Below are positions 1-64,000 of a stretch of 64,000 bases of DNA, one piece after another. The position numbers were made by a program, and so were the translations under genes. Numbering within the stretch: the stretch's first letter is position 1; the number at the start of each line of letters is the position of its first letter. The stretch lies in contig JADGCN010000004.1 of the NCBI GenBank assembly GCA_015228975.1, positions 4,028 to 68,027 on the forward strand, given 5' to 3'. The notes under the pieces were generated by a model. The model ran no database searches. It was given only the letters and a program-made list of their open reading frames with translations, and had not been told where the DNA came from. The stretch comes from Magnetococcales bacterium (lineage in GTDB: Bacteria; Pseudomonadota; Magnetococcia; Magnetococcales; UBA8363).

Positions 1-268
1 GAAAAAATTCTGTAAGCGCCAGAGCCCACATTTATTTCAAGATACTGTTCAGCCCAAGGTACCAACAGTTCCGCAACGATGCAACGGTGTTACTCGATCA
101 ACAGGCTGACAATACACCACAACCATAATGAATATGTTGTTTTATATTGCTTTTTATGTGCGTTTTATCCACAGACCTGATTGCGGGGCCAACAGATAAC
201 TAAGATGGTATGCAAACCATCAGGTTTGTTTACAGTCCGTTGAGAGGCGACGTTGCGGAAAGAGGAGG

Positions 269-804
269 TCATAATAGAAATCTGAAAAAAATATCGAAAA
301 TAATAACAATTCCTGTTGCAATCTTCCGGGTACCTGACCAGCACCTTCTTTCTGCGCCACCAGGTAACACAGTACGTGGCTGGGGAAATAATTTATTGTA
401 GAATGCCTCTGAAATACATAATGCACAAACGGATGATGCCACGCCACCAGACAGGGCAAAATTCAGATAAACCATTCCATCCTCAAGTTTGAATGGTGCG
501 GAAAGGATAAATGGAAAACTGGTAACCGTGAATCCAAGGACAAAACCAAGGGTGGCTCTTTCTCCAGGAGAGACATTTCCTTGCGTCTTGCTACGTAATA
601 TCAGCCAGTAAAGCAGAGCCGTAACGCACGCAGGAATTAAGCCGACGAGCAGGACCACTGGATACAGGAAGAGTCTCGTGGCAAGGATTTCATGCGTCTT
701 GCTGGCCCATCTGAACCGTAGGAAAACAATACATTCAAGGCCATGGAGGCGGCTCCACCGATCCATGTGCCCAATAAAACAAACAATACAACAACCTTCT
801 TCAT
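269..804 (-). pseudogene. Membrane protein, apparently frameshifted
   Basis: ATG at 804 with GGAG upstream gives MKKVVVLFVLLGTWIGGAASMALNVLF and stops after 55 aa. The hydrophobic continuation (LFLYPVVLLVGLIPACVTALLYWLIL...) lies in another frame ending at 269. Confidence 0.4.
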
Positions 805-876
805 TTCTCATCTCCCAGGGCCCGTGTCCAGATCATCCATCAAATGACCGGATGGGAAAGTGACGAGAAAAACAGG

Positions 877-1494
877 TTAGAGAAAAGCTTCGACCGGCCC
901 CGCCCCCTTGCGCAAAATTTGCGGCACACTTTCGGTCAGGTCCACCACGGTTGAAGGAACCTCGGGCAAAACACCACTGCTGACCATCAGGTCGACTTTA
1001 TCTTTTAAAAGTTCTTTGATGTCATCAGGATGATAAAGAATACCTTCGTGTCCGGGAAGCCTGAGTGAGGTGGATACCAGCGGCACGTCGACAGCCTGGA
1101 GCAGGTGCAGACAGATGGGATGATCGGGAATACGCAAACCGATGGTTTTGCGTTTCGGCAGGATGTTTTTCGGTACATCCCGTGTTGCCTCCAGGACGAA
1201 GGTATAGGGACCAGGAAGAAATTTGCGCAAGATACGGTAGGTTTGGTTGCCCACCCGGGCATAACGGGAAATATTCGCCAAATCGGGGCACAGGATGGAA
1301 AATTGATGGTTCGGTGGCAATTGTTTGAGGCGAATGATTCTTTCCATCCCCTTGCGGTTGTCCAAGGCACACCCCAAACCGTAGGTGGTATCGGTGGGAA
1401 AGACCATAATACCACCACCCTTGATAATACCCGCCGCCTGCTGAATCAGTCGGGGTTGCGGGTCGGTGGGGTGAATTTCCAAAAAAAGCGTCAT
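877..1494 (-). CDS. Sua5/YrdC/YciO-family protein (YciO-like)
   Basis: [46 protein letters not shown] motifs; start moved to MTLFLEIHP. Confidence 0.9.
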
Positions 1495-1633
1495 GATTCT
1501 TCCATTCCTTGAAAACGAGACAGTTACGATACACCATCCCGATACTAGGTCGCACGGGATACCAATGATCCAGTTCACGCCCTCCAGGCCAAGGATACCA
1601 CATCGCGCTGTTTCAAGCCCACAGGAGAACGCC

Positions 1634-3478
1634 ATGCCCGCTTTAAAATCCCGCACTTCCACCCATGGCCGCAACATGGCGGGGGCACGCGCCTTGTGGC
1701 GTGCCACCGGGATGACGGATGGTGATTTTGGCAAACCCATCATTGCCGTTGCCAATTCGTTTACACAATTCGTCCCGGGTCACGTCCATCTGCGCGATCT
1801 GGGACGCTTGGTGGCCAGCCAGATCGAAGCCAACGGCGCCGTCGCCAAAGAATTCAACACCATCGCCATTGACGACGGAATCGCCATGGGACATGGCGGC
1901 ATGCTGTATTCCCTGCCATCCCGCGACCTCATCGCCGACAGCGTCGAATACATGGTGAACGCCCATACCGCCGATGCCCTGGTGTGCATCTCCAACTGCG
2001 ATAAAATCACCCCCGGCATGCTCATGGCGGTGCTGCGCTTGAATATTCCCGCCGTGTTCGTTTCGGGAGGCCCCATGGAAGCGGGCAAAATGGTCACGGA
2101 TGGCCAAGTGCTACGCAAACTGGATTTGATCGACCCGATGATCGCCGCCGGCAACAACCAGGTCGCCGAACAGGAACTGGCCACCATGGAACGATCCGCC
2201 TGTCCCACCTGCGGCTCCTGCTCGGGATTGTTCACCGCCAATTCCATGAACTGCCTCATGGAAGCCCTGGGTTTGGCGTTACCCGGCAATGGTTCGCTGG
2301 TGGCAACCCATGCGGATCGGAAAAACATGTTTTTGGAAGCGGGCAGACTCATCGTCGAGCTGACCCGGCGCTATTACCTGGAAAACGATACAACGGTTCT
2401 GCCCCGCAGCATTGCCGGGCAAAAAGCCTTTGAAAACGCCATGACCCTGGATATCGCCATGGGGGGATCCACCAATACCGTCTTGCATCTATTGGCGGCA
2501 GCCTCTGAAGCCCGGGTGCCGTTCACCATGACCGATATCGACCGGCTGTCGCGCCAGGTACCGTGCCTGTGTAAAGTGGCCCCCTCCACCGATCGCTACC
2601 ACATGGAAGATGTCCACCGGGCCGGTGGGGTGTTCGCCATCCTGGGGGAATTGGATCGGGCCGGATTGATCCAGCGTGATACCCCGGTGATCCATGCCGC
2701 TTCCCTGGGACAGGCCATCGATCGGGAAGATATCCTTGGCGCGCAAACCTCCGAAGCCGCCCGTAACCGCTACCTGGCCGCCCCGGGCGGCATTCCAACC
2801 ATCGAACCTTTCAGCCAGGACAAACGTTGGCAAAGCCTCGATGTGGATCGTACATCCGGCTGCATCCGCTGTTTCGACCATGCCTACAGCCCCGATGGTG
2901 GCTTGGCCGTGCTGTACGGCAATATTGCCCGGGACGGCTGTATCGTCAAAACCGCCGGGGTCGATGCCTCCATCTGGACATTTGCCGGCCCGGCCCGGGT
3001 ATTTTCCAGCCAGGAAGAGGCGTGCGAGGCGATCCTGAATGATCGCATCCAGGCAGGCGATTGCGTGGTCATTCGTTACGAAGGACCCAAGGGAGGACCC
3101 GGGATGCAGGAAATGTTATACCCAACGAGCTACATCAAATCGAAAAACCTGGGCAAGGCGTGCGCCTTGATCACGGATGGTCGCTTTTCGGGTGGCACAT
3201 CGGGTTTGTCCATCGGACACATCTCCCCGGAAGCGGCGGAAGGTGGTGCCATTGCCTTGATCGAAGAGGGTGATCGGATCACGATCGATATTCGCCAGCG
3301 CTCCATCCAGGTTGCCGTTTCCGATCAGATCCTGGAAGAACGTCGTCGCGCCATGAACCGTTTCGCCCCGGTCGGTCGCAATCGGGTGGTTTCCCAGGCG
3401 TTGCAGGCCTATGCCGCGTTGACGACCTCCGCAGCCCGGGGGGCGGTACGGGACCTGACACAAATTCATAAAATTTGA
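1634..3478 (+). CDS. ilvD: Dihydroxy-acid dehydratase
   Basis: [63 protein letters not shown] before ATG 1634. Confidence 0.98.
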
Positions 3479-4803
3479 AAAATAATCAAACAAAGGCGAT
3501 TGCTTCCATGGGTGTTTCCTCAGGTGTCATCCTGGCCGCTACCCAGTCCCGTTCGGGCAAAACGACCATGACGTTGGCCCTCATGGCGCATCTGGCGAAA
3601 AGAAACATTCCCGTAGCGCCTTTCAAGGCGGGTCCCGATTATCTCGATGGTGCCTGGCACCAGGAGGTCAGTCGGCGACCATCCTATAATCTCGATACCT
3701 TCATGCTGGGAAACGAAGCCTGTCGTACCCTCTACCAGCAAAAAAAAGGTCATGCCCTGGGGGTGGTGGAAGGGGTGATGGGATTGTATGATGGCAAAAG
3801 TGGTGTCGGGGGGACGGGGTCAACCGCCGATCTGGCAAGGGTGTTGGGTCTGCCCGTGCTTTTGGTGGTGAATGTACGCGGCATGGCGGGCTCCCTGGTG
3901 CCCTTGGTACAAGGTTTCGCCGCCGCCGCGCAAGGATTCACCATCGCCGGGATATTGGCCAACCAGGTTGGCTCCGCCCAACATGCCCAACGTTTGTCGG
4001 CATTGCTCGACGACAATCATGCGCCACCCCTGTTGGGATGGATGGGACGCCATGAGCATTTGACCTTGGAAGAACGACACTTGGGATTGACACTGCCCGG
4101 GGAAACATCCTCCCCCCCATGGGAACAACTTGCCGCTGCCCTGCATCTGGATCAAGAACGTTTTACCCACCTGTTTCAACCCACTCCCGCCAGGGAACCA
4201 GACCTTTCGTTGCGTGTCGAACCTTTATTGCAGGGCAAAACCATCGCTGTGGCGCGGGATGCGGCGTTCAGCTTCATCTATACCGCCAATCTGGAATGCT
4301 TGGTGCAGATGGGGGCAACGGTTCATTTTTTTTCACCCCTGGCGGGTAATGCGATTCCTGACGCCTGTAGCGCCATCTGGCTCCCCGGGGGATATCCCGA
4401 GCTGCATGCCGAAAAATTGTCGCAAAGTCGGACATTGCAACAACTAACGCGATTGGGGCAAAACGGAACGTGCATACTGGCCGAATGTGGCGGCATGATG
4501 GCTTTGGGAGAATATTTGGTGGATTTGGCGGGTCGCTCCTGGCCTATGGCAGGACTTTTGCCTATGCAAAGTATCATGACATCCCGTTTGGCGGGTTTGG
4601 GATATCGGCAAGAGGATTCCGGGATGCGCGGCCATGAATTTCACCATTCCATTCGGGAAGCATCCCCGCTGCCGCCGGCGTTTTCCCTGAATCGGGGTGA
4701 TCCGGGCCTGCGTTTGGCCAATGTACGCGCCTCCTACGTTCATTGGTATTTTCCATCGGCACCCCGGGTACTGGCGGCTTGGCTGGGGGGAACCCGTATT
4801 TGA
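3475..4803 (+). CDS. cobB: Cobyrinate a,c-diamide synthase (CobB/CbiA)
   Basis: [41 protein letters not shown]; start may be ATG 3508. Confidence 0.93.
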
Positions 4804-4892
4804 CATGTCAAGGGGCAAATTCATGGTATCATGACAGGATGGTTTGATTTATTTAAATTATGATAGTGTCTCATCATGATCCGAGGTTAACG

Positions 4893-5390
4893 ATGAACAA
4901 AAATTTGTTTTCTATTCTCAATAAGATCGCATTCTTCAGCAAGTTTACGGATACGGAAAAAAGATTGCTGTTAAGCATGACGTATTTTCTGGCAAGATTC
5001 CGAGATGGTGATACTATTATACGTGAAAATGATAAGGATCAAAATTCATTGTTTGTCATGCTCCGGGGCTCCGCACGGGTCACCAAGAATGATACCCCTG
5101 AAAAAACTCTCAACACGATCAAGCCGGGTGATGTCTTCGGAGAGATTTCCTTTCTTCTGAAAACACAACGAACATCCAATGTCATCGCTACCGATGAAAC
5201 GGTTTGTTTCGTACTCAGGAATCAATATATGGAAGAACTCCCCATGCATTTACAAATTAAAATCAAGGATTGTTTGATTGAAATCCTCGTGAATCGCCTG
5301 GTCCGGCTCGATAAGCAAAATGTTTCTTCCAACGTCCTTGATGAAGGTGTGACGATCGCCCCGGATGAACCGAATCCCAATGTGTCCTGA
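4893..5390 (+). CDS. Stand-alone cyclic-nucleotide-binding domain protein
   Basis: IIRE...LFVMLRGSARV...GDVFGEISFL...RTSNVIA cNMP signature; no HTH. Confidence 0.85.
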   Translation: MNKNLFSILNKIAFFSKFTDTEKRLLLSMTYFLARFRDGDTIIRENDKDQNSLFVMLRGSARVTKNDTPEKTLNTIKPGDVFGEISFLLKTQRTSNVIATDETVCFVLRNQYMEELPMHLQIKIKDCLIEILVNRLVRLDKQNVSSNVLDEGVTIAPDEPNPNVS

Positions 5391-5460
5391 GCGTCTGCAA
5401 CCGGGTCGATTTCCCCCCTGAGCGCCAAAATAAGACGGCGTGCGGATAGCCGAATCGTAC

Positions 5461-5715
5461 TCATGGTACGATATTTCTGGGAAAAAGAGGTTGATCCTGG
5501 TGCAGTCCCATACGAAAAGCCTTGATGGGTTTACTCCGACAGGTACACTCTTCCCGCCCCCCGTCCAATTCACCCCCTCGTTTCCAAAACACGGATGTCC
5601 CCCAATGGGACAGGGCTCCCATTGTCCAACGGTCCAACAAGTAGGCCATGGGCCATGATGCCGCCAGCAGTGCCGCCAGTACCAACCCGGCTACATATTC
5701 GTTTTTTTTGCTCAT
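5461..5715 (-). CDS. Small hypothetical membrane protein
   Basis: 84-aa ORF with an N-terminal hydrophobic segment; its start overlaps the stop of an upstream small ORF. Confidence 0.35.
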   Translation of the reverse strand: MSKKNEYVAGLVLAALLAASWPMAYLLDRWTMGALSHWGTSVFWKRGGELDGGREECTCRSKPIKAFRMGLHQDQPLFPRNIVP

Positions 5716-6072
5716 GAGAATTGCTCCGGTGGAAACAGTACCGTCCCCAGATCAACGAAGACGAAGAACGCCTTCGACAGCCCAATGATGGGAATGATAC
5801 GAAGTAACGACATCACTGCACTCGCAAAGTGACGATGATGAGGATGGGCTTGGTCAACGGCAGTAAGAAATGAACCGCGAGTACATGCGGCAAGGGTTCC
5901 ATAACACGATCTCCATGGTGCGTAGCGGTCATGACGCCCATGATAGAAAGGAAAGTATTAAATTTGGTTTAAAAGTGCGGCAGGAAAGATCAAAATTTCA
6001 TCAAAGACTGCGCTGGCTGCATGATTCGGGGTTATGGTGATTATTTGCTGTTCAGACCCCATGGGCCATCAT

Positions 6073-6498
6073 TCAGAATGGCGGGCCTTGATCATAGGGA
6101 GAAAAAATCATAGTGGCCCGGGCCACCCCACCCGCCGGGCCGGTTACCACGATGGCGACCATCTGGCACCCTGCGGCAGCGGCTGTGGGGCAACCGTTAT
6201 CACCAGCCACCAGGGCACTGAGGGTCACCCCGCGGGTAAACGTATTGCTGCCCACGGTGACGTCGGCAAACGTTGTGGTGATGGCATTGTAATTGATCCG
6301 GCGACTGGCGACGATATCTTCCATGGTGGCCTGGGCAACGAAGGTTGCCTGATTGGCCTCGCGAATGACACTGGTATCTTTCAAGGCGGCTGCCAGGGTA
6401 GCGGTCAAACCACTCACCACCATGCCGATGCCCACGATGGCCACCAGGACCTCGATGAAGGTAAAGCCTCGGGCGGCATCGTTGCGCAGAGGGACCAT
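6073..6498 (-). CDS. Type IV pilin/pseudopilin-like protein (MshD/PilV-like)
   Basis: Prepilin motif RGFTFIEVLVAI; C-terminal Cys pair. Confidence 0.85.
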   Translation of the reverse strand: MVPLRNDAARGFTFIEVLVAIVGIGMVVSGLTATLAAALKDTSVIREANQATFVAQATMEDIVASRRINYNAITTTFADVTVGSNTFTRGVTLSALVAGDNGCPTAAAAGCQMVAIVVTGPAGGVARATMIFSPYDQGPPF

Positions 6499-6503
6499 GA
6501 AGG

Positions 6504-6965
6504 CTAACTCACAGCGCCCGTATTGAGACTGACCGACACCGTGTTGCTGCCAAAGGCATCGGTGAGCGTGATCGTAGCGGCACCCGACGTGGGGGTTCCG
6601 AACCGATCAAAGAGTATGTTGAAGCTGGAGACGACCATGTCGGTCAAGGTGACCTGGGAACCGGCCACCGCAGCCCCGGTGGCGTCGCGTATTTCGTAGG
6701 TATTGCTGGACGTGGAAAGGATTCGGAACCCTCCTCCCCGGCTCATGGCAAGGGCCTGGGCCCGACGAATGTCGCTGGCCAAACTCCGGGTATAGGAAGC
6801 CCGTGCCACTTGATCTGGAACCAATCCGGTCACGGAACTGGCCAGGATGCCAATCACCAGGATGACCATGATCACCTCCATGAGCGTAAACCCACCCTCC
6901 AGACGCCTTTTGGACCGTCGAAAACACAAGGGGCTCACAATGGGAAAGGTGTGGACAGTGATCAT
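6504..6965 (-). CDS. Pseudopilin (GspH/FimT/MshC-like)
   Basis: GGFTLMEVIMVILVIGILA, LASDIRRAQALAM, FDRFGTP; TGATG-coupled to the upstream pilin. Confidence 0.85.
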   Translation of the reverse strand: MITVHTFPIVSPLCFRRSKRRLEGGFTLMEVIMVILVIGILASSVTGLVPDQVARASYTRSLASDIRRAQALAMSRGGGFRILSTSSNTYEIRDATGAAVAGSQVTLTDMVVSSFNILFDRFGTPTSGAATITLTDAFGSNTVSVSLNTGAVS

Positions 6966-7327
6966 CAGGGGAGAAGTGTTGCGGAGGTATAGGTTGTCGA
7001 ACCCTTGATATGCATCACCGTACACCCGGAGGCGGGGGATCCGCCGACGGTATAATCCGACACGGTAATGCCACTCAACAAGGCCATGGCCGTGGTGCAG
7101 GTCAGTGTTGTGCAGGAGCCCACGCCCACGGAACAATTCGCGTTATAATTGGCTGCCGCCACCCCCAGGGCACCGGCAATCGCCTTGGCATTGGCATCGG
7201 CGGCGGTCGGAGTGATCGTGCCAAAACGCGGCAAGGCCATGGCAGCCAGGATGCCGAGTACGACGACGACCATGATCACTTCCATCAGGGTGAATCCCGA
7301 ATTTTTTTTTGCTCTGCAATTTTGCAT
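6965..7327 (-). CDS. Type IV pilin (MshA-like)
   Basis: SGFTLMEVIMVVVVLGILAAMALPRF; four C-terminal Cys. Confidence 0.88.
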   Translation of the reverse strand: MQNCRAKKNSGFTLMEVIMVVVVLGILAAMALPRFGTITPTAADANAKAIAGALGVAAANYNANCSVGVGSCTTLTCTTAMALLSGITVSDYTVGGSPASGCTVMHIKGSTTYTSATLLP

Positions 7328-7464
7328 GCTGATCACGGCACCACCGGCCCGGTTGTCGCGTCCTGGGAAGCACGAAAGTATCCTCGCGACACATTACCCC
7401 AACGTCACACCCCAGGTAAACGTACGATGTCACCAATCAGCAACCGCCTTGTGGATCAGGGGCA

Positions 7465-8253
7465 TCACTCCTGCTGCCCTCTGGCTTTTTTCGGATTGCG
7501 CACCTCGCGGATACGCCACGCCATGGCCTCATTTTCGTCAAACGGCTTGTTGTGGCGTTTGATGTAGTCGAGATAGGTTCCCTCTTCTGGATTTTCATCC
7601 AAGGTACCCAGATTAAACGGCAACGACTTGGCGATGCCATCCAACCGGTGCAACTCGGGCAACCAACTGATGCCGTGCAGGTGGGCGAAATCGGCCGCTA
7701 TTTTGGGATCGCTCAAGGTATAGTGTTTTTGTTTCAGGGTGTGCAGCACCGAGTTGCGGGTATCCTCCAGCATGTTGGCATATTGGAAGATGCCATAGTA
7801 CAACGCCCCGACAGCCAGGATGAAGATCAAGATTTCACCAATCAAAAAATTATCGACCCCGCTCATGCAACCGCGTTTCCTGCGTGCCGCTTTACGCCAT
7901 TCCGTATGCGCACGTTCCTTGAATCCCTTCTCAAATAAAATGCGTTCCGGGTGATCTTTGGGCAGTTTTTGAATGCGTTCCGGCAACCCCGGTTTTCTTT
8001 CCTCGACGACCACCGGGGCTTCCCCCAGGCGAATCTTTTCAACCGGTTTCTTGGGTTTGCCCTTGGCTCCTTCCTGCTCGCGAACTTGGCGAATTTTTTC
8101 CACTTCAGCCTGAATGCGCGCCTTTTCCTCCTGCCGACGTTTTTCTTCGAGTTCTCGTAGCTGTTCGAAGGTCAGCTCTTCCAGAGCCACCTTCCCCCCC
8201 CCGGAACCCTTGGAAGTTGCACCCTCACTCGCGATCAACATAGGGCCGTTCAT
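7465..8253 (-). CDS. Hypothetical bitopic membrane protein upstream of the pilin genes
   Basis: Charged coiled-coil N-terminus, one TM segment (FLIGEILIFILAVGALYYGIF), C-terminal domain; start taken at MNGPM. Confidence 0.65.
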   Translation of the reverse strand: MNGPMLIASEGATSKGSGGGKVALEELTFEQLRELEEKRRQEEKARIQAEVEKIRQVREQEGAKGKPKKPVEKIRLGEAPVVVEERKPGLPERIQKLPKDHPERILFEKGFKERAHTEWRKAARRKRGCMSGVDNFLIGEILIFILAVGALYYGIFQYANMLEDTRNSVLHTLKQKHYTLSDPKIAADFAHLHGISWLPELHRLDGIAKSLPFNLGTLDENPEEGTYLDYIKRHNKPFDENEAMAWRIREVRNPKKARGQQE

Positions 8254-8738
8254 GGGACTTCTCCCGCACCTTTGAAAACACAACAGACATCTGCCAGAAA
8301 CAATCGCAATGGCCTTGCCAGCTATGCTGTTAGGGATAAACTGAAAAAACAAAAATCCGTACAGACAGATACTCATTCCTGTGGCATGACAGGGGTCAGT
8401 TCTTATCGGACAACGGGATAACAAACTTGAAAATTGCCGCAGGTACACCGTAGCCGAGCGCTGGCATGCCGAAAGTATCATAATGTAACTGTCTGTTTCA
8501 TAATGTTATACTCGCTTTCCTGACATTTTATTTGCCACGTGCATTTCATCCCTTGACAAGAAGTCTACGCGCATATGGCGACCATTTCAATAGCAAAGTG
8601 TGTTCTGAAGCATAGAGAAGGGGTAATTATGCAGAAAAAGAAAAGTATGAATATTCATTCATGAAATGGTAGAGAATGAATCAATGGCAGAGGGATCGAT
8701 GCCAGCGTCAGTGGGTCCTATTACGCATCATCCAGCAC

Positions 8739-10034
8739 CTACCCGGCTTGCACCACGGGCAATTCCTTCCAGTTGGTCGTGTATCGGGGCGAACGGTTGG
8801 CGGATTTGCCGGCCCAACGGTGACAAACACCTTCGCCCGCCACATGGATGATGTCGCGACCAAAGCGTTGGCGCAGGGTATCCAAGGTGTCCATCAAAGC
8901 TTTGTTCTTCTGCCTGGCCACGGGATCGGCGAACAAATCATCCTGTTGACCCGTCGCCCGTTCCAACGCCGTCAACAGGATTCCCGCCCTGTGATAGGCA
9001 TAACCGGCCCGATAGATCCTGTCCAAGCCTTGCCTGACAAGCCGGGCGAGTTGCAATTCATCATCAGTGGGACTCGGCAGGGGCAATGTCACCCCCTGAC
9101 AATAGTGTGGCTCGCGCTCACGAAACGGGTTGGTCTGGATAAAAAGATGCATCGCCCCCGCGAGCAATCCTTGTTGCCGCAACCGGCGCACACCCCGACG
9201 CATGAAGGTCAATAACGCCTCAGCCAATTCCTGGGGTTCATACACGGGTACGGCAAAAGAACGCGACGATTGAATCTGTTTGCGCGGCGGCGTGACCGTC
9301 TCCAGGGAGAGACAGGAAATACCATTCAACTCAAGGATGATACGCCCCATGACGACCGAAAAACGTTTGCGCAACCGATGCACATCCGCCCGACGCAACG
9401 CCAGGACGTTCGTCACACCCATGGCGTGTAATCGTTCGCTTCCCCGTGCCCCAACGCCCCAAACCTCCGCCACGTCAATCTGGGACATCAGATGCTCCAA
9501 ATCATCCATGTCCATGGTGTTAAAGTTGCAAACCCCGGCATACACCGGTCGTTTCTTGGCACAATGATTCGCCAGTTTGGCCAAGGTTTTGGTTGCCGCA
9601 ATGCCAACGCCCACAGGCAATCCCAGCCAATTGGCCACCTCCTGGCGTATGGTCTGCCCCACCTGCGTGACATTGTCATGAATGTCCAGGGCCAGAAAAC
9701 ATTCGTCTATGGAATAAATTTCCTGACGTGGACTGAAACGCCCCAACAACGTCATCATACGCTGCGACATGTCGGCATAGAGGGCATAATTGCTGGAGAG
9801 CGCAATAATGCCGTGTTGGCGCGCCAGGGTGCGCAGGCGAAACCAGGGTTCCCCCATTTTGACGCCCAAAGCCTTGACTTCATTGGATCGGGCAACAGCG
9901 CAACCATCATTGTTGGACAAAACCACGACCGGCCTTTGCCACAAGCCTGGATTGAACACCCGTTCGCAGGAGACATAAAAATTATTGGCGTCAATCAACG
10001 CAATGTTTTGCCCGCCACCCGATGTACCGACCAT
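8739..10034 (-). CDS. umuC: DNA polymerase V subunit UmuC (Y-family)
   Basis: [45 protein letters not shown]. Confidence 0.95.
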
Positions 10035-10426
10035 GTGACCACTCCCCAAATGACCAATTCTTGCCCTTCCGCCACGCGAATTTCCGGATAATCGGGGTGG
10101 GCGGAACGCAAAATCAGCGATTTTTGTCGGTGTACGATCTGCTTCACCACAAATCCGCCGTCGAGTGCCGCAACGACGATGTGTCCCTGACGCGGGACAA
10201 CGGCACGGTCCACAACCAACAAATCACCATCGTGGATCCCCATCCCCTCCATGGAGCATCCCGCTACGCGCCAAAAAAAGGTGGCTTCGGGGTGTTCGAT
10301 CAGAAGATGTTCCAGATTCAGTTGTTCCGTGACCTCATCCTGGGCTGGCGATGGAAAACCCGCCGCCACCGGAGCGCACAACAAGGGCACGGTCGTGACA
10401 CATGGGCGTGTGGAAAAGGTACTCAT
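9995..10426 (-). CDS. umuD: UmuD (S24 autopeptidase)
   Basis: VAAGFPSPA cleavage region, GCSM catalytic Ser, VVK Lys, IWGVV. Confidence 0.93.
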
Positions 10427-11028
10427 CGGGCCCCCCCGTACTGCCGTATCAGGCCAACCACAACGCCAAAAATGGTCAGGCTTTGTTTGGGACGCAGGAT
10501 CGGATAGCCGGGATTGGCCGGGTGTAACGTCCAGGAATCGCCTTCATGCACCAAGGTTTTGAGCGTGAATTCCCCATCAACCTCGGCTACGACCAGCGTG
10601 CCATCGGCAGCGGTCGAACACCGTTCCACAACCACCCAATCACCCTCGTGGATACCGGCCCCCTGCATGGAATTCCCCTTGACCGGCAGCAATACGGTGC
10701 AGGAGGGCGTCTTGACAAGCATGGAATCGATCAAAACGGGATTGTCGGTTGTGTCCAAAACCGTGTCCGGGAATCCTGCCAACACAGCGGCATCTGTCAG
10801 CGGACGCTCGAAAAAACGGTTGGTTGGCGACCATTCCCCATCCGGTGTACGCCGGATATAGCCCGCCTCTTCCAGGCGGCGCAGCAACTTCAAAATCGCC
10901 GATTTGGCGCTGAACCCCATGACCGAACCCAAACGGGCGTAGGACGGCAATGCCCGATGTTTGGCGTAATAATCTCGGAGGGTGTTTAAATGGTCGCTGT
11001 CACGATTGATGGGGGACATGGCACGCAC
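10423..11028 (-). CDS. lexA: LexA-family repressor
   Basis: N-terminal wHTH (PSYARLG...LRRLEEAGYIRR), AG cleavage site, GNSM, FTLK. Confidence 0.85.
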   Translation of the reverse strand: MRAMSPINRDSDHLNTLRDYYAKHRALPSYARLGSVMGFSAKSAILKLLRRLEEAGYIRRTPDGEWSPTNRFFERPLTDAAVLAGFPDTVLDTTDNPVLIDSMLVKTPSCTVLLPVKGNSMQGAGIHEGDWVVVERCSTAADGTLVVAEVDGEFTLKTLVHEGDSWTLHPANPGYPILRPKQSLTIFGVVVGLIRQYGGAR

Positions 11029-11055
11029 CTGGGTTGAAGAACGGTCTGCAGGTCC

Positions 11056-11084
11056 AATCTAGAGAACGTTCGTACACCAGTCAA
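11056..11084 (-). promoter_or_regulatory. Sigma70 promoter TTGACT-N17-TAGATT with a GTAC-N4-GTTC operator in the spacer
   Basis: Minus strand reads TTGACT ggtGTACGAACGTTCtc TAGATT, about 30 nt upstream of lexA. Confidence 0.7.
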
Positions 11085-11182
11085 GCCATTTTTTTCCTAT
11101 TCGTTGCCAATGCCCTGATTACAGGGCATTGGCCGTCATCGTGCCGCCACGGGGGATTGCTCTCGAAACGTCAGGAATGGAA

Positions 11183-11464
11183 TCACTCATACGTGCAAAG
11201 ATAGGCGGTATCGACTTCAACGCGCAGTTGAAATTTTTGCTGGGCGGCCACTTGGAAAGATTGATTGTGCGCATAGGTCTGCCACGTCTCTTGCCCCGGC
11301 AACTTGACCGTCAAGGCACCGCTGACAACGGTCATGGTCTCTTTTTGCGACGTACCGAATTCGTATTCACCGGGCATCATCACACCCACGGTTGCCCGCA
11401 GCGTTGCCGTTTGAAAACCGATCGATTTGACCTTGCCATCAAAATATTCATTCACACTCAACAT
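11183..11464 (-). CDS. ppnP: Pyrimidine/purine nucleoside phosphorylase (YaiE)
   Basis: [17 protein letters not shown]...TVGVM...EFGT...YLC signature, 93 aa. Confidence 0.95.
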
Positions 11465-11563
11465 GATGCCCCTGACTCCCTTCTCCTTAGGTTGTATCTG
11501 TCCGCATTCCAAAAAATAGTTTTTTGCCACCCTGGAAAAACAGGACCGAGCGGTCACAACACC

Positions 11564-11794
11564 TCAAACGCGTTGTTTCGCCTCCTGGAGCTGCCTGTCC
11601 AGTTCACCCAATTGTTCTTCCAACTCGCGCAACCGATCCTGCAAGAAGGAATTTTCTTCTTCAAGATCGACAATATGCTTTGCCACCCTGCCCCAACGCA
11701 TTTCAAGTTGGGATAGCAGGGCGTCCAGATCGGGCTGACCAACGGCCCTCCCAAACGAGGCATGGGAATGTGGGTTTAGGCTGCCATCGTTCAT
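11564..11794 (-). CDS. Small coiled-coil protein (ZapB-like character)
   Basis: 76-aa heptad-rich ORF (LEEENSFLQDRLRELEEQL) with GGAGAGG RBS. Confidence 0.55.
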   Translation of the reverse strand: MNDGSLNPHSHASFGRAVGQPDLDALLSQLEMRWGRVAKHIVDLEEENSFLQDRLRELEEQLGELDRQLQEAKQRV

Positions 11795-11996
11795 GAACGT
11801 CCTCTCCGAGCGTGTTCCGACCATTGAAAAAAACAAACGCCCGGTTAACTTACGGGAATCAAGGCCAAACATCAAGCCCGAACACTCCAGTCGGCAACCA
11901 ATCGTGGACACCATACGATAGGTTATCGCAATCCAGACCGGCAAAGAAACGTCCGCCAGGTGACGATGCCAAACACCCCCATCCCCCCTGTGCAGG

Positions 11997-13616
11997 TCAT
12001 TGGCGATTCCCGATATGTCCATACGGATGCAATGTGGTCAAGCGCCGGTCGGCCATGGCAACGCCAACGGTGAAGTGGTAAACGGTCTGAAATCCATGAT
12101 TCCTCAAACCCATCCATTGGTGAAAAAGATCATCGAAAAAACAGCCAATGCCCGTTCCCCGGATACCTTCCGCCTCGGCTGCCAAATACAGGACCTGTCC
12201 CAGGATGCCAGCCTCCCAATGGAGGGCGCGATACCCCCATGCGCCCTCCGCCAATCCCGTGGAAAAATTGGCAAGCATCCCCAGGGAAAAGGCACCATCG
12301 GCAGCAATGTCCTGTTGACAGGAAATATGAAATGCCTCAGCGCGGCAATCACCGGGACGCAACAAAAACAATGGGAGGTGGGAAGGGGTATGGGCCGGAA
12401 CGCGCCAAAGAAAAGAGGGATCAAGGGTCTCTCGCAAACCTGGCACGGCACTTGTGGACCGCGCCAACAGGTAAACACCGGGCTGCATCTCACGAACCCG
12501 ATGGACCAATACCACGGGATGCACCAAGGGCTCCCCGGGCAACAAGCTCCATGGGGGGATATCCCGGCGCGGTAACAGACGATCCAGCATACGGAAAAAG
12601 CTGTCCAACGAAAGAACGGATTTTCCATCGTAGCGCTGGGCACTCCGCCGGGCACGAATCAACTCCGTTGCCGTTTGCCGCGTTGGCGCCGGCACCAATG
12701 GCGGAACAACGGGCTGGTCACGGGACATCGTCACAGATGGTGTCGGCCCCTTGTGGCAATATCGGGCCGCCTCTTCCACCCCTGGCCAGGGCTGGGCCGG
12801 CAAATGACCCAAAGAATTGGGATGCCCCTGAAACTCCCCCGATTCCGCCAACGCGACCAGGGATGCCAGGTTCTCGTGCGTCATATCCGCACCATCCCCC
12901 GCCGGGGAAATGGCGAGCAACAGGCCCGGATGTTCCGGCTCAGGAGCCAGCGGTCGCTGTAAACCCAACAGACGGATCATCGCATCGTCACCCATATCCG
13001 TGCGCAGGGTCACCCGCCATCCCAAAAAGGACGCCGCATAAGAAAGCGCGGCAGACGCATGCCCAAGATTAAGCTGACAATAACGAAAAGAGCGCAAACC
13101 ATATTTCCACGTTTCACGCCAATGAATCAGGGAAAGAGCCAACAAGAAAGTCCCGGCTGGAAAACACCGATGCCACAAGTCGGGAGCGGTCGGAATCCAT
13201 CGGGTTTCCAAAACATGGTCGCGGGAAAGGTAGTGGTGGACCCCTGGGGGCAAACCGGGAACAGCCGGTGCAATCACATAACCTTCGATGGGATGCAGAT
13301 TCCCACTGGAGGGGTGACAGCGCAGCGACCAACGCACACCTTCGTATTCCTTCCAGGCCGCCAGCCCCAAAGAATACATCAACAACCGGGACAGGGCCTC
13401 CAGGGTGAGCGGCTGCGATGCGATTCCCCCCACCTGTCCCATGGCTTCAAAAAGTGGATCGGGCAAAGATTGCCGCAGTGGAAGGTCATGCACCTTCGCC
13501 CCATGAAACCAGCGAAACGGTTCGGGTTGATTCTCCCAATTCAGGTAGCCCGGTCCAGGGGCATACCGACCCGGGGCATGTTTGCTGGCTTCATGGTAGG
13601 ATTCAATGTTATCCAT
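11997..13616 (-). CDS. SagB/ThcOx-like tandem nitroreductase-domain protein
   Basis: YHEASKH, LRCHPSSGNLHP, RRSAQRYD, GTGIGCFFDD; two FMN-binding lobes. Confidence 0.88.
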   Translation of the reverse strand: MDNIESYHEASKHAPGRYAPGPGYLNWENQPEPFRWFHGAKVHDLPLRQSLPDPLFEAMGQVGGIASQPLTLEALSRLLMYSLGLAAWKEYEGVRWSLRCHPSSGNLHPIEGYVIAPAVPGLPPGVHHYLSRDHVLETRWIPTAPDLWHRCFPAGTFLLALSLIHWRETWKYGLRSFRYCQLNLGHASAALSYAASFLGWRVTLRTDMGDDAMIRLLGLQRPLAPEPEHPGLLLAISPAGDGADMTHENLASLVALAESGEFQGHPNSLGHLPAQPWPGVEEAARYCHKGPTPSVTMSRDQPVVPPLVPAPTRQTATELIRARRSAQRYDGKSVLSLDSFFRMLDRLLPRRDIPPWSLLPGEPLVHPVVLVHRVREMQPGVYLLARSTSAVPGLRETLDPSFLWRVPAHTPSHLPLFLLRPGDCRAEAFHISCQQDIAADGAFSLGMLANFSTGLAEGAWGYRALHWEAGILGQVLYLAAEAEGIRGTGIGCFFDDLFHQWMGLRNHGFQTVYHFTVGVAMADRRLTTLHPYGHIGNRQ

Positions 13617-13688
13617 TGCTTCTTGCTGCCGGAGCCCCCTGGAAGGCGCAAAAAAATCGGGTGGTCGTGGCCAATCCATAGCCCGGGT

Positions 13689-14711
13689 TCAGGTGGAAAC
13701 CCGGGAACGCCCTTTGGCCTTGGCACGATAAAGGGCCGCATCCGCCTTTTCCCACCAACTGGTGAAGGTATCCCCTTTTTCCCATTCGGCCAAACCAATG
13801 CTGACGCCAAGCTGCGATGCCCCGACCCCAATCTTCAGCGCCCGCACCGCCTCGCAAATCCGATCCAGGAGACCACACGCATTGGCCAACGGCGTGTTGG
13901 GCAAAATCAGGGCGAATTCATCCCCCCCCGTACGCGCCAAAAGATCGGCATCCCGAATCATGGACGAAAACGTCTTGGACACCCGACGCAACACCTCGTC
14001 CCCCTCACCATGTCCCAGTTTGTCGTTAATCTCCTTGAAATAGTCCAAATCCAGGCAGGCCAATACCAACGGCTTCCCATAGCGACCCGCCTGGATGCTC
14101 TCCTGTTCGGCCCGCTCGGTAAAAACACGCCGATTGACCAATCCCGTCAGGGCATCCTTGCGCGCCTGCTCGTACAAATCCTCATACACCAGGGCGCGTT
14201 CCAAGGGACCACGCAAGTCCGACAAAATGGTCTCCAACTCTTCCAACTCGCCCTGCCCCGAGGCTGAGGCGTTGCGATGAATCAACAACAAACGATCATG
14301 CCCTTTTTTGTCCAAAGACCAATGTTGAAACACCAACCCCAAACCTTCAACACCATCCCCCGCCTCGCGATCCAGCGGGTCTTCCAAAAGACGTTGGGCC
14401 GCCTCCACCAATCGTTGCCGATGCGGACCATGGCAGGAACACGCCGTGGGAATCCGTTTACGACCCACATGGCGATAGGCTACCAGATCATGATCGATCC
14501 GCGGGGCCAGCCAGCGCGAAAACGCCTCCAACATGGAATCCAGATCCAACGTTTCCCCCAGCTTGCGATGCAGTTCGTACACCCGTGACAGGCGTACGGT
14601 TTCACGCTTGTAATCTTCAATTTCTTCCTGAAGATCTCTGGGTTGCCTGGCAAACAAGGCGGGATTGACCGGTGATGTCCGTTTTGCAGAACGCGATATG
14701 CTGATACCCAT
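13689..14711 (-). CDS. Diguanylate cyclase (GGDEF)
   Basis: DALTGLVNRR, DLDYFKEINDKLGHGEGD, RTGGDEF with RxxD I-site (RDAD). Confidence 0.92.
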   Translation of the reverse strand: MGISISRSAKRTSPVNPALFARQPRDLQEEIEDYKRETVRLSRVYELHRKLGETLDLDSMLEAFSRWLAPRIDHDLVAYRHVGRKRIPTACSCHGPHRQRLVEAAQRLLEDPLDREAGDGVEGLGLVFQHWSLDKKGHDRLLLIHRNASASGQGELEELETILSDLRGPLERALVYEDLYEQARKDALTGLVNRRVFTERAEQESIQAGRYGKPLVLACLDLDYFKEINDKLGHGEGDEVLRRVSKTFSSMIRDADLLARTGGDEFALILPNTPLANACGLLDRICEAVRALKIGVGASQLGVSIGLAEWEKGDTFTSWWEKADAALYRAKAKGRSRVST

Positions 14712-14816
14712 GGGACCATTCCTTAGTATTCATTTCGATCCACTATCCATGGAAACTGACAATGGGATCCTGGTCATCCATTAATCCAAGGAGTAAACTG
14801 TGATATACATTGGAAT

Positions 14817-14909
14817 TGCCAACTTCATGCCAATCACCACATACTCCCTCGCGCCCGCAAACAATGGAATCGATAACATGATAATTTCTGAAATTTCAAT
14901 AAGTTGATT
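14817..14909 (-). promoter_or_regulatory. Putative sigma54 promoter with an upstream IHF site
   Basis: TTGGCATGAAGTTGGCA (GG-N10-GC) at 14817-14833; AATCAACTTATTG matching WATCAANNNNTTR at 14897-14909. Confidence 0.5.
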
Positions 14910-15070
14910 TGATGGTTTCAATAAACTACGACATAAAATCCAGATATCAATAATCAATCTACGTCAGAGTACTGGCAAAAAGGGAAAAGAAAGCAATAAA
15001 GGTAGGGATAATTTGCCCCACTCGGCAATTATTGAATGCATGACGAATGGAGAGGCCGAAAACGCAAATA

Positions 15071-15094
15071 CGGGGAGGGTTGTCACCCTCCCCG
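15071..15094 (-). terminator. Hairpin terminator downstream of flagellin
   Basis: 10-bp stem CGGGGAGGGT/ACCCTCCCCG followed by a T-rich tract on the minus strand. Confidence 0.6.
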
Positions 15095-15147
15095 CATCGC
15101 AGACACCAAATTCAATGAAACGATAGGGAATTGAAGTATTGCGTAGC

Positions 15148-15957
15148 CTACTGGAGCAGGCTTTGGACGCGTGCGCCGGAAAGTTTCTCGGCCTGGAGTT
15201 GCAACGCCAACCCGGCCTGGACGCGAATGGAATTGGCAATGCTGTTGGAAGCCCTGTCGGCCATATCGGCATTGAGGATACGACCTCCGGTGACTGTTTG
15301 AATCTCCGAAGATTGCGACAGATTTTCCGAAGCGGCGGTCAATTGTTGCTCACTGGCACCAAAACTGCCCTGCAACTCCCCGATCCGTTTCAGGACATCG
15401 CTGGCGGCCTGGAGTGCGGTCTCGGCTCCCCCCTGGGTGGAAAGATCCATCGCGGGCACGGTGCCCCGCAAATCCTGTAATGGAACCTGGATGACGTTAC
15501 CGGCATTGGGTCCGGCCTGGAACGACAATCCTTGATTGGAAGCCAACAGGGCATGATCGTTGTATGTCGTACCGGTAATCGTGGCTTGAATCTCTTCTTG
15601 AATGGCGGAAACCTGCTGTTGCAGGGCTTGCCGGTCGGCAGTGTTCAAGGTTGCGTTGGCACCCTGGGTTGCCAACCCCTGCAACTGTTGCACGGCATCG
15701 GCGATTGTGTTCAAGGCATCGCCGGCAATCTGAGTCACGGCAATGCCATCATTGACCTGAACCCTGGCCAGATTGGTCCCTTTCACCTGGGCGCTGAAGC
15801 GGTCGGCAATGGCGACCAGGGCGGCGTTTTCAAAGTTGTGTCCCGCCTTCAAGCTGCCGGCAAGTTGTTTGAACGTATCGCTCATCGATTTGATGGCGGT
15901 ATCGCTCTTGCCCGTCAATTGTTGTAATCCAATGCTGTTGGTCGCAATCATGGCCAT
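15148..15957 (-). CDS. Flagellin (short, 269 aa)
   Basis: IATNS N-terminus, NDGIAVTQIA, FQAGPN, FGASEQQL, RILNADMA, VQSLLQ. Confidence 0.9.
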   Translation of the reverse strand: MAMIATNSIGLQQLTGKSDTAIKSMSDTFKQLAGSLKAGHNFENAALVAIADRFSAQVKGTNLARVQVNDGIAVTQIAGDALNTIADAVQQLQGLATQGANATLNTADRQALQQQVSAIQEEIQATITGTTYNDHALLASNQGLSFQAGPNAGNVIQVPLQDLRGTVPAMDLSTQGGAETALQAASDVLKRIGELQGSFGASEQQLTAASENLSQSSEIQTVTGGRILNADMADRASNSIANSIRVQAGLALQLQAEKLSGARVQSLLQ

Positions 15958-16346
15958 AATCGTTCTCTCTTTCTCCCCTGACTCACTCCCTGCTCAAGCC
16001 GTCATGGTGGGTTACAACGTCCCAAGCCCATGTGCCAACCGAGCGGAATTTTTTAATGATGGTCCAGGTCTGCCTGCCTGAAAAAATACCCGGCCAATGG
16101 TTCCTGGTCAATCACCCCCATGCAACTAGCATGCAAACATTACCCGAAGACAAACAATCGCAATCGCAACCCGGGAACATACCGGATCCCAAGAAGATCG
16201 TATCACCTTTTCATAAACAGTTTCAAGTCTTTATTCAAAGATTTCCCCATCAGGGTCCCCGGCCGGGATGAGACACCCGCAGCCGGCAATTGTTGCCACT
16301 TCGCCCCCGGACCGGCACTATTTGCCGCAATCCCACCACCAGACGG

Positions 16347-18629
16347 CTATTTGGTCTTCATCACATACACCCCATCCCATACTTCCGGGGGATGTTGTAA
16401 AAGCTCCTGACAACGGTCGATGTAGGTATTGGACAGTTGATCCGCCGGATTCAGGGACAACGTCTCCTGAAAGGCATGGATCGCCTTGTCAAACCGGCCC
16501 GCCTGATAGTGGTTGAAACCGTTCTTGAAATAATTGACCGCCTCCATCAGATTGGGAAATGTTTCGTCCGTATGGTAGTCCAACACCTCAAAGATGCTGA
16601 CCGGTTTGGTCTTGCCCTTGACGATCACCTTGTCCACCTCGCGAATACGGTAAGTACCGCGTAACTTTTTATAGGTGTTTTCACTGATCAGGATTTGCGC
16701 CGAATACTGTTTGCAGGCGCTCTCCAGACGGGCCGCCAGGTTGACGCCATCGCCAATCATGGTGTAGTCCATGCGCTTGGGCGAACCGATATTGCCGGAA
16801 ACCACCGTGTCGGTATTCAAGCCAATGCCCATCTGCACCGGCATTTTCCCCTCTTTGGCCCGTCTGGCATTGAAACCACTCAAGGCATTGATCATGGCAA
16901 TGGCGGCCCGCGTCGCCCGATCTTCATCATCCCCCTTGGGTATCGGCAGGCCAAAAGCCGCCATCATGGCATCGCCAATAAACTTGTCCAACATCCCCCC
17001 CTCTTCCTGGATGCAATCCACCATGAGGGTAAAATATTCATTCAACAATTTAACCGTCCCCTGCGGCCCCAACTCCTCCGACAAGGTGGTAAAGGAACGA
17101 ATGTCGGTAAAGCATACCGTCGCCAGGACGCTTTTGCCGCCCAGAAGATCCTCCTCTTCCCCCAGCAACTGATCCGCCAGACCTGGATCCATATAACGCG
17201 ACATGGTCGATTTCATCCGCTTCTCGCTGGAAATGTCCTCGATCATGATCAAGGTACCCAAATGTTTGCCGTCGCCACTCACCAAGGGCAAAATGGTCAA
17301 ATTGGCCGACACCTTGCCCTTCGGCGTGGCAATCTCCACATCCATCAACACCTGTTCCTGCCCCGCCTTGGCCACTTGCTCCACTTTTTCCAAAATCCAC
17401 ATATTACCGACAAAAAAGTCCTTGGCTGGTTTTTTCAATACATCGCCACTCACAACCTGTAAAATTTTCAGGCTCGCCGCATTGGCCGTGGCAATCACCC
17501 CATCCTCGTTGATGGTGATCACCCCGTTGGTCATACTTTCCAGCACGCTTTCGTTGTAGTTCTTCATCCGCTGGATATCTTCAAACAATTTGGCATTTTC
17601 CAAGGCAATGGCCACCTGCGCGGTAAACGCCTTGAGACGCGATTCATCCTCCTGAGTGAAAGCGCCACCCCGCTTGTTGAGCATCTGGGTAACACCGATG
17701 GTGCGCCCCTCTTTGTTGCTCACCGGGATGCAGATGATGGAGCGGGTAAAATATCCGGTTTTTTTGTCAAAAGCGGGGTTGAAACGCAAATCGGCATAGG
17801 CATACGGTATGTTGATGGTCTCCCCGGAGGTGAATACCGCCCCGGCAATCCCAACATGATTCGGCAGACGGATTTCGCCAATCGATCCCCCCATCGCCAC
17901 TCGGGAAAACAATTCGTTGGTTTTTTCATCGTTGAGAAACAACGTGCCACGATCCGCCTGCAACAGGCGGGTCGCCTCGCGAATCACCTTTTGCAGCAGG
18001 CTGTCAATCTCGATTTCCGAGGTGATGTCCGACACCATCTCCAAAAAATCCATCTCCAGCCGGCGGGTGATTTCCATCCGCTCAATCTGCTGGGCGTTTT
18101 CCAGGATGATGGCCGCCTGCTGCGTCATCGCCTCCAACAGCTTCAGATCTTCCTCGTCGTACGTCCCCTCCCGTTTGTTTAAGCTTTGCACCACACCAAT
18201 CACCGATCCTTTGGCGGAGCGAATCGGCGCACACAATATGCTCCGCGTCACAAATCCGGTCTCTTTGTCCACGGATGGGTCAAAACGGCTGTCCTGGTAG
18301 GCATCGGGTATGATCACCCCCTGCCCCGCCTGGAATACGTGACCGGCGATCCCTTGATTGTTCAGGATGCGAATCTCCCGCCGGACATGGCCCTGGGCAT
18401 AACGGGTGTACAATTCCCCCGTCCGCTCATCATTAAGAAAAATGGATCCCCGTTCCGAATGGATGCGTTCGGTCGTCAATTCCACAATGGTCTTGAGCAT
18501 CTCCTCCAAGGTTTCATTGGCGGCCACCTGCCGGGATATGCTTAACAGCATTTCCAACTGCGACATTTTTTGCGCCATGTCACCAGCTTGAAGCAACTGG
18601 GATTTGCCCGATTCTTTTTTTGTCGTCAT
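16347..18629 (-). CDS. Class III adenylate/guanylate cyclase (GAF-GAF-PAS-cyclase-TPR)
   Basis: Two GAFs with NKxxGxF motifs; FTDIRSFT, DKFIGDAMMA, DYTMIGDGVNLAARLE; K/D residues indicate ATP specificity. Confidence 0.93.
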   Translation of the reverse strand: MTTKKESGKSQLLQAGDMAQKMSQLEMLLSISRQVAANETLEEMLKTIVELTTERIHSERGSIFLNDERTGELYTRYAQGHVRREIRILNNQGIAGHVFQAGQGVIIPDAYQDSRFDPSVDKETGFVTRSILCAPIRSAKGSVIGVVQSLNKREGTYDEEDLKLLEAMTQQAAIILENAQQIERMEITRRLEMDFLEMVSDITSEIEIDSLLQKVIREATRLLQADRGTLFLNDEKTNELFSRVAMGGSIGEIRLPNHVGIAGAVFTSGETINIPYAYADLRFNPAFDKKTGYFTRSIICIPVSNKEGRTIGVTQMLNKRGGAFTQEDESRLKAFTAQVAIALENAKLFEDIQRMKNYNESVLESMTNGVITINEDGVIATANAASLKILQVVSGDVLKKPAKDFFVGNMWILEKVEQVAKAGQEQVLMDVEIATPKGKVSANLTILPLVSGDGKHLGTLIMIEDISSEKRMKSTMSRYMDPGLADQLLGEEEDLLGGKSVLATVCFTDIRSFTTLSEELGPQGTVKLLNEYFTLMVDCIQEEGGMLDKFIGDAMMAAFGLPIPKGDDEDRATRAAIAMINALSGFNARRAKEGKMPVQMGIGLNTDTVVSGNIGSPKRMDYTMIGDGVNLAARLESACKQYSAQILISENTYKKLRGTYRIREVDKVIVKGKTKPVSIFEVLDYHTDETFPNLMEAVNYFKNGFNHYQAGRFDKAIHAFQETLSLNPADQLSNTYIDRCQELLQHPPEVWDGVYVMKTK

Positions 18630-18630
18630 A

Positions 18631-19386
18631 TCAGACCTGCTGCTCCAGTTTGCCCCTGAGAATCACGATCATCTCTTCCAAATGCCGTCGCTCGCTCAAT
18701 GCCGCATGCTGCATCTCATCCATTTGGGTCACGTAGGATTGGCGCAATGCCTCCATTTCATCCCTCAGGGCCACTATCGATCGTTCCAAATACCCCATCT
18801 CCTGCCGGGATTGCGCCTGGACCTCCTGAATCTTCCTGGCCTTTTGATGCTGCAATTCATCCATCTGTACCCGAAGGGCACCCACCGTCTCCTGAAGCTC
18901 TACCGCCTCTTTTTTCCCCTCCAACAAGACTTGCTGCACCGCCTTGTTCTTGTCAAATTGAACCTCATCCACCTTATCCCGCAACATTTGCACCGTTTGT
19001 TTCAATACCTCAATTTCCTGATGCCCTTCGGCCCGCGCCTCCTGGACCCTCTTCTGCATCTCGAAATTTAAATTTTCCATCTGATCGCGCAAGACGGTAA
19101 TCGCCTGCTGCAAATCGCGCTGGTCGCTGGCTGACTGTGCCTGGACTTCCTGAATCCCCTGACGTTTTTCGTATGCCAGACGGTCCAACTCTTCTCGCAG
19201 GGCCTCCGCAGTCAACTTGAGAAGTTGCACCTCCTCTTCCCGGGCATGCGCCGTTTCCTGCACCGCTTTTTTTTTCTCATGGGTGAGCTGATCCAATGCC
19301 TCCCGCATCGCCTGAACGGTTTCCCGCAACTGACGATTCTCAAGCTGTAGATCGGTAACCTTCGATTCCTCGACAGGCATGGGCAT
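18631..19386 (-). CDS. Coiled-coil protein with 36-aa tandem repeats
   Basis: About 6.5 repeats of LxxxxxxLRxxxxxLxxxKxxxxQE; ends 1 nt before the cyclase start. Confidence 0.8.
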   Translation of the reverse strand: MPMPVEESKVTDLQLENRQLRETVQAMREALDQLTHEKKKAVQETAHAREEEVQLLKLTAEALREELDRLAYEKRQGIQEVQAQSASDQRDLQQAITVLRDQMENLNFEMQKRVQEARAEGHQEIEVLKQTVQMLRDKVDEVQFDKNKAVQQVLLEGKKEAVELQETVGALRVQMDELQHQKARKIQEVQAQSRQEMGYLERSIVALRDEMEALRQSYVTQMDEMQHAALSERRHLEEMIVILRGKLEQQV

Positions 19387-19623
19387 AATCCAAAACCCAG
19401 AAACAAAGGACGGCGTTGTACAGGACTCCAGCGTTATTCTAATACATTTTTGTTCGTTTTGATACAAAACCGGGGCCAACACAGGATGCGTCCGTTTTTT
19501 TTTGGTTTCAAAGGTGTGGGTGATCAACAGGCTTTCGCAAATGAATGCAAAGCGATATTCTATCAGAATACGTAAGTCAAAAAGCCAGATTTACGAAAAT
19601 CATCACAACCGGGAATAAATGCC

Positions 19624-21798
19624 ATGCATATAAAAAATTGGAAGATCGGCACCAAACTGATGGGTGCCTTTATCCTGGTGACTTCGGTCTTGATCATCAT
19701 TGGTGCGCTGAACTTTGTGAACATCAATACCATGATTGAAAAAGAGGATGAAATCGCCAAAACCACCCCCCTCATGGATGGGGCGCTGGAAATGAAATTG
19801 ATGGTCGCCAGAGACATGCAGATGATCATGGAACTTTTGGCGGCGGGAAAAACGGAAGAGCTGGATGAACTGTGGCGGGAACATGAAACATATTCAACAA
19901 CGTTCTATGGACTGGCCAAGGCCATTCTCGAAGGGGGCAATGTCGACAACGAAACGTATTACGCCACCCGGGATGAATCGATGCGCCAGATCATCAACGA
20001 AGCCGTTCAATTTCACCGCGACCGCTTTGAATCGGCTATGAAATCCATTCGCGTGCTGTCCCAGGAGTTGTTCCAATTGGATGCGGCACGGACGCAAAAC
20101 ATGAAGCAAATGGCCTCAAGCTATGATCGTGTCTCCGAACTGGCGGTACAATTCGAGGGACAGGTCAAAGAACGCATCAACCAACGGGTTGCCTCCGGGA
20201 TATCCGCCAAGGAAATCCTTGCAACCGAGAATACCTGGGCCGACATGGCCATGGAAATCAAAACAACACTGGCCAACAGCCGCATCGCCGTCGAACAAAT
20301 GTCCCGAGGGGATGAGACAGGGGCGGCTGCGGAAATCGAACGCAAATATCAGGAAAGCGTGAAGGAATTCGACCAATGGATCGGTGCCCTGAAAAACGGT
20401 GCCATCACCGATGAGGGGAAAATCGCTGCCGTCACCGATCCCAAACTGTTGGCCATCGTCGAACAAATCAACGCCATCCATGACAACGAATTCCAAAAAA
20501 GTGTCAATGGCCTCAGGGAAACACTGAAAAAATGGGCCGAAGTCACGAACAAGCGTTCCGAAATCGATCATAATGCCGATAAAATCGGTGAACAAATGTT
20601 CGAAATGATGTCCAAATTGGAAAAGAAGACGGAAGAAATCATTTCCTTAACCTCACAAGCCTCCCTGAAAATGGCGGAGCTGTCAAAACGACAATCCATC
20701 ATCGGTATCCTTCTCGGCACCCTTCTCTCCATCGTCCTGGGCGTGTTCATCACCCGTAACATCACTGTCCCCCTGAATATGTGTCGTTCCATCTTCGCTT
20801 CAGTCGCCGAAGGGGATCTGACACGCAAAATCGTCGTGGATCGCCAGGATGAACTGGGGCAAATGCTGGGCGATGTGACCAACATGATCTCCAGGATCAG
20901 TACGGTGGTGCAAAAAATCACCCAGGCATCCAACTCCGTGGAAGCGGGTTCCCGAGAATTGTCCGAATCGTCTCAAAGCCTGTCGCAGGGGGCGGTGCAA
21001 CAAGCCGCCGCCATCGAGGAAACCTCTTCCGCCATGGAAGAAATGGTTGGAAACATTCAAAACAACACCGAAAATGCCTTGAAAACCGAAGAAATGTCTC
21101 AGAAGGCCTCCACCGATGCCCAGGAGAGTGGCCAGGCGGTATCCCAGGCCGTGGCCGCAATGAAAGAAATTGCCAATAAAATCTCCATCATCGAAGAAAT
21201 CTCCCGTCAGACCAACCTGTTGGCATTGAATGCCGCCATCGAAGCCGCCCGGGCCGGAGAACACGGCAAGGGATTTGCCGTTGTCGCTGCCGAAGTGCGC
21301 AAACTGGCCGAACGCAGCCAACTGGCCGCAGGAGAAATCAATGCCCTCTCCTCCTCAAGCGTTCAAATAGCGGAAAAAGCCGGGGTCATGCTGGCCACTC
21401 TGGTACCCGGTATTCAACAAACCGCCAAGCTGGTTCAGGATATCGCCGTTTCCAGCCGTGAACAAAATTCGGGGGCGGTCCAAATTAATCAAGCCATCCA
21501 ACAACTCGATCATGTCATCCAAAATAATGCCGGGGCGTCCGAAGAAATGGCGGCAACCTCGGAAGAATTGTCGGCTCAGGCGGAAGAATTGAAAACTGCG
21601 GTCAGTTTCTTCAAACTTGCGTCTGGAACACCGAGTTCCGTTGCAGTATCCAAGCCCAGAAAGAAAACCAAACAGGTGCCACCCGCAACCCGGTCCGCAC
21701 CAATATTGCCACCCCCGGAAAAAACGGCCAAAAGTGGTAACATGGCCTTGACCCTGGAGGGATCTCAGAGAACGGATGACGCGTTTGAACATTTCTGA
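19624..21798 (+). CDS. Methyl-accepting chemotaxis protein
   Basis: Two TMs, [32 protein letters not shown]-terminal pentapeptide-like AFEHF. Confidence 0.96.
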
Positions 21799-21813
21799 AC
21801 CATACCATTGCGT

Positions 21814-22443
21814 TCAAACACGGCCCGCGCTTGGGCACCACTGGGCGATCAGGCAAGAATCACACTTGGGTTTGCGGGCCGTACATACATAACGTCCATG
21901 CAATATCAGCCAATGATGGGCGTGCATCAAAAATTCCCCGGGTATCCCGTGCAGGAGTTCCTTCTCCACGGCCTCCGGGGTTTTACCTTTGGCCAATCCC
22001 AAACGCCGGGCCAGACGAAAAACGTGGGTATCCACCGCCAGCGTCGGCTGACCAAAACACACATTCAAAACCACATTGGCCGTTTTGCGACCAACACCCG
22101 GCAACGCTTCCAGAGCCGCCCTCTCCCCGGGTACCTCACCTTGATGCCGTTCGAGTAACAGACGACTCAAACCAAACACATGTCTGGCCTTGGCATGAAA
22201 CAATCCCAAGGTCCGAATGTGTTCGGCAATCGCCTCCTCCCCCAGGGATACCATGGCCGCAGCGGTCGGGGCATGGCGAAACAAGGTCGAAGTAACTCGA
22301 TTCACCCCTACATCCGTGGATTGCGCCGAAAGGACCACTGCAACCAAATGTTGAAAAGGCGTCTCCGAACGCAATTCCCCTCGTGGTTCTGGATTGGCCT
22401 GTCTGAATGAGGTAAACAAAGCGGTAATATCTTTTTTCTTCAT
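21814..22443 (-). CDS. nth: Endonuclease III
   Basis: LSAQSTD, LPGVGRKTANVV, VDTHV, CTARKPKCDSC...C Fe-S motif. Confidence 0.96.
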   Translation of the reverse strand: MKKKDITALFTSFRQANPEPRGELRSETPFQHLVAVVLSAQSTDVGVNRVTSTLFRHAPTAAAMVSLGEEAIAEHIRTLGLFHAKARHVFGLSRLLLERHQGEVPGERAALEALPGVGRKTANVVLNVCFGQPTLAVDTHVFRLARRLGLAKGKTPEAVEKELLHGIPGEFLMHAHHWLILHGRYVCTARKPKCDSCLIAQWCPSAGRV

Positions 22444-22873
22444 AGGTCACGACTTGGAAAGTTTTTCAAGCCACGGATTCGCCAAAATTTCCCGAAGCCT
22501 CTGGAGCTGGCCCTGGAGTCTCCTGGTATCAACACGCACAAGTGACCGATTGACCATCGGTTTGTCGATTGTTCCCTATCCATCACAGTACCCGCAATGA
22601 CCTGTCATCAGCAAAGAAAAATTCGCAATATATTCTTGTACCACGTTGATATTAAACAATTTCTTTGTTTGCAGTAAAAAAAATTGAAACTATTTCCACT
22701 GGTCCGTGACTCATTGGATAAGTTGGGAGGAATTCAGAACAAGATTGGATTCTTTGCCCGGGTCGGAATACCACCGGGGTTATAGGGGCGGATTGACGCT
22801 TTGCTCTTATTGCTCAGAATTCTCTCCTATTATGAACGTTATGAATAACAAACTTCCTTATTGGAGCCTTATC

Positions 22874-23185
22874 ATGAAAAAGACACTTTCGACTGTTGCC
22901 GCCCTGGTTGCTTGCATTGGTTTCGTCGGCTTGGCCGCCGCTGCAGATCCGGCCCCGGCCACGCATCCGGCTGGTCATGGCCCGACTCCTCCCGCTGGCA
23001 CCCCCGCCCAAGGCGCACTCCCACCCGCTGCCATCGATTGCATGAAGCAGGGCGAAGCCAAAAAACTCACGGGCGATGCCGCAAAAGCCTTCATGGACGC
23101 CTGCCTGAAAGCCGCTGGCATCCAAGTCCCGCCGCTCCCCCAAGCCCCGGCTGGTACACAAACCCCCGTTCCGCCCAAGAAGTAA
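22874..23185 (+). CDS. Small secreted Pro-rich PsiF-like protein (copy 1)
   Basis: Signal peptide; CMKQGEAKKLTGDAAKAFMDACLK resembles a PsiF repeat. Confidence 0.75.
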   Translation: MKKTLSTVAALVACIGFVGLAAAADPAPATHPAGHGPTPPAGTPAQGALPPAAIDCMKQGEAKKLTGDAAKAFMDACLKAAGIQVPPLPQAPAGTQTPVPPKK

Positions 23186-23470
23186 CACCCTCTTAAAGGG
23201 TACCCCGGTGGCATCATCGCGGGGGCTGGTGCTTAGGGCATCGTGGCCTGGAGTTCCTCCAGGCCACGGCCAAACACGGACAGCCCCTGCGAAAGACCAC
23301 CCAGTTGCAGCCCCCACTTCCCCATCTCGTAAGCGCTATGCCGGCGAACGCAATGTTTCATCTTATCGTAGCGGCAAGACAATCATTCTCCCCTTGTCAT
23401 TCAGTAACATTTCTTTAAAATTGAACACGGTTTAACCAATTTATCAAACCTCTTATTATGGAGCTTTATC

Positions 23471-23758
23471 ATGGAAAGGACACTTTCGACTGTTGCCGCC
23501 CTGGTTGCTTGCATGGGTTTCGTCAGCTTGGCCACCGCTACGGAGGCGGCCCCGGGTACGCCCCCTGCCGCGGGAACGCACACCCCGGGCAAAGTCCCTC
23601 CTGCCGCCATCGCTTGCATGAAACAGAGCGAAGCCAAAAAACTCACGGGCGATGCCGCGAAAACCTTCATGGGTGCCTGTCTGAAAGCGGCTGGGGTGCA
23701 ACTCCCAAAAGGTACGGCATCGGGTGGTACGCAACCTCCCGCACCACCCAAAAAGTAA
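23471..23758 (+). CDS. Small secreted Pro-rich PsiF-like protein (copy 2)
   Basis: Paralog of 22874..23185; CMKQSEAKKLTGDAAKTFMGACLK. Confidence 0.75.
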   Translation: MERTLSTVAALVACMGFVSLATATEAAPGTPPAAGTHTPGKVPPAAIACMKQSEAKKLTGDAAKTFMGACLKAAGVQLPKGTASGGTQPPAPPKK

Positions 23759-23947
23759 CACCCTTTTCAGTGACCCCGGTGGCAGCATTGCGGGGATTGG
23801 TCGTTTGGGCATCGTATCCCGGGTAACTCCAGGCCACAGCCAGACATGGACAGCCCCTGCGTGACCACTTGGAAGCACCACGCACACCCAGCCCTGCCTA
23901 TCCCGCACAGACCATCCCGGCGGCAATCTCGTTTCTTCCCATTGTGG

Positions 23948-25051
23948 CTATTCGTTATAATCCATAGCTTTGAAACCGTGGTCTTTAATCAGCTCGTCGC
24001 GCTTGGCCGATTTCAAATCTTCACGAACCATTTCGCTAACAAGCTCTTGAAACGTTATTTTGGGTACCCAACCCAGCTTGGCCTTTGCCTTGGATGGGTC
24101 ACCAAGCAACGTTTCAACCTCAGTCGGACGGAAATAACGCGGATCCACCGCAGCCACAAGGCGTTCGCCAGCCCCTGTTTGCCAATACCCCCGCTCTTCA
24201 ATCCCCTGCCCTTGCCAACGAATGGTCATACCCAATTCCCCGGCAGCGGCGTTGACAAAATCGCGCACGCTGTATTGCACCCCCGTGGCGATGACAAAAT
24301 CTTCGGGCTGGCTTTGCTGCAACATCAACCATTGCATCTCGACATAATCTTTAGCGTGTCCCCAATCACGTTTGGCATCCAGGTTGCCGAGATAAAGGCA
24401 ATCCTGAAGCCCCAGCTGGATGCGAGCCAATGCTCGGGTAATTTTGCGGGTAACAAATGTCTCCCCACGCACCGGGCTTTCATGATTGAACAAAATGCCG
24501 TTGCAGGCGTAAATCCCGTAGGCTTCACGATAGTTGACGGTAATCCAATAGGCATAAAGCTTGGCCACGGCATAGGGGCTACGGGGATAAAACGGGGTGG
24601 TCTCTTTCTGAGGAATTTCCTGGACCATACCGTAAAGTTCGGATGTGGAAGCCTGATAAAAACGGGTATTCCCCTCCAAACCGAGGATGCGGATCGCCTC
24701 AAGCAGGCGCAACGCACCCAGGGCATCGGAGTTGGCGGTGTACTCCGGTTCCTCAAAGCTGACGGCTACATGGCTCTGCGCTGCCAGATTGTAAATTTCA
24801 TCGGGGCGCGTCTGCTGCATGATGCGAATCAGACTGGAAGAATCGGTCAAATCACCATGGTGTAAAAAAAAGCGAACCCCCTTTTCGTGCCGATCCTTGT
24901 AAAGGTGGTCGATGCGGTCGGTATTGAATAGGCTGGTACGACGCTTGATGCCATGGACAATGTATCCCTTGTCGAGCAAAAGTTCGGCAAGATACGCACC
25001 ATCCTGACCAGTGATGCCGGTAATGAGAGCAACTTTGGATTCTTTGGACAT
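23948..25051 (-). CDS. gmd: GDP-mannose 4,6-dehydratase
   Basis: [42 protein letters not shown]. Confidence 0.97.
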
Positions 25052-25141
25052 GGGCACCCGTATTCATTGCCCACCGTTTTCTACCCGGGGGGGGGCTTTC
25101 GCTCAGGACAACCGGGGATTGTCAAAGCAAAACTGCACAAA

Positions 25142-25166
25142 GTCAGGGGGGGAAATCCCCCCTGAC
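25142..25166 (-). terminator. Hairpin terminator after hpf
   Basis: GTCAGGGGGG/CCCCCCTGAC 10-bp stem. Confidence 0.6.
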
Positions 25167-25178
25167 AGACACATACCA

Positions 25179-25487
25179 TCAATGGGGTGATTTCTTTTTC
25201 TTCTTTTCCGCGTGGGTTTTCAATTCTTCGGTCAGGGTGTCGATCGTTTCGTTGACGGCAGCCATGACCGTAGCCGACTCTTTGGTGGCGGTAATGGTGA
25301 TGCCGGGAACATTGATGACCGCCTTGGCTTCGGCCCGTTGTTCGTTTTTATGTGCGTGCTTTTCTATGGTAAATCGAGCACTGGTAATGGGTCCGAACCG
25401 GTGATCCAGATTTTCTAGACGTTTGGTGATACGATCCTTCAGTTCGTCGCCGATATCCAGTTGGCGGCCTTCAAGTTTAATTTCCAT
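25179..25487 (-). CDS. hpf: Ribosome hibernation promoting factor / RaiA (short form)
   Basis: MEIKLEGRQLDIGDELKDRI...AEAKAVINVPG...AAVNETIDTL. Confidence 0.85.
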   Translation of the reverse strand: MEIKLEGRQLDIGDELKDRITKRLENLDHRFGPITSARFTIEKHAHKNEQRAEAKAVINVPGITITATKESATVMAAVNETIDTLTEELKTHAEKKKKKSPH

Positions 25488-25571
25488 TGGATCTCCCATC
25501 CTGATTGTTGACACTCATTCCCGCATCCTTTGAGCAGCACCCTTCCCTGGCCTGAAACCTTTGGCCAGAGA

Positions 25572-27407
25572 TCAACTGATGGTTATCAGCGGGGCCCCCA
25601 CGTTAACCATGTCTCCTGTTTTGCAACTGACGGCGGTCACGGTGCCATCTTTGGGGGCATGGATTTCCGCCTCCATTTTCATGGCTTCGATCGTCACGAT
25701 GACATCCCCGGCCTTGATCGCCTTGCCAACCTCAGCCACCACCTTGCAAATGGTTCCCGCCAGATTGGAGGCTACAACCACCCCGCCCTTGCTATCAACC
25801 ACGGCAGCCGGAGTGGAGGACTTGGACGCCGCCGCCTTGGGTTTGCCGGGCTTTTTGGCCGCTGCGGCAATTTCGGAAGGATGCGCCGGTATAAATGCCC
25901 AACTTTTGGAATACACATCGCCAATATAGACCAACCGCCGCCCCTCATCCGCCGGGGGGGCTGCCGGAGCGGGGGCCGCCGGGGCTGCTTCCGCCTTGGG
26001 TTTGGCGGCTTCGGTGCCGGGTGCCGGCTCAAAGGCTCCGGGATTGTCACGATTTTGCAAAAACTTCAAGCCAACCTGGGCGAACAAGGCATAGATCATG
26101 ACATCGTCAATCACATCCTTGGCCAGACGAATCCCCTTCTCCGCCGCCAGTTTTTTCACCTCCTCGGTCAGTTTATCCACCTCGGGCTGCAACAAATCCG
26201 CTGGGCGACAGGTGATCGGTTTTTCCCCTTTTTCCAGCACCCGCGCTTGAAGATCCTTGTTCATGGGGGCGGGTGTGGCACCATACTCACCGCGCAGAAC
26301 GCCACGGGTCTCCTTGGTGATGTTTTTGTAGCGCTCACCGCTCAACACGTTGAAAACCGCCTGGGAACCGACAATCTGCGATGTCGGGGTCACCAGCGCG
26401 ATGTAACCCAGATCTTTGCGGACCTTGGGAATCTCTTCCAACACCGCATCAAACTTGTCACTGGCCCCTTGTTCCTTGAGCTGACTTTCCATGTTGGTCA
26501 GCATGCCGCCCGGGACCTGTGCCACCAAAATGCGCGAATCGACACCTTTGAGGCTGCCTTCAAATTTGGCATATTTTTTCCGCACCTCACGGAAGTAGGA
26601 GGCGATTTCCTCCAACAGTTTGATATCCAGGCCGGTAGCGCGGGGGCCCCCTTCAAAAATGGAAACCACCGATTCGGTTGCCGAATGGCCATAGGTCATG
26701 CTCATGGAGGAAATCGAGGCATCGACCATATCGATACCCGCCTCCGCAGCCTTGACGATGGCAGCCGTCGACATGCCTGTGGTGGCGTGGCAATGCATGG
26801 CGATGGGCAGTTTGACCGTTTCTTTGAGTTTCGTCACCAACTCTTCGGCGGCATAGGGGGTGATCAGGCCCGCCATGTCTTTGATGCAGATGGAATGGCT
26901 TCCCAGGTCTTCCATTCTTTTGGCCATGTCCAGCCAATAGGCGGTCTTGTGGACCGGGCTTATGGTATAGGACAAGGTTCCCTGGGCATGTTTGCCCACC
27001 TTGACCACGGCGCGAATGGCGGTTTCCAAATTACGGACATCGTTCATGGCGTCGAAGATGCGAAACACGTCCATACCGTTGACGGCGCAACGCTCGACAA
27101 ATTTTTCCACCACATCGTCGGCATAGTGACGATAGCCCAGGATATTTTGGCCCCGGAAAAGCATTTGCATGGGGGTTTTCGGCATCGCGGCCTTCAAGCG
27201 CCGCAACCTTTCCCATGGATCTTCACCCAAAAAACGAATACATGCGTCAAAGGTGGCGCCACCCCAGGTTTCCAACGACCAGTAGCCAACCTGATCCAGT
27301 TTGGCGGCGATGGGCAGCATGTCGTCGATCCGCATGCGCGTGGCAAACAACGACTGGTGGGCGTCCCGCAGGACGACCTCCGTGATTCCAAGCGGCTTCT
27401 TTTTCAT
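25572..27407 (-). CDS. oadA: Oxaloacetate decarboxylase alpha subunit / biotin carboxyltransferase (PycB-like)
   Basis: [38 protein letters not shown], biotinyl EAMKM. Confidence 0.9.
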
Positions 27408-27480
27408 AAGTTTTCCATTTTCCTGGTCAGGGCAGGGAAGAAAAAGTTTGGACAATCATGATATTAAGAACCATAACAGA

Positions 27481-28368
27481 TTATACCACCTTTTTTAAAT
27501 CAAATTCCAGGATGCCTTTCGCCCCCGCCTCTTTTAGGCGCGGTATCAAATCACGCACCAACGCACGATCCACGACCGTTTCCACGGCACGCCACGCATC
27601 ATCCAACAAGGGATTGATCGTTGGCGATGTCAGGCTGGGCAGAATGGCCATGACCGCTTCAAGGTTTGCCGTCGGCACATTCATCTTCAACATCACCTTG
27701 TGCCGGGCATCCAGGGCCGCCTTGAGGAGCAAGGCCAACTGATCGATCTTTTTTTTCTTCCAGGGATCCTCCAAGGATTTGGGATTGGCAATCAGTTTGG
27801 TCCGCGTCTCCAGGAGTTCCTCGACGATACGCAGGCGATGCGCCCGCAATGTCGATCCGGTTTCGGTTATTTCCACCACCGCGTCGACCAAACCTTCCAC
27901 CACCTTGGCCTCGGTCGCCCCCCAGGAAAAAACCACCTCCGCCTGGACGCCGCGTTGCTCCAGATAACGCCGGGTGAAAGACTGCAATTCCGTGGCGATA
28001 CGCTTGCCCTGGAGATCCTGAATGCTTTGAATGGGGGAATGCTCCGGTGCCACCAGGACCCAACGACACGGCTTGTTGGAACTTTTAGAATATTCCAGGG
28101 TAGTGATTTCGGTCACCAGATCCTGACAATCGCGTTCGATGATCCAGTCCCACCCGGTCAGTGCCGCATCCAGGGTGCCATCGGCAACATACAACGCCAT
28201 TTCCTGTGGCCGCATCAGTTTGCAGACCAGGGAGGGATCGTCGATGGTGGGAAAATAGTTGCGCGAATTGATGGAAATGGCCCAGCCTGCCTGGGCGAAC
28301 AGCTCCACGGTAGCCTCTTCCAGGCTCCCTTTGGGAATGCCAAGTTTGAGTTGCGGTGTCGAGTTCAT
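27481..28368 (-). CDS. hisG: ATP phosphoribosyltransferase, long form
   Basis: LGIPKGSL, RPQEM, GATE, ITETGSTL, C-terminal ACT-like domain. Confidence 0.95.
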   Translation of the reverse strand: MNSTPQLKLGIPKGSLEEATVELFAQAGWAISINSRNYFPTIDDPSLVCKLMRPQEMALYVADGTLDAALTGWDWIIERDCQDLVTEITTLEYSKSSNKPCRWVLVAPEHSPIQSIQDLQGKRIATELQSFTRRYLEQRGVQAEVVFSWGATEAKVVEGLVDAVVEITETGSTLRAHRLRIVEELLETRTKLIANPKSLEDPWKKKKIDQLALLLKAALDARHKVMLKMNVPTANLEAVMAILPSLTSPTINPLLDDAWRAVETVVDRALVRDLIPRLKEAGAKGILEFDLKKVV

Positions 28369-28384
28369 GAACGTATCGCCATGG

Positions 28385-29074
28385 TTAATCCTGGATGGGT
28401 GCCAGGAGTTCGAGGAGTTGGTGAAAAGGATCTAGAATGGCATCGGGATGCAGTTCTTCAAGGGGCTGGCCACGATTGTAACCATGCCTGACCAGAAACA
28501 GGGAGCAACCCGCATTCTTGGCAGCCAGGGCATCGGGTTCCGAATCCCCGATCATCACGGTGTGTTCCGGCGAAACGGACAACCGTTGCATGGCATGTCG
28601 CATGGGCAGGGGATGCGGTTTGCGTTCCGCCAACGTGTCCCCACCCACCACAACGGGGAAAAATCTTGCCAGATTCAGATTTTCCAACATGTCATGCGTC
28701 AAATATTCCGGTTTGTTGGTCACCACTGCCAGGACGAAACCCCGTTCCTGTAGCGTTTGCAAGGTTTCCACAACCCCCGGATAGGGAAACGAATGATCCG
28801 TGATGTGCTGCCGGTAATAATCGAGAAACAGGGTCACCGCCGCTTCAAAATCGGGATCACCCTGTGGCGGGGCCGCATCCACCCCCCAAAAGCCACGCGC
28901 CAGCAAAAAACGGGCACCATTGCCGACAAAATCACGTACCAGATTCAATGGCAACTCCGGTCGTCCCCGTAATGTCAAAACATGATTGGTCGCCCGCCAC
29001 AAATCAGGGGCCGAATCAACCAGGGTGCCATCCAGATCAAACAAAACGGCGCGACAGCGCAGGGGAGAAATCAT
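28385..29074 (-). CDS. gph: Phosphoglycolate phosphatase (HAD)
   Basis: FDLDGTLVDSAPDL, VTNKP, RKPHP, MIGDS. Confidence 0.9.
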   Translation of the reverse strand: MISPLRCRAVLFDLDGTLVDSAPDLWRATNHVLTLRGRPELPLNLVRDFVGNGARFLLARGFWGVDAAPPQGDPDFEAAVTLFLDYYRQHITDHSFPYPGVVETLQTLQERGFVLAVVTNKPEYLTHDMLENLNLARFFPVVVGGDTLAERKPHPLPMRHAMQRLSVSPEHTVMIGDSEPDALAAKNAGCSLFLVRHGYNRGQPLEELHPDAILDPFHQLLELLAPIQD

Positions 29075-29601
29075 GGTTGTATCCGGGCAATATAGGGCAA
29101 TCCGCGATAGTTTCCGGCATAATCCAAACCATAGCCCACCCAGAAACCATCGGGAACAGTGAAACCAACGCTATCGACCAGGACGGAAGTCGCCCGGCCC
29201 GAAGGTTTGTCCAGCAATACGACGGTCAACAATTCGGCCACTCCCTTATTGATAAAATGGCTTTGCAAGGTTTTCAAGGTGTGTCCTGAGTCGATGATAT
29301 CCTCCACCAACACCACCTGGGCCTGATTCACCTCCAGGGAATGGTCCTGAACAATGGCCACCGCATCCGCACGCTGGGCACCGAAACCGTAGGATGAAAC
29401 GGTAATGAAATCCAATCGGGGGGCAATTCCCAGGGCATGGAACTGGCGCACCAAGTCGGCGGTGAACATGAAAGCCCCCTTCATGACGCCAATGACGATG
29501 GGTTCACAACGCAGTCGCGGCACCAAAGCCCGCGCCAACGCGCCAACCCGGTCAGCCAGTTCATCCTGGCTCACGTATGCCGGCGGGATGAACGCCATCA
29601 T
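29071..29601 (-). CDS. hpt: Hypoxanthine phosphoribosyltransferase
   Basis: KGAFMFTADL, VEDIIDSGHTL, VGYGLDY. Confidence 0.93.
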   Translation of the reverse strand: MMAFIPPAYVSQDELADRVGALARALVPRLRCEPIVIGVMKGAFMFTADLVRQFHALGIAPRLDFITVSSYGFGAQRADAVAIVQDHSLEVNQAQVVLVEDIIDSGHTLKTLQSHFINKGVAELLTVVLLDKPSGRATSVLVDSVGFTVPDGFWVGYGLDYAGNYRGLPYIARIQP

Positions 29602-30272
29602 CCGCGCCCCTTCTCCAAAAGGAAAACCGCGACCGGAGCCAGCAGATTGGCCACTCCCCGGGGCAAAAGACCCAGCAAATGCCTTTTGATCAAACTTCTG
29701 GGGAGTCCGCCCCAGGCCGCCAAAGGTATTTGTTCCAGGATATGGATATCCATCTGCCGGCACAAATCCTGAAAATCAAGTATGGAACACATGCGAATGT
29801 TCGGGGTATCGAACCATTCGTATGGGAGCATCGGGGTTTTCGGCATGCGCCCGTTGACGAGGAGTTGCAGACGTATGTGCCAATGGCCAAAATTGGGAAA
29901 GGAGACAATAATTTTTTTGCCAACCCGCAACATTTCCAGCAGGACGAATTGCGGACGGCGAACCGCCTGCAAGGTTTGCGACAAGATGACGTAATCAAAG
30001 GCGGCATCGGTATGATCCGACAGACCCTGGTCGATATCGCCGTGATACACCGGCAAGCCCCGGGCGATGCAGGCATGCATCCCCTGGGAAGAGATTTCCA
30101 CGCCGAAACCACGTGCTTTTTTGTTGTTGATCAGATATTCCAACAACCGACCGTCGCCGCACCCCAAATCCAAAACCCGCGCCCCCTCGCCCACCAAACC
30201 TGCAATGATCTCCTGGTCGATACTCAGATCGGAAGCTGTGTGGCGCCGGGATCTATCAAAGCGATCGTTCAT
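29598..30272 (-). CDS. metW: Methionine biosynthesis protein MetW
   Basis: RVLDLGCGDG, VILSQTLQ, VSFPNFGHW, WFDTPNI; directly follows metX. Confidence 0.95.
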   Translation of the reverse strand: MNDRFDRSRRHTASDLSIDQEIIAGLVGEGARVLDLGCGDGRLLEYLINNKKARGFGVEISSQGMHACIARGLPVYHGDIDQGLSDHTDAAFDYVILSQTLQAVRRPQFVLLEMLRVGKKIIVSFPNFGHWHIRLQLLVNGRMPKTPMLPYEWFDTPNIRMCSILDFQDLCRQMDIHILEQIPLAAWGGLPRSLIKRHLLGLLPRGVANLLAPVAVFLLEKGRG

Positions 30273-31465
30273 ACGGGCAAGCCCACTGAAGAGATCAGCC
30301 GGCGCCGTTCCTCGTACAGACGGTTGACGAAGGTGGCAATGGCCCGTTGGTATTCGTGATCGGGAAGCAAAAAGGAATCGTGACCGTGCGGCGAGTGGAA
30401 TTCCTGGTAGGAAACATTTTTTTGGTGCAGGTTTAAAATACGCACCAATTCCTTGGAACGGGAACTGTCAAAACGCCAATCGGTATCGAAGCTCATGACA
30501 AACAGACGCGCATGGACGGGCTGCAACCGTCGGGCCGTGGTCTCCGGATCGGGAAACGGATCGAAATAATCCATGGCCTTGGTGATGTAAAGATAGGTAT
30601 TGGCATCAAATTTTTTACCAAAGGTCGATCCCTGATGTTTCAGGTAGGATTCTACGGCAAAATCGGTTTCCAGGGCGAAGGAAAAATGTTCGCGATTTTG
30701 CAGGCGGCGACCAAATTTTTCGTGCAAACCTTTTTCCGAAAGATAGGTGATGTGAGCCATCATGCGCGCCACGGACAAACCCCGTTCCGGTTTCGCCCCC
30801 TGGTAATAGTTGCCCAGATTGAAATCGGGATCCTGGGTAATGGCCTGACGCGCCACGGCATTGAAGGCGATGTTTTGCGCCGATAACCGTGGGGTCGAGG
30901 CGATGATCAAAGCCCCCGCCACCCGTTCGGGATAATCGAGCGCCCATTGCATGGCGATCATCCCCCCCATGGAACCCCCGGCCACAGCCAAAACTTTGTG
31001 AATCCCGAGATGATCCAGCAAGGCCCTTTGCAAGCGGGCAATGTCGCCAATGGTAATCAATGGAAAATTCAAACCATAGGGTTGGTTCGTGTTCGGATCG
31101 ATACTGGATGGACCCGACGTGCCATCGCAACCACCCAGATTGTTGGAACAAATAATAAAGAAACGATTGGTATCAAACGGTTTCCCCGGACCAATGTATC
31201 CATCCCACCAACCGGTTTTGCTATCGTCGAGACGATGCTGACCGGCAGCATGGGCATTGCCGGACAAGGCGTGACAGATCAAAATCACATTGTCCTGGTT
31301 GGCATCCAGCTCACCATAGGTTTCGTAGGCCACCTGGATGGGCTGCAAGCTGGCACCACTGTCCAATGGCATGGGGGAACCGTGCGCAAACAAGGTGACC
31401 ATCCGGGTCGTCACCAAGCCAACAGAACCAGTCGCGTGGGAATCGGAAATGACAGTAGCGCTCAT
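30269..31465 (-). CDS. metX: Homoserine O-acyltransferase
   Basis: ICHALSG, GWWD, GGSMGG, ARMMAHITYLS, HGHDSFL. Confidence 0.95.
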   Translation of the reverse strand: MSATVISDSHATGSVGLVTTRMVTLFAHGSPMPLDSGASLQPIQVAYETYGELDANQDNVILICHALSGNAHAAGQHRLDDSKTGWWDGYIGPGKPFDTNRFFIICSNNLGGCDGTSGPSSIDPNTNQPYGLNFPLITIGDIARLQRALLDHLGIHKVLAVAGGSMGGMIAMQWALDYPERVAGALIIASTPRLSAQNIAFNAVARQAITQDPDFNLGNYYQGAKPERGLSVARMMAHITYLSEKGLHEKFGRRLQNREHFSFALETDFAVESYLKHQGSTFGKKFDANTYLYITKAMDYFDPFPDPETTARRLQPVHARLFVMSFDTDWRFDSSRSKELVRILNLHQKNVSYQEFHSPHGHDSFLLPDHEYQRAIATFVNRLYEERRRLISSVGLPV

Positions 31466-31919
31466 GGGGCTTTATAACGTTTTATGGGACATCAATCCAG
31501 GGTCGCGATCTTCCATCCGATTTCCCTTGGCGTCAAGGGCTTCTCCTGGCCCAACGTCATAAGCCCGTACAATGGGTGGCATACGATTGGCACTGGGCTT
31601 CGACTATTCTTGGCCAATCGAAAGCGGGCGCTAACAGACTATTGTCTAAATAAGGAATTCCCGGAATAAAGAATAAAGATACATTATACGACTTAAGAGA
31701 TAAATCTAACAGCTAATGCAAAATTTTAAATCTTGATAGTGCGTGTCCACAACAGGCTAGAACAGTCGGAGCCCAGTGCCGGCGTTCAGGAAAAGCCCCC
31801 CCCTCTCTCCACCCGGGGCCGACATGATGATTTCCCAAACAGTCCCTGAGACCTTGACCCGGATGGGCGTTTTGTGGAAATGATTGTCCTTTTGCATTCG
31901 GCCCCACTCACGGCGAAAG

Positions 31920-34900
31920 GTGCCGGCGTTGCCTGAAACCTCTACCCAAACTTTTGACCTTTCCGCCCACCTGGATCGGCTGGTTGATCCAAACAGAAAA
32001 ATATTGCAACTGTTTGCCATCATTTATGAAACCGTTCCCGCCTCACTGGTTGTCGCCTGCCTGAAAAAGCTGAAGCTCAAGCAAACCCCGCAAAGTTGGT
32101 TCACCGTCAGAACCTTGCAACCACGTATCGACGTTCTGCTGGGAATGGCTCTGCTTAAAAGGGATTTGGAAACCGGACTCCACTATCGCATCGTCCCAGC
32201 CATCGCCGATACCGTTGTGTTGCAGGCCATCAAAGACGGCGTCTGTGAGGAAATGATGCACATTGTCGCCAGTGAAATACCCGCCCTTTTGGGCTCGTCC
32301 CGAGGTAGCCAGCGTCTGGTCAGCTTTGATCGGGCGGTGCGCGAAATTCGCCTGGGACTGCTGACATCCAATACCGATTCCGTCATCCGCTTCTTGAACC
32401 TGGCCTTGAGCCAACGACCCGACGATTATCGCAAAACACCCCCCCTGGTACACCTGTACGCCGATCCCTGGGATGCCGAACGCATCTCGCGCCTGCCCTT
32501 GCAACTGCAACTGTGGGCCTTGGAAGAAATATTGGAGATCAAACTCCTGGATTTGCAATCTGTCGCCGACATGGTCCCCTTGTTGGAACAGTATCGACAG
32601 GAATCGTGCCCGAAAACCGGCCCGGGATTGCGCGCCCTCTATATGCTCGCCCTGTTGGTTCAGGGGCGCATCAAGGAAGCTGAGGAACTGTTGGCAGGCG
32701 AAAAACCCGTGGAAGCATCCCAACTCTTTCAAGGGTGGATCTGTTTTCTACACGGTGATTTCCGCCGCGCCATCAGCACCCTTGATAAAACCATGGCCCT
32801 GCTCGACGATACCAGGGAAGAACATCGACAACGAAACTTCCCCCACTTCTGGGGCGGTTTGTTCTTGCTTTTGGCACTCCTGCAAACCAACCAATTTGAA
32901 GGCAGACAACGCATCCTCAGCCTGGTCCAACGCTTGGAGCGTCATCGTCACAATCCCCTGGCCGCCGGCTATCAAGCCATTCGAGCCGTAGTCGTAGCCC
33001 GCGGCGGCGACGCGGATCATGCCCTGAACATTCTGGGTTATCGCAGCGATAACCGCAAAGGAAACGCCGGTTTGCCCTGGTTGCGCCAAGAGTTCACCCC
33101 CCTCCTGGCAGCACGGGATGGGGGATGGGCCATGGCCCTCCCCAAGGCGGTAAGACACGTCAATCCGGCCGGTCTCGCTGAATTGCTGCGCCTCATGGCC
33201 CTGTACTGGGTCGATCATGAAACCATGGCCGTCGAAACCGTCAAGGATCACCTGTGGGCCATCCATCGCCAGGCACTCCAGAACGATTATCCCTGGGCGG
33301 CATTGGAAAGTGCCGCGCTGCTGCGACAATGGCCCGAAGAAACGGAAGAATTCACAACCGTTGTCAGCGAATTGGAATCCAGATTGGGCTTTTCCTGCAT
33401 CGTGGATCGCATCCGCCGCGAAGAACGCTGGGAACAAACCTTGTCCGCCCTGCTGAAACTCACCGGTGGCCACGAAAACGAGGTCGAAGAAGTCGCGACA
33501 ATTTCCAAAAGACGCCTGGTCTGGCTGATCGAAACCCATGGCCAGCGCGGCAGCATTCAGGCCAGGGAACAAACCTTGTCGGAAGACGGGGAATGGAGTC
33601 GCGGCAAGGCGGTCTCCACCCGCAAACTGCACAGCTCCGAAGCCCAATTGTGGGGCTTTCTCACGCCGCAGGATCTGAAAGTATGCCAAACCATCCGCCA
33701 GGAATACATCTACAACGGAACCCGTTACGATTTTGAATGGGCACGCGGCATGTTGGCACTCGTCGGGCATCCACACGTTTATTGGTTGGACAACCCGATG
33801 GTCACCATCGAAGTGGTGCGCTCCGAACCGGAATTGCTGGTCAACGAACACAATGGCCGGGTCAAAATACGCTTCGCCCAAAAAATTGAGGGACCGGGAG
33901 TCCTGGTACTGCGCGAAGGGGAACGCCGTTGCCGGGTCATCGAAATCACCAATGATCATCATAAAATTGCCGATATTCTTGGCCCGGATGGTTTTAACGG
34001 CCCCGAAAGCCAAAAAGCCCGGGTCATGGGGGTCGTGGCCCGACTGGCCAACCTGGTCACCATTCAATCGGCGGTGGACGCCGATGTGGCGGAAATCGAT
34101 GAAGTCGCCACCGATTCCCGGCCACGACTGCAACTGGTGCCCCAAGGCGAAGGCTTACAGGCGCGTCTCCTGGTGCGCCCGTTTGCTGATGCCGGGCCAT
34201 GGTGCAGCCCGGGCCGTGGCGGCGTGCTGCTCTTCGCCGAACGTGAGGGCAAACGGGTCAAAACCCGCCGCAATTTTCGCAAGGAAAAAGAACTCGCCGA
34301 AGAAGTGATCGCCCTGTGCCCAACATTGGCGGGCCGCTCGGAAGATGATCGCGGTTGGTTCCTCCCCCGATTGGAAGAATGTCTGGAGTTGCTCCTCGAA
34401 CTCAAAGAATTGGGCGACAAGGTATTGGTGGAATGGCCCGAAGGGGAACGCTTTCGGGTGGCGCAAACAATCACCATGGACAAATTGCACATCAAAATTC
34501 GCCGGGAACGGGATTGGTTCGCAGTGGCGGGAACCGTGACCCTGGACGATGCCATGGTCCTGGAAATGAGTACCTTGTTAAAGCTGTCCCAAAAAAAGGA
34601 AAGCCGGTTCATCCCCCTGGGAAATGGACAATTCGCCGCCCTGACCGAGGCGTTTCGTCGACGCTTGCTGGAAATGCTCGATCGCGGCGAGGAAACCGGC
34701 AAAGGGTGGCGCGTCCATACCTTGACCGCACCCTGGTTGCACGAGTTGGCAGGCGAAAGCGGACGGGTCGCCGGTGACAAACATTGGAAAGAACAGGTGG
34801 CCCGACTGGAAGCCATGGAATCGGACGAGGCGGAAGTCCCTTCCACCTTCCAGGCCGAACTGCGTGACTATCAAAAGGTGGGCTTTCGCTGGTTGCATCG

Positions 34901-36239
34901 CCTGTCGGTCTGGGGGGTGGGGGGATGCCTGGCCGACGACATGGGATTGGGTAAAACTTTACAAGCCATGGCTTTGCTGCTAAGTCGCGCCCCCGATGGC
35001 GTCGGCCTGGTCGTCGCGCCAACCTCGGTGTGCAGCAATTGGGAGGCAGAGATCAAACGTTTTGCGCCAACGTTAAAACCAATCCTCTTTGGCGGAAACA
35101 ATCGCAAGGAAATGGTAACCGGGCTGCAAGCCTTCGATGTGTTGGTGGTCAGCTATGCCCTGCTGCAAATTGAAGGGGAACTGTTGGGGGAAATCACATG
35201 GCACACCATCGTGCTGGATGAAGCGCAAGCCATTAAAAATCGCATGACCAAACGCTCGCAATCCGCCATGGCTCTCAAGGGTCATTTTCGTGTCATCACC
35301 ACCGGCACCCCCATTGAAAATCATCTGGGCGAATTGTGGAATCTGTTTCGTTTCTTGAATCCGGGTCTTCTGGGTTCCCTGGAACGGTTCAATGAACGTT
35401 TCGCCCAACCCATCGAACGGTTTCGTGATCGTGAGGCCTCGCGCCGCCTGAAAGAGATCATCCGCCCGTTCATCCTGCGGCGAACGAAAAACCAGGTGCT
35501 GCAAGAATTGCCCCCGTTGACCGAAATTGTATTGCACGTGGACATGTCTCCCGAGGAAGCCGCTTTTTATGAAGCTTTGCGCTTGCAGGCCATGAGCAAC
35601 CTGGAGGGTGTTCAGGGAAAAGATGGCAAAAATCATGTGGCGATCCTGGCCGAATTGATGACCTTGCGCCGGGCATGTTGCAACAGTCGTTTGATCAAAC
35701 CAGATGCCCCCTGGCCCTGCAGCAAGCTGGAAACCTTCAAGGAAGTGGCAAGAACCCTGTTGGACAACAAGCATAAAGCCTTGGTATTCAGTCAATTTGT
35801 CGATCATTTAAGCATCATTCGCGAATTTTTTACAGCGGAAGGGATCGCCTATCAATATTTGGATGGTTCCACCCCGGCGCCACAACGCAAAAAAAACATC
35901 GATGCCTTTCAGGGGGGCCAGGGCGATTTTTTCCTCATCAGTCTGAAAGCGGGTGGGGTGGGCCTCAACCTGACGGCGGCCGATTATGTCATCCATATGG
36001 ATCCCTGGTGGAATCCCGCTGTGGAGGATCAGGCGTCCAATCGGGCGCATCGTTTTGGCCAAAAGCGACCGGTGACGGTCTATCGTTTGGTGACCCGTGG
36101 GACCATTGAAGAAAAAATTGTCGAACTTCACGCCCAAAAGCGCGATCTGGCCGACGATTTGTTGGAGGGGGGTGACAGGAGCGGTCGTTTGACCGCCGAG
36201 GAGCTGTTGGGTTTAATCCGGGCACCGCTCGGCGATTGA
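31920..36239 (+). CDS. SNF2-family helicase with a long N-terminal extension
   Basis: LRDYQ, LADDMGLGKT, LDEAQ, TGTPIEN, VFSQF, SLKAGGVGLNLT, WWNPAVEDQA; start uncertain (31884/31920/31929). Confidence 0.92.
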   Translation: MPALPETSTQTFDLSAHLDRLVDPNRKILQLFAIIYETVPASLVVACLKKLKLKQTPQSWFTVRTLQPRIDVLLGMALLKRDLETGLHYRIVPAIADTVVLQAIKDGVCEEMMHIVASEIPALLGSSRGSQRLVSFDRAVREIRLGLLTSNTDSVIRFLNLALSQRPDDYRKTPPLVHLYADPWDAERISRLPLQLQLWALEEILEIKLLDLQSVADMVPLLEQYRQESCPKTGPGLRALYMLALLVQGRIKEAEELLAGEKPVEASQLFQGWICFLHGDFRRAISTLDKTMALLDDTREEHRQRNFPHFWGGLFLLLALLQTNQFEGRQRILSLVQRLERHRHNPLAAGYQAIRAVVVARGGDADHALNILGYRSDNRKGNAGLPWLRQEFTPLLAARDGGWAMALPKAVRHVNPAGLAELLRLMALYWVDHETMAVETVKDHLWAIHRQALQNDYPWAALESAALLRQWPEETEEFTTVVSELESRLGFSCIVDRIRREERWEQTLSALLKLTGGHENEVEEVATISKRRLVWLIETHGQRGSIQAREQTLSEDGEWSRGKAVSTRKLHSSEAQLWGFLTPQDLKVCQTIRQEYIYNGTRYDFEWARGMLALVGHPHVYWLDNPMVTIEVVRSEPELLVNEHNGRVKIRFAQKIEGPGVLVLREGERRCRVIEITNDHHKIADILGPDGFNGPESQKARVMGVVARLANLVTIQSAVDADVAEIDEVATDSRPRLQLVPQGEGLQARLLVRPFADAGPWCSPGRGGVLLFAEREGKRVKTRRNFRKEKELAEEVIALCPTLAGRSEDDRGWFLPRLEECLELLLELKELGDKVLVEWPEGERFRVAQTITMDKLHIKIRRERDWFAVAGTVTLDDAMVLEMSTLLKLSQKKESRFIPLGNGQFAALTEAFRRRLLEMLDRGEETGKGWRVHTLTAPWLHELAGESGRVAGDKHWKEQVARLEAMESDEAEVPSTFQAELRDYQKVGFRWLHRLSVWGVGGCLADDMGLGKTLQAMALLLSRAPDGVGLVVAPTSVCSNWEAEIKRFAPTLKPILFGGNNRKEMVTGLQAFDVLVVSYALLQIEGELLGEITWHTIVLDEAQAIKNRMTKRSQSAMALKGHFRVITTGTPIENHLGELWNLFRFLNPGLLGSLERFNERFAQPIERFRDREASRRLKEIIRPFILRRTKNQVLQELPPLTEIVLHVDMSPEEAAFYEALRLQAMSNLEGVQGKDGKNHVAILAELMTLRRACCNSRLIKPDAPWPCSKLETFKEVARTLLDNKHKALVFSQFVDHLSIIREFFTAEGIAYQYLDGSTPAPQRKKNIDAFQGGQGDFFLISLKAGGVGLNLTAADYVIHMDPWWNPAVEDQASNRAHRFGQKRPVTVYRLVTRGTIEEKIVELHAQKRDLADDLLEGGDRSGRLTAEELLGLIRAPLGD

Positions 36240-36282
36240 GAAAATTTGCAGGCACCTTTCAACCCGTTGGAGTATTGAGTCC

Positions 36283-37185
36283 ATGTTCCGCTTGTGTATT
36301 TTCTTGGTACTTGTTGGTTGGTCTCTGCCAAGTTGGGCCGGGGCGGAAGTCACCCCTTCGGAGGTGTTCGCCGAGGCGGTACGCATCGAAAAGGAGGTCA
36401 ACCTCATCAAAAATCACCTGGGCATCACTGCGGTCAAGACCGTTGTTCCGACACGGATGCAATTTTTGCCACGCCATTCCTGGCAGATCGGCTATCTGAT
36501 TTTGAATCAGATCAATTTTTTTCGCCAACAGCAAGGTTTTCCAATATTGGTTCCGAACAACCTGAATCCGGTCTTGGAACTGGAGCCTGTTGTGGTCTAC
36601 GAACAAACTCAACGCATTCTTATGGAAATCGGCTTGGTCAAAAAGCGGCTGGGGATTGGCGGTGAAGTGCCGCCACAGGAGGTCATCCCGGGGAAAAAAC
36701 CCCTGGATGTTGCCAACAAACTCTTATCCATTTCTGGTCAATGGGATATCATCAACCAAGGCAAGTTGACGCCAAAGGATTCCTATGCTGAGGTCAAGCG
36801 TTTGAGTGATGATGTTGGCATTATCCTGAACCATCTGAAAATTCAGGATACGGCTTTTCCACCGGCGCAAAAACCGGATACCAAACCCAGTGACTCCCTG
36901 GCTTCGGCATATGTCGTGCTAACCGAGGTACAACGTTTGCAGCAGCAAGCTTCGATCCCGCGGGTCGATTTTGAGCCGTTTCGCAAAACAACAGAGATTG
37001 AAGCGGAAGATGTCATCAATTTGGTGATTTTGATCGTGGCTGAGCTGCAAACCATCAAGGCTTCTCTTGGTCTTTTTGCTGATTTGACGCCTCCTGCAAG
37101 GAGGCACCACGATAAGTCGCCAGGCGATGTCAATCAATTGTTGGACTATGTCGCCAACAGACTGCGCCTGATTCATAGCCTGTAG
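36283..37185 (+). CDS. Secreted helical-repeat hypothetical protein
   Basis: Signal peptide; internally duplicated halves (VTPSEVFAE / LTPKDSYAE). Confidence 0.75.
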   Translation: MFRLCIFLVLVGWSLPSWAGAEVTPSEVFAEAVRIEKEVNLIKNHLGITAVKTVVPTRMQFLPRHSWQIGYLILNQINFFRQQQGFPILVPNNLNPVLELEPVVVYEQTQRILMEIGLVKKRLGIGGEVPPQEVIPGKKPLDVANKLLSISGQWDIINQGKLTPKDSYAEVKRLSDDVGIILNHLKIQDTAFPPAQKPDTKPSDSLASAYVVLTEVQRLQQQASIPRVDFEPFRKTTEIEAEDVINLVILIVAELQTIKASLGLFADLTPPARRHHDKSPGDVNQLLDYVANRLRLIHSL

Positions 37186-37198
37186 GGAGCCCATCCAA

Positions 37199-40100
37199 GT
37201 GAATGAGACCGTTGTTCCAGGGCAATTCCCCTGGTATCGGCGTTTACGCCTGAAGACCCGGTTTATGCTGCTGTTTTATCTGCTGACGATACCCTCCATG
37301 GGAATGATCGGGTATTACGGCTATACCAGTGCTGCCGAAGCTTATCGTGTTCAGGCTGCCAAAAAGATGGAGGCAGATGTTTCCCAGACCAGTCGCAAAA
37401 TCAGCGATTTTTTGGAATTCATCCATAACAACCTGGAGTTCTTTTCCAATCATACAAGCCTGTTGCGGCAAATGTACTGGTTGGATATGCACGACACCAA
37501 TAAATATGATGAATGGAATGCCACGACCCTGGACACTTGGAAAGATTTTGTGCGCAGCTACGATTATCTTTACAAGGTTCGGTTCGTGGGGATGGATGGT
37601 CGGGAGCAGATCGTCGTGCGTCGCGACCCAGTTACACATAAGGTGAATCATTTGCCGGACCCCGAGTTACAGGACCATAAATTAGAACCTTATTTTCAAA
37701 ATACCTTGCGGTTGACAGAGAGCAACTATGCGGTAAGTCCTGTGGATTTGAGTCGGGAACATGGCCAGATTGAAAAACCTACTGTTCCGATAGTCACTTT
37801 GTCGCATCTGGTAGTGGGTGACAATCAGGTGAAATATGGTGTGGTGATTCTGGATTTGTTTGCTGAAGCGATTTTCCAATACATACGAGATACGAACAAA
37901 CGAATGGAGGAGGAGGAGAAATTTTATTTGCTTGATTCTCAAGGAAATTATCTTTATCACCACGATAAAGAAAAAATTCTTAGCCATATCCTTGGACACG
38001 GCGATAATTTTCGTCACCTTTATCCCGGGGTCATGGAGACCTTGGAACAAAAAACAAAGGGAACGATTTTTAGCGGTGGCCAGATTTTCGGTTTCGAGCG
38101 TATTTTTCCCCGCCCCTCCGACCAACAACAATTTTGGATTTTGGTAGGCGCTATCCCTGAATCTGCCGTCCTGGGGCCGTTGAAAGATTTTAAGGAGATT
38201 TTCATCGGGTTGGCCCTGATGACTCTGGCCTTGGTGTTTGTGGTGTCGCATTATTATGTGCGTAGTTTGATGCGTCCCCTGCATTTTGTGACCCGCCAGT
38301 TGCAAGTATTGAGTACGGGCCAAATCAAGCCCGATTCCTTTTCGTACCAGTATCAGGATGAAATTCGGCAAATGCTTGATTCCACTGAGCGTTTGCTGGC
38401 CAACATGAGTACCTTGGCGACCCAGGCCAATACCATTGCACGGGGCGACCTGTCGCGTGACGTGGTTTTGTTGTCGCCAGAGGATCAGTTGGGAATGGCC
38501 CTCAACCATATGACGCTTATGTTGCGCCAGGGGACGGATGAAAACCGTCGGCGCAACTGGATTCGCGACAGTATTGGCCGGCTGAATCAAGAGTTGACGG
38601 GCGACTTGACGCCCCAGGAGCTGGTGGAAAGGGCTTTGACAATCGTTGGCAGTACCCTGGAAGCGGGTCGCGGTGTTTTTTATCTGTACGATGCCGAGGC
38701 ACAGGTTTTGGATTTGCTGGGAACTTACATGTTTACCCGGCGACGGCATTTGGGTAATCGCGTGCAACTGGGGGAAGGGGCGGTGGGACAGGTGGCCCGG
38801 GAACGAAAACCCTTTACCCTGGTGCTGCCAGAGGAAAACGATGGTGCATTGATTGCCACAGGGACGACGATGTTGCCCGCTCAGCACACAACGGTCTATC
38901 CGTTGCTCCGGGAGGGGGCGTTGTTGGGAGTCATGGAGTTGAATGGGTTTATCCCGATGAATCCAGAACGGCAGGAATTCTTGGAAGGGGCGGTGAACGT
39001 TGTTGCATCGCTGTTGTTCATGGCAATGCAACGGCAACGGATCAAAGTATTGTTCGAGCGCGCCGAAGAGGCCAGAAAACTGGCCTTGAACCAAGCCACC
39101 GAACTTGCCAAAGCCAATGTGAATCTGGAAGAACAACAACAGCGGTTGCAGCAGCAGACCGAAGAATTGCAACAATCCAATGCCCAGATGGAAGAACAAC
39201 AGCAACAGTTGCAACAACAGTCGGAGGAATTGCAACAAACCAATGCGCAGATGGAAGAGCAACAAGGACAATTACGGCAGCAGTCGGAGGAATTGCGGGC
39301 CAAAAACGATGAATTATTGAGTTCCCAGAAGGAGTTGGATCAACGAGCCCGCATGCTGGAGGAATCCAACCGTTACAAATCGGAATTTTTGGCCAACATG
39401 TCCCACGAATTGCGCACGCCGCTCAATTCCATCATCGTTCTTTCCAAAATGTTGTCGGCCAACGAGCATTACGACCTGGATGAAGAGAGCATCAAACAGG
39501 CCCGGGTTATCCACGACGCGGGAAACGAATTGTTGCGCCTGATCAACGATATTTTGGACTTATCCAAAATTGAGGCCGGGCATGTAGAGGTACAATGGGA
39601 GCGGTTTGCGACATCGGAACTGCTGTCGGAATTTCAGGATCTTTTTACCGCCGGCGCCCGGGAAAAGGGCTTGGTGTTTTCCGTGGAAGATCAGTACCGC
39701 AGTGAGCTGGTCAGTGACCGTCATAAGTTGTCTCAGGTCATTCGCAATCTGCTGTCCAACGCCTTCAAGTTTACCACCCGGGGGCAGGTCTCTGTGACTG
39801 TTCGGCCCGATGAACACCACAGAGATATTTTGCTGTTCCAGGTGGCGGACACGGGGATTGGCATTCCTGCCGACAAACACAAGCTGATCTTTGAGGAGTT
39901 TCAGCAGGTGGATGGGACCATTTCCCGGCAATTTGGCGGTACCGGCCTGGGTCTGTCGATCAGTCGTCGGCTCATCGGCCTTCTGGGAGGAGAAATTACC
40001 CTGGAAAGTATTGAAGGTCAGGGGAGTATCTTTACCATTCATCTGCCCTTGAAGACAGAGAGTACCCCGAAAGTCGAGACACCCCAACCTGATGTCACAA

Positions 40101-41332
40101 CCAAAGCCCCTTCCATACAAAAGGTTGCACTGGTGGATGATCGCGCCAAATTGGTTGCGGGAGATCGACCTATCCTGGTGATCGATGACGATACCACTTT
40201 TTGCGAAACGGTCATCCTGATCAACCATCGATTGGGATTCCAGACGGTCGCCGCCGTGACGGGACGCGAGGGTTTGGAATTGGCGCGTACCCTGCATCCT
40301 TCTGGCATCGTCCTGGATTTGGGATTGCCGGATATGAACGGCATGGAGGTGTTGAACCAGCTCAAGGCAACTCGTGAATTGAACGCCGTTCCGGTTTATA
40401 TCATTACTGGTAAAGAAGGCAGGATACCCTGGCAGGAAGAAGGGGCGTTCGGTTTTCTGAAAAAGCCGGTGGAAGCCGACAGTCTCACCCGGGTCATGGC
40501 ACAACTGGCTCCCAAGGGAACGGCCAACGCCCGAATTCTGGTGGTTTCAGCCTCCGACCTCCCCCAAGGCCAGGACTTGACAGAGTTGGAACGCGGGAAA
40601 GGAGTGCAAGTCGTTCGGGTCAGAGACTATGATACAGCCGTTGCCGCAGTCCAGAATCAAGGTGACGCACCGTTCGCGATGGTCATTTGCGATTACCACC
40701 TCCCAGGGGGGATCGTGTGTACGGACCTTTTCCGCAGTTTACGGGCGATGCACCCCGACTTGCGCTGCATCGTACTCAATGATGAATCGTTGAGCGAAGA
40801 AAAATTGCTGGCGGTACGGAGCTTCACCGACAGTATCATTCAACAGGTTCCGCAGGCTAATAGTCGGTTGCTGGCCGATGTGGAACGCTTTTTACGCGAG
40901 GTTCGTCAGGATTCCAGGAATGATCCTGAAGTAGTGCAGGATCCTCTGAATGGCTTGGCTGGTCGAACGATTTTGATTGTCGATGACGATGCGCGCAATC
41001 TATACGTGATTACGGCGGCCCTGGAGCGGCATGGCGCCCGGGTGTTGCAGGCCATGAATGGCAAGAAGGCATTGCAGGTTCTCGGGAATGAACGGATCGA
41101 TCTGGTTGTGACGGATATCATGATGCCGGAAATGAGTGGTTATCAAACTATCGAAGCGATTCGTGCCGACAACAAACTCAAAGATATCCCCATCATCGCC
41201 CTGACAGCCAAGGCGATGAAGAGTGATCGGGAAAAATGTCTGGCGGTCGGTGCCGACGATTACATCGCCAAACCGGTTGATTATGATGTACTGATCAACC
41301 TGGTCAAGGCTTGGAGTAATGGTCGACGATGA
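37199..41332 (+). CDS. Hybrid sensor histidine kinase (Cache-like, HAMP, GAF, Q/E coiled coil, HisKA/HATPase, three REC)
   Basis: FLANMSHELRTPLN, NLLSNAFKF, DTGIG, GGTGLGL; REC motifs DLGLP, CDYHLP, TDIMMP. Confidence 0.95.
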   Translation: MNETVVPGQFPWYRRLRLKTRFMLLFYLLTIPSMGMIGYYGYTSAAEAYRVQAAKKMEADVSQTSRKISDFLEFIHNNLEFFSNHTSLLRQMYWLDMHDTNKYDEWNATTLDTWKDFVRSYDYLYKVRFVGMDGREQIVVRRDPVTHKVNHLPDPELQDHKLEPYFQNTLRLTESNYAVSPVDLSREHGQIEKPTVPIVTLSHLVVGDNQVKYGVVILDLFAEAIFQYIRDTNKRMEEEEKFYLLDSQGNYLYHHDKEKILSHILGHGDNFRHLYPGVMETLEQKTKGTIFSGGQIFGFERIFPRPSDQQQFWILVGAIPESAVLGPLKDFKEIFIGLALMTLALVFVVSHYYVRSLMRPLHFVTRQLQVLSTGQIKPDSFSYQYQDEIRQMLDSTERLLANMSTLATQANTIARGDLSRDVVLLSPEDQLGMALNHMTLMLRQGTDENRRRNWIRDSIGRLNQELTGDLTPQELVERALTIVGSTLEAGRGVFYLYDAEAQVLDLLGTYMFTRRRHLGNRVQLGEGAVGQVARERKPFTLVLPEENDGALIATGTTMLPAQHTTVYPLLREGALLGVMELNGFIPMNPERQEFLEGAVNVVASLLFMAMQRQRIKVLFERAEEARKLALNQATELAKANVNLEEQQQRLQQQTEELQQSNAQMEEQQQQLQQQSEELQQTNAQMEEQQGQLRQQSEELRAKNDELLSSQKELDQRARMLEESNRYKSEFLANMSHELRTPLNSIIVLSKMLSANEHYDLDEESIKQARVIHDAGNELLRLINDILDLSKIEAGHVEVQWERFATSELLSEFQDLFTAGAREKGLVFSVEDQYRSELVSDRHKLSQVIRNLLSNAFKFTTRGQVSVTVRPDEHHRDILLFQVADTGIGIPADKHKLIFEEFQQVDGTISRQFGGTGLGLSISRRLIGLLGGEITLESIEGQGSIFTIHLPLKTESTPKVETPQPDVTTKAPSIQKVALVDDRAKLVAGDRPILVIDDDTTFCETVILINHRLGFQTVAAVTGREGLELARTLHPSGIVLDLGLPDMNGMEVLNQLKATRELNAVPVYIITGKEGRIPWQEEGAFGFLKKPVEADSLTRVMAQLAPKGTANARILVVSASDLPQGQDLTELERGKGVQVVRVRDYDTAVAAVQNQGDAPFAMVICDYHLPGGIVCTDLFRSLRAMHPDLRCIVLNDESLSEEKLLAVRSFTDSIIQQVPQANSRLLADVERFLREVRQDSRNDPEVVQDPLNGLAGRTILIVDDDARNLYVITAALERHGARVLQAMNGKKALQVLGNERIDLVVTDIMMPEMSGYQTIEAIRADNKLKDIPIIALTAKAMKSDREKCLAVGADDYIAKPVDYDVLINLVKAWSNGRR
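39128..39300 (+). repeat. Three 63-bp (21-aa) tandem repeats inside the kinase
   Basis: EEQQQRLQQQTEELQQSNAQM-type units start at 39128, 39191 and 39254. Confidence 0.85.
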
Positions 41333-43017
41333 AGGTAACCTTGAGCGACCAGGACGGGTTTTGCCATGTGATGGTGCAGGGCAATCGGTTGAAAGCTGCG
41401 GAGGAAAAACAGCTATTGGCGGTTTTGCAGCAGCCGCACGCCTTGCCGTTGCGGCTGTACTTTTATGAGTTGCAGTGGATTTCGCCCTCTTTGATCCACG
41501 GACTCCATCAGGCACTCGGGCGCGACCCGAAAAACGAGGCCCATTTTTTCAATCGTCATCTTTTCTCCTATCTTTTGGGACTTGGGATGTCGGTGCGGTT
41601 GATGCCGACGCGGGGGGGGGAGAAGTACGTGGCAAGGCCGTTTCGTGCCTTGGTGATGGGAGGGTCCGCCGGCAGCCTGGAAAAGATGATTCATTTAATC
41701 CAGTATTTGCCTCTTGGTGATCTGGCGGTGTTTGTCGTGCAGCATGTGGCCGAGGACAAACCCAATTTACTGGATAAGCTGTTACGGCAGCATACCCCCT
41801 ATACGGTCCTGATGCCACACCACATGACCACCGTCAGCTCAGGCACTGTTTACGTTGCGCCACCGGGGCATAACATGCGGGTGGCCCATGGATTCGTCTA
41901 CCTGACCCGGGACAGGAAGATCAAGGCGGCACGTCCCGCCATGGATGCGTTGTTTGAATCGGTAGCCCTCGAGTATGGTCCTGAAGCCCTGGGACTGATG
42001 CTTTGCGCCTATGGCCGGGATGGTATTGCCGGGGCAGAAGCTCTGCTCAAACAGCAAGGAACACTCCTCGTTCTCACACCCGATTCCTGTCAGGAGGGAA
42101 AGCCTTTGCTGGAAGCCATTGGCAAAGAGGTGGCCGGGGCGGAATTGGTTTCGTTGCCGGTCATGACGGCCCTGATGGCGGCTGCAGCGACCAAAGATCC
42201 TTCCGAACAGGATTTGACCCCCTTCTTTACCGCTGTCGCCGCCGTGTACGGTCATCATTATGGCGACTACCAACCCGATATGCTCAAACGGCGTTTGGGA
42301 CAGGTGTGCAGCGATTTGGGAGGATCTGGAAATTACCTCTGCCAGAAGGAAATCCTTGGCTCACCCGCGGCCTTTCAACGTCTTTTCCTGGCACTCTCCA
42401 TCAATGTGACGGAATTTTTTCGCATGCCGCAGCAATTTCGCTTGCTTAAGGAGAAAATTTTTCCCTATCTGGCCAGTTTTCCGCACATTAAAATTTGGAT
42501 AGCCGGTTGCTCCAGTGGCGAAGAGGTTTATTCCTTGGCCATTTTTCTCCATGAGGCGGGTCTGCTCAACCGTTGTTTGATTTATGCCACCGACATCAAC
42601 CCGTTCATTCTCATGCAGGCCGCCAATGGTCTCTATGCCATGGACTTGCTTGACAAGGGGCGGTTCAATTATCGGGAAGCTGGCGGAAGCACTACTTTTG
42701 ACGAATATTGTACAATCGAAAATAATAATTATTTCTCCCTCAGCTCCGCGCTCCACCATAAGACATTGTTTTACCGACACTCGCTGGCTGTGGATGGCCC
42801 TTTCAACGAGTTCCAATTAATAATTTGTCGCAATCTATTGATTTATTTTAACGTAAATCTTCAAAAAAAAGTCATGGAATTGTTTGACCGTTCCCTCCAT
42901 CCCGATGGTATACTGTTGCTGGGGGAAAAAGAATCGATTCGCACTGGCGAAGGTGAACGTTTTTTCTCCTTAACGAAAAAGGGACCAAACGTTTATTCAC
43001 ATCATCCCGGGCGGTAA
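41329..43017 (+). CDS. CheB methylesterase-CheR methyltransferase fusion
   Basis: GGSAG, VQH, GRDG (CheB); INVTEFFR, WIAGCSSGEE, ATDIN, ICRNLLIYF (CheR). Confidence 0.9.
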   Translation: MKVTLSDQDGFCHVMVQGNRLKAAEEKQLLAVLQQPHALPLRLYFYELQWISPSLIHGLHQALGRDPKNEAHFFNRHLFSYLLGLGMSVRLMPTRGGEKYVARPFRALVMGGSAGSLEKMIHLIQYLPLGDLAVFVVQHVAEDKPNLLDKLLRQHTPYTVLMPHHMTTVSSGTVYVAPPGHNMRVAHGFVYLTRDRKIKAARPAMDALFESVALEYGPEALGLMLCAYGRDGIAGAEALLKQQGTLLVLTPDSCQEGKPLLEAIGKEVAGAELVSLPVMTALMAAAATKDPSEQDLTPFFTAVAAVYGHHYGDYQPDMLKRRLGQVCSDLGGSGNYLCQKEILGSPAAFQRLFLALSINVTEFFRMPQQFRLLKEKIFPYLASFPHIKIWIAGCSSGEEVYSLAIFLHEAGLLNRCLIYATDINPFILMQAANGLYAMDLLDKGRFNYREAGGSTTFDEYCTIENNNYFSLSSALHHKTLFYRHSLAVDGPFNEFQLIICRNLLIYFNVNLQKKVMELFDRSLHPDGILLLGEKESIRTGEGERFFSLTKKGPNVYSHHPGR

Positions 43018-43023
43018 ATCATC

Positions 43024-44838
43024 ATGAACAGTAAGCCGTATACCCTGCTGATTGTTGATGACAATCCGAACAATTTGTTCTCTCTGCATGCATTATTGGA
43101 CCGCCTTCTCGCCTGCCGGGTCATAGAGGCGCAATCGGGCGTTGCCGCCTTGGGTATCCTCCTTGAGGAAAGAGTCGATCTGGTCCTGATGGACATTCAA
43201 ATGCCCGGCATGGATGGGTTTGAGACCGCCAGCCATATGAAGATGACGGAAAAGACAAAGGATATTCCTGTCATATTTATTACGGCATTTTTTCAAGATG
43301 GAGAGTTTGTCCGCCACGGTTATGAAATCGGCGCAGTAGACTATCTGACCAAACCTCTGGACGACAACCTGTTGCTGAATCGCCTGCGCCTATACCTGCA
43401 ACTCTTTGAGCGGGAAAAGGGGTTGCAAACCACCCTGAGCCTGGTACAGCAAAAAGAACACGCCCTGGAGCAAGTCAATCAAGAACTTGAAGCCCGGGTG
43501 ATGGAACGTACCCGGGAACTGGAAATTCGCAACCAAATGTTGGAACGGGAGATTGCCGAACGCAAAGCTGTGGAACTGGAATTACGCCATGCCAAACAGG
43601 TGGCCGAAGAGGCGGCCCGAGCCAAAAGCGATTTTTTGGCCACCATGAGCCATGAAATTCGTACCCCCATGAACGTGGTTATCGGCATGTGCGACGTGTT
43701 GCTGGATACCCGGATTACCATCCAGCAACGGGAATACATCATTAAAATGCAAAACGCTGGCGGCATGCTGTTGGAGTTGATCAATGACATTCTGGACGTT
43801 TCCAAGATTGAGGCAGGGCAGTTGCTATTAATGGAAGACACGTTTGATCCGTGTCAATTGTTGAATCATACCGTGGAGATGATGGGACTGGCAGCCTCCA
43901 GGAAAGGATTGGAGCTGACCCTGGAGACCAGTCCCGATTTACCCGAATTCATTTTGGGCGATCCGGTACGGTTGCGGCAGGTTGTCTTCAACCTGATCAG
44001 CAACGCCATCAAGTTTACCGATTCCGGCCAGATTAGCATTCGACTGAGCCGGGATATCGCTAGAGACGGTGCCTCATGGTTACAGATGACGGTACAGGAT
44101 AGCGGCATTGGTATCAGTACGGAAAAATTGGACTGCATCTTTGAAAAATTTACCCAGGCTGATTCCAGCATTACCCGTCGTTTTGGGGGTTCGGGTTTGG
44201 GCCTGACCATCTCCCGACGCCTGGTGTCCATGATGGGGGGGAGCATCCAAGTGAAAAGTCGCCCGGGAGAAGGGAGTACCTTTCAAGTGCGCATTCCCTG
44301 CCGGATGGCTTATGCGTCGGAATCGCTTCCGCATCACGTGACAGAAATTGCGGAAGATTCACATTCATCGACACTCTGTGCCACCGATTACCCGCCTGCG
44401 CAACAGGAGGTGATTCCCGAGGATATCAACCTGAACATTTTGTTGGCCGATGATTCCGAAGAAAACATTTTGGTCATTCAGGCCTATTTGATGAACACAC
44501 AATGTCGATTGGAGATCGTGGAAAATGGTTTACAAGCCTTGGAAAAATTCAAGGAGAAGCGTTTTGACCTGGTACTCATGGATATTCAGATGCCTGTCAT
44601 GGATGGTTGTGAAGCAACCAAAAGAATTCGGCATTGGGAATCCCAGGTTGGAATCGCTGCCACACCCATCATCGCCTTGACAGCCCATGCCATGATGGAT
44701 GTGACTCAAAAAATCAAGAATGCTGGTTGTGACATGCACATGACCAAGCCGGTCAGAAAAAAGTATCTGATTGAGATCATATCTTACTTCCAAAAACGCC
44801 GTGTTTCGTCGCAAGGTGCCTTGAAAGGTTCGTCTTAA
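43024..44838 (+). CDS. Hybrid histidine kinase (REC-HisKA-HATPase-REC)
   Basis: MDIQMP, MSHEIRTPMN, NLISNAIKF, GGSGLGL. Confidence 0.95.
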   Translation: MNSKPYTLLIVDDNPNNLFSLHALLDRLLACRVIEAQSGVAALGILLEERVDLVLMDIQMPGMDGFETASHMKMTEKTKDIPVIFITAFFQDGEFVRHGYEIGAVDYLTKPLDDNLLLNRLRLYLQLFEREKGLQTTLSLVQQKEHALEQVNQELEARVMERTRELEIRNQMLEREIAERKAVELELRHAKQVAEEAARAKSDFLATMSHEIRTPMNVVIGMCDVLLDTRITIQQREYIIKMQNAGGMLLELINDILDVSKIEAGQLLLMEDTFDPCQLLNHTVEMMGLAASRKGLELTLETSPDLPEFILGDPVRLRQVVFNLISNAIKFTDSGQISIRLSRDIARDGASWLQMTVQDSGIGISTEKLDCIFEKFTQADSSITRRFGGSGLGLTISRRLVSMMGGSIQVKSRPGEGSTFQVRIPCRMAYASESLPHHVTEIAEDSHSSTLCATDYPPAQQEVIPEDINLNILLADDSEENILVIQAYLMNTQCRLEIVENGLQALEKFKEKRFDLVLMDIQMPVMDGCEATKRIRHWESQVGIAATPIIALTAHAMMDVTQKIKNAGCDMHMTKPVRKKYLIEIISYFQKRRVSSQGALKGSS

Positions 44839-44937
44839 GCAGATGTCGTTCTGAAGAATGGGGAAACAGCATTCCATGAATGGCAATAAAAGGGTCGTGT
44901 AGCAAGTCGAAAACCGCCATCTTCCCTAATCCAAGCC

Positions 44938-45315
44938 TTACAGATAGTGTTTAAGACGGCGAAGCAACAGGTCGTCGTTGATTGGTTTGGTAATATAGTC
45001 CACCGCACCGGCTTGGTAACCATGACGGATAAATTCACCCGTATCAAAAACAGCGGTAATGAAAATTATGGGTATCCCCTTGGTTCTGTTCGTCATTTTC
45101 ATATGATGAGCAGTTTCAAAACCGTTCATATCTGGCATTTGGACATCCATCAGTACCAAATCGACGGATTCTTCCATCAAAATTCCCAGTGCTTTGGCAC
45201 CCGATTCCGCCTCCAATATCCGAATGTTGGGTAATCGCTTCAGTACCGCCCTCAAGGAAAAAAGGTTATTGCGATTATCATCGACAATCAGGAGTGTGCT
45301 TTGCTTACCGTCCAT
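44938..45315 (-). CDS. Single-domain response regulator
   Basis: LLIVDD, MDVQMP, FITA, KP. Confidence 0.9.
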   Translation of the reverse strand: MDGKQSTLLIVDDNRNNLFSLRAVLKRLPNIRILEAESGAKALGILMEESVDLVLMDVQMPDMNGFETAHHMKMTNRTKGIPIIFITAVFDTGEFIRHGYQAGAVDYITKPINDDLLLRRLKHYL

Positions 45316-45405
45316 GATCAGGGGCCTGTTCAATGATGCAAAAAATACAAAATAACAATGTTAATATAAGACGAGCCAGCGTAAAAACTCATATGATTCT
45401 CTTTC

Positions 45406-45957
45406 TCAATGTGTTTTCACCTGGGTCACGACACTGTCTGTAAGTCTTCCGGTCCATGCCATGGCAAGGGCCGATAGCAGAAATATGCAGTGGATGATGC
45501 ACTGCCACTGCGCCACGTGTGGCGTAACATGCTCAATATTAACGAAGGTTTTCAATAGATGGACGGATGAGATGCCAATCAAGGCCATGGCCAGTTTGAC
45601 TTTCATGATGTTGGGGTTGGAGTGACTGAGCCATTCCGGACAATCCGGATGCTGATCCACTCGCAAGCGGGAGACGAATGTCTCATAACCCGCAACGATA
45701 ATCATGACCAACAGATTTGATATCATGACCACGTCAATCAGCCCTAAAATGAAGATAACGGCATCATTCTCACTCATGTTGGGCTTATGAAATATTTCAA
45801 CGAGCTCTACAAAAAAGCGATAAACATAGTAGCCTTGGGCGACGATCAGGCCAAAATAAAGAGGTGCTTGCAACCATCGGCTGAAAAAAATGAAATCAGC
45901 CAAAGGCTGTGTCACAGGTTTTCCAGGTGTTGGGCCAGAATGATGGTTTACCGTCAT
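45406..45957 (-). CDS. YqhA/UPF0114 family membrane protein
   Basis: FSRWLQAPLYFGL, LIDVVMISNLL, GYETFVS, KVKLAMALIGISSVHLL. Confidence 0.9.
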   Translation of the reverse strand: MTVNHHSGPTPGKPVTQPLADFIFFSRWLQAPLYFGLIVAQGYYVYRFFVELVEIFHKPNMSENDAVIFILGLIDVVMISNLLVMIIVAGYETFVSRLRVDQHPDCPEWLSHSNPNIMKVKLAMALIGISSVHLLKTFVNIEHVTPHVAQWQCIIHCIFLLSALAMAWTGRLTDSVVTQVKTH

Positions 45958-46052
45958 GGGAGCCGATTCCCTCGGATAAAAGTGAAATACTGTTTGGATG
46001 AGTAAATGTTATCCCACAATCCTCGCAAAACACCAGGCAAAAAAAGAAAAAT

Positions 46053-46167
46053 GAATACACCGATGGTTTCTTGGGCAGGGAAAATCCTCAAGATTACGAT
46101 AGTGGTCTAGCCAATTCCTGTATCCCGAAGGTGCCTGGCGGCAGGTACGTTTTGGCCAGGTCGAGAA
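46053..46167. repeat. Direct repeat, left copy (115 bp)
   Basis: Matches 47545-47659 with 8 mismatches counted by eye; contains a copy of the last ~24 codons of the YhaN-like gene. Confidence 0.95.
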
Positions 46168-46290
46168 AAGGTACACCCACCACTACGGCTAACCTTCTCT
46201 TTAACTTGTCATAATATCATTATAAATGCATGACAAGATCAAATAATATTAATAATTATTATCTGGCGTGATGTGCATAAATCATAAAAG

Positions 46291-47205
46291 TCATGGAGTC
46301 GCATGCCACAGCGGATGATCTTTCCATTGTTCAGGAAGCCCCATAGACACGCGCCAAGTGGAATGGGTAGCAATGGGGGTGATCAGGTCTGTAAGATGGT
46401 GTTGCCAATGTTCCCCCAAACCCATTTTCGCCAGCAATTGGCGGAGAATCAGCAGTATGTAAAAAATACGGTCATGCCGGGGCGTCACAGGTGGCTGCCA
46501 ACGGGGATCATGACTGCGATGAGGTTTGATCGCCAGTTCCCGATTCCACAACCGACCATGATGGGCGCAAATGTTACGAATATAAGTTAATGCATGAAGG
46601 TCGTTACTGAAACGCATATGATGGACACCAAAGTGACTGGAGACCATTTTTCGGTCTTGGTTTGTCATCCCCTGATAGAGTATTGACAGTGCCCCCATGC
46701 TCACCACTTCGGTAGCCATCCAGATAGGCAGCGTTGGAAATCCTTGATAGTTGTTCCGAAAATGCAGGATAAATGGTTCTTTGGACCGCTTTGCCTCTTC
46801 GTCGATACCTGCAAGCCATTTGTCATGCTGGAATTTGGGGCTGAAATGAGCCGGATTGGTATGGGCGAAGGTTCCATAAGTAAGTGCCAAGTGATAGGTA
46901 ATCTGGGTCCGAACAGCAATTTCCACTCGTTCCAAGGCATCCATCACCATCAGTCGCAGGTGGCGGTCAAATTCATAGAGGGTAATGATGTTTGTAAGGT
47001 TGTTACCAGTTCTGAACGCATCGGTAACCATACCGTCAGAATTTCGGGCACGAAAGGAATGCCAATAGCCACTCAGACGATAGTAGTTGATCGCCGAAAG
47101 TTTTTCCCTGGCATCATTGCGGTTGCCAATGTCCAAGCCTCGGGAAGCAAGGAGTTCCAACTGATCATCAAGGTTGAGCGGTTGCTTGGTGTAGCACTTA
47201 GTCAT
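46291..47205 (-). CDS. Abi_2/AbiD/AbiF-family HEPN ribonuclease
   Basis: QLELLASRGL, INYYRLSGYW, LYEFDRHLR, ERVEIAVRT, PIWMATE, HEPN RNICAHH. Confidence 0.9.
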   Translation of the reverse strand: MTKCYTKQPLNLDDQLELLASRGLDIGNRNDAREKLSAINYYRLSGYWHSFRARNSDGMVTDAFRTGNNLTNIITLYEFDRHLRLMVMDALERVEIAVRTQITYHLALTYGTFAHTNPAHFSPKFQHDKWLAGIDEEAKRSKEPFILHFRNNYQGFPTLPIWMATEVVSMGALSILYQGMTNQDRKMVSSHFGVHHMRFSNDLHALTYIRNICAHHGRLWNRELAIKPHRSHDPRWQPPVTPRHDRIFYILLILRQLLAKMGLGEHWQHHLTDLITPIATHSTWRVSMGLPEQWKDHPLWHATP

Positions 47206-47230
47206 GTTGCCCTTCAGATCGAAGGGCAAC

Positions 47231-47283
47231 AAAAAAGCCACCGTGGTAACGCATGCCGAAACAGAGGCGTGGTGGCTATGTTA
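47231..47283 (-). ncRNA. Candidate abiF-like RNA (antitoxin or leader)
   Basis: AGCCACC...GGTGGCT stem enclosing ACGCCTCTGTTTCGGCATGCGTTACCAC, then a U-run, immediately upstream of the Abi gene. Confidence 0.65.
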
Positions 47284-47289
47284 GAAACA

Positions 47290-47318
47290 AGTGTACGCAA
47301 TTTTCCGGCCATAAACAA
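47290..47318 (-). promoter_or_regulatory. Putative sigma70 promoter for the abi RNA and gene
   Basis: TTGTTT-N17-TACACT, predicting a start near 47283. Confidence 0.5.
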
Positions 47319-47544
47319 GTCGCTGTTTTCCATATCCGGCATTTTTACAGGAAAAAGATCAAAATAACCTTTCATACTCCTTGCAACGCGCTTATCGCAA
47401 AACAAACTATCCATAAAGAAGTAAAACTCCGGAATAAACGATCACAAAACATCGTATCCATAACCATGTGAGCCTTCAGATTATCGAAAAAAATTTTCTT
47501 AGGCAAGCACACAATATTTGGAATGGTGACATTTTCCAATGCAC

Positions 47545-47659
47545 GAATATACCGATGGTTTCCTGGACAGGGAAAAACCGCAAGGTTACGATAGTTGTCT
47601 AGCCAATTCCTGTATCCCGAAGGTGCCTGGCGGCAGGTACGTTTTGGCCAAGTCGAGAA
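47545..47659. repeat. Direct repeat, right copy (overlaps the 3' end of the YhaN-like gene)
   Basis: Offset of 1492 bp from the left copy. Confidence 0.95.
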
Positions 47660-50600
47660 TATGCGGGTGATGGGTGAAATAAATCACCTGACGCTTCAGT
47701 TGCGCCAAAACTTCCAAAGCCGCAGTCGCACGCCGGTCATCAAAATGCACCAAAATATCATCCAGGATCATGGGCATCGGCTGCCGACTCTCATCCATGA
47801 GATCCAAAGCCCCGAGACGTAACGCCAAAAACAATTGATCCCGGGTACCATCACTCATCCCCTCCACCTGAACCCGGGTACCATCGTGGCGAACCCCGTA
47901 AAAATATGGCTTGGCCGTATCAAAATCCACTTTTAAAGAGGTAAAGGAATCCAAAGTCAATCTGCGAAAGAAATCACTGGCTCGCGAAAGTATCGGCCCT
48001 TGATTGTGTTCCTGAAAACGATGGATCACCTGTTGCAACAAGGTTGCCGCCAGAGTCAAATGAACATGATGCTCCGCCAAATGTAACAATTCATTGCGGG
48101 TATCCTCAAAATCCTGTTGCACCAAAGCCGCCGCATTGCCCCCGGCATACTGTTCCAACTCCTGGGTTTTGGCCCCCAACGCCTGGTGCAACGCCTGCAA
48201 CTCCCGGGTCACCTCGTCCATCTCGCCTTTCAGGTAGTGGCTTTTTTTCTGAACATCCTCCATGTCCTGCCCGGCGATCCGTTGCAACACCTCTTCCAGC
48301 CCCAGTCCCCCGGCGTTATCCAGGATCTCTTTTTCACACGCTTCAATCGCTTGCAACACCTCCTCGCGCCGCTTGAACCGATCTTCCAAAGATTCCATGG
48401 CCGCACGATCCTGAACGCCATACCGTGCCGCAATCTCACGGAACCGCTGCTGGTCACTTTGCCAGTTTTCCTCGGTTCGACGCAGCATGGCCAACACCTT
48501 GTCCTGACGTTCCATCCCTTGCCGCTGGTGAGTGATCCCCTCCACAGCCTGATCCAAGCGCCCCTTGAGCCCCTCCAACCACAGGTAGGACGATTCGGTC
48601 CCCTCGTGGTGATCCCATGCCTCCCCAAGAAACAATACCAAATCCCGCACCCCCCCCATGAAATGATCCCGACGCCGCTGTATCTCGCGAATACGTCCCA
48701 ACAACTCCTCCCGTTGGCGAAATACGCTCCTCAAGGTGCTGAACATTTCCAAAAATTCACCGCTTGCCTCAACCAGCATCCCCGATTCATGGCCAAAACG
48801 ACCGAGAATGTTTTGCCAATTGTGATCATTGGCAACCATTTTTCGTTGATTGTCTGCCAAACGGGCACGATGCCTTAGGATCAATTGTTCTATTTCCGCC
48901 AACCGCTGACGCGCCGCCTGATGCCGTTGAGCCTGAACGCTGACATCGGCGACAAACGTCTCCCATCGATTCAGCAATCCGGCAACACCCTCCCCCGCCC
49001 GCATCCCCGGTCCCCCCAGGGACAAAACCATCGCATTGGCCTGTTCCAGGGTCTCCGATAACTTGCGCTGCATATGGGCACCCTGTTGCTGCCAATGATC
49101 CGCTTCCCCTTTTAAGCGGATAATCTCGGTGCGCATTTCCGGCCACCCTGTCATCTCCAAAGGGTTCCCGGCACTCACCACACCCAGCGCCTGCCACAGG
49201 GTGTGCCATTCCAGCAGCAAGTTTTTCAATTTGTCGGCCACTTCCCGCCCCAATGCCACCCCTTCCTGGCGTTTTCGCGATAGAAACCCCCTTCTGTTTT
49301 CCAATTGTTGCCATTTTGCCAAACGATCGGCTTCACGCAGGCGGGCATCGGCCAACTGATCGGCCCGCAGCAGGAGCCTTTCAAAGATGATCTCTCGCGA
49401 CGGCCCATCCACCACCGCCGATTCAGAACCCGGGTACCCTGCCAAGCCATGCTGCCGAATCAACTGCCATACGCGATCCCGTTCATCCCGAGCTTCCCGA
49501 ACCGCCGAATCGGTGGGTGGCACACCCCCAAGCGCCTCCTTTAATTGTTGGCGCTCAAGCTCCAACTGCTGCCACTCCTGCTCCCATTGTTTCCGTTGAT
49601 CTTCCGCCTGACGCTGATCCTCCAGTAAGCGGCGATACGCATGCGCGTAACGTTCCAAGACATCGTTGCCAGGGGGACGACACCCTTCCAAGGCTGGCAA
49701 CGAGTCGCGCCAGTGGGGCAGCAGGCGCCATTTTTCTTCGGCCTGACGCTGCGTCGTCGCCGACTTGTCGAACGCCCGATGACAGCTCTGTTCCCAATCC
49801 AAAAGTTGCCGCAACTCAGGCAGACGGCGAATCAAATCCGTCACATCCCGCACCTCGCCCAAGGCCTGTATCTCAGCCCGTTTCACCTGTGCATCCCGTT
49901 CCAAATCGCCCAGGTTTCTCTGTAACGACTCCTCCTCGGTCAACAATTGCGGCCTGGTTTCCAGCAATTTGCGCAATGTTGCCAAACGACTGGCATCGGG
50001 CAACAGATTCAAATCCACCGTGCCACCCTGGCCACCCACCTGCCGCCACAAATCGCCCTGTTGCTGGTTCAACGCCTCCAATTTTTGTTCCAATACCGGC
50101 AATTGGTTATCATTCTCCCGGATCAGTCGCACTTCGCGGTATAAATCATTGATACGCGCCGCCAAGGGCGGCAGTTTTTCCTCGAACTGCAACGCCGTCA
50201 GCTCATTCGCCAACGTCGCCAACTCCTTTTGGTGAATGGCCCGTTCCCGTTCCGTCACCACCAAACGTTGGCTTAAAGCCAGCCGTTCGACAATGATCTC
50301 GCGATTCAAGGGCGGGATCGCACCCAATTCCTCCAGGACGCGGCGGTAATGCCCCAGACGCGCTACCAGGGGAGCAAGCTGCAACAGGCGCTGCAACTCC
50401 TCCATTACACGGCGTTTTTGGTACGATATCTCGTCCATGGCGGCAATTTTTTGCTGCAACGCCTCCTGCTCCGCCCGATGCCCGGCCCAGGTGGACTGCG
50501 CCAGGGTCAAACGCCGCTGCTGGTCGGACAACTCCCGCAAACGATTATGAAGAATATGAATTTTTTGGTTCTTGCCCCGATGTTTATAAAGGCTTTCCGC

Positions 50601-51104
50601 CTCATTCCGCATGGCTTCCAGGGTGTCCTGCACCTCTGCCAATCCCGAACCCGCCGCAAACAACAACGCCCCCACTTCCCCCTGCCCCCGCAGGACCCAT
50701 TCTCCACCGGCGCGCAGACGCTCATGGTCCAAACCATAGAGCCATTCAAACCGATCACGATCCAACCCTTGTAAAAAAGGGGCCAGTATCTGACCATCCA
50801 GCGGGTGGTTCTGGGCATTCAGCAGGGTATCCTTGTTGCCTTTGCGACGAATCGCCGTCACCTGTTGCCCGTGTGCATCGACCAAAGTGGCACCAACCCG
50901 CAGTTGTGAACTGTCGTGCTGGAAATCAAAATGTTTTTTTTTATCAAATCCGAACAAAAAATCGGTAATGGCGGCCAAGGTTGTGCTTTTACCCGCCTCA
51001 TTGCCCCCATGAACCAGGCACAAACCCGCCTCCAGGTCCGTGAAATCCAAGGTTTGCTTGGCGAAATGACCGTAAGGTTCCAGATGAATACGCAGGAAAT
51101 GCAT
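47586..51104 (-). CDS. YhaN-like SMC/Rad50-type ATPase (AAA_27)
   Basis: YGHF, GGNEAGKST, long coiled coil, MSDGTRDQLFLALRL, LDDILVHFDD, YFTHH. Confidence 0.92.
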   Translation of the reverse strand: MHFLRIHLEPYGHFAKQTLDFTDLEAGLCLVHGGNEAGKSTTLAAITDFLFGFDKKKHFDFQHDSSQLRVGATLVDAHGQQVTAIRRKGNKDTLLNAQNHPLDGQILAPFLQGLDRDRFEWLYGLDHERLRAGGEWVLRGQGEVGALLFAAGSGLAEVQDTLEAMRNEAESLYKHRGKNQKIHILHNRLRELSDQQRRLTLAQSTWAGHRAEQEALQQKIAAMDEISYQKRRVMEELQRLLQLAPLVARLGHYRRVLEELGAIPPLNREIIVERLALSQRLVVTERERAIHQKELATLANELTALQFEEKLPPLAARINDLYREVRLIRENDNQLPVLEQKLEALNQQQGDLWRQVGGQGGTVDLNLLPDASRLATLRKLLETRPQLLTEEESLQRNLGDLERDAQVKRAEIQALGEVRDVTDLIRRLPELRQLLDWEQSCHRAFDKSATTQRQAEEKWRLLPHWRDSLPALEGCRPPGNDVLERYAHAYRRLLEDQRQAEDQRKQWEQEWQQLELERQQLKEALGGVPPTDSAVREARDERDRVWQLIRQHGLAGYPGSESAVVDGPSREIIFERLLLRADQLADARLREADRLAKWQQLENRRGFLSRKRQEGVALGREVADKLKNLLLEWHTLWQALGVVSAGNPLEMTGWPEMRTEIIRLKGEADHWQQQGAHMQRKLSETLEQANAMVLSLGGPGMRAGEGVAGLLNRWETFVADVSVQAQRHQAARQRLAEIEQLILRHRARLADNQRKMVANDHNWQNILGRFGHESGMLVEASGEFLEMFSTLRSVFRQREELLGRIREIQRRRDHFMGGVRDLVLFLGEAWDHHEGTESSYLWLEGLKGRLDQAVEGITHQRQGMERQDKVLAMLRRTEENWQSDQQRFREIAARYGVQDRAAMESLEDRFKRREEVLQAIEACEKEILDNAGGLGLEEVLQRIAGQDMEDVQKKSHYLKGEMDEVTRELQALHQALGAKTQELEQYAGGNAAALVQQDFEDTRNELLHLAEHHVHLTLAATLLQQVIHRFQEHNQGPILSRASDFFRRLTLDSFTSLKVDFDTAKPYFYGVRHDGTRVQVEGMSDGTRDQLFLALRLGALDLMDESRQPMPMILDDILVHFDDRRATAALEVLAQLKRQVIYFTHHPHILDLAKTYLPPGTFGIQELARQLS

Positions 51105-51106
51105 CG

Positions 51107-52387
51107 TTAAAGGCGTCCCCGATTTTTGCTGCGCAGCCCCTCCCCGACCAGGACTTCGGCACGTTGGATGGCGCGTTGCAACCACTCCGTTTCCGTCAGT
51201 GGCAACGTATCGGCACCGACGAACAGCGGGCTTCTAAACATGCTCACCAGCGGATTGAACACCTCCCCCAATTTTTTCATCCCCGCCTCGTCGGCGATCA
51301 ACTCCCGGCTCAGCTCCGCCACCAACTGCAACGGATCCAAAGCGAAATCGTCCCCCCTGTCGTTTTGTTCCCTGAGCGGCGTACTGTCGTTGATCACCCG
51401 CTCCAACCACAACAATTCCCCCCCCACATTTTGCGCCCGCAGCCGCAGCTCCCGTTCCCACTTCACTTCCTCGATCATCCACTGGCCATACCAGGGGCAA
51501 CATCCCGTCAGACGCAGGCGCACCACCAACAACACATCCTCCATCACGAGCTGTTCCATGGCCCGAATGGCCCCTTCCAAACAATCATCCGGGGTTGAAT
51601 ACTCCCCCACTCCCAGCTCCAGGGTATGCCAGCGCACCAGATCCAAAGGCAAATGCTCCAGACGAACGGCACCATCGGTATCGACCTCCACCAACGAAGC
51701 CCCCTTGACCCCGGTTTCCCGAATATGCCGTCCCTGGAGGGTGCCTGGAAAAAGAATCACCGGATCCCGGGCACGGACCAGCTCCCGTTGATGCACATGT
51801 CCCAAGGCCCAATAGTGATAACCCAGGAGCAGCAGATCCTCTTCGCTGCACGGGGCATAGGATTCATGACCCGGACGACCGGTCAGGGCCGTATGCAACA
51901 GGCCAATGTTAAAGACATCGGGAAGAGCCGGGGGGAAATGCGCCGCGAGATTGCGGGTTTCAGCCTTGTTGGCATGGGATTGTCCATGCACCGCCACCCC
52001 CAGGTGGGGACGGTGGCAGGTCATCGCCTGGGAGGAAGGAAACAAGGTTACATTGGCGGGAAAAAGTTTTTCTCGCAGGAGATCGTGCTCTGCATCGTGA
52101 TTGCCCAAGACAACGAAGACTTCAATGTCGGCTTCCTGCAAACGGCGGAATCCCGCTGCCAGGTACAACACGGTATTAAAATCCTGGCCCTTGCCATCAA
52201 GCAGGTCACCGGCAAGCAGCAAAAAATCGACCCGATGTTCCAGGCATTTCTGAATCAGCTGATCGAAAGCCCCCCGCCCTGCCTGTCGGATGCGTTCGGC
52301 GGGGGCGGCCTCGTAGCGGGACAATCCCTTCAGTGGCGCATCCAGATGCACATCAGCAACGTGCAGGAATGTCACGGCCCGGGTCAA
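51107..52387 (-). CDS. YhaO/SbcD/Mre11-like DNA repair exonuclease
   Basis: ADVHLD, AGDLLD, GNHD, LLHT, ALGHVH, PGTLQGR. Confidence 0.92.
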   Translation of the reverse strand: MTRAVTFLHVADVHLDAPLKGLSRYEAAPAERIRQAGRGAFDQLIQKCLEHRVDFLLLAGDLLDGKGQDFNTVLYLAAGFRRLQEADIEVFVVLGNHDAEHDLLREKLFPANVTLFPSSQAMTCHRPHLGVAVHGQSHANKAETRNLAAHFPPALPDVFNIGLLHTALTGRPGHESYAPCSEEDLLLLGYHYWALGHVHQRELVRARDPVILFPGTLQGRHIRETGVKGASLVEVDTDGAVRLEHLPLDLVRWHTLELGVGEYSTPDDCLEGAIRAMEQLVMEDVLLVVRLRLTGCCPWYGQWMIEEVKWERELRLRAQNVGGELLWLERVINDSTPLREQNDRGDDFALDPLQLVAELSRELIADEAGMKKLGEVFNPLVSMFRSPLFVGADTLPLTETEWLQRAIQRAEVLVGEGLRSKNRGRL

Positions 52388-52536
52388 CGCACCACCCGGT
52401 CCAACACAAGGGAGCCGATCCAGTCAGACTGCCTGATCGGGCGCAGCATCCCGATAGTTACTTTTATAATCTCAAAAGAGGCGATCACCTTTTTGCAGGC
52501 CATGGGGTTAACCCGGGGAGGCATGGCAAAAGAGAG

Positions 52537-52842
52537 TCAGCTTGATGATTTGGGGCGCGCTTTGTTGACGCGTTCGCGCAAAATGTTGCTGGGATGAAAG
52601 ACCATCACGCTACGTGCGGAGATTTCCACTTCTTCGCCAGTTTTGGGATTGCGACCACGGCGTGCGCGTTTGTTACGGACACCAAAGTTGCCGAAGCCGG
52701 GCAGCTTGACCACTTCACCTTGTTCCAATGTAGTCTTGATGGTCTCTAGGACCGCTTCCACGAGATCCTGGGCCTCTGCATGGGTTGTAAGCAAGGATTT
52801 ATAGAGTTTATCGACGATTGCTGCCTTGGTAAGTGTGCTCAT
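52537..52842 (-). CDS. ihfA: Integration host factor alpha subunit
   Basis: LTKA, VKLPGFGNF, RRGRNPKTGEEVEISAR. Confidence 0.9.
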   Translation of the reverse strand: MSTLTKAAIVDKLYKSLLTTHAEAQDLVEAVLETIKTTLEQGEVVKLPGFGNFGVRNKRARRGRNPKTGEEVEISARSVMVFHPSNILRERVNKARPKSSS

Positions 52843-53073
52843 TTTCAACCTCAACTGGAGTTAACCGACTGCCACGATTCTCCCCGCTGGCGGAATGGTA
52901 TCAGCAGCTTTTCGCATCGCGATTACCAACAACACCACTCTGACACGGCCCGGGTTATTCTACTCTGTCCAAAGCTATATTAAAAGGGCCGTTATACACA
53001 AAAACGGACCTTTGATTACCATGATAGTCAGCAACTTATGGACCAAAACCAACGGTCCCATCGGGCAAGGGGG

Positions 53074-53751
53074 TTATCGTTTACCTTGGTTGCGAAGCGA
53101 ATCATCGTCCAGGGAGAACCAGCGAAGCAACGGTTCCAGGATGATGGAGTGGGTATTTTCCTTAAGCAGGGTACCCAAATGCAAGGCCAACCAGTTTTCG
53201 TCCAACGACAGCGGCAGGTGAAAACAACGATTACCGACGATACGGTCGCGAATGGCGGCGATCAAGCCCGAATCGGTTAAATTTCTGGTGATGATCATAA
53301 CATCCTCGTGCATTTCCACCCCTTCCATTTGATCGATGCGTTTTTTGGCCACGCCGAACAGATTGTCTATCAAACGAATGGAAAATGCCATGGGGGCTGA
53401 ATCGTGTTGAAATTCCATCCCTGCCTTGCGACCGCCAAAAAAGCTCAGCCCCACTTTGACGGTATCCCCATCGACACTAAGCCATTCCGGGACAATCCGA
53501 ATCAGGATGCGCGATTTTTGTGGACCCGCCAATAAAAACCCGTAGTGGGTGTCGTGCAGTGTCATTTCCACGAGTTCGATTTCTTTTTCTTTCATGGAGG
53601 CGACGGCCCTTTTGGCTGCCATTTCCACCAATTTGGGGGACAGCAACACCAGACCACCCTCTTTTTTGAGGCGCAATGGCAACACGGGCATTGCCGTATC
53701 CAAAACCTTGCGGGCACCCTCGACCAGGATCGACGTGATCAACGTCTTCAT
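53074..53751 (-). CDS. Hypothetical protein
   Basis: 225-aa ORF with RBS and host-like codon usage; no recognised motif. Confidence 0.7.
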   Translation of the reverse strand: MKTLITSILVEGARKVLDTAMPVLPLRLKKEGGLVLLSPKLVEMAAKRAVASMKEKEIELVEMTLHDTHYGFLLAGPQKSRILIRIVPEWLSVDGDTVKVGLSFFGGRKAGMEFQHDSAPMAFSIRLIDNLFGVAKKRIDQMEGVEMHEDVMIITRNLTDSGLIAAIRDRIVGNRCFHLPLSLDENWLALHLGTLLKENTHSIILEPLLRWFSLDDDSLRNQGKR

Positions 53752-53989
53752 GGACCCTACTCCAGATGGTTTCCGGTGGATCAAGTATGAGGGCTTCGCA
53801 TTGAGGCGAGATCCTCAAAGCCACAAGGTAACGCAAAACATTGGGGCAGGTCCATGGGACACCTGTCGATCGGATGGATTGCGTGGTCATGAAGCGAGGT
53901 ATTTCAGTTAACAATCGTTTGTATTTTTACATCATGGATCGTTCATTTTCTTCTGATGGCAACAAGGGGATCGGTGGCAGGCATTCACC

Positions 53990-54201
53990 TGTGGATAACT
54001 CTGTGGAAAAAAAACGGACATGGGATCGTGAAAAATTGACCACCACAACATTGTGTTGCAGGCGCACATAGAACATTATTTTATATTATATTATATTTTA
54101 CAATACTTTATACCTATGTTGACCTGTCAATAATATTGTCTCCCCCTCCCTTACCCGGACAAAAACCACCCAGCCCTTCCGGACCCCCAATCTGTGAATA
54201 A
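53990..54201. promoter_or_regulatory. DnaA-box cluster flanking an AT-rich tract
   Basis: TGTGGATAA 53990, TGTGGAAAA 54002, TGTGAATAA 54193, all matching TTWTNCACA on the minus strand; AT-rich ~54070-54140. Confidence 0.6.
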
Positions 54202-54396
54202 CTTGCCTCCATCCTTACCCCAGGTTAGACTGGCCACCAGGGGTGACCGAAGTGATCAAGCCAAGCAAAGCCCACCCCCAACAACGATTACCCTCCAACC
54301 CGAAGGATCCCACCAGAAGCATCAGATTCAGGGGACCGTTGGTCGGTAACGAGTCACCCACTGGGTCTATTTCGCCTTAAGGAAAGGATAGCGATC

Positions 54397-55227
54397 ATGC
54401 ACCCCCTCCTCCAAACGCTTACCCTTGTAACCGTTTTTTTCGGAGTGACCACCGCTCCCCTGGAAGCCGCCTGGTACACCAAGGAGTTTTCCGCCCAAGT
54501 CAAATGGACCATCCCCACCCCCACCGAACCGGAAAAAATCGAGGGCCACGTTTATGTCGGCGATAAACGTCTGCGCATCGAAAATACTACCAAAGGTCAT
54601 ACTAGCGCTTTGATCTTCCTGGTGCAGGAAAAAAAGGCCTGGACCCTGGACCTGGCCGCTAAAAACTATCACGACGGCGTTGCCAGAATGGCCATGTTGC
54701 CCAAACCCGATACGGATATCCTGCCATCGGATCCCGATTCCCCATGCGCCAACAAGGAAAAAAGGGTGACCTGCGCCAAAACCGGTAGCGGAACACTGGA
54801 CGGCGTCGCCACGGAAGAGTGGACCATCACCATCGATCAGGATCAGCAAAAGGGGGAAATCAAACTATCGATCGACCCGGCCCGACACCTGGTCCTCAAA
54901 CAACAACCCGATGTGGGGCCGGTCCGCACCCGCACCTTCCTCGGCGATATGGAACATCAGGGACGTCCTACCGAAAAATGGATGGTCAATGAAGAATTCC
55001 AGGGGCAATCCACCGTGTTGGAACAATGGGTTGACAAGGAATTGCGTCTGATCGTTCGCGAGTCGGGCCAAGCCGGGGATGTGTTGCTGGATGTCAGTGC
55101 CATCAAAATCGCCCCGCAACCCGACTCCCTGTTTAAAATTCCCGACGGATTCAAACTGACACAACCCGTTATGGACCCGCACCCCCCCGGTGGACCGATT
55201 CCAGGTGGAGCTGGTCAACGCCAGTGA
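54397..55227 (+). CDS. Secreted protein, DUF4412-like beta-rich tandem domains
   Basis: Signal peptide; EFSAQ...RLRIE, GTLDGVATEEW / EHQGRPTEKW, PQPDSLFKIPDGF. Confidence 0.7.
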   Translation: MHPLLQTLTLVTVFFGVTTAPLEAAWYTKEFSAQVKWTIPTPTEPEKIEGHVYVGDKRLRIENTTKGHTSALIFLVQEKKAWTLDLAAKNYHDGVARMAMLPKPDTDILPSDPDSPCANKEKRVTCAKTGSGTLDGVATEEWTITIDQDQQKGEIKLSIDPARHLVLKQQPDVGPVRTRTFLGDMEHQGRPTEKWMVNEEFQGQSTVLEQWVDKELRLIVRESGQAGDVLLDVSAIKIAPQPDSLFKIPDGFKLTQPVMDPHPPGGPIPGGAGQRQ

Positions 55228-55273
55228 GTGCCACGTCAACGGGACGAACCACCTTCAACACAGGGGTCATCGC

Positions 55274-55624
55274 ATGCATATCAAGTGGACAAAAGCCGCG
55301 CATGGATTTCAGCAGGCGACTTATCCAAACAAAAAATATCGACTGACCGCCAATCTGATCCAGGAAATTCCCGTTGCGGACAAAATGGAGGAACACACCA
55401 TTCGCCTGGGTCGTGACGATGTGGAAGAACGGTCAGACGGCACGTTGAATTTTTTGTTTGGCAGTCATCTCGCTTTCTGGCCCGAGGTCACCAAAGCACT
55501 CGAAGAAATCAAAGCCTCCCCCGAAGAAGTTGCGGAACTTGTCGCGTCCATGGCGACAATCATCCCCCCACCTCCCAAGGATCAACCACGTCGATTCATT
55601 AATCGTGGCGTTCCAATCAAATAA
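55274..55624 (+). CDS. Hypothetical protein
   Basis: 116-aa ORF with AGGGG RBS, in an operon-like position. Confidence 0.6.
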
Positions 55625-55628
55625 TGAT

Positions 55629-57413
55629 ATGGACGCAACCATAAAAAGTCGCATTCTGAAGGCTACCAACGCCAAAGAAATCATCAAAACAAAATGGATC
55701 CAAAACCTATGGGACAATTATGGCGAACTTCTCAGGATCCATCTTAAAGGTGGAGACATGGCAAGCGTCATATTGAAGCATATCAAACTTCCCTCAAAAC
55801 ATTCCCTCCTGAAAGATCCTGCCTCGGCATTTTCCAATAAAAGAAAGCTCAAATCCTATCAGGTCGAGGCTCATTGGTATGAACAGTACAATAAAATAAA
55901 TCTTAAAGATAACGGTTCGCCAACCGCGAGAAAGTTGGCGCGTTTTCAGGAAAAGGATGAGTTATTCCTGCTGTTGGAAGATTTGGATGCCCTAGGGTTC
56001 GGCAAACGTATTACCATCGCCGGTCTGCAAGAACTTAAAGTGGGATTATCCTGGCTGGCATGTTTTCACGCCAAATTCATGCAACATGGGCATCAGGGAT
56101 TGTGGAACAGTGGCTGCTATTGGCACCTGGAAACGCGACCTGATGAGCTGAAACGATTGCATGATGAGCCATTACGCCAAGCAGCGCCCCTTATTGATCA
56201 AAAGTTAAAAAACACCCGCTATCTCACGATTGTTCATGGGGACGCAAAACTGGCCAATTTTTGTTTCTCCAACGATGCCAGTCACGTCGCAGCCGTTGAC
56301 TTTCAATATGTTGGCAAAGGGTGCGGCATGAAGGATGTCGCCTACTTTGTGGGGAGCTGCCTGAGCGAAGATCGCTGTGAAAAAATGGAAGATATCGTTT
56401 TGGACTTCTATTTTTCCGAATTATTACACAATATAAGCGATCCAAAAATTGATAAACAGGAACTTGAAACCCAATGGCGTGCCTTGTATCCCGTGGCCTG
56501 GGCCGATTTCCACCGCTTCATCAAGGGGTGGAGTCCCGGATATTGGGGGAAAAACTCTTATAGTGAAAAAATAACCCAAAAAGTTACCGCGTCGATTATG
56601 CAGGAATTGCTTGCAACGGCAATCCAGGCCTGCGTCGAAGCCGGAAACATTGTAAAATCCCATTGGAAAAAAAAATTTGCGGTTTCTTCCAAGGAGGGTA
56701 CAACCCGGGCCACTTGTATCGTCACGGAAGTTGATCTGCTCAGTCAAGAAAAAATCACATCCCTTCTCGGGCCAACCATGGAAACTTACAACCTGGGCCT
56801 GCTCGCCGAGGAGGGACGTGACAATAACAGCCGATTGGAGAAAGATTTTTTTTGGAGTGTTGATCCCTTGGACGGAACACTCCCCTTCAGTGAAGGTCAA
56901 TCGGGCTTTGCGGTCACAATTGCCCTCGTCACCAAAACGGGTATTCCCATCATTGGCGTCGTCTATGATCCCATCACCGAGACCCTTTTTCACGCCGTTC
57001 ACAATCAGGGATGCTATCAAAATCATCAACCCTTGCAATTGATAAAAAATACTCCCAATAACGAACCCATCCACTTATTTGCCGACCAAAGTTTGCAACA
57101 AGATCCGGATTATCCAAGTTTTGAGAAAAAGTTTACGATTCATTTTGCCGGGGGTGCGGTCATGAACTCGATCAACGTGTTGTTACATCCCTGTGCATGT
57201 TATTTTAAATATCCCAAAGAAGAAACTGGGGGCTGTGCAATCTGGGACTTGGCAGCGGTTTCTCTTCTATTCAAAGAGGCCGGTGCCGTAATGACAAGCT
57301 TCAAGGGCGATGATTTATCATTCAACCGGGCTGATACTGTATACTTTAACAAAGAAGGGCTTTTCGCCTGTCGCGATGCCAGCCTGATTGAAAAAGTAAA
57401 AAAATTGATTTAG
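55629..57413 (+). CDS. Choline/aminoglycoside-kinase-like phosphotransferase fused to an inositol monophosphatase/CysQ domain
   Basis: HGDAKLANF and VDFQYVG (kinase); VTEVD, LAEE, VDPLDGT, WDLAA (IMPase). Confidence 0.85.
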
Positions 57414-57514
57414 TTTTCTACTCTTCTACAAAATAATCGATAATAATTACGGACAACAGGTATTCCTCGTTCCCTTGGAACCCAATGACATAAAACAGTT
57501 CAAGAGGAAACAGC

Positions 57515-57961
57515 ATGAACGCAATTATCAATTTGACGGAAGGAATCCCCTTTTTCTCCGGGTTCAGCAACGAAGAAATAGAACTGATGCTGGCCAACGG
57601 CAATTCTTTCGTGCGCTACAAGGATGGTGAAGTGATCATTGAGCAGGGAGATTTTGAAAATTCCGCTGTCTTTATCATCCTGTCAGGCTCGGCATCGGTA
57701 CGTAAAGAAGAATACCACGAACATATCATCGATTACATCGAGACGGGTTCCATCGTGGGGGAATCCGCCTTCCTGGTCAACGGGCGGAGCCGTATGGCCA
57801 GCGTCATCGCGGATGGCGTCGTGGAAACCTTCAAACTGGATCGCAGCATCATTGAACAATTCGACTGTCCACTGCAATTGAAAATCACCAAAAAACTGGT
57901 GGAAACCATCGTTGATCGCCTGGACAAAATGCACGGAGCCATGGCCGCCTTGATCGGGTAA
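57515..57961 (+). CDS. Stand-alone cNMP-binding domain protein
   Basis: IIEQG, FIILSG, GSIVGESAFL, RMASVIA; paralog of 4893..5390. Confidence 0.85.
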   Translation: MNAIINLTEGIPFFSGFSNEEIELMLANGNSFVRYKDGEVIIEQGDFENSAVFIILSGSASVRKEEYHEHIIDYIETGSIVGESAFLVNGRSRMASVIADGVVETFKLDRSIIEQFDCPLQLKITKKLVETIVDRLDKMHGAMAALIG

Positions 57962-58184
57962 GGAAGCGGATCACCATGACCTGACTGTATTTGGTCAACA
58001 CCTCATCCAGGGGAATAGCCTTCATTGCCCTCTGGGGACTTCCTGATCACGTTGGGCCAGCCACACGCATTGAGGGCTTTTCCACTGCCTGCTGAGCGTG
58101 CAAGCCAAAAATTTCATCCGAAAAAAGTTCGGCATCGCACATGTTGACGATGGCTTGCAGATCGCGTTGGGCAGCTTCACTCTT

Positions 58185-58577
58185 TCACGCAGCCTCGAAT
58201 GGGTTGATCAACGTCAGTCCATCCACATTTCTGAAGTCATCAATGTTGCGTGTCATAAGCGGCAAACCATGAGTCAGGGCGGTTGCCGCGATGATGGCAT
58301 CCCCCAGATGAATGACGGAACGGCTCCGCAGCTCAATGGTGGCAGCTACCACACGTCGTTCCAGGGGACATTCATCCAGGCATTCCAGCAGTTTTGTCGC
58401 GCTCTGTCGGCTCTGTTCGGTATGCTTGCACCAGCCCAACAACTCAATGACCGTCACCACCGACACAGCGGATCCCTGAGAAAATGCGGCCAGGAATCGT
58501 TCTCTGAACTGGGCATCTGGATAGTCGTTCAGAAAGTCGATCAAAACGTTGGTGTCCATGAGACAAGGAACACTCAT
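58185..58577 (-). CDS. vapC: VapC PIN-domain toxin
   Basis: MDTNVLID, SVVTVIEL, DAIIAATA, LMTRNIDDF. Confidence 0.92.
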   Translation of the reverse strand: MSVPCLMDTNVLIDFLNDYPDAQFRERFLAAFSQGSAVSVVTVIELLGWCKHTEQSRQSATKLLECLDECPLERRVVAATIELRSRSVIHLGDAIIAATALTHGLPLMTRNIDDFRNVDGLTLINPFEAA

Positions 58578-58834
58578 AATATCCGATCCCATTCATTCCG
58601 CATGTCGGCAAACTCTTTCGCCAATTCTTTCTGGTCCATTTTTGGAAAACTATCCTGTGCCGCCAGTGCTTTTTCCTTCAACTCTTCTGGGGACATGCAG
58701 TCAATCTGCTCCCGCAGTGTTCTCCTAGGGATGGCAGCCTGTTTCTTGACGGCTTCAATGAATTCCAGCACTTGATAGGCTTGTTCTTCCGGCATCCGTT
58801 TGATTTCGGCATAAATGCGTTCGGCGGTATTCAT
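58574..58834 (-). CDS. Putative antitoxin (DUF2281-like)
   Basis: IYAEIKRMPEEQAYQVLEFIE; 4-nt overlap with vapC; ends MRNEWDR. Confidence 0.75.
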   Translation of the reverse strand: MNTAERIYAEIKRMPEEQAYQVLEFIEAVKKQAAIPRRTLREQIDCMSPEELKEKALAAQDSFPKMDQKELAKEFADMRNEWDRIL

Positions 58835-58846
58835 AGGCGGCCCCTT

Positions 58847-58960
58847 TCACCCAATCATCTGTTTGAGTTCCTGTAAATTCTGCATGATTTCTTTTTCCAG
58901 GTCCATCATACGCTGCAAAATCTCGCCGGGGGGATCACATTTTTCCTCGCCGTGTAATTC
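58847..58960 (-). pseudogene. Remnant resembling the C-terminus of a type I R-M HsdM
   Basis: Reads EEKCDPPGEILQRMMDLEKEIMQNLQELKQMIG*; no N-terminal part upstream. Confidence 0.5.
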
Positions 58961-59044
58961 AGGCCGGACTGTTACTGTGCAGCCTGGACACCCTGCACGA
59001 AAAAGTTGACAACAAGGCGATGATCCATTAGCGTGGGCTACGTT

Positions 59045-59207
59045 TGTTGCAACCAGGTATCATCAAGGAACACGGTGCAATTCCGTGACGGACCCGCCGC
59101 TGTAACCGGGGACACCTGTCGCAAGGCTTTGGCCAGTCACTCTCTACGCTTTATCGGGGGGAAGACGCGACAAGGTGGTCGATCCGGGAGTCAGAAGACC
59201 TGCTTGG
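59045..59207 (+). promoter_or_regulatory. Cobalamin (B12) riboswitch
   Basis: AGGAACACGGTGCAATTCCGTGACGGACCCGCCGCTGTAA, GGGAAGAC and B12-box GAGTCAGAAGACCTGC. Confidence 0.92.
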
Positions 59208-59232
59208 CTGCCATGTTACGGAATCTATTGGT

Positions 59233-59284
59233 AAAGGATTCCAGATGAGGGCGCGTGCGCCCCTGTCTGGGATCCTTTTTTTTT
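59233..59284 (+). terminator. Intrinsic terminator forming the riboswitch expression platform
   Basis: GGATTCCAGA...TCTGGGATCC hairpin followed by T9, between the aptamer and the first ORF. Confidence 0.85.
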
Positions 59285-59321
59285 GTCCATCGTTTCACCA
59301 ACCTTTACCCGGAGAACATCA

Positions 59322-59483
59322 ATGAATCCAAACCAGACACCAACCCAACAAACCTCGATGCAACAACACCCCACGACTCCCCCTGGACGCATCGTCGACG
59401 AAGTCATCGCCCAACGCAAAAGCTGCTCCGCCGATGGCATTGGCTTGTCCCACTACATCCTGATGGATCGGAAAGATAAATGA
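59322..59483 (+). CDS. cbpA: Modified-peptide precursor, CbpA-like (53 aa)
   Basis: GGAG RBS; C-terminal VIAQRKSCSADGIGLSHYILMD resembles the CbpA family as recalled; ATGA-coupled to the rSAM gene. Confidence 0.8.
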   Translation: MNPNQTPTQQTSMQQHPTTPPGRIVDEVIAQRKSCSADGIGLSHYILMDRKDK

Positions 59484-60898
59484 TTACCAACGCAATAGGA
59501 ACCGCGACGCCGTTTGTCAATACGGGTGCTGGTCCCCTCCTGATTCCCCTGGAGATCAACCACCCATCCCACCTGGCCGTGGTGGATCCCGATACGGCTT
59601 TTTGGGCCATCGTACGTAAAGATCGCCTGGCCGATCTCATTGCTGGCAGCAATGTGGTCGAAACGTACCGGCAACGGATGGATATCTGCGCCAGTGAAAT
59701 GCAGGGGCTGCGTTTTGGATTAAAACCATCGGCCGTCTATTTCAATGCCACCGACCGCTGCAATCTTGACTGTTCCTATTGTTATATTCCCCGTGACATG
59801 CGTCGCAGCGGGGAACAAATGTCCGAAGCCCGCCTGCTGGAATCCCTGGCACTCCTGCGGGACTATTTCGCCAGTCACATGCCGGCCCACCGACGTCCGA
59901 GAATCATCTTCCACGGTGCGGAACCTTTGCTTAACTTTAAAGCAATCCGGGCGGGAATTCTCGCCTTTGAAAAACAATTTTTGTTCGGCGTGCAAACCAA
60001 TGCCACCCTGCTCGACGATGCCACCCTGCAATTCCTGACCGATCACCAGGTCAGTATCGGCTTATCATTGGATGGACCGACCGCCGAAATCACCAATCGC
60101 ACCCGAAAAGGGTGGCATGGTCCCGGGGATGTCCATGAATCGGTGATCCGCGCCATGGAAAAATTGCGCGGTTATCCCGGATATAGCGTCATCGTCACCA
60201 TTACCCGCGAAAACGTTGCCCAGTTGACACCCCTGATCACATTGCTGCACAGCCATGGCGTACCGGGCTGTCTTCTGAACGCCACCCGTTGCACCCTCCC
60301 CGGGGCTCGGGAGGTTAGAGTCGCGGATGAGGCCTTGGCTGACCCTTTCATCCGCGCCCTGGAATACAATGATGAACTGTTCAAAAAAACTGGACACAAA
60401 ATGGTGGTGGCCAATTTTGCCAATATTCTCCTCGCCATTCTCGCCCCCACGGCACGGCGCCTGATGTGTGACATCTCCCCCTGCGGTGGGGGGCGCGCCT
60501 TCTTTGCCCTGGCCGCCAACGGGGATCTGTTCCCTTGCAGCGAATTCATCGGCCTGGACTCCTTCCGGGGCGGCAATCTTTTTCAAGATGGCGTGGAAGC
60601 CGCCTTGCTCAGTTCCGCCTTTGCCGCTGTGACCCGTCGCGATGTCGATCATATCAACCCGTGCAGTCGTTGCGCCATTCGCCACTATTGCGGATCACCC
60701 TGTCCCGCCGAAGCTCACGAAATGAATGGTGGCATGGACCAGATCGGCGCTTTTTGTCACTTCTACGAAGAACAAGTGCGCTTTGCCTTCCGCCTGATCG
60801 CCGATGGCAGGGCCAATGATTTCCTCTGGGATCATTGGGACAGTGCCGATGGTATGGAAACAATCTTCGACCTATCCGGTGCCGTAACCGCCACATGA
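59480..60898 (+). CDS. cbpB: Peptide-modifying radical SAM/SPASM enzyme, CbpB-like
   Basis: CNLDCSYC; FHGAEP; SPASM Cys set CDISPCGGG...CSEF...CSRCAIRHYCGSPCP...C. Confidence 0.88.
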   Translation: MITNAIGTATPFVNTGAGPLLIPLEINHPSHLAVVDPDTAFWAIVRKDRLADLIAGSNVVETYRQRMDICASEMQGLRFGLKPSAVYFNATDRCNLDCSYCYIPRDMRRSGEQMSEARLLESLALLRDYFASHMPAHRRPRIIFHGAEPLLNFKAIRAGILAFEKQFLFGVQTNATLLDDATLQFLTDHQVSIGLSLDGPTAEITNRTRKGWHGPGDVHESVIRAMEKLRGYPGYSVIVTITRENVAQLTPLITLLHSHGVPGCLLNATRCTLPGAREVRVADEALADPFIRALEYNDELFKKTGHKMVVANFANILLAILAPTARRLMCDISPCGGGRAFFALAANGDLFPCSEFIGLDSFRGGNLFQDGVEAALLSSAFAAVTRRDVDHINPCSRCAIRHYCGSPCPAEAHEMNGGMDQIGAFCHFYEEQVRFAFRLIADGRANDFLWDHWDSADGMETIFDLSGAVTAT

Positions 60899-61089
60899 TG
60901 CGGGTGTGATCCATACCCGGTACTATCGATATCGCGCCAGTCCCCCCAGTCGCCCCTGGATTCCAGGCTGGAAACCTGACGCAAGAAAAATGTCTCGCCT
61001 TCGGGTACTCAAGGTGGTAAACAGGGTATGGGTAACCGTATCATGAACCGGCTCCATACCCGGCCACCTACCGTGACGAGAAACACCCC

Positions 61090-62064
61090 ATGGCAGTCGA
61101 TGACACCCTGATCAAACTGGTATTCAACTTTTGGACAGGACTGGCCATTGTCATCCTGGTCGTCCTGAAAAATGGTCTGCAATTCGTCCCGCAAAACCGC
61201 GCCCTGGTGGTCGAACGCTTCGGTAAATATCATACGACGCTCACCGCCGGTATCAACTTCATCATGCCGTTCATCGATAAGGTCGCCTACAACCAAACCT
61301 TGAAGGAAATGGCAGTCGATGTCCCCGGCCAGTCGGCCATCACCAAAGATAACATCGCCCTGGAAGTCGATGGTATCCTCTATACCAAAATCATCGATCC
61401 CTACAAAGCTTCCTACGGCATCGAAAATTTTGCCTTTGCCGTCACGCAACTGGCGCAAACGACCATGCGTTCCGAAATCGGTAAACTGGAATTGGACAAA
61501 ACCTTTGAAGAACGGGTAACCTTGAATTCGGCCATCGTCAGTGCCATCAACGAGGCCGCCAGCCCCTGGGGGATTCAGGTCTTGCGTTTTGAAATCAAAG
61601 ATATCAAACCACCCAAGACCGTTCTGGAAGCCATGGAACGCCAGATGAAGGCGGAACGGGAAAAACGGGCCGCAGTCTTGGAATCGGAAGGATTGCGCGA
61701 GGCGGCCATCAACAAAGCCGAAGGGGAAAAACGCTCCAAAGTATTGGCCGCGGAAGCGGATCGATCCCAGGCCATCCTCCGGGCCGAAGGGGAAGCCCTG
61801 GCCATCACCACCGTGGCCGATGCCAAAGCCCGCGCCCTGCAAACCATAGGAGACTCCGCCGCCTCCCCGGAAGGGCAAATAGCGGTTCAATTCGACTTGG
61901 CCAGCCATGCCATTCAGGCCAAAGAAGCCATCGCCAGACACAGTTCGGTCGTCCTCATGGACGCCAACAGCACCTCGACCGCCCATACCGTCGCCGAAGC
62001 CATGGCCATTCTTGCCGCCATCAACCAAAGCGGCGTCCTCAACCCAAAATCCAGCGCTACCTGA
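61090..62064 (+). CDS. SPFH/band-7 (QmcA/paraslipin-like) protein
   Basis: VVERFGKY, ITKDN, QLAQTTMRSEIG, WGIQVLRFEIKDI, AEREKRA. Confidence 0.93.
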   Translation: MAVDDTLIKLVFNFWTGLAIVILVVLKNGLQFVPQNRALVVERFGKYHTTLTAGINFIMPFIDKVAYNQTLKEMAVDVPGQSAITKDNIALEVDGILYTKIIDPYKASYGIENFAFAVTQLAQTTMRSEIGKLELDKTFEERVTLNSAIVSAINEAASPWGIQVLRFEIKDIKPPKTVLEAMERQMKAEREKRAAVLESEGLREAAINKAEGEKRSKVLAAEADRSQAILRAEGEALAITTVADAKARALQTIGDSAASPEGQIAVQFDLASHAIQAKEAIARHSSVVLMDANSTSTAHTVAEAMAILAAINQSGVLNPKSSAT

Positions 62065-62088
62065 CGGGTATTTCGATACGGAGCCTCC

Positions 62089-62583
62089 ATGGAGTTACAA
62101 TCCATCATCCATTACCTCGACAGCCATCGCGATGCCCTGTGGTTTTCCATCGGCTTCGGACTCCTGGCCCTGGAGGCCGGCGTGTTCGGTTTTTCCAGCG
62201 GCATGCTGCTCTTTACCGGATTGGCAGCCCTTGTCACCGGACTCCTGATCACCTTGGGTATCCTCTCTGGTGCCCCCACCCCCGCCATCGCCCTCTTTGC
62301 CGTGACCTCGCTGGTTCTGGCCGCACTCTTTTGGAAATGGTTCCGCCGCCTTCATCACGGTCCCGCCCGTCCCCAGGCGCCGGTCAGCGATTTCGTGGGT
62401 CTCCGATTCACCCTCAAGCAGGATGTCAGTCTGTTGGAAAATGGTGTGGAGCGCTACTCGGGCATCGATTGGCGCGTCCTGCCCGACCCATCCGTGGGTT
62501 CGCGTATCCTGCCCCGTGGCACTCAGGTGGAAGTCTCCGCCCTGGATGCTGGAATCCTTTACGTGCGACCCCTGGTTCCTTAA
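62089..62583 (+). CDS. NfeD-like membrane protein
   Basis: Three TMs (LLALEAG...), C-terminal OB-like YSGIDWRV...VEV; adjacent to SPFH. Confidence 0.85.
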   Translation: MELQSIIHYLDSHRDALWFSIGFGLLALEAGVFGFSSGMLLFTGLAALVTGLLITLGILSGAPTPAIALFAVTSLVLAALFWKWFRRLHHGPARPQAPVSDFVGLRFTLKQDVSLLENGVERYSGIDWRVLPDPSVGSRILPRGTQVEVSALDAGILYVRPLVP

Positions 62584-62639
62584 GAAGCCGTATTGACTCT
62601 CTCCAAACTCCTGTGCATCACGCCAAGGATGGTACCCGC

Positions 62640-63467
62640 ATGCTCTCCTACCAACACGATTATCATGCCGGTGGACCAGCCGACGTACACAAACACGGAT
62701 CCCTCGCGGTTGTTTTAACGCACATGACCGCCAAAAACAAACCCATGAGCTATCTTGAAAGCCATGCGGGTGCTGGATTGTACGACCTGCAATCACCCAT
62801 GGCGGAAAAAACCGGTGAAGCCCGACAAGGTATCGAACGTTGGCTCGCCTTGGACGGACCGTTGCCCGATCATCCCTACCGCCGCGTGGTCACGGAAACA
62901 CGCAACCGCTTTGGCCCCCACCATTATCCCGGATCACCCTGGATAGCCCGCCTGTTGTTGCGTGCCACCGATTCCATGCACCTGATGGAACTGCACCCCG
63001 GCACCCAGCCCCGTCTGAAAGGTGTCATGCGTGATGACAACAGGATTCACATCCACCATCGCGACAGTTACGAGGGGCTGATGGCCATCCTCCCACCCAA
63101 TCCCAGGCGATCCTTGATCGTCATCGATCCCAGCTATGAAGTGAAAACGGAGTTCCAAAAGGCGGGACAATTGGTGCTGGACAGCCATCGCAAATGTCCG
63201 GAGGCGGTCATCATGCTGTGGTACCCCCTGCTGCGGGATCATTGGCATCACCCCATGTGCCGCCGGCTGGAGCAGGCCAATCTCCCCAAATGGGCGCGCC
63301 GTGAAGTGTTGCTGGCCTCACCCTCCGGCCCCAAGCGCCTGTATGGCAGCGGATTGATGTTTGTCAACCTGCCCCATGGGATCGAAACATCCCTTGACCA
63401 AACGGATCACTGGGTTCCACGGGTGCATCCAGGAGAAACCCCCACCAACTCATCCCATTCCAGTTAG
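62640..63467 (+). CDS. rlmJ: 23S rRNA m6A2030 methyltransferase
   Basis: MLSYQHDYHAG..ADVHKH, HAGAGLYDL, YPGSP, IDPSYE, WYP. Confidence 0.95.
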   Translation: MLSYQHDYHAGGPADVHKHGSLAVVLTHMTAKNKPMSYLESHAGAGLYDLQSPMAEKTGEARQGIERWLALDGPLPDHPYRRVVTETRNRFGPHHYPGSPWIARLLLRATDSMHLMELHPGTQPRLKGVMRDDNRIHIHHRDSYEGLMAILPPNPRRSLIVIDPSYEVKTEFQKAGQLVLDSHRKCPEAVIMLWYPLLRDHWHHPMCRRLEQANLPKWARREVLLASPSGPKRLYGSGLMFVNLPHGIETSLDQTDHWVPRVHPGETPTNSSHSS

Positions 63468-63495
63468 CCCGGTCGGCTGGGGATACGCCGGCAAC

Positions 63496-63771
63496 TCATT
63501 TCTTGTTATTGATCGTATCCGTAGCCACCCCACATATGGCATCCGCCTTCGCGGGATCATTCTCCAGCTTGGAGCGACACGCTTCCACGGAAGCCGCGGA
63601 TTGCGTCGCTATGACCGAAGTGGCTTCCGTGGCCACCGCCGTTACCGTGCCAAATCTCGGCAGGGCCATGGCTGCCAGTATTCCAATCACCACGATGACC
63701 ACGATCAATTCGACCAGGGTGAATCCCCCTTGATGTTTCTTGCATCTCTGACTTGTTCTGTTAGCACGCAT
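63496..63771 (-). CDS. Short type IV pilin (~75 aa mature)
   Basis: GGFTLVELIVVIVVIGILAAMALPRF; C-terminal Cys pair. Confidence 0.88.
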   Translation of the reverse strand: MRANRTSQRCKKHQGGFTLVELIVVIVVIGILAAMALPRFGTVTAVATEATSVIATQSAASVEACRSKLENDPAKADAICGVATDTINNKK

Positions 63772-63867
63772 GTGCGAGACGCCTATAGGTTGGCAAGGAA
63801 AACTTATCATTATAAATGAACAATCATAAATAGAAACATACAATAATTCAACGATCAACCATCCGAC

Positions 63868-64000
63868 CTACTTATTGTTGATGGTGTTACCGGTCGCGGC
63901 ACCGCAAACTTCATCAGCTTTAGCAGTATTGGTGCCAAAGCGACCCCGGCATTCACTGGCTGTGTTCTTCGCATTGATCGACATAGTGCCAGTGGCGCTT
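63868..64000 (-). CDS. 3' part of a paralogous short pilin, cut by the window edge
   Basis: ...ASECRGRFGTNTAKADEVCGAATGNTINNK* aligns with ACRSKLENDPAKADAICGVATDTINNKK. Confidence 0.75.
   Translation of the reverse strand, partial: SATGTMSINAKNTASECRGRFGTNTAKADEVCGAATGNTINNK

Follow-up and report, generated by a model that had tools for sequence, protein, structure and literature searches.

A likely AbiF-family type III toxin-antitoxin module in a Magnetococcales bacterium, and toxin-free abiF-type RNAs in phages as candidate decoys

Introduction

The AbiF family has already been solved structurally and tested. According to two reviews (PMC13064643, PMC12737573) of PbAbiF-AbiFr (PDB 8VZ6; Zilberzwige-Tal et al., Cell 2025), the toxin is a dimer in which each subunit carries one RNA, and the active site is blocked by bases of the RNA's bulge. 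Mutation of R210/H215 is reported to inactivate PbAbiF, AbiF is said in review to process its own RNA, and the AbiD/F proteins are placed close to the ancestor of Cas13. In C. difficile, the accessible parts of the work of Saunier et al. (bioRxiv 10.1101/2025.04.15.648962; PMC12373285) describe one promoter from which mostly a short RNA, RCd22, is made; this RNA neutralises AbiF in cis as well as in trans and co-purifies with it, and R/H mutants of the toxin are non-toxic. RCd22 is described there as having several 3' ends, and its terminator is a separate hairpin after the motifs (10.1101/2025.04.15.648962). Lactococcal AbiD/F members are described as protecting against phage, and in the available part of Bidnenko et al. 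(2009; PMC2661086) the leader hairpin of abiD1 lowers translation.

The RNA partner is represented in Rfam by RF03085, whose consensus consists of an outer stem, a 1-nt bulge, a 3-bp inner stem, a loop that starts with CUCU and a 3' bulge. Phage abiF RNA is also in print; the accessible parts of the sources give an sRNA of unconfirmed role in cyanophage S-CREM1 and three phage genomes in Rfam.

A first-pass annotation, made from the sequence alone, had proposed an AbiF-type toxin gene with an upstream structured RNA in a Magnetococcales bacterium, and had described AbiF as an RNA-neutralised toxin akin to a Cas13 ancestor, which is indeed published. Here, we analysed this locus, its homologs and related RNAs in bacterial and viral genomes.

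Materials and methods

The sequence analysed (the window) is a stretch of 64,000 nt from Magnetococcales bacterium assembly GCA_015228975.1, contig JADGCN010000004.1, forward strand, positions 4,028-68,027. The survey of upstream regions started from 181 loci with a protein match; upstream DNA was usable at 163, and 155 of these loci were distinct. Two models of the RNA were used. Model R1 was built from 67 stem-bearing homolog RNAs that had been picked for short loops, the window RNA included. Since these training RNAs make R1 circular for the window RNA, model R2 was built only from 12 RNAs that passed the Rfam cut-off. The viral sequences of IMG/VR were scanned, because solitary RNAs had occurred in bacteria, with two exact patterns, one for the class of the window RNA and the other for the Rfam-like class.

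Results

An AbiF-family protein and its surroundings

The features of the locus are collected in Table 1. The promoter TTGTTT-N17-TACACT, the stem, the U-run, the 304-aa ORF and the RNICAHH motif of the first-pass annotation were all found in their places on the minus strand.

Table 1 Positions of the features in the window
Feature	Position	Strand	Basis or remark
Putative -35 box TTGTTT, weak	47313..47318	-	Sequence; spacing in homologs
Putative -10 box TACACT	47290..47295	-	17-nt spacer from -35; position in homologs
abiF-type small RNA, predicted antitoxin	47231..47283	-	Fold, RF03085 layout, model R2, covariation
Outer stem AGCCACC/GGTGGCT	47277-47271/47242-47236	-	Sequence, fold, covariation
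Inner stem CGC/GCG	47269-47267/47252-47250	-	After one bulged A; encloses 14-nt loop
7-nt 3' bulge of the small RNA	47249-47243	-	
U-run, six T	47236-47231	-	Sequence
Perfect 10-11 bp hairpin over the GAAGGG ribosome-binding site (RBS), up to the start codon	47205..47231	-	Fold
abiF/Abi_2 gene, 304-aa HEPN ribonuclease toxin (predicted activity)	46291..47205	-	ATG 47205, TGA 46293-46291
HEPN motif RNICAHH (R210, H215)	46558..46578	-	Alignment
115-nt direct repeat, upstream copy	47545..47659	-	Last codons of yhaN-like AAA_27 gene and ~40 nt past its stop
115-nt direct repeat, downstream copy, 93% identical	46053..46167	-	Orphan duplicate of the yhaN-like gene end

The protein belongs to the Abi_2 family (Pfam PF07751, E 1.6e-54, 185.5 bits against a cut-off of 25.6) and matches AbiD of PADLOC (E 3.8e-74); NCBIfam had no family for it. 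PbAbiF (8VZ6) was the sole PDB match by sequence (E 2.6e-33) and also the sole match of a fold search at E <= 0.001 (TM 0.85, with a predicted model of pLDDT 92), and R210 and H215 align to R210 and H215 of PbAbiF. R210, N211, C213, H215 and H216 were invariant across 39 aligned homologs. These results bear out the proposal of a 304-aa Abi_2 protein with an intact HEPN motif. As far as PbAbiF is covered by the reviews, the two systems share both catalytic positions and a single upstream ncRNA, but their proteins are 27% identical in the structural alignment and come from different host groups. The homolog search gave 4465 proteins among 5259 candidates, and the closest named homologs were from Magnetococcales.

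Several other assignments were rejected. Cas13 or Cas13e does not fit a protein of 304 aa with one Abi_2 domain, no CRISPR array in 45500-48000 and one RNA copy in the window. ToxIN and AbiQ-type type III systems have tandem RNA repeats upstream and a toxin of the ToxN fold; here no tandem repeats were found upstream, and there was no ToxN match by fold or sequence. With regard to a protein antitoxin, the earlier view that no such ORF is present held, in that none was convincing: an antisense frame of 207 codons is broken by stops in 9 of 10 homolog loci, and a 66-codon frame over the promoter was set aside by eye, since an indel in genome G005 rules against it.

The abiF copy lies outside any defence island, and its neighbours are a UPF0114 gene and genes which we take to be yhaO- and yhaN-like, the domain matches being Metallophos and AAA_27. 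Elsewhere in the window, a cobalamin riboswitch was found on the plus strand (59038-59221, 79.8 bits).

A 115-nt direct repeat, overlooked in the first-pass annotation, brackets the abiF cassette with its two copies. A mobile repeat family was rejected, as only two copies occur in the genome and the repeat is present in one of seven other genomes of the genus. In the closest relative (G005) the repeat occurs once, and 3.8 kb of further genes precede the UPF0114 gene; the abi gene of this relative (L208, G005:C123, 2519-2975) carries an internal deletion, with the promoter intact and the RNA unchanged. None of four further relatives has abiF after yhaN. The abiF site after the yhaN-like gene is a variable slot, and the repeats resemble an integration scar, with no integrase seen beside them. 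There is a hint that this slot collects defence genes. In G003, another genome of this genus, an ORF like a Pycsar effector (PycTM) lies just 3' of the yhaN-like gene (L209, 2064-2618).

The promoter and the upstream small RNA

The promoter (47318-47290) matches 7 of 12 consensus bases and did not appear in the list of a consensus scanner, and transcription is predicted to start near 47283-47282. Among 91 homologous RNAs, 65 have a TAnnnT box whose end lies 10-15 nt ahead of the stem (12 nt in the window RNA), and 52 of these 65 have a TTG 16-18 nt further upstream. Thus, despite a sequence below consensus, the promoter call is supported by -10 and -35 positions that recur among homologous RNAs.

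The window RNA has every part of the RF03085 consensus, the CUCU loop start included, but its loop and bulge are 14 and 7 nt long in place of 11 and 6. An Infernal search against the Rfam abiF model, suggested along with the first-pass annotation, failed: there was no match at E <= 10 and none at the 37-bit cut-off, and a search of the genome with RF03085 did not return the RNA. Two weak matches to unrelated lncRNAs in Rfam (E 3-6) were regarded as chance. Therefore, we call the RNA abiF-type and not a member of RF03085; it is a divergent abiF homolog with a longer loop. An RNA that differs from it only in the loop (L008) reached 33.6 bits on RF03085, and the near-identical RNAs L029 and L030 passed at 46.5 bits. 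With R2, the window RNA was the only strong match in the 64-kb window (29.7 bits; next best 10.9).

Folded alone, the 54-nt RNA reached -15.7 kcal/mol (z -2.4). The outer stem with its U-run was absent from the terminator list of the consensus scan; it is not a canonical terminator hairpin because it encloses 28 nt. A GC stem followed by a T-run was found upstream in 129 of the 155 distinct homolog loci, compared with 25 of 775 base shuffles. The outer stem was paired in 98.3% of a plain alignment and 99.4% of a model-fitted alignment of 93 distinct RNAs, the latter with two-sided changes at all seven pairs. The inner stem paired in only 42% of cells in both automatic alignments, because differences in bulge length shift the register. 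In a test anchored on the outer stem, the inner stem matched at all 3 bp in 79 of 92 RNAs (27.4 +/- 3.7 in 2000 shuffles), and it occurs as six different triplet pairs among the homologs. It should be noted that these stem statistics are not probabilities, since related sequences are not independent. Both stems covary, the inner one by the anchored test only, and the abiF motif that had been expected upstream of the Abi_2 gene is there in its architecture, though divergent.

The C. difficile system is similar, in the accessible text, in its Abi_2 protein with RNxCAH, one promoter for the RNA and then the toxin, and an abiF-motif RNA. However, it has two motifs, a separate terminator and a place in a prophage lysis module, whereas the window locus is chromosomal and has one motif that ends in the U-run.

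A stable hairpin over the ribosome-binding site

The RBS hairpin, which the first-pass annotation had overlooked, has a predicted energy of -18.8 kcal/mol (z -6.8). Only one of 1064 start regions of long ORFs in the genome is as stable, and this set probably includes abiF itself. The hairpin is retained in the consensus of nine close homologs, and start regions reach -10 kcal/mol in 9 of 20 abi genes from the same order, against a background of 5.4%, and in 13 of 126 more distant homologs. A terminator was rejected because no T-run follows the hairpin on either strand; the hairpin is predicted to be a translation brake. Compared with PbAbiF as described in the reviews, it would be an added feature. 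Lactococcal AbiD1 shows a similar order in the available text (PMC2661086), in which a terminator is followed directly by a stem-loop that hides the RBS, but its hairpin was published at -9.1 kcal/mol, a value from a different program, and no phage activator is known for the window locus.

Distribution in the genome and the order

A homolog was found in 18 of 61 related genomes. Model R1 identified 33 places in 56 genomes of the order, many of these RNAs belonging to its training set. Among them, 27 precede an abi gene or its remnant (17 a full gene and 10 a broken gene or stub), 5 are solitary and 1 is a plain terminator. At 10 of the 27 abi-linked sites, the RNA is intact and the toxin is broken, as would follow if the cost lay in the protein. 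Type I restriction genes adjoin 10 of 19 homolog loci with scanned flanking ORFs. At three loci (L003, L168 and L171), two abiF-type RNA units lie 150-250 nt apart before a single toxin gene, and the two units of L003 are of different sequence classes.

A direct scan of genome contigs with one protein returned one locus only. The genome has one paralog (C92:2182-3157; L020, L182), which is 34-35% identical to the window protein and falls in a separate clade of a quick tree of 86 proteins; it has its own RBS hairpin and an RNA of a different class (29.1 bits on RF03085). An ORF resembling a type I methyltransferase lies upstream of this paralog. The same genome also has a solitary abiF-type RNA of the paralog's class (L215, C173:6347-6405) with a near-consensus promoter and, in place of a toxin, a response-regulator/PAS-like gene after it; this RNA could act in trans. 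In two other genomes, an abiF-type promoter and RNA stand directly before a non-toxin gene, which is an AAA_15/AAA_21 ATPase for L236 (G015:C4:370152-370209) and subunit R of a type I restriction system for L234 (G016:C51:126390-126447).

Toxin-free abiF RNAs in phages

The two patterns matched 75 IMG/VR records (25 and 50; L246-L320) in 63 distinct contexts. An Abi profile run over 1.5 kb around the 75 sites found a toxin at 2 and none at 69, and 4 were too near the contig end; in whole records, PF07751 was found in 2 of 75 and was lacking in 73, including all 15 records that are at least 90% complete. Run over 401 bacterial genomes, the two patterns found 26 sites (none with the reversed control), of which 24 have an Abi gene within 1.5 kb. 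This contrast between viruses and bacteria is indicative only, because the bacterial set is dominated by the order from which the patterns came. Whole Abi modules are also found in viruses (59 Abi loci).

The solitary copies look, on sequence grounds, like real abiF RNAs. R1 recovered 58 of 61 of them, base pairing is kept in 15 of 16 at stem positions that the pattern leaves free, and 7 of 12 tested phage copies passed RF03085. The viral L264 RNA is identical over a 48-nt core to the bacterial L171 RNA, whose toxin shares 52% identity with the window protein, and the viral L246 RNA closely resembles the window RNA. For the flanking ORFs (156 at 40 loci), 27 of 50 submitted matched PHROGs, and the neighbours of solitary RNAs include head, tail, portal, terminase, lysis and replication genes. 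None of seven cultured phages examined encodes PF07751, and five of them pass RF03085 at 50-58 bits (L321-L323, L326, L327), namely Aeromonas PZL-Ah8, Acinetobacter Acj61, Mycobacterium phage Thibault, Salicola CGphi29 and Synechococcus S-SZBM1. The other two, Bacillus phage SBSphiJ1 (L324) and Staphylococcus phage SA11 (L325), have an abiF-like loop on a weaker stem at ~1200-1240; these BLAST matches are below the Rfam and R1 thresholds and were not counted. By BLAST, this loop type was found in 30 Bacillus and 35 Staphylococcus phage records.

In our analysis, there is about an even chance that unrelated phages, among them T7-like and T4-like phages, cyanophages and a mycobacteriophage, have captured the abiF antitoxin RNA, the class of the window RNA included, and would express it alone to keep the host AbiF off during infection, as a widespread RNA counter-defence against AbiF. 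The simplest reading of the toxin-free copies would be candidate decoy antitoxins, like pseudo-ToxI of phage TE (PMC3594212) and the Racr RNA anti-CRISPRs (PMC10651486), which are described in the accessible parts of these sources as solitary phage-borne RNA parts of a host defence system. The difference is that pseudo-ToxI and the Racrs have ToxN or Cas targets and were tested, whereas the phage abiF copies are candidates that would target AbiF. It is possible, though on the unlikely side, that the phage copies, instead of being decoys, are terminators that were borrowed or leftovers from abiF modules that were lost. A T-run is present in 52 of the 61 solitary viral copies and a -10 box at the usual distance in only 21, which would suit a terminator, but some copies have no T-run (L323, L327), and the loop and bulge letters are kept well enough for 44-58 bits on RF03085. 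Leftovers would be in line with the solitary copies that arise in bacteria too (5 of 33 places) and with the fragmentary nature of most IMG/VR records; on the other hand, a toxin occurs in none of the 15 near-complete records, and the copies sit, with no Abi_2 remnant, among the core genes of unrelated phages, those for head, tail, replication and lysis.

Discussion

The locus very probably constitutes a type III toxin-antitoxin defence module, made of an AbiF-family HEPN protein and an abiF-type RNA. Gene family, predicted fold, catalytic motif, RNA architecture, covariation and the fixed position of the RNA are shown by our analysis. The RNA-antitoxin model of the first-pass annotation agrees with the published work on PbAbiF and on C. 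difficile AbiF.

Expression, RNA binding and phage protection at this locus are inferred from homologs. The putative promoter would make mostly the ~50-nt RNA, as most transcripts may end at or near the U-run, and rare read-through would yield the toxin mRNA. On this mRNA, the hairpin would hide the ribosome-binding site and keep translation low, as in lactococcal AbiD1. The ~50-nt RNA is likely to bind and block the predicted ribonuclease, which by analogy with its homologs would be a homodimer whose subunits each hold one RNA. If the RNA were lost or the hairpin opened during phage infection, the RNase might then be set free, leading to RNA cutting and growth arrest.

Termination at the U-run is the weakest step of this mechanism, because RCd22 relies on a terminator of its own beyond the motifs and, according to a review, AbiF processes its RNA. 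The 3' end of the small RNA might instead be cut from a longer leader by AbiF or a host RNase, which we regard as rather unlikely and which would be compatible with the antitoxin model. In addition to the self-processing given in review and the several 3' ends of RCd22 in the accessible text, the 28 nt enclosed by the stem speak for such cutting, but in most homologs, and in the bulk of the toxin-free viral copies (52 of 61), the stem runs straight into a T-run.

It is improbable that the module is a selfish addiction element or a decaying cassette of little anti-phage value to its host. The window ORF is intact with all invariant residues, although 10 of the 27 abi-linked copies in the order are broken, that of the closest relative (G005) included, and a homolog is present in only 18 of the 61 related genomes. 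Anti-phage activity of the C. difficile system was not shown in the accessible parts of Saunier et al., whereas lactococcal AbiD/F members are described as protective, and the toxin-free RNA copies kept by phages suggest that the AbiF family costs phages. Finally, it is very improbable that the RNA is nothing more than a cis-acting attenuator that limits expression together with the RBS hairpin until the block is lifted by a phage factor or low temperature, with no protein-RNA complex: the U-run directly after the stem, the very stable RBS hairpin and the AbiD1 leader, where such a block of terminator and RBS hairpin was first described (PMC2661086, in part), would agree with it, but the 3-bp inner stem and the unpaired loop and bulge letters are conserved and a terminator needs neither, homologous RNAs are described as neutralising in trans and co-purifying with the toxin, and copies without a toxin are maintained in phages.

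As a type III toxin-antitoxin module, the window locus adds a member to the published AbiF family and is one more module of its kind. It also indicates that the 37-position abiF model of Rfam misses many members with longer loops. With regard to the phage RNAs, we found no proposal of anti-AbiF decoys in the accessible parts of the literature searched, a search that stopped short of the text of Zilberzwige-Tal et al. (Cell 2025) and the supplement of Weinberg (2017). The decoy reading is directly testable with cultured phages and a plasmid toxicity assay. If it is true, the phage copies would form a new RNA-based class of anti-defence beside pseudo-ToxI and the Racrs, the 'abiF sRNA of unknown function' of S-CREM1 would gain a role, and AbiF would be indirectly supported as a genuine barrier to phages in many hosts.

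Follow-up and report, generated by a model that had tools for sequence, protein, structure and literature searches.

The closest described counterpart of the leader analysed here is the cobT riboswitch of Alkalihalobacillus halodurans, which according to the available text of Procknow et al. (PMC10653944) was established by mutagenesis as an activating, cobinamide-responsive switch. It is the one natural activating corrinoid riboswitch in that text, all others in the study being repressors, and the only one retrieved by our literature search. In this layout the P13 hairpin and the terminator have one arm in common, as in our leader, whereas in the repressing type represented by P. megaterium metE P13 lies apart from the terminator and a third helix acts as antiterminator. 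The genes that follow our leader encode a short peptide and a radical SAM/SPASM enzyme, a pair catalogued in NCBIfam as TIGR04164 (cobo_pep, CbpA) and TIGR04163 (rSAM_cobopep, CbpB), from whose members the two proteins do not differ; the original family paper is reportedly that of Haft and Basu in 2011. Neither the family names nor the accessions led our searches to any paper on their function or regulation, in line with the preliminary description of this DNA, which had called the family uncharacterised. The pair as a catalogued family and a single published activating switch of this build are thus already known, and no account of a link between cbpAB and such a switch, of a wider regulon behind it or of an exclusion of bzaF was found in the literature retrieved by our searches, including the accessible parts of PMC9600662, PMC6461909, PMC8123684 and PMC10288494. 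Whether a microbe can use a particular cobamide depends on the lower base, and 42% of predicted cobamide producers have no assignable lower-ligand gene in the available text of PMC6461909.

The cbpAB locus and its leader

The window, that is, the whole 64-kb stretch of DNA analysed, holds a single Rfam match, a cobalamin (corrinoid) riboswitch aptamer on the plus strand at 59038-59221 (RF00174, 79.8 bits against a gathering threshold of 31.5), which is also the only such riboswitch found in the host genome (76% complete; 150 of 234 candidates scored). On the same strand follow the P13 hairpin (59220-59242), made of a 5' arm (59220-59226), the loop L13 (59227-59235) and a 3' arm (59236-59242), and an intrinsic terminator hairpin (59235-59276) ending in nine T (59276-59284). 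A GGAG at 59311-59314 precedes cbpA (59322-59483), the ORF of a 53-aa precursor peptide (TIGR04164, 53.8 bits against a cut-off of 35), and cbpB (59480-60898) encodes a 472-aa radical SAM/SPASM enzyme (TIGR04163, 645.9 bits against 375); the stop of the former and the start of the latter overlap as ATGA, so that the adjacent genes are coupled. Profile searches and folding therefore bore out the cobalamin aptamer, the strong terminator, the translationally coupled peptide-enzyme pair and the family assignment that the preliminary description had proposed from the letters alone. It had also rightly remarked that no transporter, protease or cob gene adjoins cbpAB at this locus: it is flanked upstream by a vapBC-like pair, which lies on the minus strand, and downstream by an SPFH/NfeD-like pair. 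Both were set aside, as neither adjoins cbpB in the two closest relatives. Elsewhere the host genome carries the anaerobic ring genes, cbiB, cobU/T/C/S, a second cobT and one ThiC; bluB had no match in this 76%-complete assembly, which may be an assembly gap because five of seven same-genus relatives carry the gene.

The terminator hairpin has a folding energy of -29 kcal/mol (z -4.78), a stability equalled by none of 200 shuffles. A simple terminator scan did not pick up this hairpin. Its 5' arm is the 3' arm of P13, and the two helices are thus mutually exclusive. The TGGT of L13 (59229-59232) is complementary to the aptamer loop L5 (ACCCG, 59092-59096), UGGU pairing with ACCCG with one C bulged; the kissing loop of A. 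halodurans, as given in the available part of PMC10653944, is likewise a bulged four-pair interaction (GCCCG/UGGC). Folding calculations without ligand gave the terminator a base pair probability of 1.0 once transcribed, with P13 dominant at some earlier transcript lengths; when P13 is imposed, the penalty is 11 kcal/mol and the hairpin that remains stands detached from the U-tract. The strongest duplexes between aptamer and terminator (-11.8 and -16.9 kcal/mol) fall far below the stability of the terminator, and P13 is the only conserved helix that competes with it. The leader accordingly departs from the metE type on both counts, its P13 3' arm being the terminator 5' arm and competitive aptamer-terminator duplexes being absent. 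Since P13 and the terminator exclude each other, bound corrinoid is predicted to give read-through, and we hold it very probable that corrinoid turns cbpAB on. In the proposed mechanism the terminator would form by default in the absence of ligand; with corrinoid bound, the L5-L13 kissing loop would be locked and P13, the predicted antiterminator by its likeness to the A. halodurans switch, would be kept folded, removing the lower seven base pairs of the terminator and letting transcription run on. The aptamer of the window differs from that of A. halodurans in its very short P2/P3 regions and in its proteobacterial host, and its ligand is predicted by analogy.

The same arrangement recurs across the family. 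Of 81 cbpAB loci, 69 show a P13-L13-shared-arm motif; among these 69, the arm refolds into a downstream hairpin in 65 and a U-tract follows in 57. A Watson-Crick pair between the first base of L5 and its counterpart in L13 is present in 53 of 66 cases, where permutation gives a mean of 31. All of these counts include kin that are not independent. The 12 loci without the motif comprise two without cbpA, three with an aptamer but an unmatched motif, and seven without an aptamer core detectable by pattern (two truncated, three inside operons, one without a switch and one divergent but Rfam-positive). Both the P13 and the terminator helices covary across 22 aligned leaders, none of 500 shuffles reaching either covariation score. 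Fourteen loci, most of them alphaproteobacterial and nearly all devoid of a U-tract, allow the P13 5' arm and L13 to pair instead with the region of the ribosome site (-7 to -12 kcal/mol; part of the MFE structure in 7 of 14), from which we predict the same regulatory sign by a different mechanism.

The CbpA peptide and its putative maturase

Relatives of cbpB were taken as the best 80 of 561 from a genome scan, and these are spread over proteobacteria, planctomycetes, verrucomicrobia, chloroflexi and others, the closest named ones being Magnetococcales MAGs at 85% and 82%. The matches listed include the culturable named carriers Azospira oryzae, Aromatoleum, Magnetospirillum and Rhodoblastus, in which the predictions on the ON switch and on the lower base can be tested directly. 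In 78 of these 80 loci cbpA lies upstream of cbpB, and in the other two cbpB begins at the edge of the locus. The peptides combine a variable, Q/T/P-rich N-terminus with a conserved end, R-x-x-C-x(4-6)-G-x-GLSH[YF]; R32, C35, G39, G41, L42, S43 and H44 are invariant in 65 aligned peptides, whose rows were chosen by the GLSH motif, and 2 of 78 distinct peptides have Phe in place of the Tyr that follows GLSH. The Cys is separated from GLSH by 6, 7 or 8 residues, being thus conserved yet out of register with GLSHY. Comparison of the GLSHY codons of the window with 82 distinct homologous DNA stretches yielded 218 synonymous and 2 non-synonymous codon differences, of which the synonymous excess alone is informative because the rows were chosen by that motif. 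Longer, fused forms of peptide and enzyme were absent from 312 candidates, which is weak evidence.

CbpB carries features of a RiPP radical SAM/SPASM enzyme: the CxxxCxxC motif (C94, C98 and C101), the SPASM cysteine set with eight invariant Cys, and a predicted RRE-like domain. Single-sequence prediction of its structure reached a pLDDT of 39, and an alignment-based AF2 model (pLDDT 89.9) was used instead. We infer the RRE-like nature of the N-terminus from residues 22-79, where three strands are accompanied by helices, and from a full-length match to CteB. The best matches in both fold and sequence are CteB (5WHY) and anSME (4K36), at about 20% identity, the former being a ranthipeptide maturase whose RRE, radical SAM and SPASM layout is common to CbpB. 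Of six positions close to the active site, a set by which ranthi- and sactipeptide synthases of the CteB type can be recognized, however, CbpB (Y102/H145/Q172/S196/S354/E355) keeps one of the CteB residues (F/F/T/S/H/Q), the equivalent of His363 being a Ser; with 1/6 identity, thioether chemistry of the CteB type would not be the default guess. The eight invariant Cys align roughly with the SPASM Cys of anSME, and under the ligation that we take the anSME cysteines to have, this suggests that a substrate thiol would find no site open to it in CbpB.

In the pathways to PQQ and mycofactocin a SPASM enzyme that depends on an RRE turns conserved C-terminal residues of a short peptide into a small piece of a cofactor, and their operons include dedicated peptidases and tailoring genes. 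CbpAB differs in this last respect, as a survey of the family loci, which scanned 48 representative neighbouring ORFs with Pfam and counted neighbours by tblastn, showed neither a protease nor a tailoring gene conserved beside it.

Genomic company of cbpAB and of the ON layout

Within the best 80 of 561 relatives, genes of B12 synthesis lie within 8 kb of cbpB in 25 loci; ring, cobalt or adenosylation genes were counted in 21, loop genes in 13, and neither class in 55. The pair is followed by cobT in L012, L063 and L114 (cobT-cobS-cobD-cbiB); L049, L062, L076 and L079 have it divergent from cobC-cobU-cobT-cobS. Three other loci (L028, L029 and L052) place it between cbiF and cbiX in ring-synthesis operons and without a separate switch, which shows that expression of cbpAB can be joined to that of the ring genes instead of depending on a switch of its own.

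To find what else the activating layout precedes, metagenomes were scanned by aptamer and loop motifs, blind to the downstream gene, which gave at least 120 loci with at least 121 switches; a switch was called ON when, in the MFE structure, the P13 arm moves into a hairpin followed by U. Among the 121 switches listed, the ON layout precedes cbpAB in 19 of 23 cases, bzaF in 7 of 8 and cobT in 12 of 15 (bzaF and cobT together 19/23), against none of 23 before uptake, cobalt, ring, pilin-like or cobC/O genes, the cobalt-uptake and chelatase genes among the switches listed contributing 0/6. A stricter ON rule gave 31/54 against 3/23 among the switches listed. In genomes, a cobalamin switch lies directly upstream in 7 of 18 bzaF-clade loci scanned, and all seven are ON-type by inspection; one metagenomic bzaF-cobT operon (L225) has a non-ON layout. 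The ON layout was also seen before a Zn-dehydrogenase and TrpD-like pair (6/6) and before pairs of a membrane protein and an enzyme (2/2), in 10 of 44 switches without an assigned downstream gene, always among the switches listed, and before UbiD- or hydantoinase-like genes. The Zn-dehydrogenase/TrpD-like pair was considered as another substitute for bzaF and rejected, bzaF being present in 3 of 7 carriers; because the layout precedes a pair that co-occurs with bzaF, the ON regulon is wider than base synthesis. By separating base supply from uptake and ring synthesis, the layout nevertheless offers a simple way to mine missing B12 genes, and it recurs in dozens of genomes.

Co-occurrence was counted in 201 genomes of the anaerobic phylum to which one carrier (that of L077) belongs, this genome being itself cbpB-positive. 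Of these genomes, 19 carry cbpB, 87 carry cbiC and 32 have two ThiC-family genes. Corrin-ring synthesis goes with cbpB, cbiC being present in 17 of 19 cbpB genomes against 70 of 182 others, and the link to B12 metabolism suggested in the preliminary description is supported. On the other hand, none of the 32 genomes with a second ThiC-family gene is cbpB-positive. In a quick ThiC tree that took both copies from 21 of these 32, exactly one copy fell in 20 genomes into a long-branch clade with 100% support tied to cob operons, six of its members having cbiC no more than about 7 kb away; the pair of the remaining genome (G241) are plain duplicates outside it. We call this clade BzaF-type from tree and context, as NCBIfam could not separate BzaF from ThiC. 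The 29 cbpB genomes represented in the tree, among them all 19 of the sample, contributed 30 ThiC-family sequences, none of which belongs to it; the single ThiC of the host lies outside it, and cbpB genomes are sister to bzaF genomes at several points of this quick tree. Among genomes with cbiC, none of the 17 with cbpB has a BzaF-type gene, whereas among the 70 without cbpB it was verified in 20 and is presumed in up to 25 (p 0.009-0.002), although 44 of these 70 also lack a second ThiC copy, so that many genomes have neither bzaF nor cbpB.

The exclusion was observed in this one phylum only. In the class of the host, cbpB occurs in 10 of 56 genomes, nine of them with cbiC against 19 of 46 others, and a second ThiC copy was found in none of the 56. 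The class of the genome that carries L049 has cbpB in 4 of 151 genomes and gave 0/151 for bzaF with a single query and without a positive control. Across 50 cbpB genomes examined from the best 80 of 561 relatives, one holds two full-length ThiC copies, which are near-identical duplicates, and none a distinct second ThiC paralogue. As bluB is present in 34 of the same 50, a role of cbpAB as a simple replacement for bluB was rejected.

A candidate role in supplying the lower base

These data are best accommodated, with a probability that we put somewhat above even, if CbpAB is a bza-independent and oxygen-independent route to the lower base of B12, induced as unfinished corrinoid accumulates. 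It is the regulon, the genome profile and the gene order that make this role likely. By analogy with the A. halodurans cobT switch the inducer would be a corrinoid whose assembly is incomplete, for example cobinamide, that would build up where the O2-dependent BluB cannot work or is absent. From the genomic evidence, CbpB would bind CbpA via its RRE-like domain and oxidise or cross-link the invariant Cys/Ser-His-Tyr(Phe) end of the peptide. More speculatively, general peptidases could then free an N-heterocyclic base, the imidazole of His being the obvious donor, and CobT would attach it to the corrinoid, CbpAB thereby standing in for BzaF. Many named cbpB carriers are facultative anaerobes. 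Since BluB requires O2 (available text of PMC3573010), such a lifestyle would explain the overlap with bluB, and the model does need this split between aerobic and anaerobic conditions to account for the 34 genomes that have both. Further points against a base role are the three loci embedded in ring operons, the larger number of loci with ring, cobalt or adenosylation genes nearby than with loop genes, the bzaF-cobT operon of non-ON layout, the many cbiC genomes with neither bzaF nor cbpB, the cost of spending one peptide of 30-55 aa per base, the lack of a conserved protease or tailoring gene in the survey and the variable spacing of the Cys.

Other readings of the pair are considerably less probable. 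The modified CbpA might be a cobinamide-binding partner whose His (and Cys) ligates the cobalt of an unfinished corrinoid, buffering it or passing it to the loop-assembly enzymes, and of which cells with bzaF would have no need, since they would not accumulate cobinamide. This would account no less well for the ON layout, the exclusion of bzaF and the tie to ring synthesis, and suits the invariance of His44 and Cys35 and the absence of a protease or exporter nearby; we nonetheless regard it as unlikely, as the other identified genes behind the ON layout mostly make or activate the base (bzaF, cobT) and the direct cbpAB-cobT operons suggest a metabolic hand-over. Yet more doubtful is that CbpAB performs some other corrinoid-induced late step in cobamide assembly or remodelling, such as supplying the linker or modifying a purine or benzimidazole base, for instance with sulfur from the peptide Cys: the threonine-dehydrogenase-like/TrpD-like pair and the UbiD- or hydantoinase-like genes behind the same layout, the presence of cbiB, cobD or cbiP near several cbpAB loci and a Cys out of register with GLSHY would fit, but the specific exclusion of bzaF is left unexplained and the host already has cbiB and cobU/T/C/S. 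The least probable reading is that of the preliminary description, a repressing switch over a cross-linked peptide that serves as cobalt chelator or chaperone, or as substitute cofactor, under B12 scarcity, for although nearly all switches in the available text of PMC10653944 repress, three loci have cbpAB beside cbiM/cbiF/cbiX behind operon-head switches of another layout, and Cys and His are metal ligands, the terminator dominates in the absence of ligand, aptamer-terminator duplexes are far weaker than it and P13 is its only conserved competitor, cobalt-uptake and chelatase genes carry the other layout, which makes the chaperone a poor fit, cbpB tracks B12 producers rather than B12-independent life, and the predicted read-through with bound corrinoid renders a substitute cofactor unlikely and production under B12 limitation probably backwards.

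If CbpAB does make the base, part of the 42% gap among predicted producers would be filled by a peptide-derived piece of B12, for which our literature search found no precedent. It is tempting to extend this to a broader proposition, which we put forward tentatively and at somewhat less than even chances: that the lower-ligand base is built from a ribosomal peptide in a third route, additional to those of BluB and Bza, and that cobinamide induces this route via widespread activating switches that mark base-supply genes (cbpAB, bzaF, cobT and unknown modules) across anaerobic phyla.

Compared with known systems, CbpAB resembles BzaF/BzaAB, as described in the accessible parts of PMC6461909 and PMC8123684, in its radical SAM chemistry, its occurrence in anaerobic B12 producers, its linkage to cobT and its ON-type switch. 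The enzymes themselves differ, BzaF being in those texts a ThiC paralogue that acts on aminoimidazole ribotide and CbpB a SPASM peptide maturase that shows no homology of this kind, and none of the genomes examined was found to hold both. As to regulation, the A. halodurans switch governs the lower-ligand gene cobT and that of the window a peptide-maturase pair, and an activating layout represented by one natural case in the available text of PMC10653944 is here widespread across phyla.

Genes surrounding cbpAB and host cob genes

In the window, a vapBC-like toxin-antitoxin pair with a PIN domain (58185-58834, minus strand) lies immediately upstream of the switch and is encoded on the opposite strand. 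Downstream of cbpB, after a gap of about 190 nt, come an SPFH/band-7 gene and an NfeD-like gene on the plus strand (61090-62583), the next gene being of the RlmJ family. Further upstream, a 651-aa ORF (55458-57413, plus strand) looks by eye like a fusion of two parts, the N-terminal one kinase-like and the other inositol-monophosphatase-like, and is placed in a stretch of lower GC content (46% vs 53%). A lone cbiA/cobB-like gene (about 3475-4800, plus strand) is found some 55 kb upstream of the switch, the remaining cob genes of the host being scattered across contigs C218, C99, C168, C111 and C234. No further riboswitch was found among the 150 of 234 candidates scored in this 76%-complete assembly.

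Variant leaders and precursor peptides

Among the relatives, 14 cbpAB leaders (loci L005-L008, L025, L031, L038, L044, L045, L047, L059, L065, L069 and L074), nearly all of them devoid of a U-tract, appear to have been converted into translational ON switches; in the L074 leader, the anti-ribosome-site pairing has changed at two matching positions. The cbpA gene of another relative (L056:7477-7962) encodes the conserved core in two tandem copies, as expected if one product is made per core.

Cobalamin switches before other genes

Activating layouts were also identified in the cobalamin riboswitches preceding bzaF-type genes, which encode ThiC paralogues of anaerobic lower-base synthesis, at loci L128, L130, L139, L148, L158, L159 and L160; this arrangement suggests that bzaF itself would be corrinoid-induced. 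In the metagenome scan, non-ON switches precede prepilin-type N-methylation/DUF1559-like genes, assigned by Pfam matches (L193, L234 and L288) or by the N-terminal motif (L215 and L297). ON-type switches of the same scan are directly followed at L231 and L255 by a small membrane protein gene, neither product having a family match. The gene after it resembles a UbiD-family decarboxylase gene at L231 and a hydantoinase/caprolactamase gene at L255, and these pairs could possibly serve the import and conversion of a lower-base precursor, e.g. a phenolic. At six other loci (L186, L205, L214, L217, L243 and L299) the first gene after the ON-type switch encodes a Zn-dependent dehydrogenase, threonine-dehydrogenase-like with scores below the cut-offs, followed in five of them by a TrpD-like phosphoribosyltransferase gene, L299 being too short to show it. 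Among 201 sampled genomes from the phylum of the L077 genome, seven carry the TrpD-like gene, none of these with cbpB and three with bzaF. The dehydrogenase/TrpD-like pair is proposed as a candidate module for base activation or remodelling.
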